Positions 1-64,000 of a stretch of 64,000 nucleotides of DNA are shown one piece after another. The translations under genes and the position numbers were made by a program. The stretch spans positions 32,001 to 96,000 of the forward strand of contig CBDCWP010000024.1 of assembly GCA_965223505.1 (NCBI GenBank). Reading direction: 5' to 3'. This DNA comes from Planctomycetota bacterium. Lineage in GTDB: Bacteria; Planctomycetota; PLA2; JAEUHO01. Numbering within the stretch: position 1 is the stretch's first letter; each line of letters opens with the position of its first letter. The notes below the pieces were generated by a model. That model searched no databases, had not been told where the DNA came from, and was given only the letters and a program-made list of their open reading frames with translations.

Positions 1-377
1 GCCGGCGCGTCACGGCCCTTGGACAACCGCGCGTCGCCGGCGTACGCGGCGTAGTAGCCCACCATCAGGACGAGCAGGGACAGCAGCCACGGCCAGGCCA
101 TGTAGATGGACGAGCTGTAGAAGCGCTCCCCGTGCACGAGCTGCAGGAACAGCAGCGGCGCGACGCCGAGCGTCACCGTGATGGAGAACACGGGCGGAAT
201 CGCCGCGGCCATGCGCCGTTGGATCGTGACCTGGGACGGCTTCGTGGTCGCCAGATGGAACGCGGATCCCACGAGGACGTTCATCGCCGCCCAATGGAGA
301 AACAGCGTGAGGACGTGCAGCAAGGTGATGAGCCAGAGCGGCGAGGGCACCGGCTCCGCGGCCGCGAGGGAGTGCAT
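1..377 (-). CDS. Multi-pass membrane protein of the kind found in multiheme cytochrome/HAO clusters; truncated by window edge
   Basis: Not in the ORF track; translated by hand from ATG 377: MHSLAAAEPVPSPLWLITLLHVLTLFLHWAAMNVLVG...FSITVTLGVAPLLFLQLVHGERFYSSSIYMAWPWLL. Hydrophobic, with His in TM segments; directly downstream of the HAO-like gene. Confidence 0.75.
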   Translation of the reverse strand, partial: MHSLAAAEPVPSPLWLITLLHVLTLFLHWAAMNVLVGSAFHLATTKPSQVTIQRRMAAAIPPVFSITVTLGVAPLLFLQLVHGERFYSSSIYMAWPWLLSLLVLMVGYYAAYAGDARLSKGRDAP

Positions 378-416
378 GGCGGGATCCTACTCGATCCGCG
401 TACGAGCGTGAGGACG

Positions 417-1823
417 CTACCGGACGTCCTGCTTGTACTTCTTCCGGAACTTCTCCTGGATGCGCTTCATCATGTCGGCCGGGAGGCCGCCGCTGCGCCA
501 TTTGTGCTCAGGCCGCTCGAGGATCTCCTTGACCTTCGCTTCGATCTCCTCGTCGCCTTCGGCCTCGTGATGCACCTCGTCGAGGAACTTGGTGTAGAAG
601 TTCTCGGCGACCTCGAAGAAGCCGTGCCACTGGGTGTAGTCCGGCCCCTGCATCGACGCGCCGTGGCGCGCTCGGCGCCCCTCGTGGTGCCAGAGGCGGA
701 ACCAGACGAACTCGATCTCCTCGTCGAAGGGCTGCGGTGTCAGCTTCTCCTTCTTGTAGAGCAGGTTCATGAGCGCCGCGCCCGGCTTGGCGAACTTGGT
801 GTTGTAGAGCTCCACCGCGCCGTCGAACTGCTTGTAGAAGTTCTCGTAGAAGCTGCGGATGTGGCACGACGCGCACACCTCCTGCATGTTCTGCTTCTTC
901 TTCTCCCAGTTCTCCTGGCGCTTCGAGATCGGCGGACGCAGCGTCCAGCTCAAGCGCTTGCCGGGGTCGTGCGTGATGGGCTGCGTCTTGGTCGCGCTCA
1001 TGTGGCACGTGGCGCAGGTCGGCGCCGCGTGATAGTCCACGCCCGCGACCCAGTGCGGGCTCTCGAGGTTCATCTTGTCGATGTTGGCGTAGAACGCGAT
1101 GCCGTGCTTCGACTCGTCGTAGATCTCCTTCTGCGGATGGTCCGGCCCCATGTGGCACTTGCCGCAGTTGTCGGGCATGCGCGCCATGCGCCGCGAGAAC
1201 GAGTGGCGGCTGTGGCATGCCGAGCAGGCGCCCTGGGTGCCGTCCAGGTTGAGCCGGCCGACGCCCGTGTTGGGCCACGTCATCGGATCGAAGCGCGGCG
1301 CGCCGCTGTCCCGACGCAGGACCTCGCCGTTCTCGTCCTTGAGCAGCTTGATGGTCGAACCGTGGCACTGCCAGCAGCCGTTGGCGGCCGCCATCGGCCC
1401 TTCCGCGAACTCACCGAGCACGTTGTCGAGCGAGGCCATGATCTCACCGGCGTGTGAGTGGTGGCTGGACTGGAACTCGTCGACGACCTCCTTGTGACAG
1501 CGCGCGCAGTCGGCGGGCGTGACGATCGTGGCGATCGTGTAGCCCTCGTGCCGGAACGCGTCGAGGTCGCCTTCCTCGGCCTGGTGGCACTCGATGCAGC
1601 CGACGCCCTTGATGCCGTGCGTGGAGTGCTCCCATTGCTGCACGATCACCGGCGTCTGGACGCGGTGGCAGTCCGTGCAGCCCTTGTTGTGCTCGGTGAT
1701 GACCGCCGGCGGCTCCGCCTCTTCGCGAATCGTGGCGGCTTCTCGATAGGACACGACGAGCAGCATCCCGAGGAGCAGCAATCCGAGGATCGCGATGACG
1801 ATGTTCTTCTGATTCAACGACAT
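417..1823 (-). CDS. Octaheme cytochrome c, hydroxylamine oxidoreductase (HAO) family
   Basis: 8 CxxCH motifs (CTDCH, CIECH, CARCH, CWQCH, CSACH, CGKCH, CATCH, CASCH); HAO-typical CHMGPDHPQKEIYDESKHG, APTCATCHM and HHEGRRARHG..MQGPDYTQWHG; N-terminal TM anchor. Confidence 0.92.
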   Translation of the reverse strand: MSLNQKNIVIAILGLLLLGMLLVVSYREAATIREEAEPPAVITEHNKGCTDCHRVQTPVIVQQWEHSTHGIKGVGCIECHQAEEGDLDAFRHEGYTIATIVTPADCARCHKEVVDEFQSSHHSHAGEIMASLDNVLGEFAEGPMAAANGCWQCHGSTIKLLKDENGEVLRRDSGAPRFDPMTWPNTGVGRLNLDGTQGACSACHSRHSFSRRMARMPDNCGKCHMGPDHPQKEIYDESKHGIAFYANIDKMNLESPHWVAGVDYHAAPTCATCHMSATKTQPITHDPGKRLSWTLRPPISKRQENWEKKKQNMQEVCASCHIRSFYENFYKQFDGAVELYNTKFAKPGAALMNLLYKKEKLTPQPFDEEIEFVWFRLWHHEGRRARHGASMQGPDYTQWHGFFEVAENFYTKFLDEVHHEAEGDEEIEAKVKEILERPEHKWRSGGLPADMMKRIQEKFRKKYKQDVR

Positions 1824-1845
1824 GCGGACTGTCTCCGAGCAGGCG

Positions 1846-2907
1846 TCAGGAGAACGCCTCCCAAACTGTGAGCCAGACGAGAATGACGACCACCGCGCAG
1901 CCGATCCACACGGAGATCTCGGACGACGGGTTCTTCTTGCGAATGCGCCCGTCGATGAACGGCCAGACGGCGACCAGGAAGCCGAACAGGCCGAGGGTGA
2001 TCATGGCGGCCGTGAGGCCCATGAGCTTGAGCGTGCGGAACGTGAAGAAGAGGTACCACTCGGGCTTCACGTGCGCAGGCGTCGTCGTCGGGTCGGCCGC
2101 CTCGCGCAGCGGCGCGGGCACGAGCAACGCGAGAGCGCAGAGCAGAATCGTGACGACCATCGCGATGATCAGCTCGGTCTTCACGTGGCTCGGGAAGAAC
2201 GGATATGTCTTGCTCGGCACGCCCGTGTCCCAGCGGCGCACGTCCGCGACGCCGTGCAGTCGAATGAGCGCGAGGTGCGCGATGAGGAGCAGGAACATCA
2301 GCGTCGGCAGCACGCCGATGTGGAAGACGAAGAGGCGCGAGATGGTCGCGTCGCCGTTCTCGGGCCCCCCCAGCACCAGCTCGCGCAACCCCTCGCCGAC
2401 GACCGGCGCCTGCGACATGAGCTCGCCGGCGACGTTGACGCCCCAGAACGTGTTCTGATCGCGGATCAGCGAGTAGCCCGTGAAGCCCATCATCATCGTG
2501 ATGAAGAGCAGGCCGCAGCCGATGATCCACGAGAGCTCCCGCGGCTTGCGATACGCGCCGGTCACGAAGACGCGCACCATGTGCATCAGCACCGTGAGGA
2601 TCATCAGGTGGGCGGCCCAGTGATGCAGCGACCGCAGCCACCAGCCGTAGGGCACGTCGTTCGTAATGCGCGCCACGCTCTCGTAGGCCTGCGCCGAGTC
2701 GGCCCGGTAGTGGAACGTGAGCATGATCCCGGTGATGACCTGCACGAGCAGCAAGAACAGCGGCGTACCACCGAGGCAGTACCAATAGCTGTGTAGGTGG
2801 TCCGGAATCGCTTCGTTCAGGCCCGACTTGATCTTGGTCGGGTCGACGGGAATGCGCGATCGGAAGAAGCCCTTCACGCCCTTGGTTTCCGGGGTCTCGC
2901 TGCTCAC
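1846..2907 (-). CDS. petB: Cytochrome b of a Rieske/cytochrome b complex (b6 + subunit IV fused)
   Basis: GWWLRSLHHWAAH, HMVRVFVTGAYRKPREL, GFTGYSL, TISRLFVFH and the PEWY Qo motif. Confidence 0.93.
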   Translation of the reverse strand: MSSETPETKGVKGFFRSRIPVDPTKIKSGLNEAIPDHLHSYWYCLGGTPLFLLLVQVITGIMLTFHYRADSAQAYESVARITNDVPYGWWLRSLHHWAAHLMILTVLMHMVRVFVTGAYRKPRELSWIIGCGLLFITMMMGFTGYSLIRDQNTFWGVNVAGELMSQAPVVGEGLRELVLGGPENGDATISRLFVFHIGVLPTLMFLLLIAHLALIRLHGVADVRRWDTGVPSKTYPFFPSHVKTELIIAMVVTILLCALALLVPAPLREAADPTTTPAHVKPEWYLFFTFRTLKLMGLTAAMITLGLFGFLVAVWPFIDGRIRKKNPSSEISVWIGCAVVVILVWLTVWEAFS

Positions 2908-3404
2908 GAGACACGCTCCGTCCAGCGGACGTAGAGCGCGCCCTCGCGCAGCACGAGATCGACCCGGGTGAGGGACTGGCCGGCGTCGGCTGGGGGTCCC
3001 GAGAACGCCTTGCCGTCGGGTCCGAACAGGCCTTCATGGCAGGGACAGCGGAAGTAGCCGTCCTTCTTGCGCTCGTCGGTCTCGCCCTCCTTCGCGGCCT
3101 CCCACGAAACGCGGCAGGCCAGGTGCGGACAGACGTTCGAGAAGCCGGCGTACTCTTCGCCCAGCTTCTTCACCTGGACCCTCCGCTTGTCCGGCAGGAC
3201 GACCTCGAGCGTGCCGCCGTCCGGCACCTGGCTGGTGAACGCGAGGAAGGTCTCCCGCTCGCGCACGCGCTCTTCCGGCACGATGTACGCGGCGATGTGA
3301 TGGACCCCGGCGGCGGCGCCGGCACCGATGGCGCCGACAGCCAGCCCGGTCCCGATGACGTCTCGGCGCGTCTTGCCCTCGTCGCCCGCTCTATCGTCCG
3401 GCAA
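2904..3404 (-). CDS. Rieske [2Fe-2S] protein
   Basis: CPHLAC and CPCHEGLF boxes, GPP; Tat-like TRRDVI plus TM helix. Start placed at TTG 3404 after a GGAGGGG SD (ORF track extends to 3488). Confidence 0.9.
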   Translation of the reverse strand: MPDDRAGDEGKTRRDVIGTGLAVGAIGAGAAAGVHHIAAYIVPEERVRERETFLAFTSQVPDGGTLEVVLPDKRRVQVKKLGEEYAGFSNVCPHLACRVSWEAAKEGETDERKKDGYFRCPCHEGLFGPDGKAFSGPPADAGQSLTRVDLVLREGALYVRWTERVS

Positions 3405-3786
3405 AGGATGCCCCTCCGCTTCCAAGCCTCGAACCTTCTGCCAATGCCGTGCCGCACAAGCTATGCACCCGCGACCGTGAAAACTCAAACGCTATGTCGT
3501 GAACGGGCGCGTTTCCCGGTCGGCGCGTCCGCATCCTGCGGACGGTTCCCCACCGGGTGCGCGACTCCCCTCCCCCCCCCGCTGTGGGCGAGCGGGCGGC
3601 TGAAGGCGCGGCGCACGCCCCAGCCGTCGGGACGCGCCGGCCCCCGCGACCCGCGTGGCGGAACCGCCTACCTTCGCACTTACGCTCGGCCGTTTGAGCC
3701 CCAGGAAGGGTGCGGGATCAGCCGACCAATGAGAGGATCGTCGCCCGCCCGGCGGGCGCCGGGCCGCCCCGAATCGGAGACTCCCC

Positions 3787-4632
3787 ATGGCGCCTCGCAC
3801 CAGTTGGAAAGGACACGTGCAGCTGGGCCTGGTCTCGGTGCCCGTGAAGGCGTTCACGGCGAACAACACGAGCGAGACCATCCGGCTCAATCAGCTGCAC
3901 AAAGAGTGCAACCAGCGCGTGCGCTACAAGAAGGTCTGTCCGGAGCACGGCGAGCTCAAGCAGTCGGACATCGTCAGCGGGTATGAGTACACCAAGGACA
4001 GCTACGTCATCATCGATCCGGACGAGTTGGCCAAGATTCGCAGCCAGTCCGACCGCTCCATCAGCGTCGAAGGTTTCGTGAAGTCGGAGGAGGTCGATCC
4101 GATCTTCCACGCCGGCAAGACATATTACCTGCTGCCCGACGGCGTGGCCGGCAACCGCCCCTACGCGCTTCTGGCGCGCGGCATGTCCGAAGCGGGCGTG
4201 AACGCGATCGCGCGGATCGTCATCTCTCGCCGCGGGCAGCTCGTGCTGCTGCGTCCGTCCGACGGCATGCTCGTCATGACGATGCTCAACTACGCGAAGA
4301 CGGTGAAGGCGGCCGACGAGTTCAAGAAGGAGCTCTCGGCGGAAGAGACCACCGACGACGAGATGGCGTTGACGAGCACTCTCATCAAGGCCTCCACCAT
4401 CGACGACTTCGACATCGAGAATTACGAAGACGCGTACGCCGAAAACCTCAAGAAGCTGATTCAGATGAAGCTGGACGGCGAAGAGATCGTGCAGGCGGCC
4501 GAGCCCGAGGAGCCGAAGATCGTCAACCTCATGGAGGCGCTCAAGCAGAGCGTCGCCGAGGCGCAGGCCCAGCGGAAGATGGCGCCGTCGGTCAAGGGCA
4601 AGAAGAAGAAGTCCGCCAAGAAGACCGGATAG
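3787..4632 (+). CDS. ku: Ku, NHEJ DNA end-binding protein
   Basis: WKGHVQLGLVSVPVK, RVRYKKVC, IVSGYEY, YYLLPD, IVNLMEALKQSV; basic C-terminal tail. Confidence 0.95.
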   Translation: MAPRTSWKGHVQLGLVSVPVKAFTANNTSETIRLNQLHKECNQRVRYKKVCPEHGELKQSDIVSGYEYTKDSYVIIDPDELAKIRSQSDRSISVEGFVKSEEVDPIFHAGKTYYLLPDGVAGNRPYALLARGMSEAGVNAIARIVISRRGQLVLLRPSDGMLVMTMLNYAKTVKAADEFKKELSAEETTDDEMALTSTLIKASTIDDFDIENYEDAYAENLKKLIQMKLDGEEIVQAAEPEEPKIVNLMEALKQSVAEAQAQRKMAPSVKGKKKKSAKKTG

Positions 4633-4641
4633 CGCGCGCAC

Positions 4642-5529
4642 GTGTCACCGGACACGCCCTCCCTGCCGGACTTCATCCCGCCCATGCTCGCCAAGATCGG
4701 TGAGCCGTTCGACTCCGGTGAGCACCTCTTCGAGCTCAAGTGGGACGGCTTCCGCGGGCAGGCGCTCATCGAGCACGGGGGGTACCGGCTGCTCAGCCGC
4801 CAGCGGACCCCCTTCACGCTCACCTATCCGGAGCTCGGCTTTCTGCACGCGCTCCCGTCCGGCCTGGCGCTCGACGGCGAGCTGGTGCTGCTCAAGGACG
4901 GTAGGCCGAGCTTCGAGAGCATGCTGCAAGGCGACCAGGGACCCGTGACGTACGTCGTCTTCGACGTCATGTACCGCGACTTCGACTCCCTGATGGACCG
5001 GCCGCTCTCGGAGCGACGCAAGCACCTCGTCGAGGTCGTCGAGGCGGCCGACAACCCGCGCCTGGTGCTTTCCGACGGCGTCGTCGGCGACGGTCTCGCG
5101 TTCTTCGAGCAGGTGCGCGAGCGCCGGTTCGAGGGCATGGTCGCCAAGCGGCTCGACAGCACCTACGAGTGCGGTCTGCGAACGGGCGCGTGGACGAAGA
5201 TCAAGGAGACGAAGACGATCCTCTGCGCGATTCTCGGCTACGCCGTGGACGACGCGGGCGGACTCAAGAGCCTGATCATCGCCACGAACGACGAAGAAGG
5301 CCTGCGGTGCGTAGGCAAGGTCGGCTCGGGGCTCTCGCTGGCCATGGTGGAGAAGCTGAAGTCGTTGTGCGACGCGCGGCCCGCCGAGGAGCCGCTGGTC
5401 GCGTGCGACATGGAGGGGCGCTGGGTTGCTCCGGGGCTCTACTGCAAAGTACGCTACAACGAACGCACCTCGACGGGCATGCTCCGGGCGCCCGTCTTTC
5501 GCGAGCTGATCACCGACGAATCCGAATGA
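4642..5529 (+). CDS. Stand-alone ATP-dependent DNA ligase (LigD-ligase/LigC-like)
   Basis: Motif I FELKWDGFR intact; LDGELV, VFDVM, EGMVAKRLDSTY, WTKIK; OB fold with GKVGSG and LRAPVF. Confidence 0.92.
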   Translation: MSPDTPSLPDFIPPMLAKIGEPFDSGEHLFELKWDGFRGQALIEHGGYRLLSRQRTPFTLTYPELGFLHALPSGLALDGELVLLKDGRPSFESMLQGDQGPVTYVVFDVMYRDFDSLMDRPLSERRKHLVEVVEAADNPRLVLSDGVVGDGLAFFEQVRERRFEGMVAKRLDSTYECGLRTGAWTKIKETKTILCAILGYAVDDAGGLKSLIIATNDEEGLRCVGKVGSGLSLAMVEKLKSLCDARPAEEPLVACDMEGRWVAPGLYCKVRYNERTSTGMLRAPVFRELITDESE

Positions 5530-6386
5530 GCGAAGAACCACGGCTCTTTACGACGGCCCAGCTCAGCCGCATTCTCGACGTCCCGGCGGCCATGGTTCGT
5601 TCGTGGACGCGTCAGGAGCTGATCGAGCCCGCCAAGCGCGTCGGTCGGCTGTGCTTCTACGACTTCCGACAGCTCACGAACGCGCGCGCGCTGCAACGAT
5701 TGCGTGACGCCGGGGTGCGCCCGCGCCGCATTCGCCAGGCGTTGGAGCACCTGCGCAAGTGGGCGCCGGACGCGGAAAACGCGCTCGCGCAGCTCGAGGC
5801 GCTGGAAGCGGGCGGCCCGCTCATGGTCCGCACGGACGCGGGGCGCCTCGCCGAGACATCCGGTCAAATGCGCATCGAGTTCGACGCCGAGGACGACCCC
5901 GTCCACGAGGCCCTGCCGTCCCTGCGCGCGTTGCGCGAGCCGGCGCCGTCGTGGTTCGAGCACGGCGTGATCGCCGAAGACGAGGGACGGTTGGACGAAG
6001 CGGCGAAGGCGTACGAACGGGCCATCGCACTCGAGGGTCCGGAGGCCGAGCTCTGTTTCAATCTCGGCAACGTGCTCTACGCACTCGACCGGAAGACCGA
6101 AGCCGCGGCGCGCTTCCGCGAGGCGGTCGCGCTCGAAGCCGACTACGCCGAGGCGTGGAACAACCTCGGCAACGCGTTGAGCGACGTCGGGGAGTACGAG
6201 CCGGCGCGGGCGGCGTTCGAACAGGCGATCGCGTTGGCGCCGGGCTACGCGGACCCTCATTACAACCTCGCCCAGACCCTCGCGGCGACGGACCGCGGCG
6301 ACGAGGCGCGCGCACACTGGCGCCGGTACCTGCAGCTCGATCCGAACAGCCCCTGGGCCGACGAGGCGCGGAAGCAGCTGCAATGA
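5526..6386 (+). CDS. MerR-like HTH + TPR repeat protein
   Basis: N-terminal FTTAQLSRILDV..VRSW..LIEP..FYDFRQL; C-terminal TPRs (FNLGNVL, AWNNLGNAL, HYNLA); ATGA overlap with the ligase. Confidence 0.85.
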   Translation: MSEEPRLFTTAQLSRILDVPAAMVRSWTRQELIEPAKRVGRLCFYDFRQLTNARALQRLRDAGVRPRRIRQALEHLRKWAPDAENALAQLEALEAGGPLMVRTDAGRLAETSGQMRIEFDAEDDPVHEALPSLRALREPAPSWFEHGVIAEDEGRLDEAAKAYERAIALEGPEAELCFNLGNVLYALDRKTEAAARFREAVALEADYAEAWNNLGNALSDVGEYEPARAAFEQAIALAPGYADPHYNLAQTLAATDRGDEARAHWRRYLQLDPNSPWADEARKQLQ

Positions 6387-7048
6387 AAGAGCTACGGTTC
6401 CTGGCGACCGAGAGCCGTGGTGACGTCTCCGCGCTCCTGAACCGGCCGCGCGGTGCGAAGGCGCTTTACGTCCTGGGGCACGGCGCCGGGGCGGGCATGC
6501 GCCACGCGTTCATGGAGGCGATCTCCGAGCGGCTGGCGAAACGCAGAGTCGCCACGTTTCGGTATCAGTTTCCGTACATGGAGAAGGGCAAGCGTGCGCC
6601 CGACTACCCGCCCGTGCTGATCAAGACGGTACGCTCCGCCGTCGCCGCTGCTCGCAAGGCCGTGCGCGGCCTGCCGTTGATCGCGGGCGGCAAGTCGATG
6701 GGCGGTCGCATCACGTCGATCGCCGAAGCCAAGGAGCCGCTCGGTGTCGCGGGACTCGCGTTCCTCGGGTTTCCGCTCCATCCGCCTGGCAAGCCCGGCA
6801 CGGAGCGGGCCGCGCATCTGCCGGACATCGAGGTGCCCACGCTGTTCGTACAAGGCACGCGCGACAAGCTCGCCGGGCTGGAACTGCTGCGGCCCGTGTT
6901 GACGAAGCTGCGGCAGGCGTCGATCCACGTCGTCGACGGCGGCGACCACTCGTTTCACGTGCTGAAGCGTTCGGGCCGCGACGACGAGGAGGTGCTCGAC
7001 GAGGTCGCCGACGCGGTCACGGCGTTCGTCGATCACATCGTCGGATAG
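6383..7048 (+). CDS. Alpha/beta hydrolase (KANL3/Tex30-like family)
   Basis: HGAGAGM, GGKSMGGR nucleophile elbow, GFPLHPPGK, QGTRD, GDHSF; ATGA overlap. Confidence 0.88.
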   Translation: MKELRFLATESRGDVSALLNRPRGAKALYVLGHGAGAGMRHAFMEAISERLAKRRVATFRYQFPYMEKGKRAPDYPPVLIKTVRSAVAAARKAVRGLPLIAGGKSMGGRITSIAEAKEPLGVAGLAFLGFPLHPPGKPGTERAAHLPDIEVPTLFVQGTRDKLAGLELLRPVLTKLRQASIHVVDGGDHSFHVLKRSGRDDEEVLDEVADAVTAFVDHIVG

Positions 7049-7060
7049 CGCCGTTCCTGC

Positions 7061-9796
7061 TCAGCGAGAGGCCGCGTCGTCGAGAGCGCCTCGAACGACG
7101 TAGAGGCGATCCGGCGCCGTCCCCTTCACCTCGAGCATCAGGAAACGACCGTCTTCCGACACGTCGTAGTGTTGGTGCCCGCCGGGCTCCACGTCGTAGC
7201 GATTCGTGAAGAGGTATTCGGTCTGGTCCACCCGGGGCTGATCGTCGAACGGCACGAAGTACATCGCCCCGTCCTTCTGGCGGTAATGCAGTCCGTTCTC
7301 GCGTTTCGACCAGAGCGGCTCCCCGCCACCGCCCTTCGAGATCATGATCGGGCGGTCGAGCGCCGGGTACGGCCGAACGAACACCTCCTTCACACCGTCG
7401 AACTCGTCCACGAACGCCAGCCACTTGCCGTCGGGCGAGATCTGCGGAAAGCGCGCAGTCGTGCTGTTGGGGAGGATCCGCTTGCCGCCTTCGTCGCCGA
7501 CGCGCCAGGTCCACATCGAGAGCGCGGTCCCCCCATTCTCGACCGGTACGCGCTGCGTCAGAAAGAGCGTCTTGCCGTCCGGCGCCCAGCAGTCGGCGTA
7601 CAGCATGCCGCCGCCCGGAAACTCGACCAAGGCCGTGCCGGCAACGCCCGGTTTCGTGAAGGTCCGCAGCCGGCTGCCACCGAGCGGGGTGGAGCGCACC
7701 GTCAGCTCACCGGAAGGCGTCCACGCGCTCATGAGGCTCATGCCGTCCGTCGTCACGGGGTACGGCGTCTTGTCCTCGAAGTTGCAGAGCCAGACGTCCT
7801 TCTTGCCCGTCTCGTCGAGCAGGTCGAACGCGAACCGCTCGCCGTCGGGCGACAGCCGCGCATGGCGCCAGATGCCGCCGGCCGACGCGATGGGCTCGCC
7901 GACGCCTTTGCCGTTTCGATCGACCCAGTGCGCGACGCTCTCCTTGCGCGCTTCCGCAGCGGGCGCGTACACGAGTGTCCCGTCCCGGCTCATCGCCACG
8001 TGGGAGGTGACGCTCCCGCCGGGGCTCGGGGTCTCGTAGATGCCGTCGCGAACGTGCCGGGTTTCGCCGCCTTGCTCGATCGAGCTCGACGTGAGGCGAA
8101 GCACGTGAACGCGTCCGGCACGCAGGAACGCGACGACGCCCGCACGTACATATCGAGCGTTGGTGCCGTCGAGCTCGACCACCCGCCGCTCGAGCCCGTC
8201 CAACATCAGCAGCTCGACGTGCGCATGGGTGCCCGTCGAGACCGTGAAGATGACGTGGCTGCCGTCGGGGGAGACGGAAGGCGCGAACAGGGCGACCTGC
8301 CCGCCCTCGGACTGCGGGCCGGCCAGGAACTCGGGCGTGGCGCCCGGTCGGTGCGCCACGCGCCACAGGCCGTCGTTGTCCGCGTAGACGATGGTCTTAC
8401 CGTCCGGTACGAAGCAAGCGGAAAAGGTCTCCGAGTCCACGCGGCAGATCTCCCGCGGTGCGCCGCCGTCCACGGCGACGGTCTGGATGTGGCTGTCGGC
8501 GAAGAACCCGACCGTCGATCCGTCCGGTGAGAAGAACGGACCACGGGCATCCTCCGTCTCGGGCAGGCTCTTCGACGCGAGCTGCAAGACGTCGTGGATG
8601 TGCAGATTGCTGCGGTCACCGTGATCGACGCAGTACGCGACGAGTCGCCCGTCGGGCGAGACGTCGAGGAACGGAGAACCGCGGCCGAGGCGACTCAGGT
8701 CGACCGACGTGCCCTTCCAACCCAGCTTCGAGCCGGGCGGCAAGGCGAGCGCCCACTCCTTCAAGGCGGCGCGCTCGCGTTGTTCGGCGGTCGGCGCCAT
8801 GAGCGAATGGAGGAAGGCGCCGGCCAGGAGCGCCGCGACGACCGCCAGCGCGAAGAAGTACACCAAACGGACCTTGCGCGCGGCCGGCGCGGGACTCGCT
8901 TGCGGTAGCGGTGGGAACGCGGCCATGGAGGACGCGAGCCCGTACGAACCGAACAGGGTCCCGGCGGTTCCTTCGAGCAACAGCTTGATGTCGCCGAAGC
9001 CGCTGAGGCGCTGGTTCTTGTCTTTGGCCAGGCAGCGGCCGAGCAGCACGCGCACGACCGGCGGTGTGCTGGGCGGAAGCACGGTGAAGTCGGGATTCGA
9101 CTCGAGCATGGAGCGCAGCCGCTCCCCCGGCGACGCGCCGCCGAACGCGAGCTTGCCGGTGAGGCACTCGTACACGATGCAGCCGAACGACCAGACGTCG
9201 GCGCGGCGACCGGCGGGCTCGCCGCGCGCTTGTTCCGGGCTCAAGTAGCCGGGCGTTCCCAGGATCTGGTAGCCGGTGGTGAGCGCCTCGCCCCCGTCGG
9301 TCGCAGCCGCCGTCGGCTCGTTGCGCCGAGCGAGGCCGAAGTCGAGCACTTTCGTCGTGCCGTCCGAACGCACGATGACGTTCGCCGGCTTGAGGTCCCG
9401 GTGAACGATGCCGGCCTCATGCGCCGCCTCCAGTCCCTCGGCGATCTGCCTCGCGATCGCGATCGCTTCGTCGACGGGCAGCGCGCCGCGCGCGAGCCGC
9501 TGTTGCAGGCTCTCCCCTTCGACCAGCTCCAGCGTCAGGAAGTGGATGCCGTCCACCTCGTCCACGCCGTGAATCATGGCGATGTTCGGGTGATTCAGCT
9601 TCGCGAGGAGCTTGGCCTCGCGCTCGAAACGGGCGAGCGCTTCGGGATGCTCGACGAGCGCGTCGGGCAGGACCTTGAGGGCGACCTCCCGATCGAGCCG
9701 GGTGTCGCGCGCGCGATAGACCTCCCCCATCCCGCCGGCGCCGATCGGACCGATCACCTCGTAGAAGGACAGGCGCTGGCCTTCGCTCAGGGACAC
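7061..9796 (-). CDS. Ser/Thr protein kinase with TM helix and TolB-like beta-propeller
   Basis: GAGGMGEVY, VALKVL, HRDLKPAN, DFG, GTPGYLSPEQ; C-terminal SPDG repeats; start placed at GTG 9796. Confidence 0.92.
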   Translation of the reverse strand: MSLSEGQRLSFYEVIGPIGAGGMGEVYRARDTRLDREVALKVLPDALVEHPEALARFEREAKLLAKLNHPNIAMIHGVDEVDGIHFLTLELVEGESLQQRLARGALPVDEAIAIARQIAEGLEAAHEAGIVHRDLKPANVIVRSDGTTKVLDFGLARRNEPTAAATDGGEALTTGYQILGTPGYLSPEQARGEPAGRRADVWSFGCIVYECLTGKLAFGGASPGERLRSMLESNPDFTVLPPSTPPVVRVLLGRCLAKDKNQRLSGFGDIKLLLEGTAGTLFGSYGLASSMAAFPPLPQASPAPAARKVRLVYFFALAVVAALLAGAFLHSLMAPTAEQRERAALKEWALALPPGSKLGWKGTSVDLSRLGRGSPFLDVSPDGRLVAYCVDHGDRSNLHIHDVLQLASKSLPETEDARGPFFSPDGSTVGFFADSHIQTVAVDGGAPREICRVDSETFSACFVPDGKTIVYADNDGLWRVAHRPGATPEFLAGPQSEGGQVALFAPSVSPDGSHVIFTVSTGTHAHVELLMLDGLERRVVELDGTNARYVRAGVVAFLRAGRVHVLRLTSSSIEQGGETRHVRDGIYETPSPGGSVTSHVAMSRDGTLVYAPAAEARKESVAHWVDRNGKGVGEPIASAGGIWRHARLSPDGERFAFDLLDETGKKDVWLCNFEDKTPYPVTTDGMSLMSAWTPSGELTVRSTPLGGSRLRTFTKPGVAGTALVEFPGGGMLYADCWAPDGKTLFLTQRVPVENGGTALSMWTWRVGDEGGKRILPNSTTARFPQISPDGKWLAFVDEFDGVKEVFVRPYPALDRPIMISKGGGGEPLWSKRENGLHYRQKDGAMYFVPFDDQPRVDQTEYLFTNRYDVEPGGHQHYDVSEDGRFLMLEVKGTAPDRLYVVRGALDDAASR

Positions 9797-9854
9797 GCAC
9801 AAACGATAGCGGAACCGCGGCGCCGAGGGGAGTCGCCGACCCGTTCGGCCGTGG

Positions 9855-11084
9855 CTAGCGTTCCGTCGATGTCTCGGTTCGCCCGTAGCCCGGCGGGCGC
9901 GCCAGCAACACGATGCGCCCGCTGTAGCCCGACGCCAGCAGCTCTCGCGTCCCGTTGCGACCGTCCAACTCGGCGGCGGCGAGCCAGTGGCCCTTGTCGA
10001 GATCCTCGAAGAGCGTCTCTGCGATCCAGCCGTTGGGGCCGCGCGCCAACAGCTCGACCGTCTTGCTGTAGCCGAACACCGCAACCGTTTCCTCCGCCGC
10101 GCTCTTGCCGAACGTCCCGGCCGCGATGCCGCGCGGGCCCTGGGGTCCGAGATAGATCGTCTCCGTGCGCCAAGCGCCGTCGCTCGCCTCCTCGTGCCGA
10201 AGGATGCGGCCGTCGTCGTGTGTCGTGTAGAGCACGACCGGCTCGCCAGGCGCGTGCGGCTTCATCGCGATGCGGCCCTTGCCCATCGGCGCGCGGTAGA
10301 TCGTTTTCCACACGGGACCGTCCGGCGTGATCGTCAGAAGCTCCAGCTTGCCGGTCCGCGAAACGGTCGCGATCGGACGCGTGCCGTCGTGTCTCGAGGG
10401 CAGCGCAAGCGCGTCGCGTACGCGACCGCTCAGGTTCATCAGCTTCGTGATCGCGAAGCCGCCGTGTTCCGCAGTCGGCGTCAGCCGGTAGAGGCCGCCC
10501 GGACGCGTGAACACGAGGACCTCGTTTCCAGGCGTTCGCGGGTCGAGGTCGCCGGCGACGAGCGTGTGGATCTCGCGCCCCTCGATGCGCGCGATCAATC
10601 GTCCGTCCAGAAGCGTGTGCCCGTAGGCACGCACCTGGTAGATGTTGCCCTTTTGGCTTCCGGTGTAGATCTCGCTGCCCTCGACACGCGGATCGACGTC
10701 GCCGTGGGTCAAGCCGCCGAGCCATTTGCCGTCGTTGAGCAACGTGATCGGCGTCCAGCGTCCGCTGTACGACATGAGCACGTGGCAGCGTCCCTTGTCG
10801 TCGAGTCCAACGACCTCCGGACACCCCAGGTGGTCGAAGACCTGATAGGACTTCACCGTCCAGATGCCGACGCCGTCGTTGTCGATCACGAGCGACGCGT
10901 GCCAGCCCCCGGAGGCCGGCAGCGGCGCCTCGCCTTCGCGCGGATCCCGGTTCGGGGGGGCCGTCTCGGCCGCCGCGGGCTGCGCCACCGGCGTCGCCTC
11001 GTCCTTCTCGGGCTCTTCCGCCCGCAGCGGCGCCGCCGTCAGCATCAGGGTTGCGAGCAAGGCAAGTGTGCGAGCCACGTTCAC
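9855..11084 (-). CDS. Secreted beta-propeller / FG-GAP-like protein
   Basis: Signal peptide; repeated GDVDP..G.EI, GDLDP..GNEV, AELDG.NG..EL motifs; directly downstream of the TonB-dependent receptor. Confidence 0.7.
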   Translation of the reverse strand: MNVARTLALLATLMLTAAPLRAEEPEKDEATPVAQPAAAETAPPNRDPREGEAPLPASGGWHASLVIDNDGVGIWTVKSYQVFDHLGCPEVVGLDDKGRCHVLMSYSGRWTPITLLNDGKWLGGLTHGDVDPRVEGSEIYTGSQKGNIYQVRAYGHTLLDGRLIARIEGREIHTLVAGDLDPRTPGNEVLVFTRPGGLYRLTPTAEHGGFAITKLMNLSGRVRDALALPSRHDGTRPIATVSRTGKLELLTITPDGPVWKTIYRAPMGKGRIAMKPHAPGEPVVLYTTHDDGRILRHEEASDGAWRTETIYLGPQGPRGIAAGTFGKSAAEETVAVFGYSKTVELLARGPNGWIAETLFEDLDKGHWLAAAELDGRNGTRELLASGYSGRIVLLARPPGYGRTETSTER

Positions 11085-11087
11085 TCC

Positions 11088-13193
11088 TCAAAGATCCACG
11101 TTCAGATCGATCGAGACGTACCCCTGCCGCGGCGGCCCCGCGACGATCCCTCCGCCGAAGAATCCGCCGCGCGAATGCACGAGCCAGTCGTTGTCGAAGA
11201 GGTTCGTCACACCGACGGCGAGCTCGAGCGACGCACGGCGGCTGAACCGCCGCTGCTTGGCCAGCCGCGCGTCCCACAGCGTCACGGCTGGATTGATGCC
11301 CAGGTTGCCTTCGGCATTCTCGATTCGCGTGTTGGCGTCGTCGGAGAAGGACTCGCCGACGTACGTCCCGCCCAGCGACGCATGCCAGCCGCAGCGTTCG
11401 TAGCGCACGCGCCACGCGGCCTTCCGTTCCCAGGCATAGGGCGTCTCGTTGCCCCGGTTCGGACCGCTACGAATCTCCGAGTGCTGAAACGTCAGCGAGG
11501 CGTCACAGGACAGTCCGCGTAGCGCCGGGACGCATTCGCCGACGTCCCACGAAGCCTGGAAGTCCACGCCGCGCGCCTCGATGCGTCCCAGGTTCTCGTA
11601 GAAGCCCGTGTAGAAGACGCCGAAGTCGTCGTACTCCGTTCGCCACGCCGTCACGGAGCCGTTCAGACCGCGCCAGTCCTTCAGCCGGAGGCCGGCCTCC
11701 ATCGAGCGGCCGAGCTCGAAGTCGAGCGCGTCGCTTCCCGTCGTGAACGCGTAGCCCCAGACCTGGGGCGCCCGGAAGCCTTCGAAGTAGTTCGCGAAGA
11801 CGGCGGTGTAGGGCGACAGCTCGTAGGAGACGCCGACGCCGGGCAACACGCGGAAGAAGTCGTCGTCGAACGACCAGCCCCCGATGGGGTCCCGGCCTTC
11901 GGTGTTCGGAATCCACTCCATGCGCAGTCCGGCCTGCACCGTCAACCGCGGCAGAGGATGGAACGTGTCATCGATGTGCGCCGAGATCGTGTCGGTCTCG
12001 TAGCGCGCATCTTGGGTGAGCGTTCCGGCGCCGCCGGGGAAGGGCTCGCTACGCAGCTTCCAGCTCGGAATCCACTCCCGCTGGTAGCGCAGCCCGCCGT
12101 ACAGCTCGTGGCGGCATCCCGCGATTCGCAACGTCTTCTGGAAGCGCGCGCCAAGACCGACGAACCAGCTCGCATCCGTCCAGTCCGTGATCGTCGTGGC
12201 CATACCGAAGTGGGGCCGCTGCGCGCGCAAGTTGCGCCACGTTCGCGACGCGTATCCGAACGCCTCGAAAAAGTCGCCGCAGCCCTGATCCAGGTGCACG
12301 ACGACGTCGGCGACCTGGCGGTCCCCGTCGAATCGGTTGAACGGCCGCGCGTTGCCGAACCGGTCGGCGGCGAACTGGGCCTGCGTGAGTCCACCAGGCG
12401 CCTTGTGATCGCTGTCCATCGCGGACAGCGACGCCGCGATCCAGCTCTTCCGGCTCAGGGCGTAGCGCAACTTGAGGTTCACGTCCTGCTGGTCGAAAGC
12501 GCCGTCGTCGCGATAGCCGTCTCCGCGACGATCGACGAACGTCGCCAGGTACCCCCAGCGACCGTGGGTACCGCCGACGCTGCCCAGGAGACTGCGGTAG
12601 CCGAACGTGCCGGCGGTTGCGCGCGCATGGAACGTCGGGCACGCCGGAATCGGCTCGGTGATGAAGTTCAGGATGCCGCCGACGGTGTTCGGCGAATAGC
12701 GCACGCTGTGCGCGCCGCGCACGTAGTCGAGCGCGTACACGCGATCGGTCGTGATCGGCAGAAACGAGAACGCGGTCCAGCCGTAGGGCAAGGGACTGGC
12801 CGGCACACCGTCGATGAGCACGTGGACGTACTCGGTCAAGCCGTCGTCCGGCAGACCGCGCATCGAGAAGCTGGGCGCCGCGGCCTCGCCGCCGTTGTAG
12901 GGACGCGACGACAACGCGGGCAGATGGTGAACGAGATCGTTGAGGTCGCGGGCGCCGGTCTCGCGCACTCGCTTCGGGCCGAACACGTCGCGCGATCCGA
13001 TTGCATCGAGCGGCACCTCTGGCACTGCGCGCTCGCTGTCGGCCGGACGCGCACGCGACATGGAGAGCCTCGAGCCCGTGACGACGACGCCGGGCAGATC
13101 CGGCATGTCGACGGCGTCGGGCTCCTCCTCGTCGGCGCGCGCGGCGTCGCAGACCAAGACCAAAAGCGCGAAGAGAACGATCCACGGCTTCAT
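11088..13193 (-). CDS. TonB-dependent outer-membrane receptor (FecA-like)
   Basis: Signal peptide, TonB box VVVTGSR, plug motifs RGL..VLIDGVP..PYG and DYVRGAHSVRYSPNTVGGILNFIT, GVTNLFD, terminal beta strand. Confidence 0.9.
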   Translation of the reverse strand: MKPWIVLFALLVLVCDAARADEEEPDAVDMPDLPGVVVTGSRLSMSRARPADSERAVPEVPLDAIGSRDVFGPKRVRETGARDLNDLVHHLPALSSRPYNGGEAAAPSFSMRGLPDDGLTEYVHVLIDGVPASPLPYGWTAFSFLPITTDRVYALDYVRGAHSVRYSPNTVGGILNFITEPIPACPTFHARATAGTFGYRSLLGSVGGTHGRWGYLATFVDRRGDGYRDDGAFDQQDVNLKLRYALSRKSWIAASLSAMDSDHKAPGGLTQAQFAADRFGNARPFNRFDGDRQVADVVVHLDQGCGDFFEAFGYASRTWRNLRAQRPHFGMATTITDWTDASWFVGLGARFQKTLRIAGCRHELYGGLRYQREWIPSWKLRSEPFPGGAGTLTQDARYETDTISAHIDDTFHPLPRLTVQAGLRMEWIPNTEGRDPIGGWSFDDDFFRVLPGVGVSYELSPYTAVFANYFEGFRAPQVWGYAFTTGSDALDFELGRSMEAGLRLKDWRGLNGSVTAWRTEYDDFGVFYTGFYENLGRIEARGVDFQASWDVGECVPALRGLSCDASLTFQHSEIRSGPNRGNETPYAWERKAAWRVRYERCGWHASLGGTYVGESFSDDANTRIENAEGNLGINPAVTLWDARLAKQRRFSRRASLELAVGVTNLFDNDWLVHSRGGFFGGGIVAGPPRQGYVSIDLNVDL

Positions 13194-13909
13194 AACGCCC
13201 TCCTGTCGAGTCGGAAATGGACCGGAAGCCGCGTGCGCCGGACGGCGCCCGCCGGTCCGAAGCGATACGCGCGCGCCAGCGCGAGCGCCGCGCGATCGAG
13301 CCGGCTGTCGCCGCTGCTTCGGTCCACCAGTGCGTGGGTGACGCGGCCCTGCTCGTCGATCGTGATGCGCACCCAGACCGATCCCGACCGTCCCTCGCGA
13401 AGCGCCGGCAGCGGGTAGTAGCGGCGAGGATCGGGCGCGAACAAGACGCGCAACGGCTGCGGCGCAGAGCGGGCGTGCGGGCGCGTCACGGGCCACGCGG
13501 GCTGCGGCTGCACCGGGGGCGGTCTCGCCGTCGCCGGAGCGGGAGGCGGCGCCGCCGAGCGCCGGCGACGAAACAGCGAAACCGGAATCTCGATGCCTTC
13601 GAGCGGCGCCGCGACGGGCTTGGCGATCGGCGCGAGCTCGATCACGGCCGCCGGCGGATCCACTTCGACGACGTCGTCGAGGAACGGCGCGGTGTCGTCG
13701 ACCGTCGGAAGCGCCTCGGGGAGCGTCTCCGCGGTCGACGGGAAGACGTCGGACGACGGCGCCACTCGAACCGCAGTGAACGCTCGACGTTCCGGTCGCG
13801 GTGACGTCGTCGTAGCCAGGATGATCGCCAGCAACGCACCGCCATGCAGCGCCACCGAGGCGATCCAGGCCCAGCGCACGCGTGTGTCACCCTGCCGATG
13901 CATCGCCAT
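13190..13909 (-). CDS. tonB: Energy transducer TonB
   Basis: SVALHG TM motif, Pro-rich linker, YP..ALREGRSGSVWVRITIDEQGRV, SSG..LDRAAL. Confidence 0.9.
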   Translation of the reverse strand: MAMHRQGDTRVRWAWIASVALHGGALLAIILATTTSPRPERRAFTAVRVAPSSDVFPSTAETLPEALPTVDDTAPFLDDVVEVDPPAAVIELAPIAKPVAAPLEGIEIPVSLFRRRRSAAPPPAPATARPPPVQPQPAWPVTRPHARSAPQPLRVLFAPDPRRYYPLPALREGRSGSVWVRITIDEQGRVTHALVDRSSGDSRLDRAALALARAYRFGPAGAVRRTRLPVHFRLDRRAL

Positions 13910-14027
13910 GACACGCGCAATTGGTGTTCCTCGAACGGGGTCTGAGGAACAGGACGCAACGGCGCCATCAAACGCTTCGAAACCTGCGCACGCTGCCGCA
14001 GAACGCCGTTTTCGGGGTTACACCGCG

Positions 14028-16073
14028 CTACCGCTGCATCATGTCTTGCAACGCTTCGATCGCCGGCATGAGATCCTGCCGGTCCTCGAGCAGCGGCGCG
14101 AACAGATCGCCGCGGGCGTCGAGCCGGGGCGGCACCGTCTGGATCGTGAACTGCGACGGATGCAGATCCTCGGCCAGCTCGTCCCATTCGAGCGGCGTCG
14201 AGACCGTCGCGCCGCGCACCGGGCGGACGACGTACGGCGGCACGATCGTCTGCCCGCGCCGGTTCTGACCGAAGTCGACGTAGACCCGTCCTTCGCGCTT
14301 CCCGATCACCCGCTCGACGGTCGCGATGTCGCTCGAGTCGCGCGCGACAACGCGCGCGACGCCCTCGCAGAACATGCGTGCCTGGTCGTACGAGTAGCCC
14401 GGCAACAAGGGTATGTGAATGTGCAAGCCGGTCGCGCCCGAGGTCTTCAGCAGCGGCCGCAGCCCGACGTCGTGCAGGATCTCCCCCACCTTGCGGGCGA
14501 TCTCGATCACGTGGTTGAAGGGCGCCTCCTTCGGATCGAGATCGATGACCGCGTAGTCGGGCGACGCGAGCGAGCCGCGCCGCGACATCCAGGGATGCAA
14601 GTCGATGCTCCCGAGATTGGCGAGCAGGCGCAGCGTGTCGCGCTCGTTGCAGAGCATGTACTGCGCGCCCTCCTCCTTGTCGTCGCCTTCGATCGGAACG
14701 GTCTCCACCCAGTCCGGTATCAGGTCGCGCACGTTCTTCTGATAGAAGCTCTTGCCCTCGATGCCGTCGGGGAACCGGTTCATGTGCAGCGGCCGGTCGC
14801 GCAGGTACGGCAGGATCACGTCGGCAACGCGCTCGTAGTACGCGATCAGATCGCCCTTCGTGAAGCCCTCCGCGGGCCAGTAGACCTTCTCGAGATTCGT
14901 GTACTTCACGCGCGAGCGTCCCTGCGAGGGTCGAATGCGCGTCAGCGCCTCGCCGACATGCAGGCCGTCGGCGGCGGCACCCGCAACGGGAATCTCGCGC
15001 CACGCGTCCGAAGGACCGGCCTCGTACACGCTGTTCGCGCGCTTTGCGACGACCGACGGCAGGCCTGCCGCCTCGACGGCGTTGGCAAGCTGCTCGCCGT
15101 TGCCCGGAACGTGATCGACGAAGAGGACGTGCGCCGACGGCGGCAGGACGGCCCGCAGCGCCGCCTTGCGGTCCACCAGCGGCAGCGAACGCAGGTCGAA
15201 CTCGTCGAAGTACAGCAGATCGAACGCGTAGAAGTGGACCGCGCGGTCGTTCTCGCCGGCCAAGCGGCTCTGCAGGAGCGTGCTCGAAGGACGGCCGGCG
15301 TCGTCGGGGACCACGAGGACGCCGTCGAGCAGCGCGCGGTCCGCTCTGAGCGTCGCGCCGTCGTTTCGGATGTCGGACAGCTCGGCGCCGACGTCCCTCA
15401 GCGACACGTCGCCGCCGCGCTTCTCCAAGAACGCGCGTCGGCCCACGAACCGCATCTCGAACAGCCACGCGGGATCCGAGAACGGCTCGCTGTTCGCGCC
15501 GACGCCCATGGGTTCGACCACGTCGGGCATCGGCGCGCGCTCGGCGCGCTCGATGTCCACGCCCAGCACGGAGCTGCGCGGCGTCCCGCTATAGCGATCC
15601 TTCGACTTGAAGAGGAGCCAGTCGCGCTCGCCCTGCTTCGTCTTGACCAGGTGCCACTCCCCGCGCAACTTCCGTCCGCGCAGGATGATCTTGAGCTCGC
15701 CGCTCTTCACCGCCTCGGGACCGCTGTCGGCCAACACGACCTCGTAGACGCCGCGATCCCAGATGGTCATCGTCCCCGCGCCGTACTGGCCCTTCGGAAT
15801 CACACCGGAGAAGTGCTCGTACTCGAGCGGATGGTCTTCGGTCCGAATCGCGAGGTGCTTGTCGGCGGGGTCGTAGGAGAAACCCTTCGGCACGGCCCAG
15901 GAGCGCAACACGCCCTCCATCTCCAGGCGCAGGTCGTAGTGGAGCCGCGTCGCGTCGTGGCGGTGCACGACGAAAACAGGCTCGTCGCCGCGGACGCCGG
16001 CGTCACCGGGAGCGGGCTCCGGCGTACGCTCGAAGTCGCGCTTCTTCCGATAGTCGTCGATCGAGTCGCCCAC
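14028..16073 (-). CDS. ligD: LigD-like protein: phosphoesterase + degenerate ligase + primase-polymerase
   Basis: PE domain (YRKKRDFERTPEP, HDATRLHYDLRLE, SWAVPKG, TEDHPLEY); POL domain (RFPDGI, DLDP, KTSG.TGLH, VDFGQN, VSTPLEWDE); ligase motif I reads FEMRFVGRR. Confidence 0.9.
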   Translation of the reverse strand: MGDSIDDYRKKRDFERTPEPAPGDAGVRGDEPVFVVHRHDATRLHYDLRLEMEGVLRSWAVPKGFSYDPADKHLAIRTEDHPLEYEHFSGVIPKGQYGAGTMTIWDRGVYEVVLADSGPEAVKSGELKIILRGRKLRGEWHLVKTKQGERDWLLFKSKDRYSGTPRSSVLGVDIERAERAPMPDVVEPMGVGANSEPFSDPAWLFEMRFVGRRAFLEKRGGDVSLRDVGAELSDIRNDGATLRADRALLDGVLVVPDDAGRPSSTLLQSRLAGENDRAVHFYAFDLLYFDEFDLRSLPLVDRKAALRAVLPPSAHVLFVDHVPGNGEQLANAVEAAGLPSVVAKRANSVYEAGPSDAWREIPVAGAAADGLHVGEALTRIRPSQGRSRVKYTNLEKVYWPAEGFTKGDLIAYYERVADVILPYLRDRPLHMNRFPDGIEGKSFYQKNVRDLIPDWVETVPIEGDDKEEGAQYMLCNERDTLRLLANLGSIDLHPWMSRRGSLASPDYAVIDLDPKEAPFNHVIEIARKVGEILHDVGLRPLLKTSGATGLHIHIPLLPGYSYDQARMFCEGVARVVARDSSDIATVERVIGKREGRVYVDFGQNRRGQTIVPPYVVRPVRGATVSTPLEWDELAEDLHPSQFTIQTVPPRLDARGDLFAPLLEDRQDLMPAIEALQDMMQR

Positions 16074-16768
16074 TAGGTGAACCGCTTCGCGAACGCCTCG
16101 GCGACGAGAGGTCCGGTGGCCTCGTCCTCGTGCTTGAAGAACACGTGTACCGCCTCCCAAGGCAGGTCGGAGATGGCGGCCTCCCAGGCATCGAGCTCCT
16201 TCTTCGCATACTTTTCTTTGCGAAGCCGCAAGTAGCCGTACGACGCCGTCGCGACGACGGGCGGCGTCAGCTCATCCGTCTCCGAGATCACGAGCGCGAC
16301 GTCGTGAGCCTTGAGCACGTCGTACGTCTCTTCGTCGAACCAGCTCTCGTGCCGAAACTCGAACGCCGACCTCCACCCCGCGGGTAGAATCCTCAGGAAG
16401 GCCTTCAGACGATCGATGTCCTTGCGCAGGTACGGCGGCAGCTGGAACAGCATGGGCCCCTGCTTGTCGCCGAGCTCCTTGGCGCTACGCACCACCCAGC
16501 CGAGCGGCTCTTCGGCGTCCTTGAGGCGCTTCTTGTGGGTAATCCGCATCGAGGCCTTGAGCACGAACGAGAAGCCGTCCGGCACGGCGTCGGCCCAGTT
16601 CCGGACGACCTCCCGCTTCGGAACGCGGTAGAAGGTGTTGTTGATCTCGACCGTGCGAAGCCGGCTCGCGTAGTACGCGAGGAACTTCTTCTGCACCAGA
16701 TCGTCCGGATAGAACTTCCCCTTCCACTCCTTGTAGGCGTAGCCGCTCGTGCCGACCCGGACGTCCAT
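16073..16768 (-). CDS. DUF72 (YecE-like) protein
   Basis: VGTSGYAYKEWKG.FYP, VEINNTFY, LFQLPP, FEFRHESW, YLRLR. Confidence 0.92.
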   Translation of the reverse strand: MDVRVGTSGYAYKEWKGKFYPDDLVQKKFLAYYASRLRTVEINNTFYRVPKREVVRNWADAVPDGFSFVLKASMRITHKKRLKDAEEPLGWVVRSAKELGDKQGPMLFQLPPYLRKDIDRLKAFLRILPAGWRSAFEFRHESWFDEETYDVLKAHDVALVISETDELTPPVVATASYGYLRLRKEKYAKKELDAWEAAISDLPWEAVHVFFKHEDEATGPLVAEAFAKRFT

Positions 16769-16814
16769 CCCGAGAGGATACCGGTACGGCCAAGCGGGCG
16801 TGTAGGGTCACGGC

Positions 16815-17846
16815 GTGCACATCGACGACCTGGACTACGAGCTACCTGACGAGCTGATCGCGCAGGAGCCGGCGGCGCGCCGCGACGACGCGCGCATGCT
16901 CGTGTTGGACCGCGCGAAGGACGCGGTCTCCCACGCGGGCGTCCGCGATCTACCGGCGCATCTGCGCGCGGGGGACCTCTTGGTGCTGAACGACACACGC
17001 GTCCTACCCGCTCGTGTCTACACGATGCGTTCGACCGGCGGCCGCGTGGAGCTGCTCTTCCTCGAGCCGCAGGGCGAAGGATGGCTCGCCCTGGCCCGCT
17101 CGGGCGGCCGGTTGCAAGCGGGCGAGCCGCTCACGGTCGACAACGCGACGCTTCGACTCTCGGCCCGGCACGCGGGCGGCCGGTGGCTCGTGACGTGCGA
17201 CGGGGACGTCGAACGGGTCATGGCCGAGCACGGTCGCATGCCGCTGCCGCCGTACATCCGGCGCGACGTCGACGACGGTCGCGCGGCCATGGATGCCGAG
17301 CGCTACCAGACGCTGTACGCCGCGCACGAGGGCGCCGTAGCCGCGCCGACCGCCGGACTGCATCTGACCCCCGCCGTCTTCGACGCACTCTCCGCCGAAG
17401 GCGTCGAGAGGGCGTTCGTCACGCTACACGTGGGACTGGGCACGTTCGAACCGGTTCGGTCCGAACGGCTCGAAGATCACGACATGCACATGGAGCGATA
17501 TGCCGTTGCCCCGGAGACGGCGGACGCCGTCCGCCGCACGAAAGCGCGGGGCGGCCGTGTCGTCGCCGTGGGCACGACGTCGGTTCGCGCGCTGGAAGCG
17601 GCCGCGTTGGCCGCGCCGGACGGACTGCCGCTTCCGGGCTGGGGCCACACGGACCTCTTGATCGCCCCGGGCTTCACGTTCCAGGTCGTGGACGCGCTGC
17701 TGACGAACTTCCATCTGCCCAAGTCGACGTTGATGGCGCTCGTGTCGGCCTTCGCCGGACGGGAGCGCATCCTGGACGCGTACCGCGCAGCCGTCGCGGA
17801 ACGCTATCGCTTCTACTCGTACGGCGATGCGATGCTGTTGCTGTGA
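16815..17846 (+). CDS. queA: S-adenosylmethionine:tRNA ribosyltransferase-isomerase
   Basis: DYELPDELIAQEP, NDTRVLPAR, PLPPYI, AAPTAGLH, TLHVGLGTF, VGTTSVRALE, TNFHLPKSTL, YRFYSYGDAM. Confidence 0.97.
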   Translation: MHIDDLDYELPDELIAQEPAARRDDARMLVLDRAKDAVSHAGVRDLPAHLRAGDLLVLNDTRVLPARVYTMRSTGGRVELLFLEPQGEGWLALARSGGRLQAGEPLTVDNATLRLSARHAGGRWLVTCDGDVERVMAEHGRMPLPPYIRRDVDDGRAAMDAERYQTLYAAHEGAVAAPTAGLHLTPAVFDALSAEGVERAFVTLHVGLGTFEPVRSERLEDHDMHMERYAVAPETADAVRRTKARGGRVVAVGTTSVRALEAAALAAPDGLPLPGWGHTDLLIAPGFTFQVVDALLTNFHLPKSTLMALVSAFAGRERILDAYRAAVAERYRFYSYGDAMLLL

Positions 17847-18955
17847 CGGATCCGTTGACCACCGTTTTCGAGACCGCCGCGTCGTTCGGCTTCGACGTGG
17901 TCGGCGTCACGTCGGCGGCGCCGTTGGACGAAGCGCTGGTGAAGCTCGAGTCCTGGACGTCGGCGGGACACGGCGCGGACCTCCACTACATGACGCGCGA
18001 CCCGCCGCAGCGCGCCGACGCGCGCACGTTGTTGAAGTGCGTTCGCTCGGTGGTCACCGTGGCGGTCAACCACTGGGTCGACGCGCCGGCGTTCGAGGCC
18101 GAGGGCCGCTATGGCCGTATCGCCCGCTACGCCTGGGGACGCGACTATCACGACGTCGTGATCCCGCGGCTGCGTGAGCTCGGTGAGGCACTGACCTCGA
18201 CGTTCGGCGGCGCCGAGGCCAAGGTGGCGTGCGATCACTCGCCGTTCCTCGAGCGCGCGGCAGCCGTGCGGGCGGGGTTGGGGTTCTTCGGCAAGAACAC
18301 CTGCCTGCTGCTGCCGCGCAAGGGATCGTGGTACTTCCTCGGCGAGGTGCTGCTGGACGTCGAGCTGCCGAACACCGAGACCGACAACACCGATCACTGC
18401 GGAACGTGCACGGACTGCCTCGTCGCTTGTCCGACGGACGCGTTTCCGGAGCCGTACGTACTCGACGCACGGCGTTGCATCTCGTACTTGACGATCGAGC
18501 ACGATGGACCGATCCCGCGCGAGCTGCGCGAGCGCATGGGCGCGTGGATCTTCGGATGCGACGTCTGCCAGGACGTGTGCCCGTTCAACCGTTTCGCGAC
18601 GCCCGCGCCGTGGCCGGAGCTTCGACCCGAAGCCGGGGCCGGCACGCGTCTCGATCTCGAAGCGCTTCTCTCCATCCCCGACGACGCGTCGTTCGACGCC
18701 CGCTTCGAGGGCACGCCGCTGCTTCGGCCGGGTCGCAGCGGCATGCTGCGCAACGCCGCGATCGCGGCACGCAACGTCGGAGCGACGAGCGCCGTACCCG
18801 TGCTCGCACGACTCGTGCGCGAGGACGCGGACGCGACGGTCCGCAGCCACGCGCTCTGGGCGTTGCGCGGCCTCGACGAGGGCCGGGCGCGCGCGGCGGC
18901 CGACATCGCGTTACGCGACCCCGATCCGCTCGTTCGCGCCGAGGCCGCGGTGTGA
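17843..18955 (+). CDS. queG: Epoxyqueuosine reductase with C-terminal HEAT repeats
   Basis: IARYAWGRDYH, ERAAAVRAGLGFFGKN, CGTCTDCLVACPT, CISYLTIE, FGCDVCQDVCPFN; GTGA overlap with queA. Confidence 0.96.
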   Translation: MTDPLTTVFETAASFGFDVVGVTSAAPLDEALVKLESWTSAGHGADLHYMTRDPPQRADARTLLKCVRSVVTVAVNHWVDAPAFEAEGRYGRIARYAWGRDYHDVVIPRLRELGEALTSTFGGAEAKVACDHSPFLERAAAVRAGLGFFGKNTCLLLPRKGSWYFLGEVLLDVELPNTETDNTDHCGTCTDCLVACPTDAFPEPYVLDARRCISYLTIEHDGPIPRELRERMGAWIFGCDVCQDVCPFNRFATPAPWPELRPEAGAGTRLDLEALLSIPDDASFDARFEGTPLLRPGRSGMLRNAAIAARNVGATSAVPVLARLVREDADATVRSHALWALRGLDEGRARAAADIALRDPDPLVRAEAAV

Positions 18956-19941
18956 TCTCGATCCTCCTGCCGGTTCGCAACGGCGGCGTGTACTTCCGAG
19001 AGGCGCTGGACTCCCTGGCCGCGCAGACGCACGAGGACTTCGAGGTGCTCGTTCAAGACGACGGCTCGACCGACGACTCCGCCGAGGTCGCACGCGCGTA
19101 CGGCGCGCGCTTCCGCGTCGAGACCGAGCCCCCGAGCGGCATCGTCAGTGCGCTGAATCGAGCGGCCGCCCGGGCGCAGGGCCGGCTGCTCGTGCGCATG
19201 GACGCCGACGACGTGTGCGCGCCGCGACGACTCGAAAGGCTCTGGTCGGCCGCGCAGGAGCACGCGGATGTCGGGTTCTTCGGTAGCCGGGTGCGCTACT
19301 TCCCGGACGAGCATGTGCGCGCCGGCATGCGGCACTACGAGGGCTGGGTGAACAGCCAGCTCTCCCACGCGGAGATACGCCGTGACCGATTCGTCGAGTG
19401 CCCGATCGTGCACGCGTCGTGGGCGATCCGGCGCGAGACGTTCGACGCACTCGACGGCTACCGGGACGGGCTGTTCCCGGAAGACTACGACTTCTTCCTG
19501 CGCGCGGCGGACATGGACACGCGGTTTCGCAAGCTCCCCGACGTGCTGCTCGAGGTGCGCGAGAGCGGCCAGGGGTTCTCGAAACCGCACGAGCGCTACA
19601 GCCACGACGCGTTCCGGACGCTCAAGCTGAAGCACCTGGTTCCCCACCTCGAGACGTTGGGCAGGCCACTCGCCATCGTCGGCGCGGGCCCGGACGGCAA
19701 GCGCTGGGCGAAGGACCTGATCGCCGCGGGGCGACCGGTGCGGCACTTCGTCGAGGTCCATCCGCGCCGGATCGGAAAGGTCATCCACGGCGCCGACGTC
19801 ATCGGCTACGACCAGCTGGAGCGAGCCGAGGGCTGTTTCCTGCTCGTGGCCGTCGGTCAGAAGGGCGCCCGCGACGAGGTGCGCGGCGTGTTGGCGAACG
19901 CGGGGCTGGAAGAAGAGACGGCATTCCTCTGCGTTCAGTGA
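18952..19941 (+). CDS. GT2-family glycosyltransferase with C-terminal Rossmann-like domain; QTGAL/B3GNTL1-like
   Basis: SILLPVRN, DDGSTD, MDADD, PEDYDF, IVGAGPDGK; GTGA overlap with queG. Confidence 0.9.
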   Translation: MISILLPVRNGGVYFREALDSLAAQTHEDFEVLVQDDGSTDDSAEVARAYGARFRVETEPPSGIVSALNRAAARAQGRLLVRMDADDVCAPRRLERLWSAAQEHADVGFFGSRVRYFPDEHVRAGMRHYEGWVNSQLSHAEIRRDRFVECPIVHASWAIRRETFDALDGYRDGLFPEDYDFFLRAADMDTRFRKLPDVLLEVRESGQGFSKPHERYSHDAFRTLKLKHLVPHLETLGRPLAIVGAGPDGKRWAKDLIAAGRPVRHFVEVHPRRIGKVIHGADVIGYDQLERAEGCFLLVAVGQKGARDEVRGVLANAGLEEETAFLCVQ

Positions 19942-19958
19942 GTCCGTATCCTGCGAGG

Positions 19959-21494
19959 ATGCGTTTTGTCGCACCCCTGTTGTTGGCGCTGTTCGTGTTC
20001 CGAGGAGACGTCGTGGCGGACGAGCCAAAGGTTCCCATCGAGAAGCTGACCGTCGCGGAGAAGAGCGACTACGAGGCCACGTCCACGTCGGCCGAGGTCG
20101 TCGAGCTGGTGGAACGCATCGTCGAGGTCTCGCCCATCGTCTCGCGCTTCACGTTCGGCAAGACGGTCGAGGGCCGGGACATGATCGCGGCGGTCGCCGC
20201 GCAGCCCCACGTGACGACGCCGCTGAAGCCCGACGACCACCGGCTCGTCGTGCTGCTGCTCGGCAACATCCACGCAGGCGAGTGCGCCGGAAAGGAAGCG
20301 CTGTTGCGGCTCCTACGCGAGCTCGGCCTGGCCGCCAACCACCCGTGGATGAAGCACCTGGTGATCTTGTTCGTGCCGAACTACAACGCCGACGGGAACG
20401 ACAAGACGGCCAAGGACAATCGCCCCGGCCAGGTTGGTCCCAAGAACGGCATGGGGACGCGGGCGAACGCGCAGGGTCTCGACCTCAACCGCGACTTCGT
20501 GAAGCTCGAATCGCCGGAAGCGCGGGCGTTCGTCAGGTTGATCGACGAGTGGAGTCCGCACGTCTTCATCGACTGCCACACGACGAACGGTTCGCGTCAC
20601 CGCTACGCGCTGACGTACGACGTCCCGCACAATCCCTCGGCGGCGACCGCCGCGGTCGTGTACGCGCGAAACATGATGAAGACCGTGACCGAGACGCTGA
20701 CGAAGCGCGGCCTCGACACCTTCTACTACGGCAACTTCGATCGGGACCACACCCGCTGGTCGACGTACGGGCATCAGCCGCGGTACAGCACCGAATACGT
20801 GGGGCTACGTGGACGCATCGCCATCCTGAGCGAGGCGTACTCGTACATCCCCTACCGCGAGCGCATCGAGGCGACACATGCGTTCGTCTCGGCGTGTATC
20901 GACCACGTCGCGCAGGTGAACGAGACCGTGGCACTGCGCTCGCTGCTCTCGCCGACGACGCTGCCGAGCGAGGTCGCGATCCGCGCCGAGATCGCGCCGT
21001 TCGCCGACAAGGTCGTGCTCAAGGGGTACGAGGCGACGGGCAAGCGCGCGCCCGGGCCGATCGAGAACGGCGTGCCGAAAGACCACACCGTCGAATTCTG
21101 GGGGCGCTTCGACCCCACGCTCACGGCCAAGCGCCCCGTGGCGTACGCCATCCCGCCGACGCACGAGAACATCGTCGAGCACCTGCGCCGGCACGGCATC
21201 GAGGTGACGAAGGCCGAGGCCGATCAAGAGCGAGCGGTGCGCGTCTCGAAGCCGACGGACCTGCAGAAGTCGCCGGCGACCTTTCAGGGACATCAGCTCG
21301 TCACCGTGAACACGACGACGACAGAGGGTCGCAGGACGATTCCGAAGGGCTGGTTCCTCGTGGACGCCACTCAGCGGCTCGGCAATCTCGCGGTCTACCT
21401 CCTCGACCCGCGCTCTGACGACGGGCTGGTCACCTGGAACTTCTTCGACGATGACCTGGAGGGCGAGTTCCCGGTCCTGGAGGTGCTCGACTGA
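19959..21494 (+). CDS. Secreted M14 zinc carboxypeptidase-family protein
   Basis: Signal peptide; NIHAGE, NADG, DLNRD, DCHTTNG. Confidence 0.88.
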   Translation: MRFVAPLLLALFVFRGDVVADEPKVPIEKLTVAEKSDYEATSTSAEVVELVERIVEVSPIVSRFTFGKTVEGRDMIAAVAAQPHVTTPLKPDDHRLVVLLLGNIHAGECAGKEALLRLLRELGLAANHPWMKHLVILFVPNYNADGNDKTAKDNRPGQVGPKNGMGTRANAQGLDLNRDFVKLESPEARAFVRLIDEWSPHVFIDCHTTNGSRHRYALTYDVPHNPSAATAAVVYARNMMKTVTETLTKRGLDTFYYGNFDRDHTRWSTYGHQPRYSTEYVGLRGRIAILSEAYSYIPYRERIEATHAFVSACIDHVAQVNETVALRSLLSPTTLPSEVAIRAEIAPFADKVVLKGYEATGKRAPGPIENGVPKDHTVEFWGRFDPTLTAKRPVAYAIPPTHENIVEHLRRHGIEVTKAEADQERAVRVSKPTDLQKSPATFQGHQLVTVNTTTTEGRRTIPKGWFLVDATQRLGNLAVYLLDPRSDDGLVTWNFFDDDLEGEFPVLEVLD

Positions 21495-21535
21495 CGAAGG
21501 GCGCCGGCCAACCGCAGGCGCGGCCGAGCCCCGCC

Positions 21536-22228
21536 CTACGGCTCCTTCAGCTTCTCCTTGAACACCTTCTCGAACTTCTCGAGCTTCGGGGCAATCACCG
21601 CGCGGCAATAGCCCTGGCTGGGATTGTCGTTGAAGTAGTTCTGATGGTAGTTCTCGGCAATGTAGTAGTTGCCGGCTTCGTACGGAACGATCTCCGTCAC
21701 GATCGGCGCGTCGAAGACCTTCTCGTCCGTCAGCTTCTGCCTGTAGGTCTCGGCCAGGCGCTTCTGTTCGTCGTCGTGATAGAAGACCGCGGAACGGTAC
21801 TGCGTCCCGACGTCGGCCCCCTGTCGATTGAGCGTCGTCGGGTCGTGCGTCTGCCAGAACACCTCGAGCAGCTCGTCGTACGTCACCTTGGACGGGTCGT
21901 ATGCAATCTGGGCGACTTCCGCGTGCCCGGTCGTTCCCGAACAGACTTGCTTGTACGTCGGGCTCTCGACGTGGCCGCCGGCATACCCCGACTCCACGGA
22001 GAGCACACCGTGCAGTCGTTGGAACACCGCTTCGACACACCAGAAACAACCCGCGCCGAACGTCGCGAGCCGACGCTCGCTCGGCGGAACATTAGAAACG
22101 CTCTCATCCTGCTGGCTCGGCAAGGCGGGGTTTTCCACAGCCGTCTCCCTACGGGTCTCGTCACCACAACCCGCGAGTGCCAGCGAGAAAACGGCGAGGA
22201 AAGCGGTTCTGGCGGCGTCACGGATCAT
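21536..22228 (-). CDS. msrA: Peptide methionine sulfoxide reductase A, with lipoprotein signal
   Basis: GCFWC, TTGHAEV, HDPTTLNRQGADVGTQYRS, AENYHQNY, GYC; lipobox LALAGC. Confidence 0.95.
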   Translation of the reverse strand: MIRDAARTAFLAVFSLALAGCGDETRRETAVENPALPSQQDESVSNVPPSERRLATFGAGCFWCVEAVFQRLHGVLSVESGYAGGHVESPTYKQVCSGTTGHAEVAQIAYDPSKVTYDELLEVFWQTHDPTTLNRQGADVGTQYRSAVFYHDDEQKRLAETYRQKLTDEKVFDAPIVTEIVPYEAGNYYIAENYHQNYFNDNPSQGYCRAVIAPKLEKFEKVFKEKLKEP

Positions 22229-22425
22229 CTGTACGAGTCTACGCGACGAACGGCGACACGCCGGCACGCGCACAGGTGCGAGCAAGCAGCTTCGAGTGGT
22301 ATGCCGGTATTCAGAGCGAACGTCACGAATCCGATGTCAGGAAGGTTGATGCGTCGAGCGCCGCGCGGTAGGTAGGCACGAGGACGCCCCCGACGACATC
22401 CTCGACCTCGTCAGCGAGACCCCGC

Positions 22426-22644
22426 ATGCAACCTGTCATCGGCACCAGCCATCGCTGCCCCCACTGCGGGGGTCAGCTCGACGACTCCGAGGAAGACCGC
22501 AACGGCGCGACGATCTGGGTTCGGATCGTCAGCGACTCGCTGTGGGAGTTCTCCTCGGGCGCCCCGATCGGCGAAGAGAGCGCCGAGCCCGGCACCTTGG
22601 TCTGCCGGGCGTGCGACAAGCCGTTCCACATCGTTCGGCGCTAG
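22426..22644 (+). CDS. Small zinc-ribbon protein
   Basis: CPHC...CRAC pairs in a 72-aa ORF filling an intergenic gap. Confidence 0.6.
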   Translation: MQPVIGTSHRCPHCGGQLDDSEEDRNGATIWVRIVSDSLWEFSSGAPIGEESAEPGTLVCRACDKPFHIVRR

Positions 22645-22668
22645 GTCTCCGACAACCCTGCCACGAAG

Positions 22669-23868
22669 CTATCGCAGGACGCGGCAGCGCGGGTGCTCGC
22701 CCGCGAACGCGTCCCTGGCTTCCGGCGTCACCTTCGAGCCGCGCAGATCCAGGAAACGAAGCTCCGGCAAGCCGCGCAGGCGCTGGAGCCCGGCGTCACC
22801 GATGCCGGTGAACTGAAGCTGCAGGAACTGGAGCGACTTCAGCGCTTCGAGATTCGCGATACCGGCGTCGCTGATGCCGGGGTTGCTGTAGAGACCCAGC
22901 CGTCGCAGCGATGTCAGGTTCTTGAGGTGCGCCATGCCGGCATCGGTCATGGAGAGGCTTGCGTTCAGCTCGCGCAGGTCCGTCAGGTCTCTCAGGTGCT
23001 CGAGCCCGGCCTCCGAGATGTTCATGCCGCGAATCATCAGGGACTGAAGCGACTTCTGGGAGGCGACGTGGCGCATGCCGTCGTCGGTGATGTTGGTGTT
23101 GCGGTACAGGCTCAAGAACTTGAGGTCGAACTTCTCGAGGTGGTTCAGACCGACGTCCGTCACCGCTGTCGCACCGATCGAAAGCCCCTCGAGAGGAAGG
23201 TCCTGGAGATACGCCATGCCTTCGTCGGTGATCTTGGTTCCGGTCAGGCGCAGGTCACGGAGCGCTTCGAGCTGCCCGAGACGCTCGAGGCCTACGTCGC
23301 CGATGCCGGTTTGCTCGAGGTTGAGCTCCTTGAGCTCGCTCATGTTCTCCAGGTGCGCGAGTCCGCCGTCCGTAACCAGCGCGCCCCGCAGGTTGAGGCT
23401 CTCGAGCTGCGTCAAGCCGGCGAGCACCGCGAGGTCGTCGTCCGTGATTCCGGTTCCGCCGAGGTCGAGCTTCTTCAGATTGGGCAACGCGGCCAAGAGC
23501 TCGAGGCCGTCGGCATCGACGATCATGCGCGAGAGATCGAGCGAACGCATGCTGCGCAGCTCCTCGAGCGTCATGCCGCCGAACTTCTCGGCGGAGAGCT
23601 CGTGTAGCCACGCCAGAGCGCTCTTCAACGGTTGCAGGCTCTCGGCCGCCTTCCGGGCTTCGAGGTGCTCGAGGGGCTCGCCTTCGTCGTCGGTCTCGGC
23701 CGAACCGCCGCCGCCATGCCCGACCAGCCCTTCGACATCCGTGTTCTCGTCGCCGGACGTTACGGGCTTCTCCGCCACGGGCGATTCATCGACGGGCTTG
23801 AGGAACCACCCCAGTACGAAGCCGACCAGGAGAACGACGACCGCGCCCAAGCCCGCCTTCAGATCCAT
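22669..23868 (-). CDS. Membrane-anchored leucine-rich repeat protein
   Basis: N-terminal TM, then many LxxLxLxxTxITDxGL repeats. Confidence 0.9.
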   Translation of the reverse strand: MDLKAGLGAVVVLLVGFVLGWFLKPVDESPVAEKPVTSGDENTDVEGLVGHGGGGSAETDDEGEPLEHLEARKAAESLQPLKSALAWLHELSAEKFGGMTLEELRSMRSLDLSRMIVDADGLELLAALPNLKKLDLGGTGITDDDLAVLAGLTQLESLNLRGALVTDGGLAHLENMSELKELNLEQTGIGDVGLERLGQLEALRDLRLTGTKITDEGMAYLQDLPLEGLSIGATAVTDVGLNHLEKFDLKFLSLYRNTNITDDGMRHVASQKSLQSLMIRGMNISEAGLEHLRDLTDLRELNASLSMTDAGMAHLKNLTSLRRLGLYSNPGISDAGIANLEALKSLQFLQLQFTGIGDAGLQRLRGLPELRFLDLRGSKVTPEARDAFAGEHPRCRVLR

Positions 23869-23882
23869 CGGCGCCACCTCCG

Positions 23883-24392
23883 TCAGTCCGGTCGAATGCG
23901 ATTGGCTCCCGTACGCAGCATCGACGGCATCTCGCCCGCGTCCGCACCGGCGCAGATGGTGAACAGCTGCGTGAGGTCGACGGCGAGGTCTACGTCGTAG
24001 ATCTTCGAGTCGCCGGCTTCCTCCTTCATCATCGCCGTGAGCTCGGGGAACCGACCTTCGATCCAGCGCAGGAACGACGTCCGGGTGTGATCGCCTCGCG
24101 CAAGATCCTCGGCGAGCCGCTCCAGCACGCCGTGCATGAATCGGCGCAGCCGCGTGTCGCACTCCGGCGGCACTTCGAGGTCGATGAGGGTGCTCGCGAT
24201 GGAGTCGAAGATGGACGCGCCGCCGGCGGACCACGCCCGCACACTGTCGTGAAACGCGTGCCCCTTGTTCTGCCAGAAGATCAGCGTGCGGTAGAAGTGA
24301 TAGAGCGCCTGGCCGGCACGCCTTCGCTGGTCATTCGTACCGACGATCAGTCTTTCGAGCTCGCGGTCGAGTTGGGTCTTGGCGGTGCTCAT
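23883..24392 (-). CDS. Hypothetical protein
   Basis: Globular-looking ORF (MSTAKTQLDRELERL...) between two co-oriented genes. Confidence 0.65.
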   Translation of the reverse strand: MSTAKTQLDRELERLIVGTNDQRRRAGQALYHFYRTLIFWQNKGHAFHDSVRAWSAGGASIFDSIASTLIDLEVPPECDTRLRRFMHGVLERLAEDLARGDHTRTSFLRWIEGRFPELTAMMKEEAGDSKIYDVDLAVDLTQLFTICAGADAGEMPSMLRTGANRIRPD

Positions 24393-24433
24393 GGGAACCG
24401 CCGCCAGCCTACCAACAGGCGCAAGCGAGCGAC

Positions 24434-26764
24434 CTAGCGGCGCGGATCGCCCTTCAGCTTCAGACGCTTCACGTCGACCGGCTCGAAGCCCTCGCAGCCC
24501 TCGGTGACGCGGATCGTTCGGTCGAACGGGACCGCGCCGACCGCTTGCGTCTTGCCGGTCGTGGGCCAGAACACCTCGAGCGAGACGACGCGTGACGCGC
24601 TGCCGAGACCGATCGTCTGGCGCAAGGGGTTCGCGCCGAAGCTCCCGCCGCTGTTCACATGGCGGTAGATCGAACGCTGCTTGCCGCCCTCTTCGACGAT
24701 GACGCGAATCCGAGCGCCGATGGCACAACGATTGGACGTCACGCCGACGAGCTGGACGGCGATCCAGCGATGGTCGAATCCCGGATTCACGTACAGCGCG
24801 TCCGCGAACTCGTCGCCGGGAAACGCGCCCCCCATCTGCTCGAAGACGTCCAGGTCGCCGTCGTTGTCGAGGTCGGCGAAGGACACCGCGTGCCCCTTCT
24901 GCAGATGGGCGAATCCACCGGCCATCGTGACGTCGACGAACCGCCGGCCTTCCCGATTCAGGAACATCACGTTCGGCATGAGCGCTGCGTACGTCGGCGA
25001 GCCCGTCCCCAGATAGAAGTCGACGTACCCGTCTCCGTCCACGTCACCGAAGTTCGAGCCCATCGTGAGCATGGGATACACGAGGCCCGCTTCCTTCGTC
25101 AGGTTCTCGAAGTTGCCCTTGCCGTCCCCCCGCCAGAGCGCTGACAGCTCGTAGCGCGGAGGCAAGCCCGTGTAGTGGGCGCCGATGTGTTCGGGCCGTC
25201 CCGTGTAGGCGGACACGAACAGATCCAGCGCGCCGTCGTTGTCGTAGTCCCAGAACCACGCCGGAAAGCTCTCCGTCGGCTCTTCGAGCCCGAGCCTCGG
25301 CGCGACGTCCGTGAACGTGCCGTCTCCGTTGTTGTGGTACAGGCGGTTCGGTCCCCGGTAGTTGGATATGAACAGATCCGGATATCGGTCACCGTCGTAG
25401 TCGCCCCACGTGACGCCCTTGACCCAGCGCTGATTGCCTACGCCCGCGATCAGCGCGACATCGGTGAACGTGCCGTCACCGTTGTTTCGGAACAGCTCGC
25501 AGGGCGCCATCACGGCACCCGTCGTCTCGTTGCCGATATAGAGGTCGAGATCGCCGTCGTTGTCGTAGTCCGCCCAGTCCGCCGTCTGCGTCGGATACGA
25601 CTTCTTGCCGAGACCACTGTCGAACGTGACGTCGATGAAGCGCCCGTCGCCGTCGTTTTGCAGGAGCGAGTTGGGTTGCTTGCCGTGCTCGCCCAACCAC
25701 GCGCCGCGCATCACGAAGATGTCGAGGTCACCGTCGTTGTCGTAGTCGGCCTGCTTGAGATTGAGACCGCCCAGCAGCCCGTCGAGCCCGGCGGCGCTGC
25801 TGCGGTCGTCGAACGTGCCGTCGCCGTTGTTGTGGAAGTAGTGCATGACGCCACGCGGGTCCCACGTAGACGTGACGATGTCGAGGTACCCGTCTCCGTC
25901 GAAGTCGTCGACGACCGCGCCGCCGGCGAGGTTGACGGTCGCCAGCCCGAGCCAGGCGCTCTCGTTGCGGAAGAGAGGAAACTCGATCTCCGACTCGAGC
26001 GCGTCGGGACGGATGCGCTCGTCGAGCGGAATGTCCTCCGGAGACCTCCCGAGCGTCATGTGCGCCACGTTCAGCAGCCACTTGGCCGTCAGGTGGTGCT
26101 CGTGACCCGCAGGTGCGTGCTGCATGACCTCGCGGAAGTACCGAATCGCGCTGGTGGAGCCCTCGACCTTCGTGTGCAGACCGCCGCCGCGAATCGGCAG
26201 CACGCAGCTCTCGGCCGTGTACCGCGCGCAGCAGTTCTCGACCTCCCCAAGGCGCAGATAGGCGATGGCGAGGAGCAACCGGGTGCGGCTCGCGTCGGCC
26301 GGTGACAGCCCGGCCTCCTGGATCAGCGCGTAGGCTCGCTCGTGTTGCTCGATTGCCGCTCGCACGTTGCCCTGCTCGAGCTCTCGCTCGCCGAGTCGCA
26401 CGTGCAAGGCCCAACGCGTCGCTGCGCTCACGCCCACGTCGAGACTCGCAAGGCGAGATCGCAGCTCGCGCGCTTGCTTGTTGCCCAGGTACGCGTTCTC
26501 GTCCGGAGTGCGTCCGGCGATGTCGCGCAGCACCTCCAGCATGCGCGCATGCCCGGGCGTCAGATCTCGCGCCGGCACCGCCTCGGATTCCGCTGTTGCG
26601 CGTTCGGGCTGCGCCTCACCTTCGGAGACCTCGAACCAATCGAAGTGCCGGCGCGTCGTCACGACGGCGACGACCACGATCAGCAGCGCGAGTGCGCCGG
26701 TCAGCGACGATGCGATGCGCGTACGTCTCGACACGTTTCGTTTGCGCGACACGACGAACGCCAT
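24434..26764 (-). CDS. CRTAC1 / ASPIC-UnbV family FG-GAP repeat protein
   Basis: Many DxDxDGxxD repeats; C-terminal NRCAIGARI...GGSFG...IGLG...VFWP. Confidence 0.9.
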   Translation of the reverse strand: MAFVVSRKRNVSRRTRIASSLTGALALLIVVVAVVTTRRHFDWFEVSEGEAQPERATAESEAVPARDLTPGHARMLEVLRDIAGRTPDENAYLGNKQARELRSRLASLDVGVSAATRWALHVRLGERELEQGNVRAAIEQHERAYALIQEAGLSPADASRTRLLLAIAYLRLGEVENCCARYTAESCVLPIRGGGLHTKVEGSTSAIRYFREVMQHAPAGHEHHLTAKWLLNVAHMTLGRSPEDIPLDERIRPDALESEIEFPLFRNESAWLGLATVNLAGGAVVDDFDGDGYLDIVTSTWDPRGVMHYFHNNGDGTFDDRSSAAGLDGLLGGLNLKQADYDNDGDLDIFVMRGAWLGEHGKQPNSLLQNDGDGRFIDVTFDSGLGKKSYPTQTADWADYDNDGDLDLYIGNETTGAVMAPCELFRNNGDGTFTDVALIAGVGNQRWVKGVTWGDYDGDRYPDLFISNYRGPNRLYHNNGDGTFTDVAPRLGLEEPTESFPAWFWDYDNDGALDLFVSAYTGRPEHIGAHYTGLPPRYELSALWRGDGKGNFENLTKEAGLVYPMLTMGSNFGDVDGDGYVDFYLGTGSPTYAALMPNVMFLNREGRRFVDVTMAGGFAHLQKGHAVSFADLDNDGDLDVFEQMGGAFPGDEFADALYVNPGFDHRWIAVQLVGVTSNRCAIGARIRVIVEEGGKQRSIYRHVNSGGSFGANPLRQTIGLGSASRVVSLEVFWPTTGKTQAVGAVPFDRTIRVTEGCEGFEPVDVKRLKLKGDPRR

Positions 26765-26975
26765 GTCGTCGCATCTCTCCGTTACCCCTGGGCAGACCTT
26801 CTGCCGTTCAGACGAGAGAGACGCGCGGCACGTTGTGTGAATTCCCCGGTGAGCGGGACCCGAGACCCGACAACGATGTATGCAAGACCCGACCGTTGAC
26901 AACCGGCTAACCAGGTTCTGTTGCACCCTCAGGTCGTGTCTACACTCCGAGGTCGTGTCCCTGGAGGGAGTCGCA

Positions 26976-28259
26976 ATGATCAAATCGTTTGCTCTCGTCA
27001 TGTGCGTTGCCATGCCCCTTGCGTTCGTGGAGATGACGCAAGCAACAGCGGAGGACAAGGACCAAAGTCGTTCCCTATTGCCGAAGGTGCTGCGCTCGTA
27101 CGGCTTCGGCGATCCGAAGCAACCGATCTATGTCACGTTCACCGGCCGAATCGGGGACGACCCCGTGCTTCCCAGATTGGCGGGGAAGGACGAGGCGCCG
27201 CCGCGCAACACCCTGTGGGTCTTCGAGGATCCCGCCCCGGTCTGGCGGGCGTTGAGCCGCGCGCACACCCGCAGCTTCGCAAAGGACATGTTCCCGGGCG
27301 CGGATGCGCGCCTCGTACTCGCTGTCGGGTCGGAGAAGAGCGGTCGCCGTCTATTCCTGCACTACCGCCAAGGCTGGGGCAGCATCAGCGTACGCAAGGG
27401 ACGCGAGTTCAGCGGCGGCGACTGGCACTTCGACGCGGGCGGCGACCGAGCGCTGATCGAGCTCTTGTCCAAGACCCCGCCGACCGCGCTCGGAGTTCCG
27501 TCACGTTGGACGCAGTACGCCGGGCGTCGAAACGCGCTGAAGCGGCCGACCGTGAACGTGGCCGTCGCCCGCAGCGCCGCGAGCCTGGACCGCCTGTCGA
27601 AGCGCTTCGTCCCGCACTACGCGCACACGAAGTCCCTCGCACCCAGCTCGCACGTGCAGCTGGGGCGCGATGTCGTCGTGGCGACCTGGCTGCCGCCGCA
27701 GAACCAGAAGGACATCCTGCAGTTCGATGGGTGTCGGCTTTGGGACGACAAGCTGCGCTTCGACGTACGTCGGGAGAAGCGCAACGAACGCGCCGTACGG
27801 TGGTCGCCGGGAGCGCTCGTCGCCCTGACCGTACCCGCCGGCGCGCGATTCCTCGAGGTGCGGCTCGACGGCGTCGTGCACACGCAGGTGCGCTTCGCGT
27901 CGGACCCCGATGCCGCCAACACCGAGCTTCTGCACGACGAGGTCGCCTGCCTGATCATCGAGCGCATGCACGACGGCAACGCGTGGATCGACGTCGGTGA
28001 TCTGTACTTCTACCGCGGCGGCACGTACATGTGGATACGGCCGTCCTCGGTGCAAGGATCGCAAGTCGTCGCGTACCAGGGGACCGTTCCGGCGGCCTTG
28101 ACCAAGACGCTGCTCGCCTCGATCGAGGCGGGCGACGGTTTCATGCTGCAGGGCGGGACGCCGAACTACGTTCGGCACATAGAAGACGCGAAGGCACGGC
28201 CGCCCAAGGGGATCGACGAGCTGCGGCGACACGTGTCCGGCGAGCACCCGCTGCGGTAG
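26976..28259 (+). CDS. Secreted hypothetical protein
   Basis: GGAGGGAG SD, signal peptide, long ORF. Confidence 0.7.
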   Translation: MIKSFALVMCVAMPLAFVEMTQATAEDKDQSRSLLPKVLRSYGFGDPKQPIYVTFTGRIGDDPVLPRLAGKDEAPPRNTLWVFEDPAPVWRALSRAHTRSFAKDMFPGADARLVLAVGSEKSGRRLFLHYRQGWGSISVRKGREFSGGDWHFDAGGDRALIELLSKTPPTALGVPSRWTQYAGRRNALKRPTVNVAVARSAASLDRLSKRFVPHYAHTKSLAPSSHVQLGRDVVVATWLPPQNQKDILQFDGCRLWDDKLRFDVRREKRNERAVRWSPGALVALTVPAGARFLEVRLDGVVHTQVRFASDPDAANTELLHDEVACLIIERMHDGNAWIDVGDLYFYRGGTYMWIRPSSVQGSQVVAYQGTVPAALTKTLLASIEAGDGFMLQGGTPNYVRHIEDAKARPPKGIDELRRHVSGEHPLR

Positions 28260-28262
28260 CCG

Positions 28263-30458
28263 CTACTTCACGCCCTCCGGCATCCATGCCGGCAGCGCCT
28301 CGATCGAGGCGAGCGCCTGCTTCGAGACGGGCACGCCCCAGTGTTGGAAGAACGGACCGAGGTTGCGTCCGACCGTCCGCGAGAATCGCATCATCCACTG
28401 ATCGCGCTTCTGCGCATCGTTCTTGGGACGCTCGCGCTGCGGCAGAGCGCGATACTCGCTGAACACCTTCTTGTAGGCGTCCCAGCCGAAGGCTTCTTGC
28501 AGCTGCATGTACATGATCAGCGCGAGGAAAGGCGAGCGTTTCCAGCGCCCGAAGTCCCGGCCGCCCGCAATGTAGTCGCGCGTTGCCTTGGCGCGCGCTT
28601 CGGGCGTGACGGCCTTGTGGTAGCCACCGTCGGAGCACACGGTCTCCATCACGTACAGCGAGAACAGATTGACGGTGACCTCGCCCGTGCCGCCGAAGGT
28701 CCAGTCGCGACTCTGATGGTTGTGCCCCATCTCATGGAACATGCCCCAGTCGCCCTTCGTCGAGAGCGTCTTGCGATCGACGAACCGCGGCGCCGCGTCG
28801 AGGTGCGTCATGATGGGATAGCCGGCGTGCATGTAGCCGGCGGAGATCTGCTCGTCGGCGACGTATCGTTCCGGGCGTTCGCGCTCGCGCGGAATCGTGG
28901 CGAGGTCGGCACAGGCGTCGAGGACCTCGTCCCAGAACGCCATGAGCGGTCCGGGGTCGTCGAGCTCGCGCACGAACGTCGACGGAATCGTGATGACGAC
29001 CTTGTCGGTCTGCAGCTCGGCCCACGGACCGGGGCGCTCCCGAAGGTCGTTGCGCCAGGTCTTCAGCGACGTCGAACCGGCGACATACCAAGGAGACTCG
29101 ACCGCACCCTCGATCTGAACGGCGACAGGCAGGCCGCCCGACTTCTTCGGCACCTCCACGTAGACGAGCCCGCCGAACGCACTGGCCGCCTTCGTACGCA
29201 CGCGGTCGAGCGGCCAGGAGCGGGAGATGTCCGGTGCGCGTCGCCACGCCTTCTTCGTCCAGAGCCGGTCCGTGTGCGCACCGATGCGAAGCCGCAGTCC
29301 CACGCGCGTCGCCGCCTCGGGGATCGACACGATCACGACCTCGCCGGCCGGGGCGTACAAGCCGGTGCTCTGCCAGTTCGGAACGGCCGGGTTGACGGCC
29401 ACGACTGTCGTGACCCGTTCGGCGGACGCGGGTACCGCGCCGGGGAAGTGCGCGGCTGCAGGGTGCGCCGTGATCTCGTCGGGCTTGCGATAGGTGTCGT
29501 CGCGGATCCGGAGCGCCAGCGCGACCTTCGCCAGCCCGGTCGTGTCGGTCAGCGGCTTGTCGGCGCGGGGCACCGCGTAGGCCGCGTTCGCGATCGCCCG
29601 GATCTGCGGTAGGACGATCGGGTCGGTCGGCGGCAGATCGCCGGCGCAGCGCGAGAGCGTCGAGAGCGCAACGACGCGCTGCCGGGCCTCGAGCGGTTGC
29701 GTCGACATGAGCGCGTCGATCGAGAGGCCGGCGTGTAGGAGCAGCGAGGGCACGACCGCCGCCGGCAACCGCCCTTCCTTCGGCTTCTTGATGAGGCCGC
29801 GGCCGAAGACGATGCCGTACTTCGCGAGCAAGCGATTCGCCGGGTTGTCGAGCGAGAGGTCCTTGGCGGGGTTCAGCTGCTGCCAACCCCACCCGGGATG
29901 TCCGGTGACCAGGCCGCCCCCCTTCTGGAGAAACGCATCGACGAGCTCGAGCTCCGCGCTCGAGAACGACGTCGCGGGCGCGAACAGCGTGTCGATGCCG
30001 TCGAGCGCGCGCGTCCAGTCGGCGCCGTCCAGCGGCCGGACGACGAAGCCCGCGTCTTTCAGGTACGCGCGGACACCGGGCTGCTGGCGAATCCCGACGG
30101 TCGGCTCGCTCTTGGCCGCCGTCCAGCGGGCCGCGTTCTCGACCAGCGTGCCCGTGCCTGCGGTCTTCAACATGCCCGCGCCGAAGTAGCCGTTGTGCGC
30201 GAACGCCACGACACGGCCCTTTCCGGTGAAGCCCGCCGCGACGACGGGCGCCGGACGGCCCGCCGACTCCGCCTCGACCACCGGAAACGAGCGATCCCCG
30301 AACACGCTCAGCAGTCCCGGAATGCCCGGGATGCCGATCTCGCCCACGCCGGCCAGCAGTTCCCGCGCATCCGGCTCGTACCAGGGCGGAGGCGGCTCTT
30401 CGGCCCGCACGGTCCCGGCCAGCAGGAACGCAAGTGCGGCGGCGACGAGGGTGCGCAT
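28263..30458 (-). CDS. M60-like (TCAF/FAM115-type) metallopeptidase
   Basis: STGLYAPAGE, FGGLVY, PWAEL, YMHAGYPI, WGMFHEMGHN (HExxH), EVTVNLF. Confidence 0.9.
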   Translation of the reverse strand: MRTLVAAALAFLLAGTVRAEEPPPPWYEPDARELLAGVGEIGIPGIPGLLSVFGDRSFPVVEAESAGRPAPVVAAGFTGKGRVVAFAHNGYFGAGMLKTAGTGTLVENAARWTAAKSEPTVGIRQQPGVRAYLKDAGFVVRPLDGADWTRALDGIDTLFAPATSFSSAELELVDAFLQKGGGLVTGHPGWGWQQLNPAKDLSLDNPANRLLAKYGIVFGRGLIKKPKEGRLPAAVVPSLLLHAGLSIDALMSTQPLEARQRVVALSTLSRCAGDLPPTDPIVLPQIRAIANAAYAVPRADKPLTDTTGLAKVALALRIRDDTYRKPDEITAHPAAAHFPGAVPASAERVTTVVAVNPAVPNWQSTGLYAPAGEVVIVSIPEAATRVGLRLRIGAHTDRLWTKKAWRRAPDISRSWPLDRVRTKAASAFGGLVYVEVPKKSGGLPVAVQIEGAVESPWYVAGSTSLKTWRNDLRERPGPWAELQTDKVVITIPSTFVRELDDPGPLMAFWDEVLDACADLATIPRERERPERYVADEQISAGYMHAGYPIMTHLDAAPRFVDRKTLSTKGDWGMFHEMGHNHQSRDWTFGGTGEVTVNLFSLYVMETVCSDGGYHKAVTPEARAKATRDYIAGGRDFGRWKRSPFLALIMYMQLQEAFGWDAYKKVFSEYRALPQRERPKNDAQKRDQWMMRFSRTVGRNLGPFFQHWGVPVSKQALASIEALPAWMPEGVK

Positions 30459-30472
30459 GGACGTCTCCGGGC

Positions 30473-31720
30473 TCAGGGCTTGGGGGCGAGCTCCTTCTGA
30501 ATGGCGTCTTCGAGCTCGTCAGGTAGGAACTGGAACGGCCCGGGACCGCCGCGGTACGCGATCTTGCCGTCCTTGCTCACCAGGTAGAGGCGGTCGGGCA
30601 TGGCCCGGTAGGCCTTGCCGACGGCATTGTCGATGTCGTCGACGAGGATCGGCATGCCGTGAAGCTGCATGCCGTCGCAGCACTGCTTGGCGACCACCCG
30701 ACGCTCCTCGAGCGTCTTCGGCTCTTCGACGATCGGCTGGTCCTTGTCGGGCATGGGTGCGCGGCCGTCGATGGCGTGGGCCTCGTGGATGTAGACGACG
30801 AAGAACTGCACCCGGTCGCCGTACGTGTGGAAGAGGGACATCAGCCGACCGGCCGCGAAGCGGAAGGGCTGTCAGGTGTAGCTGCCGAAGATGAGCGCGA
30901 CGGGCTTCTCGTCCTTGAAGGAGGAGAGCGTGACGGGATCGCCGCCGTCGGGCGGACGCAGCGTGAAGTCCGGCGCGTCCGTCCCGGGCGCGGGTCCCGT
31001 GACGCGCGGCGGGCCGCTCATGCGCGGTCCCTCCTGTTTCCACACCCCGTCGCCGTCGGGATCGGCGGACGAGAAGAACGCGGCGAGCTCGTCGGCCGAG
31101 ATGCCGTTGCTCCTATCGGCGTCCGCGAGCATCGCAAGCGACTTGAAGCTGCGTACGCCGTCCGGCATGCGCGGGATGCCGGGCGTGATGAGGTCCTTCT
31201 TCTCCCGGCGAACCGTCTCGAGCTCGGCCTCCGTGAGCTGCCCGTCGTCGTCGCGGTCGATCCTCCCGAAGTGCGCGTCGAGCTCTTCGAGCGTGAGCGA
31301 GAGATCTGCGTCCGACTGGAAGTACCGTAGCAGCGTGACCGTCGCGATCATGCGATCCATGCGGGTCGCCTGCTGGAAGTCCTCAGTGGTGAGCTTCCCG
31401 TCGTCGTTCACGTCCAACCGTCCGAACGCGTCCTTGCCGCGCCCGTACTCCTCCTCCGTCACGTCGCCGCTCTCGTCGAGGTCGTACTTGAGGCGGTAGA
31501 AGTCCCACGCCGAGTCCAGGTGGGTCGCGACGATCGTCGTCCGATCCAGCGTCGGCGCCGCGACCTCGGGCTTGGCGCACGGCGGCCTGGAACGGCCTCG
31601 CTGCGGACAGCACGGCTTCGCCCGTACGCAGCAGCGCACGCTGACGGCGCGTCCGTGAGCGCAGCCGGCCAGCAGCGCCGCGGCCAGTGCGGTGAAGACG
31701 ATCGCGATTCGCGCCTGCAT
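30473..31720 (-). CDS. Probable selenoprotein: lipoprotein with EF-hands + deiodinase-like thioredoxin-fold domain (UGA at 30872-30874 read as Sec)
   Basis: ORFs 30872..31720 and 30473..30841 are in frame: LIFGSYT-UGA-QPFRF...VYIHEAH...Y.AMPDRLY, matching deiodinase FGSxTUPPF / YIxEAH; EF-hand loops; SECIS-like hairpin. Confidence 0.85.
30843..30871 (-). promoter_or_regulatory. Putative bacterial SECIS element
   Basis: After the UGA: CAGCCCUUCCGCUUCGC-GGCC-GGUC-GGCU-G; GGUC apical loop at +22..+25. Confidence 0.55.
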
Positions 31721-31838
31721 GGGGCCTCCCTCCGGTGGCGCGGGATTGTAGCGCTGCGGCGTGCGCCCGCGCCGGGGCGAACGACTTGACTCCGATTCCG
31801 GGTTCGGGGACGGTGCGTCGCGAGGAGAATCGGCGCCC

Positions 31839-34007
31839 GTGGGACAGACGACTCAGGCCTGGGACGCGCTGGCCGGACACCTGTACGGGTTCGTCGAGGC
31901 GTGGGCGAAGAAGACGGCGCCGCCCGACCTGCGCGAGTACCTCCCGCCGGAGGGGAATCCGACCCGGGCGCCGGCGCTGATCGAGCTCATCAAGGTCGAC
32001 CTTCAGAACCGGTGGTCGAAGGGCATCGGCAAGCACGTGGAAGAGTACGTCCTGGAGTTCCCCGAGCTCGCGGCCGAAGGCGCGTTTCCGTGCGACCTGG
32101 TCTACAAGGAGTACCTGGTGCGCCGCCAGCGGGAGGAAGGCCTCCTGCCGAAGGACTTCTACGGGCGCTTCCCGAGGCACGAGGCCGAGCTGCGCCGCGT
32201 CTTCGGCTCGTCGTTGCCGAAGGCGACCGGCGCCGACGGCATGCACGCCCAGGAGTTCCCGAAGCCGGGCGAGCGCATCGACGACTTCCTGCTACTGGAT
32301 CGCCTGGGCCGCGGCGCGTTCGCGACCGTCTACCTCGCGCACCAGACCTCGATGCAGCGAACGGTCGCGCTCAAGGTCTCCGCCATTCGTGGTGAAGAGG
32401 CGCAGATGCTCGCGCAGCTCGATCACCCGCACATCGTGCGGGTCTTCGATCAACGCGACCTGCCGGATCGCGAGCAACGGTTGCTGTACATGGAGTACGT
32501 CGCGGCGGGCAGCTTCGAGCCGATCGTGGAACAGGTCGCGAAGACGCCGGCTGAACATCGAAGCGGCAAGATGCTGCTGGAGATCATCGACGCCGCGTTG
32601 GGATCGCGCGGCGAAGAGCCGCCCGCGGATTCGCTGCTGCGCGCCGACCTGGCGGAGCGGTCTTGGCCGGAGACCGTGTGCATCCTGGGCGCGCAGATGG
32701 CGAGGGGACTGGCGTACGCGCACACGCGCGGTGTTCTGCATCGCGACGTGAAGCCGGCGAATGTCCTGCTGGCGGGGGACGGACGGGCGAAGCTGGCGGA
32801 CTTCAACATCAGTCACAGCTCGAAGCTCGACGGCGCATCGCCCGCGGCGTATCTCGGCGGCAGCATGGCGTTCATGTCGGCCGAGCAGCTCGAGGCCGTG
32901 AGCCCGCTGCACGAGCGCGAGGCGGAGACCCTCGACGGCCGCACCGACATCTATGCGCTCGGCGTCATGCTGTGGGAGCTGTTGACGGGCAAGAATCCGA
33001 TCCGGGACGAACCGATCGGCAAGGACTGGGGCGCGGCGATCAAGACGATGATCGACAAGCGCCTGGGCGGCATTCCCCCCGAGCGCAGCGAGGACCTGCC
33101 GCCGAAGTGCCCGTCGCTCCTCGAGCCGACCCTGCGGCGGTGCCTGGCGCCGAAGCCGGAGGACCGGTTCGAGAACGGCGACCAGGTGGCGCATCAACTG
33201 GAGCTGTGCCTCAATCCGGAGGCGCAGCGACTCATGTCGCCGACGCCGCCCGCGTGGGTGCGCTGGGTGCGGGCGGCGCCGCTGCTCAGCTTGATCCTCG
33301 TGACGCTGGTTCCGAACGCCGTGCTGAGCGTGATCAACATCGCCTACAACGCGACGGTGGTCGTCGAGACGTCGGTGTGGGACGAGTTCGAAGCGCAGGT
33401 CGCCGTGGTGAACATCTCGGCGTTCACGATCGGACTCGTGATGATGATCTTGTGGGCGTTGCCGATCTCGCGCGCCGTACGGGCGATGGCGGCGCCCGGG
33501 CTGGATCCCGAGGAACGTGCCGAGGCGCGTGGCCGATCGCTGCGGCTGGGCAGGCGAATGGCGGCGGTCGTGATGGGACTGTGGATGCTCGGTGGGTTCT
33601 CGTTCCCCGTGTGGCGGCACGTGTCTTCCGGCGGCGTCGAGGGCTCGTACTACTTCCACTTCGTGTTCTCGAACCTGCTGTTCGGGATTCTGGCGGCGAC
33701 GGCAACGTACTTCTTCGTGAACGGCTTGATCGTGCGGGCGTTGTTGCCGCACCTGATCGCAGTCGGTGACCGGGACACCGAAACCGCGAGGTCGCTGCGG
33801 GGTCTGCCGCGCAGAGTGCTCTACTACTTCGGCGCATGCACAGCGGTGCCGTTCCTGTCGGTCATCGTGTTGGCGCTCGTCGAGCTGCCGTCGCGAACGC
33901 CGTTCTTCGTGATCGGGATCATCGGCGTGGTGGCGTTCGCCGTTTCGGCGTGGCTTTCGCTGGCGCTCCAGCGTTACGCGCGGGGCCTCGCGGCCGCGCT
34001 CGACTGA
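31839..34007 (+). CDS. Ser/Thr protein kinase with C-terminal multi-TM domain (planctomycete type)
   Basis: GRGAFATVY, VALK, HRDVKPAN, DFN variant, DIYALG; about 6 TM helices at the C-terminus. Confidence 0.9.
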   Translation: MGQTTQAWDALAGHLYGFVEAWAKKTAPPDLREYLPPEGNPTRAPALIELIKVDLQNRWSKGIGKHVEEYVLEFPELAAEGAFPCDLVYKEYLVRRQREEGLLPKDFYGRFPRHEAELRRVFGSSLPKATGADGMHAQEFPKPGERIDDFLLLDRLGRGAFATVYLAHQTSMQRTVALKVSAIRGEEAQMLAQLDHPHIVRVFDQRDLPDREQRLLYMEYVAAGSFEPIVEQVAKTPAEHRSGKMLLEIIDAALGSRGEEPPADSLLRADLAERSWPETVCILGAQMARGLAYAHTRGVLHRDVKPANVLLAGDGRAKLADFNISHSSKLDGASPAAYLGGSMAFMSAEQLEAVSPLHEREAETLDGRTDIYALGVMLWELLTGKNPIRDEPIGKDWGAAIKTMIDKRLGGIPPERSEDLPPKCPSLLEPTLRRCLAPKPEDRFENGDQVAHQLELCLNPEAQRLMSPTPPAWVRWVRAAPLLSLILVTLVPNAVLSVINIAYNATVVVETSVWDEFEAQVAVVNISAFTIGLVMMILWALPISRAVRAMAAPGLDPEERAEARGRSLRLGRRMAAVVMGLWMLGGFSFPVWRHVSSGGVEGSYYFHFVFSNLLFGILAATATYFFVNGLIVRALLPHLIAVGDRDTETARSLRGLPRRVLYYFGACTAVPFLSVIVLALVELPSRTPFFVIGIIGVVAFAVSAWLSLALQRYARGLAAALD

Positions 34008-34239
34008 GCGACGGCGACGGGCGGCCGCCTTCGATCCCTGCGACGCGCACCGGGCCCGCCGCATCGAGGCCGATCCGCCCCCACCAGCCCCGTCGAGGCC
34101 GTCTCGCCCCTCCCCGCCCGCCGAGCCCGATTCGCGCCTGCCAGCCCGCCCATCGAGCTCGATTCGCCCCCACCAGCCCAACGGGGGAATCGCTCGAGCG
34201 GACCCGGCGGTTACGCCAAGAAACGCTTTCTCGTCGGAA

Positions 34240-34602
34240 TCAGATCCGGTCGAGCTCTTCGAGCGTGAAGTCATTGCGTACGTCGCCGGTGTTCAAGGTC
34301 GTGGCAGGCTCGAACAAGAGCACGTGCGCGATCCCGTCCGCGACGGGCTTGTGCTCGACGCCGCGGGGCACGATGTAGAACTCGCCCGGGTTCAGCACGA
34401 CATCCTTGTCACGTAGGCGAATCGTCACCCGGCCCTTCGTGACGAGGAACATCTCGTCTTCGTTCTCGTGCGCGTGCCACGTGAACTCGTTCTCGAATTT
34501 CACCAGCTTCACGTATTGCCCGTTGAGCTCGCCGACGATCTTCGGCGAGTACGTCTCTTCGAAAGAACCGAACTTCTCTTCCAGATTGACCTTGTCGTTC
34601 AT
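34240..34602 (-). CDS. Cupin domain protein
   Basis: FTWHAHENEDEMFLV, GEFYIVPRGVEHKP, LLFEP..TLNTG. Confidence 0.9.
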   Translation of the reverse strand: MNDKVNLEEKFGSFEETYSPKIVGELNGQYVKLVKFENEFTWHAHENEDEMFLVTKGRVTIRLRDKDVVLNPGEFYIVPRGVEHKPVADGIAHVLLFEPATTLNTGDVRNDFTLEELDRI

Positions 34603-35414
34603 CGTGACGTCTCCTGCTCCCCCTCTTCGTCCTTGAAGAGCTTGCCGATCGTTCGCTGGCTCTCCTGGACGATCTCGAACCACGTCGTCGCCCGTGCCAG
34701 ATTCTGCCCCGTGAGCTTGTTCAGCGCATCCGGGAGCACCTCGGAAAGCACCGCCCAGCGCTCCACGGGACTTCCCTTCTTCAGCACCTTCGGTTTCGCG
34801 CGGAGCGGATCCAAGCCCGCATTGCCCGACGGCTTGCCCTTCTGCACCGACTTCACGAGCCGCACCAGGATCAGCTCGCGTTTCTTCTTGCACGACTTGT
34901 AGTTGCCCAGCGCACGGATCGCATCGGCCGCGACCTCGTAGTCCTTCGACTTCTCGACCAGCTTGAGCAACGGCTCGACCAGCCCTTCGTCAGGCAGCCG
35001 TCCGGCGGCGAAGATCGCGGTCAAGAGCAACCGGCCTGCCTTCTTCACGTCCCGCTGCTTCAGGAAAGGCTTGACGTACGGCGCGGCACGCAGGTCCGTC
35101 GTCTCCCCAAGCACGGTCAACGCCAGGTCGAGCACGTCCTCGCCCTTGCCTTTCTTCGAGAACTTCGTGATCGAGCCGATGGCGGCCACCAGTCGCGCCT
35201 GCACATCGTCTTCCTCGCCCGCGCGCCGATACAGCAACAACAGAGCATCCATGTCGGCGACGAGTGCGTCGGCGTCCTTGGCCTTCACGTGCGCCGCTAC
35301 GGTCTTCTCGAGCGCGGACGCCTCGGCTTCGAGCGGTGTCTGCGACGCGTCCTCGGCACGCGCGACGCACGGCGCGAGCACGATCAGGAGCGAGAGACAA
35401 ACGATGGAACGCAT
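34599..35414 (-). CDS. Secreted HEAT-repeat protein
   Basis: Signal peptide; helical repeats (AADAIRALG). Confidence 0.7.
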   Translation of the reverse strand: MRSIVCLSLLIVLAPCVARAEDASQTPLEAEASALEKTVAAHVKAKDADALVADMDALLLLYRRAGEEDDVQARLVAAIGSITKFSKKGKGEDVLDLALTVLGETTDLRAAPYVKPFLKQRDVKKAGRLLLTAIFAAGRLPDEGLVEPLLKLVEKSKDYEVAADAIRALGNYKSCKKKRELILVRLVKSVQKGKPSGNAGLDPLRAKPKVLKKGSPVERWAVLSEVLPDALNKLTGQNLARATTWFEIVQESQRTIGKLFKDEEGEQETSR

Positions 35415-35420
35415 CCCGTG

Positions 35421-36221
35421 CTACCTCAGAAACTCCTCGGTGGTGAACTTGATGACGTTTCCTCTCACGACCCACACCACCGTCTCACCGCCGTGCTCAC
35501 AGAGGAGGTTCAGGATGGTCCGGAGAGAAACGTCCTCGACATGAAGCCGCGAGACGATCTTCGGCCCAATGTCGTGCGCAATCCGGTTGTCGATCATCAC
35601 GTTGAGACCGGTCTGCACCTGAAGCGAGCTCACGACATCAGTGAACTTCTGATCCTGAATCGCCAGACTGACCTTCGTCTCTGCGAGACGCAGCAAAAGC
35701 GCTCTGGACTCCACCTCTCGGGGGCGAACCACGAGCTCGTCTCTGGTCGTGATGAAGACGACCTCTCCCTGCATCGACCAGTACAGCTCGTACGGGCGCG
35801 TGATCAGATTCAAGAAGGTCCGCGCCGTCACGTCACGAAGGTTCACGTCGATCAAGATGTCCTCGAACTTCTCCTCGCGAGCCTTCTTGGAGAGATGGAC
35901 CCTGAATCCCGTGATCGTCTGAAGAAACGCGATCGCCTGGTCGAGATCGGCCGACGCCAACTGCACGCTCGACACGCGTTTCGAGTCGAGTCTGCAATAC
36001 GCAATGTGCCGGTTCCGCACGGCGCGGAAGAGGATCTTCAGCTCCGTCGCTTCCATCTCGGACGCGCGCTCGATCAGGGCTTCCGACTCGGCCCCGTCGC
36101 CGCCGAGAATGCGATCCGCCAACAGCTCGATCGGCACCTTGTCGAAGTCCTCGTGCTCGTCCGCCACGACGACGCCCGAGCAGAGGGAGAGAACGACAAG
36201 CGAAACGGCGAAACGACGCAT
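35421..36221 (-). CDS. Secreted protein with two secretin-N/STN-like domains
   Basis: Two repeats of L..AI.FLQ..TG..V....LRDV..RT.LNL..WV..G.VI..TT. Confidence 0.6.
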   Translation of the reverse strand: MRRFAVSLVVLSLCSGVVVADEHEDFDKVPIELLADRILGGDGAESEALIERASEMEATELKILFRAVRNRHIAYCRLDSKRVSSVQLASADLDQAIAFLQTITGFRVHLSKKAREEKFEDILIDVNLRDVTARTFLNLITRPYELYWSMQGEVVFITTRDELVVRPREVESRALLLRLAETKVSLAIQDQKFTDVVSSLQVQTGLNVMIDNRIAHDIGPKIVSRLHVEDVSLRTILNLLCEHGGETVVWVVRGNVIKFTTEEFLR

Positions 36222-36331
36222 GGGCACCTCCGCGTTTCAGTGTAGCGCCGCCCGGCTCTTGCGTTTTGCACGCTTGTGACACACCACGGCCGACCGAGGC
36301 CGTAGCTTGGTCGTGTTCGAAGGGAGGCCCC

Positions 36332-37243
36332 ATGCACCGTGCTGTCGCCCTGGCGTTCGCCGCCGCTTTCACCCTGCCCGTGACTGTACTTGCCGAAGAC
36401 GAGTCCGGGCCGAAGGAGCCGCCCTCCATCGACTACGGGAGCTCACGCAGCTCCTCGGCCTGGATCGACATGCCCAACGGTGTCCGGGTCGCCGTCGACG
36501 AAGGCGTCGAGTGGCAAGGGGTCAAGGTCTACATCTCACTCACGCACCACCTGGTTGCGGTCGATGCGAAGTCCGGCAAGACCCTCTGGGGCCGCAACGC
36601 GAGCGCGTTCTGGAACCGGATCGGCTTCAAGGAACTGGACCGGAACGGCGAGAAGACCTGGGCTCTCGAATTGCGGCCGGGCAAGAACGCGCGCCTTGGA
36701 AAGGACCTCGTCCAGTATCACGACCTCCGCACGGGCAAGCTGTTGGACGTACCCGGCTCGGTCAAGAAGCCCAGTGGAGCACCGTTCGAACCGCGCACCT
36801 ACAGCGGCGGGCAGTCTGAGATCGGGCGCAAGTTCCGCGTCTTCGCGACGTCGCAGGCGAGCTTCGACGCGCTGACGGAGCGCATGTTCGCGAAGACGCC
36901 GAAGTTCGATCCGATCGACTTCACGAAGCACGTCGCGCTGGTCGTCTCCGCCGGCGACAGCGTGAACTGCTCGGGCTTCGGATGCGCCGAAGCGTACGAA
37001 GACGACCGGCGCGTGCTGGTCCGCATGAGCGCGCGGACGTTCCAGACGGACGGCCGCGGCATGAGGACGCGTCCGTGGGGCATCTTCGTGCTGCCGCGGG
37101 CGACGAAGACGTACGTCCTCGAGCGCAACGTGCAGGGCTACATCGGCGGGCCTGCGATCTGGCAGGAGACGTTCCGGGCCGACCAGCTGCCGGATCCGGC
37201 CAAGGAACTCGACGCGCTACCGCCGCGCAGCGAACGCCGGTAG
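36332..37243 (+). CDS. Secreted hypothetical protein (C-terminus PrcB-C-like)
   Basis: GGGAGG SD, signal peptide; IDF.KHVALVVSAG...TRPWGIFVLPR. Confidence 0.65.
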   Translation: MHRAVALAFAAAFTLPVTVLAEDESGPKEPPSIDYGSSRSSSAWIDMPNGVRVAVDEGVEWQGVKVYISLTHHLVAVDAKSGKTLWGRNASAFWNRIGFKELDRNGEKTWALELRPGKNARLGKDLVQYHDLRTGKLLDVPGSVKKPSGAPFEPRTYSGGQSEIGRKFRVFATSQASFDALTERMFAKTPKFDPIDFTKHVALVVSAGDSVNCSGFGCAEAYEDDRRVLVRMSARTFQTDGRGMRTRPWGIFVLPRATKTYVLERNVQGYIGGPAIWQETFRADQLPDPAKELDALPPRSERR

Positions 37244-37296
37244 CGCCTCTGCGTCGGGAGCTGCCGCCGCCGACGGCAGCCCCTCGAGCGACGTGC

Positions 37297-37891
37297 CTAC
37301 TTGTCGGCGTCCTTCTTGCGCGTGTACGTGTACTTGAGGACCGCCTTGCCGGCTTCGCCGATGCCCAGGTCCCAGATCTCCAGCACGAATTTGTCCGCGT
37401 TTTCGACCTTCGTCACGGTCTTGATCGGCTTGTTGAACTCGTTGGTCATGTACTCGTTGAGGGTGCCGTATTCCGTCTTGACCTTCCCCTCGGGATCGAC
37501 GACGACGCCCTTGGTCGAGATCATCATCGTGTCCATTGTTCGAGACCCACGTGGTGCAGTAGTTCTTCGTGTGGTTGTCGAAGCCGTGGATGCCGAGTCC
37601 CTGGTACGGCCGGCCCATCATCGTTCCGCTCATGCGCTGGAGGATCCAGTAGTCCTTGATCCCCCACTCGAAGCTCGCTGTGCCCTGCGTCGCGGGCATC
37701 TCGTAGCCGGGCATGACCATCTCCATCTTGACGTCCCACGTGCCGATCAAGGCACTCAGCTCCTTGTGCTGCTTGCCGGGCCGCGTGAGCTTCTGCCACG
37801 CCGGCTCCTCCTCTTCGGTCGAAGCCGTGCCGACGAACAACGCCAGCGCTGCGATCAGTCCGAGTCCGATCGAGAACGAATGAAAACGCAT
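37297..37891 (-). pseudogene. DUF1579-family secreted protein with a 1-nt frameshift near 37537 (pseudogene or sequencing error)
   Basis: N-part PGKQHKEL..LIGTW...GRPYQGLG..GFDN..K.Y..TWVSN continues in another frame as MDTMM...YTRK; the sequence AAC-A-ATG shows one extra A. Confidence 0.75.
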
Positions 37892-37941
37892 GAAACTCCT
37901 CCTTGTGGAACTGTTGAACGACGAGCCGTGGACCTAGGCCG

Positions 37942-39069
37942 CTACTCGTTTCGAACTCTCGCGGCCAGCTCGTCTTCGAGGGCCTGCACGTACATGACCT
38001 GGTAGCGGTACTCGAGACAACCGAATCGCTCCGGGTCCTCGGCCATGCGCGCGACCGTCGCCCGCGCGCGCTCGAGCCGTGCCTCCAAGCTCGGACCGGG
38101 CAAGAGGTCGACGGCCGCGGCGGTCATTGGAACGACGGTCAACAGCAGTGTCGCGACGACGAGGGCCGTGACGGCTGCGCGCCGCAACGGGTGCTTCCAG
38201 TGCGGCCGCTCGAGGGCCGCGAGGCGCATGAGGATGGTACTGCGGCCGAAGAAGAACCCGGCGGCGCCCAGATGCCGCGGCGGTTCCAGCAACGCGCGCG
38301 CAGCGGATCGAAGCAAGGTTGCGCGGTAGGAGCGCGTGTCACCGCGTAGGTGCGCGGCGACGGTGGCGTCGCAGCAGAGCTCGCGCATGGCGGTCGCGCG
38401 GCGCCGAGCCAGATGGACGAGCGGATGAAACCAATAGACAACGCTCAGGAACGCAAACGCCGCCTGCGACCACAAATCCCTGCGCTTGATGTGCGCGAGC
38501 TCATGCAACAAGACGTGGCGAAGTTGCGATGCCCGCCCCGTCGCCACGTCGGCCGGCAACACGACGGTCGGACGCAGCAGTCCGAACACGGCCGGTCCGA
38601 CGTGGTCGTGGATCCACACCCCGGGTGCACGACGCAGCCCGAGCTGTTCGGCGGTCTTGCGCACGAGCGCTTCGACGCGCTTGCTCGAAGTCGTGCTACT
38701 GCGGCCCAGCGCGCGCCGTCGTGCGTACCGGCCCGCCAGAAGCAGCGCCGCGGCCACGAGCGCGCCGGCGGCCCAAACGGCGAAGAGCCAGGGTGCGCCG
38801 CTCGCGCTCGAGCCCTCAACGGTCGTGGCGGTGCGCGCCATCTCCGGCGCCAGGGTCGGCACGACGGACACCGGCGAGGACAGCGTGGGCGGCAGCACGA
38901 GCTTGAGGCCGACCACGATCCAGAGGGCATGACGAAGCTGCGGCCAGGCCCACCCGCGGATCAAGCGATCGAGCAGGAACGCGACGCCGATCAATAGCGC
39001 GGCCTGCCAGGCCATTGCCGACATCCAGTCGGACCAGAGCTCGGTGACACGGTCCAGTGTGAGCGTCAC
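37942..39069 (-). CDS. BlaR1/MecR1-type M56 metallopeptidase without penicillin-binding domain
   Basis: GPAVFGLLRP, LLHELAHIKRRD, YWFHPLV, RELCCD. Confidence 0.9.
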   Translation of the reverse strand: MTLTLDRVTELWSDWMSAMAWQAALLIGVAFLLDRLIRGWAWPQLRHALWIVVGLKLVLPPTLSSPVSVVPTLAPEMARTATTVEGSSASGAPWLFAVWAAGALVAAALLLAGRYARRRALGRSSTTSSKRVEALVRKTAEQLGLRRAPGVWIHDHVGPAVFGLLRPTVVLPADVATGRASQLRHVLLHELAHIKRRDLWSQAAFAFLSVVYWFHPLVHLARRRATAMRELCCDATVAAHLRGDTRSYRATLLRSAARALLEPPRHLGAAGFFFGRSTILMRLAALERPHWKHPLRRAAVTALVVATLLLTVVPMTAAAVDLLPGPSLEARLERARATVARMAEDPERFGCLEYRYQVMYVQALEDELAARVRNE

Positions 39070-39452
39070 CTGGCGCCGCCCTTCCGCTCCTGCTCCTTCA
39101 GCAGTCGAAGAAGCTCCTTGCGATCCGACGCGGAGAGGCGTTCGTTGCCGACCAGGAAGTGCATCAGCGACCCGGAGGTCCCGGCGAACGCGCGTTCCTT
39201 GAGCGCGCGCAGCGCCGACCTTCGAGCCTGCTTCTGGGTGACGAGCGGCTGGTACACGCTCGTGATCCCCTCGATCCTCGCCTTCAGCGCGCCCTTCTCG
39301 ACGAGCCGATCCATCATCGTCTTGACAGTGCTATAGGCCCAGCCCGTCTCGGCCTCGAGCCTGCCGAGGATGTCGCGCGCGGTCGCGGGATGCTCGCGCC
39401 AGAGCGCGTTCATGACCTTCCATTCGGCGTCGCTGAGCTGGGGTGTGGCCAC
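39066..39452 (-). CDS. BlaI/MecI/CopY-family repressor
   Basis: LSDAEWKVMNALW, WAYSTVKTMMDRLVEKG. Confidence 0.93.
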   Translation of the reverse strand: MATPQLSDAEWKVMNALWREHPATARDILGRLEAETGWAYSTVKTMMDRLVEKGALKARIEGITSVYQPLVTQKQARRSALRALKERAFAGTSGSLMHFLVGNERLSASDRKELLRLLKEQERKGGAR

Positions 39453-39473
39453 CGGATCCTCCGTCGGCGCGAC

Positions 39474-39501
39474 AACCTACTACATATGTAAAAGGTGTCA
39501 A
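39474..39501 (-). promoter_or_regulatory. Sigma70-type promoter with a BlaI/CopY operator in the spacer
   Basis: Minus strand TTGACA-N16-TAGGTT; palindrome TACATATGTA at 39481-39490 matches TACAnnTGTA. Confidence 0.8.
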
Positions 39502-39667
39502 GCCCACAAGCCGAGACGAAAGACGACCTCCGACGGGGACGCCCGGAGGGGCCGCCCGTCCGACGCGGTGGTGGCTAGATCTCCACGCGCCAACGACTTA
39601 GGTCCGCTCGCGACGGTCGTGCGCACGCCGGTACGGACTTTGCGCAGCGCTCCTCGAGGACACTGCC

Positions 39668-40180
39668 ATGCGAATTTCGATGATCGGCGTGCTTGCCGTC
39701 GCTGTATCCGTTCTGCCCTTCGATGCTGCCGTCGCAGGTCGAGAGCGCGTCGTCGTCCCCAACGTGCTGGATCTCGATGTGCGGCGGGCAACCGCCAAGC
39801 TCGCACGCCTGGGTCTTGAGGTGCGTCTGGTTGGTCGGTCGAGCGGAACGGGCCGGCGCATCGTGACCGGTCAGAATCCGGCAGGTGGTCGCAGCATCGT
39901 TCAAAGCGCACAGGTCCGTCTGACCTACAAGTGGGTCGCCGAAGGCGCGGCGCCGCCTCATCGCCGCAAGTCTCCGAAGCACGTCCTGGTGCCGGACGTG
40001 ATCGGACTGCGACCCGCGTCCGCCCAGCGACGCTTGCAGAAAGCCGGGCTCGCCTCGCGCATTGTCAGCACGGGGTCGGGCCGCGGCATTCCCTACGTCA
40101 CGACCCAGAATCCACCAGCAGGTGAGACGGTGCGACGCGGCGTGCAGGTTCGCCTGACGACGAAGAAACGACCGCGCTGA
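39668..40180 (+). CDS. Secreted protein with two PASTA domains
   Basis: VVPNVLDLD...QNPAGG and LVPDVIGL...QNPPAG; signal peptide. Confidence 0.85.
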   Translation: MRISMIGVLAVAVSVLPFDAAVAGRERVVVPNVLDLDVRRATAKLARLGLEVRLVGRSSGTGRRIVTGQNPAGGRSIVQSAQVRLTYKWVAEGAAPPHRRKSPKHVLVPDVIGLRPASAQRRLQKAGLASRIVSTGSGRGIPYVTTQNPPAGETVRRGVQVRLTTKKRPR

Positions 40181-40211
40181 GCCGGGATGGAGGAGTTGCT
40201 CGCGCGATGAC

Positions 40212-40577
40212 CTACCGGACATCGCCGGTGCGGCTCTCACGGTCGGCAGCCCGCAGTCGCTGCCCGGCGAGCCAGTCTTCCTGCGAGGCGAAGCGATCCT
40301 CTTCCATCAAGGCGTTGCGCCGCTCGTCGATCAACGCGGCGCGGTTTTCCTCGTCGCGCAAGAGCTCCCATTCCTTCGCGGTCCGCCCGTTCGCGTTGTT
40401 GTTGCGGCCGATCCGCCCGCGCGTCACGCCCGGTCCGGTGCGTCCGACGCGACCGCCGGGGCCCGCACCGCCCCGGCCGGGTCCCGGCCCGCCGCGGCCG
40501 CCGCGCGCATACACATCCGAGGCGATGAACGCCGACAACAGAACGACGGCGATCGAGGCAGCGATGGACTTCTTCAT
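40212..40577 (-). CDS. Small secreted Gly/Arg/Pro-rich protein
   Basis: Signal peptide MKKSIAAS..VYA followed by an RGG/GPG-rich stretch. Confidence 0.6.
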   Translation of the reverse strand: MKKSIAASIAVVLLSAFIASDVYARGGRGGPGPGRGGAGPGGRVGRTGPGVTRGRIGRNNNANGRTAKEWELLRDEENRAALIDERRNALMEEDRFASQEDWLAGQRLRAADRESRTGDVR

Positions 40578-40687
40578 GACGAGCTCCAAGTTGCGAATAG
40601 GACGCTCATCACGCTATGGCGGTTCACCCGTCCGTGGGTGAATTCGGCGCTCATTCCCCTCTCATGCTGCGCTCATCTTCGGAGCGG

Positions 40688-40927
40688 TTACGGCCGCCGT
40701 ACGACCTGGATGCCGAGCTGCCGCTCGTGATCGTTGCAAACGAATCGCTCGCCCCCGTCGGCTTTCTCGCCGGGTCGCGGCGGACGATGGCTCAAGACCC
40801 AATAGGCGCCCGTGCGCGACGGCCGCGCGTAACAGTCCGTCGGCGCCGTGCCGCGCTCCAGGGGGCGCCCGCAAGAGGGACAGGTTCCCGCTCGAAACAC
40901 ACCCAGCGCCGTCCGTCGCTTCGGCAT
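40688..40927 (-). CDS. Small putative zinc-binding protein
   Basis: CPSC...CNDH; starts 1 nt after the cytochrome stop codon. Confidence 0.5.
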   Translation of the reverse strand: MPKRRTALGVFRAGTCPSCGRPLERGTAPTDCYARPSRTGAYWVLSHRPPRPGEKADGGERFVCNDHERQLGIQVVRRP

Positions 40928-40928
40928 G

Positions 40929-42869
40929 TCACTCGGCCAGGAACAACGGACGGTTGTCGCGTCGGTCCGTCAGGTCCTTGTGCGCCGCGAAGTCCAGCAG
41001 GCCGTCCTTCGTCAGCAACAAGTCCGGTCGCTTCGTGTTCATGCCGCCCGCGAGCTCGTGCCAGCGGCGGTACACGTCCTGTCCGACGCGCGTCCGCTCG
41101 AACTCGGGCGCGATGTAGTCGTACCGCAGATCCTCGAAGGGTTTCAGGCTTCGGAGAGAACGTCCGGCCACGTAACGGACGGCCGCGTACGGGTCGGCGG
41201 CGATCGTCGTGGAAAGCAGCGGCGCCATCCAGTCGTCGCCCGAGATCGCTTGCGCCTCGGGCCATCCCATGTGCCAGGCCGACAACACGCGCTGCCCCGC
41301 GTCGCCCCGGACCAGCCAGAGCACGGACGCGGCATAGGTGCGCCAGTAGCTGTCGGGTTTCCCCAGGTCGGGCTTCTCGTGGCCGTACCAGTTCGCGAGG
41401 TGGTCGCCCGTCCACTCGAGCGTCTTGTCCAGATGGCACAGGTTGCACGCGTTGGGCCGGCCGACCTCCCCCAGGCTCTCTCGAACGTCCGGGCTGGAAA
41501 TCTGATGGCTTCGAATCGCCTTGAGCAAGCCGTACGTCGTGTGCGGCATGTGGCAGTTGTAGCAACGGCTGCCTGACGACTCGGCGCCGTGATGCGTATG
41601 GGCCGAGACGTCCGCGCCGATCGCGGCGTGGCATTGCAGACAGGCTTCGTCGCCCTTCTTGTCTTCGGCCAGCTGCTGATGGGGTTCGCTCTCGTGCATC
41701 GAGTGACACGAGAAGCACGTCATCTCGCCCTTGCGATAGCAGGCCGACTCGATGAGTCCGTTGTACTCCCGTCCCGACACACGGATCATGCCGTCACGCC
41801 AGAAGAAGCTGTCTTCATGGGACCTGGCAACGAGGAAGTCGTCCTTCGGCACCCGCGGTCCCTTGTCGCCGGTGTTCTTGTGATGCCGCGTGATCCCGCG
41901 CGTGGCGAAGAGGTCGTCCCCTGGCTTGTAGGGATAGCCGATCGCGAACCAGGTTTCGTCGGACGCGGCGCTCGGCGGGCCCGTGATCGCGTGGCACTGA
42001 CCGCAGATCTGTGAACCCCTCACGGTCGAGAGCGCCAGGGGATGCACGATCGCGTGCGCCGCCGCACCCTCGTTCTCCGACCGCTCGTGGAAGGCGACGT
42101 GCTCGGCGCCCGGCCCGTGGCACATCTCGCACGAGATGCCCAGCTCCGCCACCCGTGTGTCGAAGCGGCCGGTCGAACGCCTGCGCGGTTGCCCGGCCGT
42201 CGAGTGGCAGCGGATGCAGTTGTCGTTCCACAACGGGATCATCCGCGCCGCGTCGGGTGGGAACAGGAACACGTCTTCGCGCGGCACCCAGCGCTCGTCC
42301 TCGAACAGGTACATGAAGGGGAGGAGCTCCTGTTGACGCTCGGGCCCTTCGGACTCGACCCAACAGGTCTGCATGTAGTGCGACCCGGTCGTCATGACGA
42401 CGCGGCGGGTGACGTTGGGCTGGTTGGGCAGCCGGTCGAGATCGACGCGCTCGCCGTGAATCGCGCGTTGTTGCCGGTCCCATGTGGGATCGACCATGTC
42501 CACGAAGAACGAGGATCCGGCGGGGGTGGGAACGCGCGTGAGCTTGTACGTCCGCCGCCGGCTCTTCAGCGTCACGTTGTCGAAGGGCCCGCGCACCGAC
42601 GCGTCCGTCGCCAGCTGCGTCATCGTGCGGTGGTAGGAGCGATGCCAGCTCGCGTGCTGGTCTTCGTGGCAACGCTCGCACGCCGCCGCGCCGACGTAGC
42701 CGTCATCGGGCCGGCCCAGATGCGGCGCGCTGGCCAGGACCTCGTCCGGAACCACGGCCGCCTGCGGCGGGGGCGCGGGGTCGTCTTGCGCGCACGCAAG
42801 CAGCACGGCGGTCGCGGCCGCGACCATCGCGAGGCCGAACCAGTAGCCTGGTGCGAACCGTTTGGCCAT
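40929..42869 (-). CDS. Multiheme cytochrome c (8 CxxCH; c554-like / paired-CXXCH type), probable lipoprotein
   Basis: CERCH, CIRCH, CEMCH, CGQCH, CFSCH, CLQCH, CYNCH, CNLCH; AGGAGG SD; LLAC lipobox. Confidence 0.88.
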   Translation of the reverse strand: MAKRFAPGYWFGLAMVAAATAVLLACAQDDPAPPPQAAVVPDEVLASAPHLGRPDDGYVGAAACERCHEDQHASWHRSYHRTMTQLATDASVRGPFDNVTLKSRRRTYKLTRVPTPAGSSFFVDMVDPTWDRQQRAIHGERVDLDRLPNQPNVTRRVVMTTGSHYMQTCWVESEGPERQQELLPFMYLFEDERWVPREDVFLFPPDAARMIPLWNDNCIRCHSTAGQPRRRSTGRFDTRVAELGISCEMCHGPGAEHVAFHERSENEGAAAHAIVHPLALSTVRGSQICGQCHAITGPPSAASDETWFAIGYPYKPGDDLFATRGITRHHKNTGDKGPRVPKDDFLVARSHEDSFFWRDGMIRVSGREYNGLIESACYRKGEMTCFSCHSMHESEPHQQLAEDKKGDEACLQCHAAIGADVSAHTHHGAESSGSRCYNCHMPHTTYGLLKAIRSHQISSPDVRESLGEVGRPNACNLCHLDKTLEWTGDHLANWYGHEKPDLGKPDSYWRTYAASVLWLVRGDAGQRVLSAWHMGWPEAQAISGDDWMAPLLSTTIAADPYAAVRYVAGRSLRSLKPFEDLRYDYIAPEFERTRVGQDVYRRWHELAGGMNTKRPDLLLTKDGLLDFAAHKDLTDRRDNRPLFLAE

Positions 42870-42982
42870 CGTGCGGGGAGACCTCCTTCGTCGTGGGCAA
42901 GATACCGGCCCCCCGACGCCGCGGCCCCGCCCCTTCTTCAACGAACGTAGAATCGCGCCCTTCCCCTGCGGCGCGAATTCCC

Positions 42983-43990
42983 ATGAGCGGACGTTGGTCA
43001 CGACGAATCGGCACGGTTGCAGCGGCCCTGCTCTGCGTCGGCGCATCCGGCGCGGGCGCCGAGCCCGAGGTGAACCCCGTCGTCCGCGCCGCGCGCGCCC
43101 TCGTGGCGTCTCTCCAGCCCGCCCAGCGGGCACGCATGGTCCGGCCCTTCGCCGACCGCGAGCGCGAAGACTGGCACTTCGTTCCGCGGCGCCGCAACGG
43201 GCTCGCGCTCAAGGACATGACCGAGGGGCAACGGGCCAAGGCGCGTGCGCTGCTACGAAGCGCGCTCAGCAAGCAGGGAAACGAGAAGGTCGAGAACGTC
43301 TTCAAGATCGAGACCATCCTGCGCGCGAACCTCTCGGCGGCGCGGCGTCGAACGACCGATTGGCGCCATCCGCTTCTCTATCACATCGCGGTCTACGGGA
43401 CGCCGGCCACGACCGGCGTGTGGGCGTGGCGCATCGAGGGACATCACCTCTCGATCCACATGACGTACGAGAACGGCAAGGCGATCGCGACGACGCCGCT
43501 GTTCATCGGCACCACGATCGACCACGTCACACAGGGCGAGCACAAGGGGCTGCGCATGCTGGCGCATGAGGACGAGCGCGCGCGCAGCCTGCTGGCGAGC
43601 CTGAACGAGAGCCAGCGCGCCGCGGCGATCTCGTCGCGTCCCGCGGGCTTCGCACTCGGCCCAAAGGGCTCGCCCCGCAGCTTCGTTCGCGGGGGGCTCG
43701 CGCTTGCGGCGATGAGCCCCGAACAGCAGTCCCTGTTCTGGACGTTGGTCGGGACGTACTTCGGAACGTTGGCGGAGCCGACGGCTCGATCGACGCTCGC
43801 AGGCGCGCGCAAGACGCCGTCAGCGGACGTTCGATTCGCGTGGTTCGGACGCAACGGCCCCGGAGAACGCTGGGGCTACCGCATCGCGAGCCCGTCCTTC
43901 GCCATCGACTACTTCAACGACGGCGGCCACATTCACGCGGTCTGGCGCGACGCGGCGAACGACTTCGGGCGGTCGAAGCTCACCAAGTGA
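42983..43990 (+). CDS. DUF3500 family protein
   Basis: WHFVP..RNGL, WAWRIEGHHLS, TPLFIG, HIHAVWRD..NDFG. Confidence 0.85.
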   Translation: MSGRWSRRIGTVAAALLCVGASGAGAEPEVNPVVRAARALVASLQPAQRARMVRPFADREREDWHFVPRRRNGLALKDMTEGQRAKARALLRSALSKQGNEKVENVFKIETILRANLSAARRRTTDWRHPLLYHIAVYGTPATTGVWAWRIEGHHLSIHMTYENGKAIATTPLFIGTTIDHVTQGEHKGLRMLAHEDERARSLLASLNESQRAAAISSRPAGFALGPKGSPRSFVRGGLALAAMSPEQQSLFWTLVGTYFGTLAEPTARSTLAGARKTPSADVRFAWFGRNGPGERWGYRIASPSFAIDYFNDGGHIHAVWRDAANDFGRSKLTK

Positions 43991-44531
43991 CGGAGATCCC
44001 CTGTCCGCGTGCTGCCTTCGCGATGCGCGTCATCTGCCGCGCGTGATGGCGCAGATGCATCTCGACGCTCTGGTACCACTGGCGCGCCGTGAGCCACGCG
44101 CCGGTCCAGTGGCGCCGTCGAGCGTCCTTCGGCGCCGACCGGATCGTCTCGACCGACCCTCGCATGCGCAGCTGCAGCCGGTCGAAGGCCTGCGCGACCT
44201 CGGTGGCCCCCAGCCGCCGCGGCTCGAACAGCGAGCGCACCTCCTGCGGCGGGTCCGTGACCTTGATGCGGATCGGCGGAAACGTGCCGACGGCGAAGAG
44301 CAGCGACGGCAGGAACGCTCGATGGCCGGTCTCGCCCTTGCCGAGCGCGCAGGCGAGCGCGTTGTCGAGCAGGCGCGCGGAGACCGACGCGACGTGGTCC
44401 ACGACCTCACCGCCCGACCAGCCCCCGCGCGGCGGCACGAAACCGAGGTCGTCGTCGCTCCACGACCCGACACCGCGGCGCCACCGCTCGTACGTGCGCT
44501 CGAACTTGGCGAGCGCCGCGTCCGGGTGCAT
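43980..44531 (-). CDS. DinB-family protein
   Basis: GGWSGGEVVDH...EMHLRHHARQ. Confidence 0.85.
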   Translation of the reverse strand: MHPDAALAKFERTYERWRRGVGSWSDDDLGFVPPRGGWSGGEVVDHVASVSARLLDNALACALGKGETGHRAFLPSLLFAVGTFPPIRIKVTDPPQEVRSLFEPRRLGATEVAQAFDRLQLRMRGSVETIRSAPKDARRRHWTGAWLTARQWYQSVEMHLRHHARQMTRIAKAARGQGISVTW

Positions 44532-45250
44532 CAGCCCGACATCCGCGCAGCGTGACGAGCGCGGGCCGCTTCGAGCAGCCCCGTCACGACCGGGTGCGGC
44601 TCGTCGATCGTCGAGCTGGCTTGAGGCACGAACAACGTGGCGAGATGAAACCGATGATCCGGAAGCTCGATGATGCGCGGCTCGCTGTCGTCTCCGCGCC
44701 CGCTGATGCGCATCCCGGCGCTTGCGAGCACCTGCTCGTACGCGGGATTCAGTCCGAAGCTGCAGAAGTGCTTCTCGTCGACGTTCGCCGCGCCGTACAC
44801 GTCCCACGCCAACGACGGTTGGTCGACGCGAATCGGCAGCGTTTGGCCGAACAGCGAACAGGACAACGCACTCACGACCATGACGCCCGACGCGGCGTCG
44901 TACTCTTCGTGGTCGGCATCGGCTACGCCCGCGACGTTGCGCGCGAACTCGATGACGGCGTGTTGAAAGCCGCCGCAGGTTCCCAAGAAGGGAACGTCGT
45001 GCTCGCGCGCGACGCGAATCGCACGCAGTGCGCTTTCGCGATCCCGGTACGGGCTCCCCGGCGCGCAGAGGAAGGCGTCGAACGACGCCAATACGTCGTC
45101 GGTCGGCATGTCGTCCGTCGGCAGCCACCGGGTTGCGAACGGAAGCCCCAGTACCTTCGCGGAGTGTTGCAGCGCCGCGTCGGTCGCGACGTGTGTCTCC
45201 TTCCCGGGTTGACGGTCTCCCACGACGGCGACTTGCAAGGCGCGTTCCAT
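44531..45250 (-). CDS. Stand-alone CTP-synthase-like glutamine amidotransferase domain
   Basis: APGSPY, PFLGTCGGFQHAVIEFARN, ELPDHRF..ATLFVPQ. Confidence 0.85.
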   Translation of the reverse strand: MERALQVAVVGDRQPGKETHVATDAALQHSAKVLGLPFATRWLPTDDMPTDDVLASFDAFLCAPGSPYRDRESALRAIRVAREHDVPFLGTCGGFQHAVIEFARNVAGVADADHEEYDAASGVMVVSALSCSLFGQTLPIRVDQPSLAWDVYGAANVDEKHFCSFGLNPAYEQVLASAGMRISGRGDDSEPRIIELPDHRFHLATLFVPQASSTIDEPHPVVTGLLEAARARHAARMSG

Positions 45251-45619
45251 GCGTCCGTAGGGCTCCATGTGGGCTTCGAAGGGCCTACTGTCGGCGAAGA
45301 GCACCGGAAAGTCCCTCGCATTTCGTGGGTAGTTGGGTCACTTCGACGAAGCGGTGGATCGGCGGCACCGGAAGCCTTCTCAGGGAACGGTCGGTCGTGG
45401 TCGGCATGCCGGGGTGAAGGCGCCGCAAGGCCGACGAGGACGCCGCGTGGCTGCCCACACAAGGACGAGAGCGGAGCGGATGGCGACGCGCCGTCGAGCA
45501 TCCGGCAAGCCGCATGCCCGTGCGGGTCTGCAAACTGACCCACCGACATTTCGTGGGCGTCGTTGCCGCCGGGGGGCGCGAGTCCTATGATGGCCCTAGA
45601 TCTAGAACGAGGTGTCGCT

Positions 45620-46111
45620 ATGGGTGACTACACACCCAGGTTGGCGAAACTGGCGCAGCGTGAGCTACAGCCCGGCGAGAAGCTTCTAGCCGGCGCAAAG
45701 GCGATGTCGAGAGGTGGGACTCGGTCGCCGGATGAGCTCTCCTTCACAGATTCCCAAATCCTGTCCGGTTCGGTGAGTCAACGGCTCGCCGACGAAGCTG
45801 CGTTCGGAGAATCAGGCACCTTCGAAGCCCCGCGTCGCGAGGCTCCCAACCCCGTCGCCGTCGGTCTGACCGACCGGCGTCTGATGGTCTGGAAGCGCGG
45901 TGGTTTCACAGGACGCCCGAAGGAGGTCATCGGCCGAATTCCGCTGGATCGCATCACGGCCATCGAAGAACAGGGCTCGCCGCCCGAACTCGCATCGCGC
46001 TCCTTGCGCGTGCGTCTGTCAGAGGGCGGCGTCATCGACTTCGACGTGCCGCCCGGATGCGGTCGTCACGACGTCGTGCAGGCGTTCCAACGCCTACGCA
46101 ACCGTCCCTAG
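45620..46111 (+). CDS. Hypothetical protein (possible PH-like fold)
   Basis: GAGG SD; LQPGEKLL...VGLTDRRLMVW pattern. Confidence 0.6.
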   Translation: MGDYTPRLAKLAQRELQPGEKLLAGAKAMSRGGTRSPDELSFTDSQILSGSVSQRLADEAAFGESGTFEAPRREAPNPVAVGLTDRRLMVWKRGGFTGRPKEVIGRIPLDRITAIEEQGSPPELASRSLRVRLSEGGVIDFDVPPGCGRHDVVQAFQRLRNRP

Positions 46112-46144
46112 CCGGATTGCCAAGTCGTAACCGAAGCCCGGAAC

Positions 46145-47134
46145 CTACCGCTCGAAAACGTAGGCGGCAGGCAGTAGGCGGCCTTCTTGCGCATCGTGCA
46201 CGGCGTACTGTCCGCCGCTCCAGATCGTCGCCGCGCCGTGGTCTCCATCCTTGCGAAGGCAGTAGAACTTCACGTTGAAATTCGGGCGTCCCTTGTCGTC
46301 GAGCAGACGCTTGATCTTCGTGCGCGCCACGATGCGCTTGCACGCTTCGAGGGCGGCTTCCGTCGCGGTCGCACCACGCCGCATCGCCTCGACGGCGAGG
46401 AACGACCCGCAGACGAGGATGCAAGCCTCGCCGCGCCCCGTCGCGCCCGCGGCGCCGGCGGTGTCGTCGACGTAGAGGCCCGCGCCGAGAATCGGGCTGT
46501 CGCCGACCCGTCCTGGGATCTTGTACGCCAGCCCGCTCGTCGTGGTGCAGCCACCCATGCGGCCGTCTGTGTTGCGCACGAGACAGGGAATCGTCCCACC
46601 GTCGTTGGGCGGCACCCAGTCGTCCTTGTCGCTCAGGTTCTCCTTCCAGTGCAGCCACTTCTTGCGCGCTTCGTCCGTCAACAGCTCCTCGTGAGGGAAC
46701 CCGTGTGCGCGCGCGAAGCGATACGCGCCGTGCCCTACGACGAGCGCGTGGTCGGTGCGCTCGAGCACCTTCAATGCCACTCGGGACGGGTTCTTGATGT
46801 TGCGAATGCCCGCGACGGCCCCCCCCAACCCGCGCGTGCCGTCCATGCAACAGGCGTCGAGCTCGACGACGCCCTCCTCGTTGGGATGGCCGCCGTATCC
46901 GACCGACATGTCGTCCGGGTCGTCCTCGTTGATGCTCACGCCTTCGACCGCCGCGGCGACGGGGGTCATGCGTTCGACGCTCAGGCAGGCCTTCTCGACG
47001 GCGCGAAGTCCATTCGCGCTGGCGACCGCGATGGGTACGGTCGGCGGATCCGCCATTGCGGTGCGTCCGAGTGCGGCGACGGCGGCGGTCGCCGCGCCGG
47101 CGGCCAAAAGCTCACGACGATTCAAGGTGCTCAT
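46145..47134 (-). CDS. N(4)-(beta-N-acetylglucosaminyl)-L-asparaginase family Ntn hydrolase, Tat-exported
   Basis: NRRELL Tat motif; SVGYGG.PN..G.VELDA, GTI nucleophile, TTTSGL..KIPGRVGDSP..GAG, ATGRGE. Confidence 0.9.
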   Translation of the reverse strand: MSTLNRRELLAAGAATAAVAALGRTAMADPPTVPIAVASANGLRAVEKACLSVERMTPVAAAVEGVSINEDDPDDMSVGYGGHPNEEGVVELDACCMDGTRGLGGAVAGIRNIKNPSRVALKVLERTDHALVVGHGAYRFARAHGFPHEELLTDEARKKWLHWKENLSDKDDWVPPNDGGTIPCLVRNTDGRMGGCTTTSGLAYKIPGRVGDSPILGAGLYVDDTAGAAGATGRGEACILVCGSFLAVEAMRRGATATEAALEACKRIVARTKIKRLLDDKGRPNFNVKFYCLRKDGDHGAATIWSGGQYAVHDAQEGRLLPAAYVFER

Positions 47135-47207
47135 CGACGGAGCGTAGCAGAATGGCGGTCGGCTACGCGGCGGGAAGAGCGCCCGGCAACAGTCGGGGAG
47201 AGTCATC

Positions 47208-47669
47208 ATGATCAGATCGATGCTGCTCGCGTCCGCCGCGCTGCTCCTTGCCGCGTGCGGCGGCGGCGACGAGCCGGCACCGGACAAGCCCGGCCAGCCG
47301 TACGTAGACGCCGTCCTCCGGGCGCTGCACGAGTACGCGCAACGACTTTCGCGGGAGGTGCGCCCGATCCTCATGCGCGAAGAGACGGATGAGAACAGCC
47401 GCGCTGCCGTACAGGCGTGGGCCAAGTCGGTCGACGCCTTTCTTGCCGACCTGGAGAGCGCCGACCCCGCCGGCGCGCCGGCGGCGTTGGTGAGGCGCGT
47501 GGACGATATGCGGAAAGACGTGCGGGCGCTGCGGCCGCTCATCCACTTCGATGGGTTCGACCGCAAGCTTGCATCGCAAATGAGCCAAAAGCTCGGTACG
47601 CGCAAACGGCTGTTCCTCAATGAAGCGCGCGCCCTGGGGATGAGACTCCAGGTGGTGGTCGATCAGTAG
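47208..47669 (+). CDS. Hypothetical lipoprotein
   Basis: LLAAC lipobox. Confidence 0.7.
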   Translation: MIRSMLLASAALLLAACGGGDEPAPDKPGQPYVDAVLRALHEYAQRLSREVRPILMREETDENSRAAVQAWAKSVDAFLADLESADPAGAPAALVRRVDDMRKDVRALRPLIHFDGFDRKLASQMSQKLGTRKRLFLNEARALGMRLQVVVDQ

Positions 47670-47771
47670 CGTTCGGGACGGGCGGCCTGCAAAAACCAGG
47701 CAAGCGCTCCACCACCCCTGCGCGAGTCGTATACCTGAGGTATTGGTGGGCCGACCCGATTGGAGTGCAGG

Positions 47772-48917
47772 ATGTCTCTCTTTCGTTTCTTCGCGTGCGT
47801 CGTGTCGTTGGCCGGTACGGCGCTCCTCTTCGGGTGTGGTCAAGAGGACGCCGCCCTCGCGGGCGTGTCGCTCGACGCGCACCGAACGCTGGGTGAACCG
47901 CTCACCGTCGGCAATCTCACCGTCTGGCCGGTTCACACGGACCAACCACTGGACATCGGCTCGTTCCAAACGTTGGCAGAAGCCCAGGAGAAAGGCGTCG
48001 CGGTCGTGCGCGAGGTCGGGGGCGACCCGCAGTCGGTCAACGTGCGAAGCGGCGACGACGACATCGCGCTCGAAGAGCACCGAGGCCAGGGCGGCAACGA
48101 TGCCGGCCAGGTCCTCATCGAATCCGACGGCGCCGTCGTGAACACGCTGGTCATCGAGAACAAGGGCGACCGACCGATCCTCGTGTGCGCCGGGACGATC
48201 GTGGACGGCGGCAAGCAAGACCGGCAGATCGGGCAGGACTTCGTCATCGAGGCGGGCACGACGGTCGACGTCGACGCGTTCTGCGTCGAGCAAGGACGCT
48301 GGTCGACCGAAGAATCGACGATCAACGCGGGCGAGTTCGTCACCTTCGGCGCGATCGCCCCGAAGGGCGTGCGGGTAGGCGGGCAGTATCTGAAGGACCA
48401 GGACGAGGTCTGGGCCAAGGTCTCCGTGAACCTCCAACGGTGCAGTGTCGATCCGAAAACGGGAACCCTGCTCGCCAACGTCCAGAAGGCGGACGTCGAG
48501 GTCACGAGGCGGCGCGCGGACGTGGAGCGAGAGATCGAGGCCCACTTTGCGAAGCTCGCACGCGGCAAGAACCCGCCGGTGGGCTTCGCCTACGCCGTCA
48601 ACGGCAAGCCGGTCACCGTCCGGGCGTTCGCCCACAGCCGCATCCTCGAAGGACAGCTACCGGCGTTTCAGAAGGCGATGGTCTTGGAGGCCGACGTCGC
48701 CCGTGCGGAGGCGGCCGAGGGATTCGAGCCGGCTACCGCAGCGTCCGTCGTCGCCCTGGTCAGGCAGTTGAATGCCGCGAAGGAGGAGCTGGTCGCAACC
48801 GGGGCCGCGAACGACAACGGCTATCGGAAGGGTGCGGTCGGATACAACGCGCGCTGCTACCTCAGGCAGAGCGGATCGAAGCGCGTCACGGTCAGCGAAG
48901 ACTGGACCGCGAAGTAG
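47772..48917 (+). CDS. Lipoprotein, ARPP-1/DUF6569-like
   Basis: NLTVWPV, TLAEA, VNTLVIEN..DRPIL..G.IV.GGKQDR, FCVEQGRW, QDEVW, VG...AVNG. Confidence 0.7.
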   Translation: MSLFRFFACVVSLAGTALLFGCGQEDAALAGVSLDAHRTLGEPLTVGNLTVWPVHTDQPLDIGSFQTLAEAQEKGVAVVREVGGDPQSVNVRSGDDDIALEEHRGQGGNDAGQVLIESDGAVVNTLVIENKGDRPILVCAGTIVDGGKQDRQIGQDFVIEAGTTVDVDAFCVEQGRWSTEESTINAGEFVTFGAIAPKGVRVGGQYLKDQDEVWAKVSVNLQRCSVDPKTGTLLANVQKADVEVTRRRADVEREIEAHFAKLARGKNPPVGFAYAVNGKPVTVRAFAHSRILEGQLPAFQKAMVLEADVARAEAAEGFEPATAASVVALVRQLNAAKEELVATGAANDNGYRKGAVGYNARCYLRQSGSKRVTVSEDWTAK

Positions 48918-49607
48918 CTACGTCTTGACGCCCGCGAGAATCTCGTCGAGGTAGGTCACGAACGGTGTCATCGCCCGAAACCGCTTCGTCATCTCCTTGA
49001 AGAGCTCGGGTGTGGTTGCGACGGCCGGCTTCAGGGTCGTGTGAAAGAAAAGCTGCTTGTAGCGCAGCAGGTCCCCTGCCGGGTGCTCGGCGTCGTAGCC
49101 GCGCGGCACGCGCTTGAGCTGCTCGCCCTGCATCTCCCCCATCGCGTTGCGCACGCCGCGCGCCCCGATCAGCTTGCGGAACGCCTTGTGGTCCTCGGCG
49201 AGGTGCTCGCGGAGGGCCTTCAGCTGATCCGGCCCCGCCATGTGGACGCCGCCGAGGACGTCCACCTGCTTCGGACTCACCGAGAAGTAGAATCCCGCAC
49301 ACTCGTTCTTCGGACGGCCGAGGCACGGGAACACCGCGGCAACGTGAGTCTTGTACGGCGTCTTGTCCTTGCTGAACCGTGTGTCACGGTGCTGGCGGAA
49401 GATCGCCTTCTTCGGATCGGCGGCGTAGTCCGGCGCGAACGTGTCGAGCTTGGCGTTCAGCGCTTCCACGAGCGCCGCGGTGGGCGCCTTGACGGAGTTG
49501 TCGTAGGTGGACTTGTTCTTCTTGAACCAGTCACGCGTGTTGTTCTTCGCCAACTGACGCAGGAAGGTCATGCCCTCCTTGGGGTATCCGGAAAACGAGG
49601 CTGCCAT
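48918..49607 (-). CDS. DUF2461 (TIGR02453) protein
   Basis: FLRQLAKNNTRDWF, IFRQHRDTRFSKDKTPYK, LKRVPRGY..EHP. Confidence 0.92.
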   Translation of the reverse strand: MAASFSGYPKEGMTFLRQLAKNNTRDWFKKNKSTYDNSVKAPTAALVEALNAKLDTFAPDYAADPKKAIFRQHRDTRFSKDKTPYKTHVAAVFPCLGRPKNECAGFYFSVSPKQVDVLGGVHMAGPDQLKALREHLAEDHKAFRKLIGARGVRNAMGEMQGEQLKRVPRGYDAEHPAGDLLRYKQLFFHTTLKPAVATTPELFKEMTKRFRAMTPFVTYLDEILAGVKT

Positions 49608-49702
49608 ACGCCCTCCATTGGTTCGAGCGGAACATGATCGCGCAACTGCCGGCGCGGGTTACATCCGATTTCCTGAAATCCGGACCCAAGGTCTCGAAAC
49701 GG

Positions 49703-49993
49703 CTAGCTCGCGAGCTCGTCGATCTTGCGGGCGAGGTCGAAATCGCGCTCGCTGATGCCGCTCGCCTCGTGCGTGGTCAGGTCGATGCGAACCGTGCGGT
49801 AGACGTTGAACCACTCCGGGTGATGGTCTGCGCTCTCCGCGACGATCGCCACCTTCGTCATGAAGCCGAACGCTTCGATGAAGTTCGCGAATTGATACTC
49901 GCGATGCAGCTTCCCTTCCTGCAACGACCAGCCGTCGAGACCGCCCAGCCGGGACTCGACTTCCGCGTCATCGAGCTTCTCGATGTTGCCCAT
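49703..49993 (-). CDS. phhB: Pterin-4-alpha-carbinolamine dehydratase
   Basis: F.NFIEAFGFM, DHHPEWFNVY, LTTHE..GIS..DF.LA..ID. Confidence 0.93.
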   Translation of the reverse strand: MGNIEKLDDAEVESRLGGLDGWSLQEGKLHREYQFANFIEAFGFMTKVAIVAESADHHPEWFNVYRTVRIDLTTHEASGISERDFDLARKIDELAS

Positions 49994-50181
49994 GTGCGCT
50001 TCTCCCGAAGTTTCGACCGATTCACACAGCGTAGAAGAAGCACTCGAGAAGCGCCACCGTGCACGCACTTGACGTGAGCAACGACCAAGCTACGTGAAGA
50101 AGAACAAGGGCAAGCTCGCGGACGCGTTCGTCGACGAACAACGTCGCGAGGACCGCAGCAGGACGAGTTGTCAGACGCAGC

Positions 50182-50637
50182 CTAGTCGGTTCGTTGCGCG
50201 ATACGTCCCTGCAGGTGCGCCAGCAGTCCGGCGGTGTCGTCGGTTCCGATGCGCGCCCGCTTGCCGCCGTCGAGCTCGAGCTCCACGCAGTCGAAGCCGC
50301 ACAGGTTGTAGGTCCAGCCGCGCCCGGGTACCCAATGGATACCCCAGCCGTCGATGAGCTTGCTTCGGCTCACCCGCACACTTCGAATCAGTTCGTAGGG
50401 AATGCGCTTGCGAAGCAGCGGCAGCGGGCCGAAGCGCAAGGAGAGGTGCGCGCCGTCCTCTCGCACCGTGAGGAAGTGGAAGCTCAGGGCGAGGACGGCC
50501 ACCAACGCGCCCACGCCCCACAAGAGAAAGGCCGGCCAGCCTTCGGACCGAACGGACCAGCCGCCGATGGCGACCAACACCACGACACCGTAGATCACCC
50601 AGTGAAACCAGCCGCGCTGCGTGTGTTCGTAGGCCAC
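50182..50637 (-). CDS. Small membrane protein
   Basis: YEHTQRG, two TM helices, GWGI...W.YN..G.D.VE.....RIGTDD. Confidence 0.7.
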   Translation of the reverse strand: MAYEHTQRGWFHWVIYGVVVLVAIGGWSVRSEGWPAFLLWGVGALVAVLALSFHFLTVREDGAHLSLRFGPLPLLRKRIPYELIRSVRVSRSKLIDGWGIHWVPGRGWTYNLCGFDCVELELDGGKRARIGTDDTAGLLAHLQGRIAQRTD

Positions 50638-50639
50638 GG

Positions 50640-50990
50640 CTACGTCGCCGGCGGCGTGGTCGCGCTCGAACGCTGCGCCGCGATCTCGGCGGAGAGCGCC
50701 GCGGCGGCGGCGCCGCTCGACTGCGCGGTAGCCAGCAGGACGTGACGGTGACCCATGCCGGGCATCCCGTTGGACCAGATGATCTGGCCGGTGTCGGGGT
50801 CGAGCGCGTACACCCATCCGCCTGCGCCGCAGAGCAGCTGCCCGTTCTCGACGATGATCGAGACGACGCCGTAACCGGTGCTGGGCAGCGACACCTCCCA
50901 GACCGTGTCGCCGGTCTCCTGATCGAGCGCCAGGACGTGCCCGTTGGTCCCGGCGAACACGTAATCCACCCACTTCGGTCGCGCTGTCAT
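50640..50990 (-). CDS. Short PQQ-like beta-propeller repeat protein
   Basis: GHVLALDQETGDTVW and GWVYALDPDTGQIIW repeats; GGAGG SD. Confidence 0.8.
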   Translation of the reverse strand: MTARPKWVDYVFAGTNGHVLALDQETGDTVWEVSLPSTGYGVVSIIVENGQLLCGAGGWVYALDPDTGQIIWSNGMPGMGHRHVLLATAQSSGAAAAALSAEIAAQRSSATTPPAT

Positions 50991-51343
50991 GCCGTCCTCC
51001 GCCGTTCCTGCCCTGCGGCCGGGGAGCCGGGGACAAGGTACCAACGTCGCCAAGGGGGTTCCGAGACCCGGAACGGGCGGCGAACGAAGCGGATCGATCG
51101 CCCGGAAGACCCTTGAAATGGGCGTTTGCCGGGGGCCGGAATGATTGACGGGTTGCCGAGCGAGCCACCTACCCTATCCCGCGACGGGGCCTTCGCTCGT
51201 CAACCGCAAGCCTGGGGAAGTCCTTCATTGGTCCTCGAGTCCGCGGTCGCGTAGGCGGCTTTGTCAGTAACAGACGTATTTCGAAAGACTGGGTGGATCG
51301 ACGCGCGAGCGTCGTGAAGCGGCAGAAGAGGACCCAAAAGGGT

Positions 51344-51643
51344 ATGGCTGAGAACAAGCTTTACGTAGGCAACATGTCCTACAACAGCACCGAGCAGGAT
51401 CTGGAAGAGGCCTTCGGCGCCTTCGGTACCGTGCAGCGTGTCGACATCATCATGGACCGCGAGACGGGTCGCCCGCGCGGCTTCGCGTTCGTCGAGATGA
51501 GCAGCGACGCCGAGGCGAAGGCCGCGATCGAAGGCCTCGACGGTCAGGACGTCGGCGGACGTCAGCTCAAGGTCAACATCGCTCGCCCCCGCGAGAACCG
51601 TGGCGGCGGCGGCCGTGGCGGCTACGGCGGCGGTCGCTGGTAG
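51344..51643 (+). CDS. RRM RNA-binding protein with Gly-rich tail
   Basis: KLYVGNM (RNP2), RGFAFVEM (RNP1), [13 protein letters not shown]. Confidence 0.95.
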
Positions 51644-51755
51644 CAGCGAATCCGCGTGAGCGGCCCCGCTCGGCGTAGGGCCGCGCCGCAGACCGACAGC
51701 AAGAATCGACCTCGGAGCGCGACTCGACTTCGGGGCAACGGCTCCCGGTGCGTCC

Positions 51756-53312
51756 TCACGGTCCGCCGGTGATGCCCGGCCACGCGTCCGTGCGAAACGG
51801 CGACGCCGGCAGGCCCTCTGCGTTCACCAGATTGCAGACGGGGTTGTCGGCCCACGCGTAGCGCACGGCGACGGGCTTCTCCACCTTCGACGACGAGACC
51901 ACGATCTCGTCGCCGTCGATCTCGGCGTGCGCCCACACGAAGCGCCGGTCCTTGCCCGCGATCGCGAAGCCCTTCAGGGGCTCCCCGTCGCGTGCCTTCA
52001 GACCGCCGCCGACGTGGTCGAAGCGCAGGCGGATGCGCCGCTTCTGCTTCGGATCGACCTGCAGGGATCGATAGATCGGGCCGGAACAAACGATGTCGCG
52101 CCCGTAGTCCTTGGCAAGCGCCCAGCGCGCCAGCCGCGCGCCCACGTCGTGCTTGTTGGGCGGGTGGATGTTGCCGCCGGATCCGATGTCGATGATGACG
52201 GCCATCCCGGTCTTGGGCACGCCGCGAAGCGTCAGCAGCTGCGCCTCGCGCAGCTCCGCCCATGCGCTGTCGGCCGGCGCCTGGCGGATCGGCTTGAAGT
52301 TGGCGAGCTGCACGAAGTAGAAGGGGAACGCCCTGTTCCAGGCCTTCCGCCAACTGCGGATCATCGCCGGAAACAGCGTCCGGTACTGAAACGCGCGACC
52401 CGCGTTGCTCTCGCCCTGGTACCAGATGGCGCCCCGCATGCCGAACGGTACGAGCGGCGCCACCATGGCGTTGTAGAGACCGGAAGGCGAGTGCGGACTG
52501 CGGGCGGGGTCACCGGCGTTGCGTGGACGACGCGGCGGGCGCCTGCCCTCCTCTTTCGCCCTCTTCGCGGCGTCCTTCCAACGCGCCAGGTCGGCCTCGA
52601 ACTCCTTCTTCGCGCGCTCGGGATCGAACGCGTCGATACGCTTGCGCCATTGTTGGAGCAACGGCGAGAGGGAGCGCTCCTTGCGCAGCACCGACGCCTC
52701 CGCCCAAGCCTCCGCCGGCGTGCCGCCAAACGACGTGTTGATCAGTCCGATCGGCACGTCGAGTGCGTCGTGGAGGTTCTTCCCGAAGTGGAAGGCGACG
52801 GCGGAGAACTGCTTGACGGTTTCCGGCGTGCAGAGCAGCCACGAAGCCTCGAGGCGCTCCTGCGGCTCCCGCATGGCTCTGCGCGGAACCGTGAGCAGGC
52901 GAATCGTCGGCCGATCCGCCGACGCCAGCGTCGACTCGACCTGACCGGAACGCGCGACGGGCCACTGCATGTTGGATTGTCCCGAGCACACCCAGACCTC
53001 GCCGACGAGCACGTCCTTCAGCTCGATCCGGTTGGTTCCTTCGATCACCACGGGGCAGGGACCGATCCGGGACATCGGCTCGAGGGTGACGCGCCAGCGA
53101 CCCTTGGTGTCGGTCCGAGTGCTCGCGCTCGCCGCGCCGACGGTCACTTCGACCTTTTCCCCGGGATCCGCCCACCCCCAGACGGTGATGGGCTGGTCGC
53201 GCTGAATGACCATGCGGTCGCTCCAGACGGCGGCCGGCTCGACGTCCGCCCAGGCGGGCGTGGCTGCGATGTAGGTCAGAACGAAGGCGCAAACGGCCGT
53301 GCGGATCAACAT
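51756..53312 (-). CDS. Sialate O-acetylesterase (SASA, SGNH) family
   Basis: GEVWVCSGQSNM, GGTPAEAW, WYQGESN, IHPPNK, VRYAW, PASPFRTD. Confidence 0.92.
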   Translation of the reverse strand: MLIRTAVCAFVLTYIAATPAWADVEPAAVWSDRMVIQRDQPITVWGWADPGEKVEVTVGAASASTRTDTKGRWRVTLEPMSRIGPCPVVIEGTNRIELKDVLVGEVWVCSGQSNMQWPVARSGQVESTLASADRPTIRLLTVPRRAMREPQERLEASWLLCTPETVKQFSAVAFHFGKNLHDALDVPIGLINTSFGGTPAEAWAEASVLRKERSLSPLLQQWRKRIDAFDPERAKKEFEADLARWKDAAKRAKEEGRRPPRRPRNAGDPARSPHSPSGLYNAMVAPLVPFGMRGAIWYQGESNAGRAFQYRTLFPAMIRSWRKAWNRAFPFYFVQLANFKPIRQAPADSAWAELREAQLLTLRGVPKTGMAVIIDIGSGGNIHPPNKHDVGARLARWALAKDYGRDIVCSGPIYRSLQVDPKQKRRIRLRFDHVGGGLKARDGEPLKGFAIAGKDRRFVWAHAEIDGDEIVVSSSKVEKPVAVRYAWADNPVCNLVNAEGLPASPFRTDAWPGITGGP

Positions 53313-53349
53313 GCCGGCGAAGGTACGGTCGGCATGGTGCGCCGCGCAA

Positions 53350-55050
53350 CTACTTCGGCTGCTTGTACTTCGTCCGAAGCGCCGCTTCGTGCTGTTCGAA
53401 CCAGGCACGCCACGCCTTCTGCAGCTTGAGGCGATCGCTACCCTTCAGCCCCGCGTGAAACGGAAACGACTTCGGGTGCTGGCCCGAGATGCGCAGCAGC
53501 GCCAGGTTCACGGCGTGCCGCACGAGGTCGTCCTTGTCGCCGAGCGCGTCGATCAGCGACGGCATCGCATCGACGGCGCGCAGGTGCTGGAGCGCCACGA
53601 CCGCGCCGACACGCGCATACGGCGCCGTGTGCGTTCGCATGGTGGCGATCAGCGGCCGGACCGAGCGCAAGTCGCCGAGCCGATCGAGCTTGAGCGTCGC
53701 GCGAAACACGTCGTTCGCGTCGTTGCTCCGGAGCTTCTTGATCCAGTACTTCAGCGCCGCTTCGTGATCCAGCTCGTCGCCCGGCTTGGCGACGGGCGCC
53801 CCTTGTCCCGTCTTCGGCTTGCGCTCCTTCGGCGGCTCGGAGGTACTCGGCGTGATGGCCGGGGCGTCCATGCGCGACGTCGCGCGCTTGAGAAACAGCA
53901 AGGCGAAGCAGTTGTCCTCCCAGAACTGCCCGCTGTGGAACATCCCCTTCTTGTCCTGCTTGCTCGTGAGGAAGTCGGCGCCTTCCTTGTACCAATCGTG
54001 GTCACCCAGATTGCGGAAGCGCCCGAGGATGCCCGACCGCTCGAGGCCGTAGAGGTAGTACCAGTGCCACTCCTTGGCGCCGTACGGATTGTGGACGACG
54101 GCGAAGTGATGCTGCAGCCACGCCATGGCGTCGCGGATCCCGCGGCGCGTATCCACGCGCAACTTGCCCGTGAACGCGCGCGATCGCCACATGCGGTTCT
54201 GGCAGATGATCAGGCTGCACAGGCCCGCCGTCGTCATCGACCCGTTGACCCTCGCGCCGTGCCGGTACCGAAATCCGCGCGCGAGCGAACGCTCGATCCA
54301 CTCGAAGCGGTAGCGACCGCGCACCTCGTTGGCGCGGTAGAAGATGGGCGGCCCGGTCGTTTCCTGCTGTGCCAGCAGGAATTCGAGCGCGTCGAGCCAG
54401 ACCTCGTTCTTGACCGTCACGCCGCAGCGCGTGGCCGCGTGCAGTCCCAACAACGCGAACTGCGTGCAGGACAGGTCGTACTCGCCGCCGGACGGGTAGC
54501 GCCAGACGCCGTCGCCGGTCTGCGCCTCCGTGAGGAAGGCGACGCCTCTCTCCATCCACGCCTTGTCGTCCGCGGTGATCTTGCGCGCGCAGTCGTCGCG
54601 GCCGGCGCCGAGGTCGTACTTGTCCGCGTCGTCGTCGAACGGATCGCGCGCGGGAACGTACTTCGCGTCGAGCGCCATCAACAACGCGCCGACCGCGTAG
54701 GTGCGGCGCATCTCGAGCTTGCCCAAATACGCGAACGCCTTCTGAACGGCCTCGTGGTCGGGCTTCACCCCGCACTTGAGCAACGTGAGCGTGGCGAGCG
54801 CGGTAGGGCCCATCGGATAACCGCGGTGGTAGTTCATGAACGACCAGCTGCCGTCCGGACGCTGGGCGCTCAGCAACCACGCCGTGCCCCTGCGCAGCGC
54901 GTCATTGACCTTGACACGAAAGTCGAGCGGATAGCGCTCGTTGAGCACCTTGACGAAGTCGCTCTCTTCGTCGGCCGAAGCCGGCGCGAGCACGCCGCTG
55001 CATGGAAGCGTGAGCAACGCAAGCGACACCGTGAGCGCGACCCGTCCCAT
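53350..55050 (-). CDS. Secreted prenyltransferase-like alpha/alpha-barrel + HEAT-repeat protein
   Basis: WLLSAQRPDGSW, DLSCTQFALLGL, SMTTAG, YYLYGLER, HDWY.EGA, FALLFL. Confidence 0.8.
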   Translation of the reverse strand: MGRVALTVSLALLTLPCSGVLAPASADEESDFVKVLNERYPLDFRVKVNDALRRGTAWLLSAQRPDGSWSFMNYHRGYPMGPTALATLTLLKCGVKPDHEAVQKAFAYLGKLEMRRTYAVGALLMALDAKYVPARDPFDDDADKYDLGAGRDDCARKITADDKAWMERGVAFLTEAQTGDGVWRYPSGGEYDLSCTQFALLGLHAATRCGVTVKNEVWLDALEFLLAQQETTGPPIFYRANEVRGRYRFEWIERSLARGFRYRHGARVNGSMTTAGLCSLIICQNRMWRSRAFTGKLRVDTRRGIRDAMAWLQHHFAVVHNPYGAKEWHWYYLYGLERSGILGRFRNLGDHDWYKEGADFLTSKQDKKGMFHSGQFWEDNCFALLFLKRATSRMDAPAITPSTSEPPKERKPKTGQGAPVAKPGDELDHEAALKYWIKKLRSNDANDVFRATLKLDRLGDLRSVRPLIATMRTHTAPYARVGAVVALQHLRAVDAMPSLIDALGDKDDLVRHAVNLALLRISGQHPKSFPFHAGLKGSDRLKLQKAWRAWFEQHEAALRTKYKQPK

Positions 55051-55087
55051 GACGGAGGAGTATACGCATCACGTACAGGTCGGGCGG

Positions 55088-55681
55088 CTACATCGAGTAG
55101 CCGAGGTCCCCCTGCGTCGCCAGCCGCTCTTCGTAGAAGCCCTTCGGCACGTCGGGGACGCCCGCGCCGTCGACCCAACGGTTGAAGTAGTTGAAGATCG
55201 AGCAGACCGTGGCGGCGTCGTAGACCGCGGACTCCGACCAGCCCGCGTCCTTGCACGCGTCGACGTCGGACTGGCGCACGGATGCCGGCGCGTCGTTGAG
55301 CTTCGCGACGTAGCGAAACAGCGTCTTTTCCTTCTCGGAGATCGGCGCGGACTCGAAGTCCGCGCAAACGGCGTCGACTGTGGGCCTGTCTTCGAGCAGA
55401 TGGGCCGCGACCGCGGCGTGCGCCGACGTTCAGAACTTGCAGTGGTTGCGCGCCGAGACCATCGCCGCGATGAGCTCGCGTTGACCGGGTGTGAGGTCGG
55501 ACGGACCGCGCATCACACACTGCATGAACTCCGCGAGGTGCCTGGCTGCGTCCGCGCGCTGCGCGAACAGGTAGTACAGACCGGGCGGCTGCTTCCCCTT
55601 CTTGCGCAGCGCAGTGATCGTGCGGCCGTAGCGGCCCGCGTCCTCGGGCGGCTCCGCCTGCTGGATCTCCTTGAAGTACAT
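55088..55681 (-). CDS. Probable selenoprotein: AhpD-like / peroxidase-related CMD protein with CxxU (UGA at 55430-55432)
   Basis: In frame: RELIAAMVSARNHCKF-UGA-TSAHAAVA...KLNDAP..V...D......GWS..AVYDA..VCSIFNYFNRWVDG. Confidence 0.88.
55404..55429 (-). promoter_or_regulatory. Putative bacterial SECIS element
   Basis: GCCGC-GGUC-GCGGC hairpin; loop at +18..+21 after the UGA. Confidence 0.65.
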
Positions 55682-55701
55682 GGACCGGATCCTCCTTCGC
55701 G

Positions 55702-56310
55702 TCACTCGATCTCGAGCACGCGCCAGCAATACCACGCGAACACGCTGCGCCACGGCCGATACGACTCGCCGAACGCGCGCGTCTCGTCCACGTCCGGCAC
55801 CTCGTCGTAGCCGCCGAAGACGCCGACGCCCTTGCGCACGCCCAGGTCGCCGGCCGGCCACACGTCGAGGCGGCCCAGCGAGAACATCAGGTGCATGTGC
55901 GCGCTCCACTCGCCGATGCCGCGCACCTGGGTGAGCGTGTCGACGACCTCGTCGTCGGACAGACGCCACAGCGAGCCCGGCTTCACCCTGCCGTCGGCGA
56001 CGTGCCGGGCCAGGTCCCGGATCGCGGCCACCTTGTTGTTCGACAGGCCGGCTGCCCGCAAGGTCGTGGCGCGCTTGCGCAACACGGCACGAGGGTCGGG
56101 CTTGCGTCCCGGAAACAGGTCCAGGAAGCGCCCCCAAATCGTCGCCGCCGCCTTCCCGGACAGCTGCTGGTACGCGATCGACCGCGCGATGGTCGTGAAG
56201 GTGGACGGGTGGATGCCCAGGCGCGGGGGGCCGGCGATGTCGACGAGGCGCGCGAGGCGCGGGTCGCGTTCGCTCAGCTCATCGCAGGCTTGTCGTAGGG
56301 GCGCAGTCAC
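55702..56310 (-). CDS. alkA: DNA-3-methyladenine glycosylase II (HhH-GPD); start approximate
   Basis: SIAYQQLSGKAA, GLSNNK, LTQVRGIGEWSA, DVWPAGDLGVR, YRPWRS. Confidence 0.9.
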   Translation of the reverse strand: MTAPLRQACDELSERDPRLARLVDIAGPPRLGIHPSTFTTIARSIAYQQLSGKAAATIWGRFLDLFPGRKPDPRAVLRKRATTLRAAGLSNNKVAAIRDLARHVADGRVKPGSLWRLSDDEVVDTLTQVRGIGEWSAHMHLMFSLGRLDVWPAGDLGVRKGVGVFGGYDEVPDVDETRAFGESYRPWRSVFAWYCWRVLEIE

Positions 56311-56365
56311 GGAATCGGGGACGAAGGGTAGCAGCGCCCCACGCGCTCGGGCAGACTCGCTACCC

Positions 56366-58414
56366 ATGACCGTAACCAACGCACCGCTGACGTCCCGAAC
56401 CCTCTACGAGTCCCGCGAGGGCGAACCCCTCACGCCGGAGCGGCTGTGGCGGCTGCCGCGCGTCGGGTCGCCCGTGCCTGCACCGGACGCGAGCTACCTC
56501 GCGGTCCCCGTGACCACCTATGACCAGGACGGAAGCGACGCGACCAGCCGTATCTGGCGCGTCGACGTCGAGAGCGGTGCGGCGCGCCCGCTCACGTCGG
56601 CGGACGCACACAGCAGCCAACCTTCGTTCTCGCCGGCGGGAACGGAGCTGGCGTTCGTACGCAAGCCGGTCGGGAAGCAGACGCCGAAGGACGACGAGCT
56701 GCCCGTCGCGCCGCAGATCTACCTGCTGCCGCTCGACGGCGGCGAGCCCGAGTGCGTCACGGACATGCCGCTCGGAAGCTTCGATCCGCGGTGGTTGCCG
56801 GACGGTTCGGGCATCGTGTTCGGCGCGTTCCTGCTCGAAGGCCACCTCACACCGGAGGCGACGCGCGAAGAGGCGCTGCGGCGCGATCGTCCGCAGACCG
56901 TGCACATCACCGAGGAGCGGCTCTACCGGTTCTGGGACCAGTGGCTGACCGACGGCAAGTTCCCGCATCTGTTCGTGCTCGACCTGAAGACGCGCGAGCT
57001 GCGAGACATCATGCCGGACGCGACGCTCTGGTTCGGCTGGATGGAGACGTCGGACAAGTACGAGATCGCGCCCGACGGGAAGACCGTGTTGCTCAGCGCG
57101 TTCACGTGCAGCGGAGAGCACGGACGGCCGCGCACCGACATCTACCGGATCCCGATCGAAGGCGGCACGCCCGAGAACCTGACGGGGCACAACCCGGCCA
57201 GCTCCTTCGGCGCCCGATTCACGCCGGACGGCAAGGCGTTCGTCTACGGCATGACGCACGACGACGACTTCTACGCCGACCGCGTGCGTCTGATGCGGCA
57301 GGACTGCGCCACGAGCGAGGAGTCACCGGTGCTGACGGCGTGGGAGCACTCGCCGGACGGCTGGCGCTTCGACGCGAAGGGCGAACTCGTTTTCCAGGCG
57401 GAGGTCGATGCGCGCGTGCGGGTCTTCCGCTTGGACGCAACGGCGCAAGACGACACGGGCGCGCCGACGCCGCTGACCGAGGGCGGATCCTGTACGGGCA
57501 TTCGCCCCGCCGCTGACGGGACGCTCCACTTCCTGAAGCAGACCCTCTCACAACCGCCGGAGGCCGCGACGTGCCCTGCGGACGGTGGGGAGACGCGGTA
57601 CACGACGCGGTTCACGGAGGACGTGGTGTCGAACCTCGGTCTGGCGGAGGTTCGCGACGCGCGGTTCGTCGGTGCGGCGGACGCCGAGATCCAGATGTTC
57701 GTCATCCTCCCCGCGGATCACGCGGAAGGCACGCCGCTGCCGCTGGTCCATCTGGTTCACGGAGGGCCGCACGGCGTCTTCGGCGACCTCTGGCAGTGGC
57801 GCTGGAATGCGCAGACGTTCGCGGCGAAGGGCTACGCCGTGGCGCTGGTGAATTTCCACGGCTCGACGTCCTGGGGACAGGAGTTCGCGCAGTGCATCCA
57901 GGGCGCGTGGGGCGACCGGCCGTACGTGGACGTCATGAAGGCGACTGACGCGTTGATCGACGCCGGCATCGCCGACGCCGAGCGCATGGCGGTGGCGGGT
58001 GCGTCCTACGGCGGCTACCTGGTCTCATGGATCGCGAGCAACACGGATCGCTTCGCTTGTGCCGTCAATCACGCCGGCGTGTACGACATGAAGCTCAAGT
58101 ACGCGGCCGACTTCACATTCGGACTGCGACGAACGCAGGGCTCGGTGCCGTGGGAGGACGACGGACCGATCGACGCCCACGATCCGGCGCGCACGGTGAA
58201 GGGTCTGAACACGCCGATGCTCGTGTCGCACGGGGAGAAGGACTACCGCGTCGTCGTGAATCACGCGTTGGAGTGCTACGGGCTGTTGAAGGCCAAGGGC
58301 GTTCCGGCTCGACTGGTGTACTTCACCGACGAGAACCACTGGGTCTTGAAGCGGAAGAACTCGATGATCTGGTACGACGAGGTCTTCGATTGGTTCGAGC
58401 GCTTCCTGAAATAG
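56366..58414 (+). CDS. S9-family (acylaminoacyl/dipeptidyl) peptidase
   Basis: Beta-propeller; HGGP, GASYGG, HGEKDYRV, DENHW. Confidence 0.93.
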   Translation: MTVTNAPLTSRTLYESREGEPLTPERLWRLPRVGSPVPAPDASYLAVPVTTYDQDGSDATSRIWRVDVESGAARPLTSADAHSSQPSFSPAGTELAFVRKPVGKQTPKDDELPVAPQIYLLPLDGGEPECVTDMPLGSFDPRWLPDGSGIVFGAFLLEGHLTPEATREEALRRDRPQTVHITEERLYRFWDQWLTDGKFPHLFVLDLKTRELRDIMPDATLWFGWMETSDKYEIAPDGKTVLLSAFTCSGEHGRPRTDIYRIPIEGGTPENLTGHNPASSFGARFTPDGKAFVYGMTHDDDFYADRVRLMRQDCATSEESPVLTAWEHSPDGWRFDAKGELVFQAEVDARVRVFRLDATAQDDTGAPTPLTEGGSCTGIRPAADGTLHFLKQTLSQPPEAATCPADGGETRYTTRFTEDVVSNLGLAEVRDARFVGAADAEIQMFVILPADHAEGTPLPLVHLVHGGPHGVFGDLWQWRWNAQTFAAKGYAVALVNFHGSTSWGQEFAQCIQGAWGDRPYVDVMKATDALIDAGIADAERMAVAGASYGGYLVSWIASNTDRFACAVNHAGVYDMKLKYAADFTFGLRRTQGSVPWEDDGPIDAHDPARTVKGLNTPMLVSHGEKDYRVVVNHALECYGLLKAKGVPARLVYFTDENHWVLKRKNSMIWYDEVFDWFERFLK

Positions 58415-58495
58415 GGCCGGCCCTTGTGGCTGCCCCACCGTGCATGCGGCAGAAATCGACCCACGAGCGGTTGGGCGACTGAGGGTCGCCCCTAC
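58412..58495. repeat. GC-rich hairpin / GTAG-REP-like element between convergent genes, possible bidirectional terminator
   Basis: GGGCGAC-TGAGG-GTCGCCC (58473-58491) followed by CTAC; an imperfect inverted counterpart TAGGGCCGGCCC...GCTGCCC at 58412-58436. Confidence 0.4.
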
Positions 58496-59358
58496 AGGTA
58501 CGGCCCGATGATCGCCGCAAGTCGCGCCTTGGTCGCCGGCGGCACCTTCTCGAGCTGCGTCACCATCGACGTCTCGAGCACCCGATTCTCCGGCAGCTGC
58601 TCCGTCGGGACGTGCTTCAGCGCGGCCCGCAGCACCTCCTCGGCGACATGCGCGTTGTCGCGCAGCACGGCGAGGATCTCCCGGGTATCGACACCGCCCT
58701 CGTGCGGCCGCCACGCGTCGTAGTCGGTCACGAGACTCAACGCGGCGAACGCCATCTCCGCTTCACGCGCCAGGCGCGCCTCCGTGATGTTCGTCATCCC
58801 GATGACGTCGCAATCGAGGCCGCGATAGAACATGCTCTCCGCACGCGTCGAGAACTGCGGCCCCTCCATGCAGAGGTACGTGCCGCCGACCTGCGGGGCG
58901 TGGCCCGTTTCCGAGGCGCCCTCGAAGAGCGCCGCTCGGAGCGGCTCCGAGAACGGGTCCGCCATGGAGACGTGCACGACGAACCCGTCGCCGAAGAAGG
59001 TGTCTTGCCGATGGCGGGTTCGATCGAGGAACTGGTCGGGAATGACGAGCGTGCGCGGCGGAAGCTCTTCCTTCAAGCTGCCGACGGCGCCGGCGGAGAG
59101 CACCTTGGAGACACCGAGCATCTTCAGCGCGTAGATGTTGGCCCGGTACGGAATCTCCGTGGGAAGCAACGTGTGGCCTTCACCGTGGCGCGCGATGAAC
59201 GCGACCCGCCGCCCTTCGAGCAGGCCGGCGCGCACCGTGGACGACGGCGCGCCGTACGGGGTGTCGACGACGAGATCCCGCACCTCGGTCAGCCCTTCCA
59301 TCGAGTAGAGCCCGGTGCCGCCCAGCAAGCCGATTTCCGCCGTCACGCCGTCGATCAT
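58492..59358 (-). CDS. mtnP: S-methyl-5'-thioadenosine phosphorylase
   Basis: GGTGLY, RHGEGH..P..IPYRANI, EGPQFSTRAES, GMT...EA.LAREAE, VTDYD. Confidence 0.95.
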   Translation of the reverse strand: MIDGVTAEIGLLGGTGLYSMEGLTEVRDLVVDTPYGAPSSTVRAGLLEGRRVAFIARHGEGHTLLPTEIPYRANIYALKMLGVSKVLSAGAVGSLKEELPPRTLVIPDQFLDRTRHRQDTFFGDGFVVHVSMADPFSEPLRAALFEGASETGHAPQVGGTYLCMEGPQFSTRAESMFYRGLDCDVIGMTNITEARLAREAEMAFAALSLVTDYDAWRPHEGGVDTREILAVLRDNAHVAEEVLRAALKHVPTEQLPENRVLETSMVTQLEKVPPATKARLAAIIGPYL

Positions 59359-59528
59359 GGAGACCTCCGGGCCGAGAGAATACGGGATCGAAGCAGGCCT
59401 GCCCCGCCTGGCCTGAACGAAGTCGAAACACCCGCAACCTCGCTACGGGCGGGGTGTTTATGCTCTTGGTGCCCGTGTTCGGCCCGCTCGTTCGGCCGGC
59501 GCGGCGCTTCCGCTCGAGGAGACCCGTC

Positions 59529-61469
59529 GTGAAGTCCACTCAACCCCGCGCATACCTACATTCCCGCATCGCGGCTGGACTCGTGCTCGCGGCCTCGTTC
59601 GCCGTCTTGATGTCGCTCGCCGCGCCGACGCAGGCGGAAGAGACCGGCACCGCGGCCAAGACGCCCGGCGCGATCAGCGCGCAGATCGACACGCTGATCG
59701 AAGCCCGCCTCGCGGAAGAAGAGGTCGCGGCGGCCGGACGGACGACCGACACGGAGTTCCTGCGGCGTCTGTATCTCGACGTGCTCGGGACGGTTCCCAC
59801 GCCCGAGGAGGTGGAGACGTTCGCGAGCGAGAGCGGCGCCGACAAGCGCGCGAAGAAGATCGAGGCGCTGCTCGCGAGCGAGGCCTACGGCGAGCACTGG
59901 GGCGTGGAGTGGTACAAGACCCTGACCGGCATGAGTCCGGCCTCGCGCATACGCGGCCAGGGCCAAGGCGCACGCTACCTCCAGCCCGCCAAGGACACCT
60001 TCCTCGCGTGGCTCAAGGACGAGATGGCGGCGAACCGGCCGTACAACGAGTTCGCCGAGGCGCTCCTCACGGCCACGGGCCGCACCGACGAGAACGGCGC
60101 GACCGGCTTCTACGCGCGCTGGGCCGAGAACGTCAACAACCTCGCCGGCGCGACCGCGAGGGTGTTTCTCGGCACCCGCATCCAGTGCGCGCAGTGCCAC
60201 GACCACATCTACGAAGAGAGCTGGAAGCAGAAGGACTTCATCGGCATGGCCGCGTTCTTCGCGACGGTGCGCAACGACCGCACGCCGGAGCAGATCGAGT
60301 ACCAGCGCCTCCAGCGCAAGATCCGAGCGGCGGATGTGAAGGGTCGAAACGCCCCTGAGGGCGCACCCGACATCGGCCGCAAGCGAGACAAGGACGGCAA
60401 GTCCGGCGGCGACATGGACATGGACGGGGAGATGGGTGGAGAGATGGAAGGGGACGCCGCGGTGGGCGGCGTCACAGCCGCGGAGCGCAGGCGCTTCCGC
60501 GAGCTGGCACGCAAGCGCAACATCATCAACGTGAAGGACGGATACATGAACCCGCGGCAGCTCGAGCGCGCGAAGCAGCAGCTCGAGCGCCGCAAGGCGC
60601 GCGCGAAGGGCAACAACCAGAACGCCGAGCGCCTGTACCAGCGGCTCGAGCTGATGTCGACGACGCCGAAGTTCTGGATGGCGTCGGAGGCCACGGACCT
60701 GCCTGGCATTCCGCGCCGCATGCTCCTGGGTCGCTGGATCACGTCGAACGAGAACACCCTCTTCGCCAAGGCGGTCGTCAACCGCTACTGGGGGCACTTC
60801 TTCGGCCGCGGCATCGTGAACCCCGTCGACGACTTCAACAGCTTCAACGATCCGTCGCACCCGGAGATCCTGGACCTTCTGGCGAAGGACTTCGTCGCAA
60901 ACGGGTTCGACCTCAAGCGGTTGATCCGGATCATCGTGAACACCGAGGCGTATCAGCGCACGTCGCGCTGGACCGGGGAAGAACAGCCGGACGCGGAGCT
61001 GTTCGCGGTGGCGCAGGTGCGACCGCTCAGCACCGAGCAGCTGTACCACTCGCTGGTGCGCGCGACGGGCCTGGAGCGCAGCCTCGCGCGCAGGAATCGC
61101 CGGCAGGGCGAACGCATGCAGCAGGCGATCTTCTCGGTCTTCTCGTTCATCTTCGATGACGACGAAGGCAAGGAGACCCAGGACTTCGAGGGCAGCATTC
61201 CTCAGGGCTTGTTCCTATTGAACGGCGAGCTGCTCCAGCGCGCCGTCTCGGCGCAACGCGGCATGCCGCTCGGCCAGCTGTTGAGTCGCGAGCGCACAGA
61301 CGGCAACGTCATCGATCACCTCTACTTGTCGGCGTACGGACGAAAGCCGGACAGCGAAGAGAAGAAGGCCGCCCTCGACTTCGTACGTGGCGGCGAGAGC
61401 ACCGAAGCGTCCTTCGAAGACCTCCTCTGGGCATTGCTGAACTCCGCCGAGTTCATGACGAACCACTAG
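59529..61469 (+). CDS. DUF1549/DUF1553 (PSD1-type) planctomycete protein
   Basis: FLRRLYLD..GT.P, FLG.RIQCAQCHDH, VNRYW.HFFGRGIV.PVDD, PSHPE.LD.LA, DL.WALLNS.EF..NH. Confidence 0.92.
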   Translation: MKSTQPRAYLHSRIAAGLVLAASFAVLMSLAAPTQAEETGTAAKTPGAISAQIDTLIEARLAEEEVAAAGRTTDTEFLRRLYLDVLGTVPTPEEVETFASESGADKRAKKIEALLASEAYGEHWGVEWYKTLTGMSPASRIRGQGQGARYLQPAKDTFLAWLKDEMAANRPYNEFAEALLTATGRTDENGATGFYARWAENVNNLAGATARVFLGTRIQCAQCHDHIYEESWKQKDFIGMAAFFATVRNDRTPEQIEYQRLQRKIRAADVKGRNAPEGAPDIGRKRDKDGKSGGDMDMDGEMGGEMEGDAAVGGVTAAERRRFRELARKRNIINVKDGYMNPRQLERAKQQLERRKARAKGNNQNAERLYQRLELMSTTPKFWMASEATDLPGIPRRMLLGRWITSNENTLFAKAVVNRYWGHFFGRGIVNPVDDFNSFNDPSHPEILDLLAKDFVANGFDLKRLIRIIVNTEAYQRTSRWTGEEQPDAELFAVAQVRPLSTEQLYHSLVRATGLERSLARRNRRQGERMQQAIFSVFSFIFDDDEGKETQDFEGSIPQGLFLLNGELLQRAVSAQRGMPLGQLLSRERTDGNVIDHLYLSAYGRKPDSEEKKAALDFVRGGESTEASFEDLLWALLNSAEFMTNH

Positions 61470-61492
61470 GGCCCCAAGAACAGGAACCTGCC

Positions 61493-62839
61493 ATGTCACG
61501 TCGTACCAAGCATTCCGGCGTCTCCCGCCGCGACCTCCTTCGCTACGGGATCGCGACCGCCGCGTTGACACCCTTCGTCAGCCCGCTCGGCCGCGTGTTC
61601 GCCGACGAGTCGGCGGCCGTCAAGCTGCCCGGCAAGGGCAAGGCGAAGCAGGTCGTGTTGCTCTACATGAGCGGCGGCGCCAGTCACTTCGAGACGTTCG
61701 ATCCCAAGCCGGGAGCGTCCACGGGCGGCCCGACCAAGGCGATCTCGACGAACGTCTCCGGGATCCACATCGCGGACAGCCTGCCGCTGCTGGCCAAGCG
61801 CATGGACAAGATCTGTCTCGTGCGCGGCATGACGAGCAGGGAAGGCAACCACGAGCGCGCACGCTACCTCCTGCACACGGGCTATCCGCCGACGCCGACG
61901 GTCGTCCATGCCGGACTGGGCTCGATCCTCTCGCACGAGCTGGGGGATCCGTTCGCGGACCTGCCGAACTACATCAGCGTCAACGGCCCCGGCGCGCGTC
62001 CCGGCTACCTGGGCGTGAACCATGCGCCGTTCGCCATCCAGGTGCGGAGCACGGGCGCCGCAGCGCGAGACGGGCGCCGCGATCGCCGGATGCGTCCCGG
62101 CGGCGGCGCGACCGTGCAGAACCTGAACGCGCCCAAGAGGGTCGATTCGAAACGGCGCGACCGCCGGCTCGACTTCCTCGACAAGCTGAACAAGCGCTTC
62201 GGCAAGGACCACGCCGACGACGTGCCGCAGGCGCAAGGCGCCATGTTCGAGCGCGCGACGCGGCTGATGGACTCACCGAAGAACACCGCGTTCGACCTGA
62301 GCACGGAGTCGGCCAAGACGCGCGAAGCGTACGGCCAGACCGGCTTCGGCCAAGGATGCCTGATGGCGCGCCGATTGATCGACGAGGGCGTGACCTGCGT
62401 CGAGGTGACGAGCGGCGGCTGGGACACCCACGACGACAACTTCAACCGCGTGCGGAACCTCAATGGCGAGCTGGACCGCGGCGCGTCGGCGTTGCTCGAC
62501 GACCTGGCCAAGAGCGGCAAGCTCGACGAGACGCTCGTGATCTGGGTCGGCGACTTCGGTCGCACGCCGAACATCACGGCGTCCCAGGGCCGCGGCCACT
62601 ACCCGCGCGCGTGGTCGATGTGGATGGCCGGTGGTCCCGTGCAGGGCGGCCGGGTCATCGGCAAGACCGACGCCAGGGGTGCTGAGGTCGTCGAGAACCC
62701 GGTCACACCCAATGATCTGTTCGCGTCGATCGCCCACGCCACGGGCTTCGATCGCGACAAGCTGTTCCACTCGAACGGCCGGCCGATCACGCTGGTCTAC
62801 GAGGACGGCAAGGAAGTCGGCGATTTCTTCAACGCGTAG
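61493..62839 (+). CDS. DUF1501 protein, Tat-exported
   Basis: SRRDLL, GGASHFETFDPKP, FGQGCLMARRL, WDTH, FGRTP. Confidence 0.93.
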   Translation: MSRRTKHSGVSRRDLLRYGIATAALTPFVSPLGRVFADESAAVKLPGKGKAKQVVLLYMSGGASHFETFDPKPGASTGGPTKAISTNVSGIHIADSLPLLAKRMDKICLVRGMTSREGNHERARYLLHTGYPPTPTVVHAGLGSILSHELGDPFADLPNYISVNGPGARPGYLGVNHAPFAIQVRSTGAAARDGRRDRRMRPGGGATVQNLNAPKRVDSKRRDRRLDFLDKLNKRFGKDHADDVPQAQGAMFERATRLMDSPKNTAFDLSTESAKTREAYGQTGFGQGCLMARRLIDEGVTCVEVTSGGWDTHDDNFNRVRNLNGELDRGASALLDDLAKSGKLDETLVIWVGDFGRTPNITASQGRGHYPRAWSMWMAGGPVQGGRVIGKTDARGAEVVENPVTPNDLFASIAHATGFDRDKLFHSNGRPITLVYEDGKEVGDFFNA

Positions 62840-62880
62840 TCGGCCGGTGCTCGCCGTTTCGTGACGACGCATCGAAGCCG

Positions 62881-63318
62881 TCAGTCGTCGTGCTGCTGCC
62901 GGCGTTGGCGCTTCGTCGCGCCGCGCCGGCGCTTGTCTTCCAGCCGGCGCTCCTTCGACGCGCGCGTGGGCCGGGTCTTCTTGCGCGGCTTGGGGCGCTT
63001 GATCGACTCGCGCACGGTCTCGATCAGCTTCTCGAGCGCGTCGTCGGTGTTGCGCGACTGGTCGCGGTAGCGCTCGGAGGTCACCAGCAGCTCGCCCTCC
63101 TCGGTCAACCGGGACGCCAGACGCTTCTCGAGCAACGCGCGGTCGTCGTCATTGAGCGCCGTTGACGAGAGCGCGTTCCAGCGCAGGACGACCTTGCTCT
63201 CGGTCTTGTTCACGTGCTGTCCGCCCGGGCCGCCGGAGCGCGCAAAGGACATGGAAACCTCCGACGCGGGGATCTGCACCCGCTGCGTGACGTGGATGGT
63301 GGCGGGAAGACGCGGCAT
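62881..63318 (-). CDS. arfB: Alternative ribosome-rescue peptidyl-tRNA hydrolase
   Basis: RSGGPGGQHVNK, RDQSRN, RKKTRPTRASKERRL..K basic tail. Confidence 0.95.
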   Translation of the reverse strand: MPRLPATIHVTQRVQIPASEVSMSFARSGGPGGQHVNKTESKVVLRWNALSSTALNDDDRALLEKRLASRLTEEGELLVTSERYRDQSRNTDDALEKLIETVRESIKRPKPRKKTRPTRASKERRLEDKRRRGATKRQRRQQHDD

Positions 63319-63351
63319 GAGCGAAGTGGGAAGTGTAGTGTGACGCCCGGC

Positions 63352-64000
63352 ATGCAGGACCTCAACGACCCCCGCCGGCTCGCGGCGCGCCGCAAGCTCA
63401 TCCGCCGCGGCGTCCCCGTCCTGTTCGAGGACAACCATCTCCTGTGCATCTCGAAGCCGGCAGGGCTGCTCTCGCAAGGCGGGCCCCAAGGGGAAGAGGC
63501 GCTCACCGACGTGCTCGACGGCTATCGCCGAGAGGCCGAGGACAAGCCGGGCAGGGCCTACATCGGCCTGGTGCACCGGCTCGATCGCAACGTGTCGGGC
63601 GCGATGGTGGTCGCCAAGACGTCGAAGGCGGCGGCACGACTGTCGGCGATGTTCCGCGACCGGAGCGACGACCTGCGCAAGACGTACCTGGCGTGGGTCG
63701 ACCACACACCCCGTGACGACGGCGCGACGCTCGTCCATCGGCTGCGGCGCGAGCGCGGCGTGACGATGCTCGCCGCCGAGGGCGACCCGGACGCCAGGGA
63801 GGCCCGCCTCGAGTACGTCGTCGAGGGTCGCAGCCACCGCGCGGGACGGTTGCGTGTGACGCTCCACACCGGCCTCCCCCACCAGATCCGGTGCCAGCTC
63901 AGTCTCGTGGGTCATCCGATCGTCGGCGATCTCAAGTACCAGGGCTCCGGGGGCAAGCGGCCCGGTCTGCACGCGGTCGGATTGTCGTTCCTGCATCCGG
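63352..64000 (+). CDS. RluA-family pseudouridine synthase; truncated by window edge
   Basis: Translated by hand: VLFEDNHLLCISKPAGLLSQ...LVHRLDRNVSG...TGLPHQIR...GHPIVGDLKY. Confidence 0.92.
   Translation, partial: MQDLNDPRRLAARRKLIRRGVPVLFEDNHLLCISKPAGLLSQGGPQGEEALTDVLDGYRREAEDKPGRAYIGLVHRLDRNVSGAMVVAKTSKAAARLSAMFRDRSDDLRKTYLAWVDHTPRDDGATLVHRLRRERGVTMLAAEGDPDAREARLEYVVEGRSHRAGRLRVTLHTGLPHQIRCQLSLVGHPIVGDLKYQGSGGKRPGLHAVGLSFLHP

Follow-up and report, generated by a model that had tools for sequence, protein, structure and literature searches.

Decades passed between the recognition of glycosylated queuosines and the naming of the animal enzymes that make them, reportedly by Zhao et al. in Cell in 2023. 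The two enzymes QueA and QueG, in turn, have tRNA-bound substrates. To our knowledge, the sole bacterial hypermodification of queuosine (Q) is glutamyl-Q, which is made by GluQRS (YadB), the glutamyl-queuosine synthetase. We know of only one function of B3GNTL1, an animal member of CAZy family GT2.

B3GNTL1 is equated with QTGAL in the accessible portions of two papers (PMC11755703, PMC11705514), and the function given for it in that portion of the former is galactosyl-queuosine synthesis, acting on tRNA (PMC11755703). A second animal enzyme, the queuosine-tRNA mannosyltransferase QTMAN/GTDC1, is described in the available parts of two sources as glycosylating the cyclopentenediol of queuosine at tRNA position 34 (Q34) (10.64898/2026.06.28.735034; PMC11755703). 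Sugar-modified Q in vertebrates is contrasted with glutamyl-Q in the portion of a further paper that could be consulted (PMC10690763). Literature searches found no report of glycosylated queuosine in bacteria. Here we show that a planctomycete encodes queA, queG and a GT2-family glycosyltransferase (GT) in one operon, and compare the GT with these described systems.

The queA-queG-GT operon

The window, that is, the whole stretch of DNA that was analyzed, comprises 64,000 nucleotides of a Planctomycetota bacterium (assembly GCA_965223505.1, contig CBDCWP010000024.1, positions 32,001 to 96,000). The relevant features, in window coordinates, are as follows.

16815-17846, + strand: queA, tRNA preQ1(34) S-adenosylmethionine ribosyltransferase-isomerase, 343 aa, GTG start
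17843-17846, + strand: queA stop (TGA) and queG start (GTG) overlapping in GTGA, read from the sequence
17843-18955, + strand: queG, epoxyqueuosine reductase, 370 aa, GTG start
18952-18955, + strand: GTGA overlap of the queG stop and the GT start, read from the sequence
18952-19941, + strand: GT2 gene, two-domain glycosyltransferase, candidate queuosine-tRNA hexosyltransferase, 329 aa
18952-19660, + strand: GT-A (GT2) catalytic domain together with a basic linker helix, spanning residues 1 to about 236
19669-19938, + strand: Rossmann-like domain at the C terminus (residues about 240-329), whose GxGxxGK loop (G244, G246, G249, K250) is conserved
19945-19963, + strand: hairpin and T-run just past the GT stop, a terminator-like site overlapping the next gene's start codon (ATG, 19959)

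QueA is full-length and scores above the curated equivalog cut-offs of both TIGR00113 (375.8 bits, cut-off 267.45) and NCBIfam NF001140 (425.2 bits, cut-off 324), with matches covering residues 2-343; it also matches Pfam PF02547 (5.5e-127). QueG passes the curated cut-off of TIGR00276 (8e-98, 327.5 bits, cut-off 200) and contains DUF1730 (PF08331, 3.3e-17), a 4Fe-4S double-cluster domain (PF13484, 1.5e-23) and C-terminal HEAT repeats (PF13646). The order of the three genes is that of the pathway, from oQ synthesis through oQ reduction to the GT. The two GTGA couplings claimed in an earlier note on this DNA were found at exactly the positions listed, joining three same-strand open reading frames, and all eight peptide stretches that it quoted for the GT protein (8/8) occur in the translation. 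The start residue of the GT is identical in its closest homologue, P0005 (79% identity). The three genes form a genuine same-strand operon with translational coupling.

The gene that follows encodes an M14 carboxypeptidase with a signal peptide. The earlier note had credited this gene with its own TATCCT -10 box and taken queA, queG and the GT gene for one unit. The promoter argument is not borne out: TATCCT (19947-19952) sits in the stem of the hairpin at 19945-19963, and a scan of 16400-20400 yielded no sigma-70-like promoter sites. Terminator-like hairpins are not above chance either, two having been found against 1.9 expected in shuffles. The M14 carboxypeptidase gene may be co-transcribed with the GT gene in this genome, because only 17 nt separate its ATG from the GT stop. 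The three-gene unit is better backed by relatives, since the gene after the GT lies on the opposite strand in L001, L002, L007, L098 and L114.

Domains, fold and relatives of the GT protein

The assignment of the GT protein to GT2 (GT-A fold, PF00535) is borne out by its score (4.4e-31, 108.5 bits against a gathering threshold of 23.3, residues 3-165), by the DxD motif and by the fold. Residues D36-D37, D84/D86/D87 (DxD) and E177-D178 occupy invariant columns in 36/36 aligned homologues, and the AF2 model has a mean pLDDT of 95.3 and a pTM of 0.92. In addition to a Foldseek search, residues 1-236 were superposed with VIA-align on known structures (K4CP, Z 24.4; WrtF, 24.0; SpsA, 24.0). Together with TarS, these enzymes share with the window protein the GT-A fold (Z 22-24, rmsd 2.8-3.9) and the DxD and acceptor-base motifs; however, they are only about 20% identical to it, act on glycans or teichoic acids and lack the C-terminal Rossmann-like domain.

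In a profile search, this C-terminal domain hits VioB (7txp, 2.3e-6) and Rex (5zz5, 1.8e-5), and it matches the N-terminal part of TIGR03570 (NeuD/PglB/VioB, 1e-4). Homologues show PglD_N and CoA_binding matches (PglD_N at 8e-4 in P0051). Over residues 234-329, it superposes on 3nkl_B, a fragment of UDP-D-quinovosamine 4-dehydrogenase, with Z 13.0 and rmsd 2.0 for 90 aligned residues. It thus resembles both 3nkl and the N-terminal Rossmann-like domain of PglD/NeuD/VioB, but in those proteins the domain precedes a left-handed beta-helix, whereas here it stands behind a GT2 domain. No solved chain covering both GT domains was recovered in the fold searches, and no PDB entry for B3GNTL1/QTGAL was found by sequence or by profile.

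No membrane segment was detected in the GT protein, the maximum Kyte-Doolittle value over 19-mers being 0.9. Judging from its sequence, this two-domain protein is predicted to be cytoplasmic and does not resemble a typical envelope GT2. Its net charge (core -8, linker +2, C-terminal domain 0) is not strikingly basic. Pfam and NCBIfam profile searches revealed no similarity to group-1 glycosyltransferases, and the cut-off was reached for none of the 19 listed families of envelope or exopolysaccharide GT2 equivalogs (EpsE, WcaA, PgaC etc.), the best of which was EpsE (4e-21, 75.2 bits, cut-off 450).

Among the described systems, GluQRS also hypermodifies Q by decorating the cyclopentenediol, but it resembles aminoacyl-tRNA synthetases, transfers glutamate and is unrelated to the window GT in sequence and chemistry. 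QTMAN/GTDC1 shares with the GT the target proposed for the latter, the cyclopentenediol of Q34, but probably differs in fold, as a GT-B/GT4-like enzyme. QTGAL/B3GNTL1 and the GT share a GT2 catalytic domain, and a protein-atlas cluster that the GT matches in features bears a B3GNTL1-like name. A motif-by-motif correspondence with B3GNTL1 along the whole length of the GT was put forward in the earlier note. The bacterial host, in contrast to animals, which salvage queuine, makes Q de novo. The proximity of the window GT to queuosine-synthesis genes fits the substrate of the animal enzyme as given in the accessible portions of the two papers (PMC11755703, PMC11705514).

The atlas cluster was obtained by a look-up of language-model features with the bacterial sets skipped. 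The best named cluster, best of the three matches listed, was eukaryotic, with a score of 0.98 and 206/256 features, values that express feature similarity only and come with no alignment, E-value or tree; this is the sole computed link to B3GNTL1. The automatic name of the cluster, 'putative UDP-GlcNAc:betaGal beta-1,3-N-acetylglucosaminyltransferase-l…', is B3GNTL1-like; its members are 100% Eukaryota, with a median length of 511 aa, and are mostly from diatoms, not animals.

Linkage and co-occurrence with queuosine genes

The tight queA-queG-GT order was found in seven further distinct loci (L001 (=L084), L002, L004, L007, L038, L098 and L114), in which GT identity to the window protein falls to 41-51%; at least five of these loci end with the GT. 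In the genome G430, about 1.5 kb separate queA and a partial GT. In a quick tree, the que-linked sequences form a single clade (SH-aLRT 100), one member of which, L085, is unlinked. The three-gene unit is conserved across genera of one planctomycete family, and the linkage is one evolutionary event, confined to one clade of that family.

Linkage to que genes is not a property of the whole GT family, because the linked sequences make up one clade and the linkage is missing elsewhere: outside this clade, queA or queG was found in the flanks of 0/75 genome loci and 0/36 Planctomycetota loci, and queA, queG or tgt beside the GT in 0/80 metagenome loci, only 33 of which are at least 5 kb long. In the gene-neighbourhood comparison, one of the checks proposed in the earlier note, the linkage occurs in the window and seven loci and is absent from 191 others. 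Other neighbours are mostly housekeeping genes, including uvrA (35 loci), gyrA (25), lysS (3) and dusB (1). They are heterogeneous, with 590 neighbour proteins falling into 383 clusters, of which the annotation covers a part, many neighbours being without a family match or not scanned. In one metagenomic lineage of seven loci, a group-1 glycosyltransferase and an NAD-dependent sugar epimerase/dehydratase are each present in 4/7; outside this lineage, no glycan-assembly genes were found among the annotated neighbour clusters or close neighbours. The gene tree of the family largely tracks taxonomy, in a housekeeping-like manner.

None of the carrier genomes examined is devoid of queuosine genes. 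Among 55 other carriers, queA was detected in 53, and the remaining two have tgt matches; the three planctomycete carriers without a queA match, whose genomes are 84-85% complete, all have tgt and queG. Co-occurrence of the GT with queuosine genes, another of the proposed checks, nevertheless says little and is not discriminating, because queA is present in 289/301 sampled Planctomycetota anyway (the GT, in 51/301): queuosine genes are present in every examined carrier and equally in nearly all of its kin.

Candidate function and alternative explanations

The window GT is a plausible candidate for a hexosyl-queuosine transferase acting on tRNA, which would be a bacterial counterpart of QTGAL/B3GNTL1, a reading that we hold with slightly less than even confidence. 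A soluble, inverting-type GT2 would follow QueA and QueG in the pathway and act on Q34, moving a hexose from a nucleotide sugar onto a hydroxyl of the cyclopentenediol. Q-tRNA would be the acceptor, presumably held by the Rossmann-like C-terminal domain together with the basic linker helix. Family members outside que operons might do the same job. The original claim that the GT glycosylates Q on tRNA is favoured by the operon and its recurrence in seven further loci, by the two-domain architecture and predicted cytoplasmic location, by the invariant catalytic residues, by the mostly housekeeping neighbours elsewhere and by the B3GNTL1-like atlas cluster, but not by the single-event linkage and the uninformative co-occurrence. 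If the reading is true, glycosyl-Q would be a new tRNA modification for bacteria, sugar-decorated queuosine would not be an animal speciality, the role of the sugar in decoding could be approached in a tractable system, and a source of the animal enzyme would be suggested. Should it prove wrong, the soluble two-domain glycosyltransferases of a very large family remain without a known substrate.

That the GT serves cell-envelope or exopolysaccharide synthesis as an ordinary GT2, in line with the source annotations ('glycosyltransferase involved in cell wall biosynthesis'), seems quite improbable. Such a role would fit the generic GT2 matches, EpsE (4e-21) included, although all are far below their cut-offs, as well as the structural neighbours, which are polysaccharide and teichoic-acid enzymes, and the group-1 glycosyltransferase and sugar epimerase beside the gene in one metagenomic lineage, as expected of a glycan pathway. 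However, the protein has no membrane segment and reaches no curated NCBIfam cut-off, its conserved extra C-terminal domain is missing from every structural neighbour, glycan-assembly genes are absent from the annotated neighbours outside that lineage, and the gene tree has the housekeeping-like shape noted above. Unlikely, but to be reckoned with, is glycosylation by the family of a cytoplasmic acceptor unrelated to queuosine, be it a metabolite, a cofactor or a protein, the adjacency to queG being a historical accident kept by descent. A single linkage event, its absence from the 191 other loci, the very mixed neighbours (383 clusters among 590 proteins), the presence of the GT in 51/301 Planctomycetota though 289/301 have queA, and the resemblance of the GxGxxGK domain to small-nucleotide-binding domains (VioB, Rex, 3nkl) all agree with such an accident. 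It sits less well with the 4-nt overlaps, with an operon that persists across genera while GT identity drops to 41%, and with a best named non-bacterial look-alike that is a B3GNTL1-like cluster, galactosyl-queuosine synthesis being the only function given for B3GNTL1 in the available part of the source (PMC11755703).

The queA-queG operon points to queuosine chemistry and leaves the acceptor unfixed, such that the target could be a related one in place of Q34 in tRNA: free queuosine or queuine in a storage or salvage role, epoxyqueuosine, or a different nucleoside of tRNA or RNA. Single GT loci adjoin dusB and lysS, and in natural fusions the GT is combined with a CYTH domain (P0375, P0379) or with SAM-methyltransferase domains (P0152, P0155), which would suit a target of this kind. 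We nonetheless give it little credence: QueA and QueG are generally known to work on tRNA-bound substrates. The animal enzyme, too, is reported to act on tRNA in the accessible portion of the paper (PMC11755703).

Returning to the hexosyl-queuosine reading, its extension to the entire family, whereby the large, unnamed two-domain GT2 family would make hexosyl-queuosine on bacterial tRNA and would be the stock of eukaryotic QTGAL/B3GNTL1, is a tentative proposal. The bacterial family comprises 788 clusters at 50% identity (exhaustive representative search, E<=1e-30) of full-length proteins of about 335 aa, seen in Planctomycetota, Gemmatimonadota, Hydrogenedentota, Xanthomonadales, Acidobacteriota, Armatimonadota, some Actinomycetota (full-length in 1/401 sampled genomes) and others, with more than 500 carrier species in all. 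The best 150 of these clusters, listed without names, included no recognizable eukaryote. The best 120 matches in a single-sequence search with the GT protein are all bacterial. Searches for longer members with half-length profiles (A2, at least 371 aa; low-GC A3, at least 355 aa), meant to exclude the bacterial members of 325-350 aa, returned bacterial-looking proteins only.

Two proteins considered as fusions of the GT with the HEAT repeats of QueG (P0395, P0398) were rejected, as they look like mis-called frames of high-GC DNA. Among 79 matching phage records, none (0/79) covers at least 80% of the GT protein; the protein-atlas look-up also lists a phage cluster.

The queA-queG-GT operon and its surroundings

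The gene of the GT2 glycosyltransferase (hereafter GT), a candidate queuosine-tRNA hexosyltransferase, follows queA and queG in the following arrangement.

Genes and sites around the GT gene
14028-16160, minus strand: LigD, three domains (3'-phosphoesterase, ATP-dependent ligase and primase-polymerase), for non-homologous end joining
16073-16768, minus strand: DUF72 gene, its end overlapped by ligD; divergent from queA over a 46-bp gap
16815-17846, plus strand: queA (QueA), 343 aa; PF02547, 5.5e-127; NF001140, 425 bits against a cut-off of 324
17843-18955, plus strand: queG (QueG), 370 aa; TIGR00276, 327.5 bits against a cut-off of 200; DUF1730, 4Fe-4S double-cluster domain and HEAT repeats
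18952-19941, plus strand: GT, 329 aa; GT2 domain PF00535, 4.4e-31, residues 3-165
19945-19963, plus strand: hairpin, then a T-run; such sites are not commoner than in shuffled sequence
19959-21494, plus strand: M14 zinc carboxypeptidase with a signal peptide; ATG 17 nt past the GT stop
21536-22285, minus strand: msrA, convergent with the M14 carboxypeptidase gene; long N-terminal extension

The GTGA overlaps (GTG/TGA) claimed in the earlier note between queA, queG and GT were found exactly, at 17843-17846 and 18952-18955. The TATCCT motif, taken there for the -10 box of the next gene, belongs to the stem of the hairpin, and 0 sigma-70-like promoters were detected in 16400-20400. Given the short distance from the GT stop, the M14 carboxypeptidase might be a co-transcribed fourth gene in the genome of the window, though not in its relatives; the boundaries of the three-gene unit are better defined by the relatives than by the window. 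No tRNA genes were detected within the 64-kb window, and tgt of this genome is located on a different contig. Two further features were picked out by eye in the ORF list alone: a leucine-rich-repeat protein carrying a membrane anchor at 22669-24234 (minus strand) and, upstream at 11088-13909 (minus strand), an ORF resembling a TonB-dependent receptor together with a TonB-like gene.

Spread of the GT family and history of the que linkage

A single-protein search with GT yielded 1831 matches at E<=1e-5 among 8000 scored candidates; nearly all of the best 120 are close to full length (about 310-354 aa), and none of the 120 has a more specific label than 'glycosyltransferase'. The alignment profile of the family-specific half of GT (residues 130-329), run against a library clustered at 50% identity, matched 788 representatives at E<=1e-30, a number that rises to 2116 at E<=1e-10. 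The scan of the genome collection identified at least 492 relatives, and most of the best 80 are from Gemmatimonadota, the rest being from Planctomycetota, Hydrogenedentota, Xanthomonadales, Burkholderiales, Acidobacteriota, Armatimonadota, 'Deferribacteres'/KSB1, FCPU426 and Actinomycetota (three loci). The family is present in 51 of the 301 sampled genomes of Planctomycetota, and the full-length form in 1 of 401 of Actinomycetota, a tally that three unpublished genomes (G273, G087 and G348) enter as generic GT2-domain matches only. Natural fusions include an N-terminal class-I SAM methyltransferase domain (proteins P0152 and P0155), an N-terminal CYTH domain (P0375 and P0379, 'Ca. Bruticola') and a C-terminal YkuD transpeptidase domain (P0164).

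Five of the best 80 genome loci (L001, L002, L004, L007 and L038), all from Planctomycetota, have queA and queG immediately upstream of GT; the other 75 loci lack them. The operon was also found in 3 of 39 planctomycete regions with GT (L098, L114 and L084, the last on the same contig as L001), all from the planctomycete family of the window, f1. In another f1 genome (G430), queA and a partial GT are separated by about 1.5 kb, and L085 of G638 (f1), the closest relative in the tree, is nevertheless without que linkage. None of 80 metagenome loci, a low-GC profile selection with only 33 loci of at least 5 kb, contained queA, queG or tgt. In a quick IQ-TREE analysis of 118 GT sequences, all linked rows belong to one clade (SH-aLRT 100) of 10 rows, 9 of them linked (window included) and the tenth being L085. 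With the linked rows in one clade and L085 unlinked within it, the que linkage is, on this tree, one gain and one loss, and counts as a single event. It has persisted while GT identity fell to 41-51%, the genes staying tightly packed and GT closing the operon in at least five of the loci. In the same tree, the GT sequences of three Actinomycetota MAG loci (L027, L062 and L067) form a clade nested within Gemmatimonadota, which suggests horizontal transfer.

Queuosine genes were found in all carrier genomes examined. Both queA and tgt were detected in all five carriers from other phyla, and queA in 48 of 50 further carriers (drawn from the 70 first listed, 20 being left out; unpublished genome G710 is among the 48). 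The two carriers without queA, G724 and G746, have tgt matches, those of G746 being fragments at contig ends. Three planctomycete carriers without a queA match are 84-85% complete and encode tgt and queG. The genomes of L027, L062 and L067 all have queA as well as tgt matches, in G002 only as split sub-cut-off pieces. Thus, Q-less carriers, which the earlier note had named as evidence against Q glycosylation, were not found among the carriers examined; this is a weak test because 289 of the 301 sampled Planctomycetota have queA. One control genome, that of Corynebacterium glutamicum, lacks queA.

Domain architecture and a possible likeness to B3GNTL1

GT has no hydrophobic segment (Kyte-Doolittle 19-mer maximum 0.9), and its AlphaFold2 model, built on an alignment of 36 homologues, is a confident two-domain structure (mean pLDDT 95.3, pTM 0.92). 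Residues 1 to about 236 comprise a GT-A domain and a long helix, on which K4CP, WrtF, SpsA and TarS superpose with Z of 24.4, 24.0, 24.0 and 23.3, respectively. The C-terminal part, residues 234-329, is a small Rossmann-like domain with 3nkl_B as the top structural match (Z 13.0, rmsd 2.0, 90 residues) and weak sequence likeness to the NeuD/PglD/VioB N-terminal domain and the Rex NAD domain. No solved chain covering both domains was found in the structure comparison. GT looks catalytically competent, judging from the residues invariant in 36 of 36 sequences, among others D36-D37, D84/D86/D87 (DxD), E177-D178 and G246; G244, G249 and K250 are nearly invariant. None of the curated NCBIfam glycosyltransferase cut-offs was approached, the best being EpsE (75 bits against 450).

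The original paper on QTGAL/B3GNTL1 is reportedly that of Zhao et al. 2023. In an unfiltered protein-atlas feature search, the listed clusters were all bacterial look-alikes (score 0.99). When clusters carrying PF13641, PF10111, PF13632 or PF13506 were left out, the best named cluster was 'putative UDP-GlcNAc:betaGal beta-1,3-N-acetylglucosaminyltransferase-l…' (0.98, 206/256 shared features, a feature score and not an alignment), which is 100% Eukaryota, most often Bacillariophyta, and 511 aa long. It was followed by a 'C2185-like_N/GT2/PglD_N' cluster from bacteria (0.95) and then by one from phages (0.94). The pointer to B3GNTL1, identified as the galactosyl-queuosine enzyme QTGAL in passages of PMC11755703 and PMC11705514, is a lead, unaligned but specific. 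The abstract of PMC10690763 assigns sugar-modified queuosines to vertebrates, in contrast to glutamyl-Q. Full-text searches of the literature (main texts) turned up neither a glycosyl-queuosine nor a QTGAL homologue reported from bacteria.

Candidate acceptors and gene neighbours elsewhere

The best single explanation, which we hold tentatively, is that GT is a candidate Q34 hexosyltransferase that would add a hexose to Q34 after the QueG step, in line with the proposal of the earlier note. The conserved, tightly coupled operon, the soluble two-domain architecture and the B3GNTL1 pointer argue for this reading, and it is weakened by the que linkage being one event, confined to a single lineage out of the hundreds in the family. 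The main rival, action of GT on another cytoplasmic acceptor, is possible but rather doubtful. An envelope role is unlikely, the soluble architecture of GT being unlike that of envelope GT2s.

Outside the que-linked loci, the neighbours of GT are heterogeneous; apart from those described below, they are assorted metabolic genes. In Gemmatimonadota (among L010-L080), uvrA precedes GT in 35 loci and gyrA follows it in 25, in a conserved uvrA-GT-gyrA order on one strand (for example, L013:3083-9850), often followed by genes for a PLP-dependent enzyme and a HAD hydrolase. In Xanthomonadales (L051, L053 and L064), lysS (lysine-tRNA ligase, 720 bits) upstream and a C-N hydrolase gene (NF007757) downstream are on the same strand as GT, with gaps of about 25 bp. 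In one planctomycete locus (L101:4092-5111, plus strand), dusB, encoding tRNA dihydrouridine synthase, ends 14 bp before GT, which adds a second tRNA-modification neighbour, independent of the que genes, at a single locus. The only glycan-like context seen among the neighbours is that of one metagenomic lineage of seven loci (L140, L170, L171, L177, L181, L194 and L195), where GT is accompanied by genes for a divergent MscS channel, an FlK-type thioesterase, a group-1 glycosyltransferase (four loci) and an NAD-dependent sugar epimerase/dehydratase (four loci); the arrangement may belong to a glycan pathway, but the epimerase could equally supply a donor sugar.
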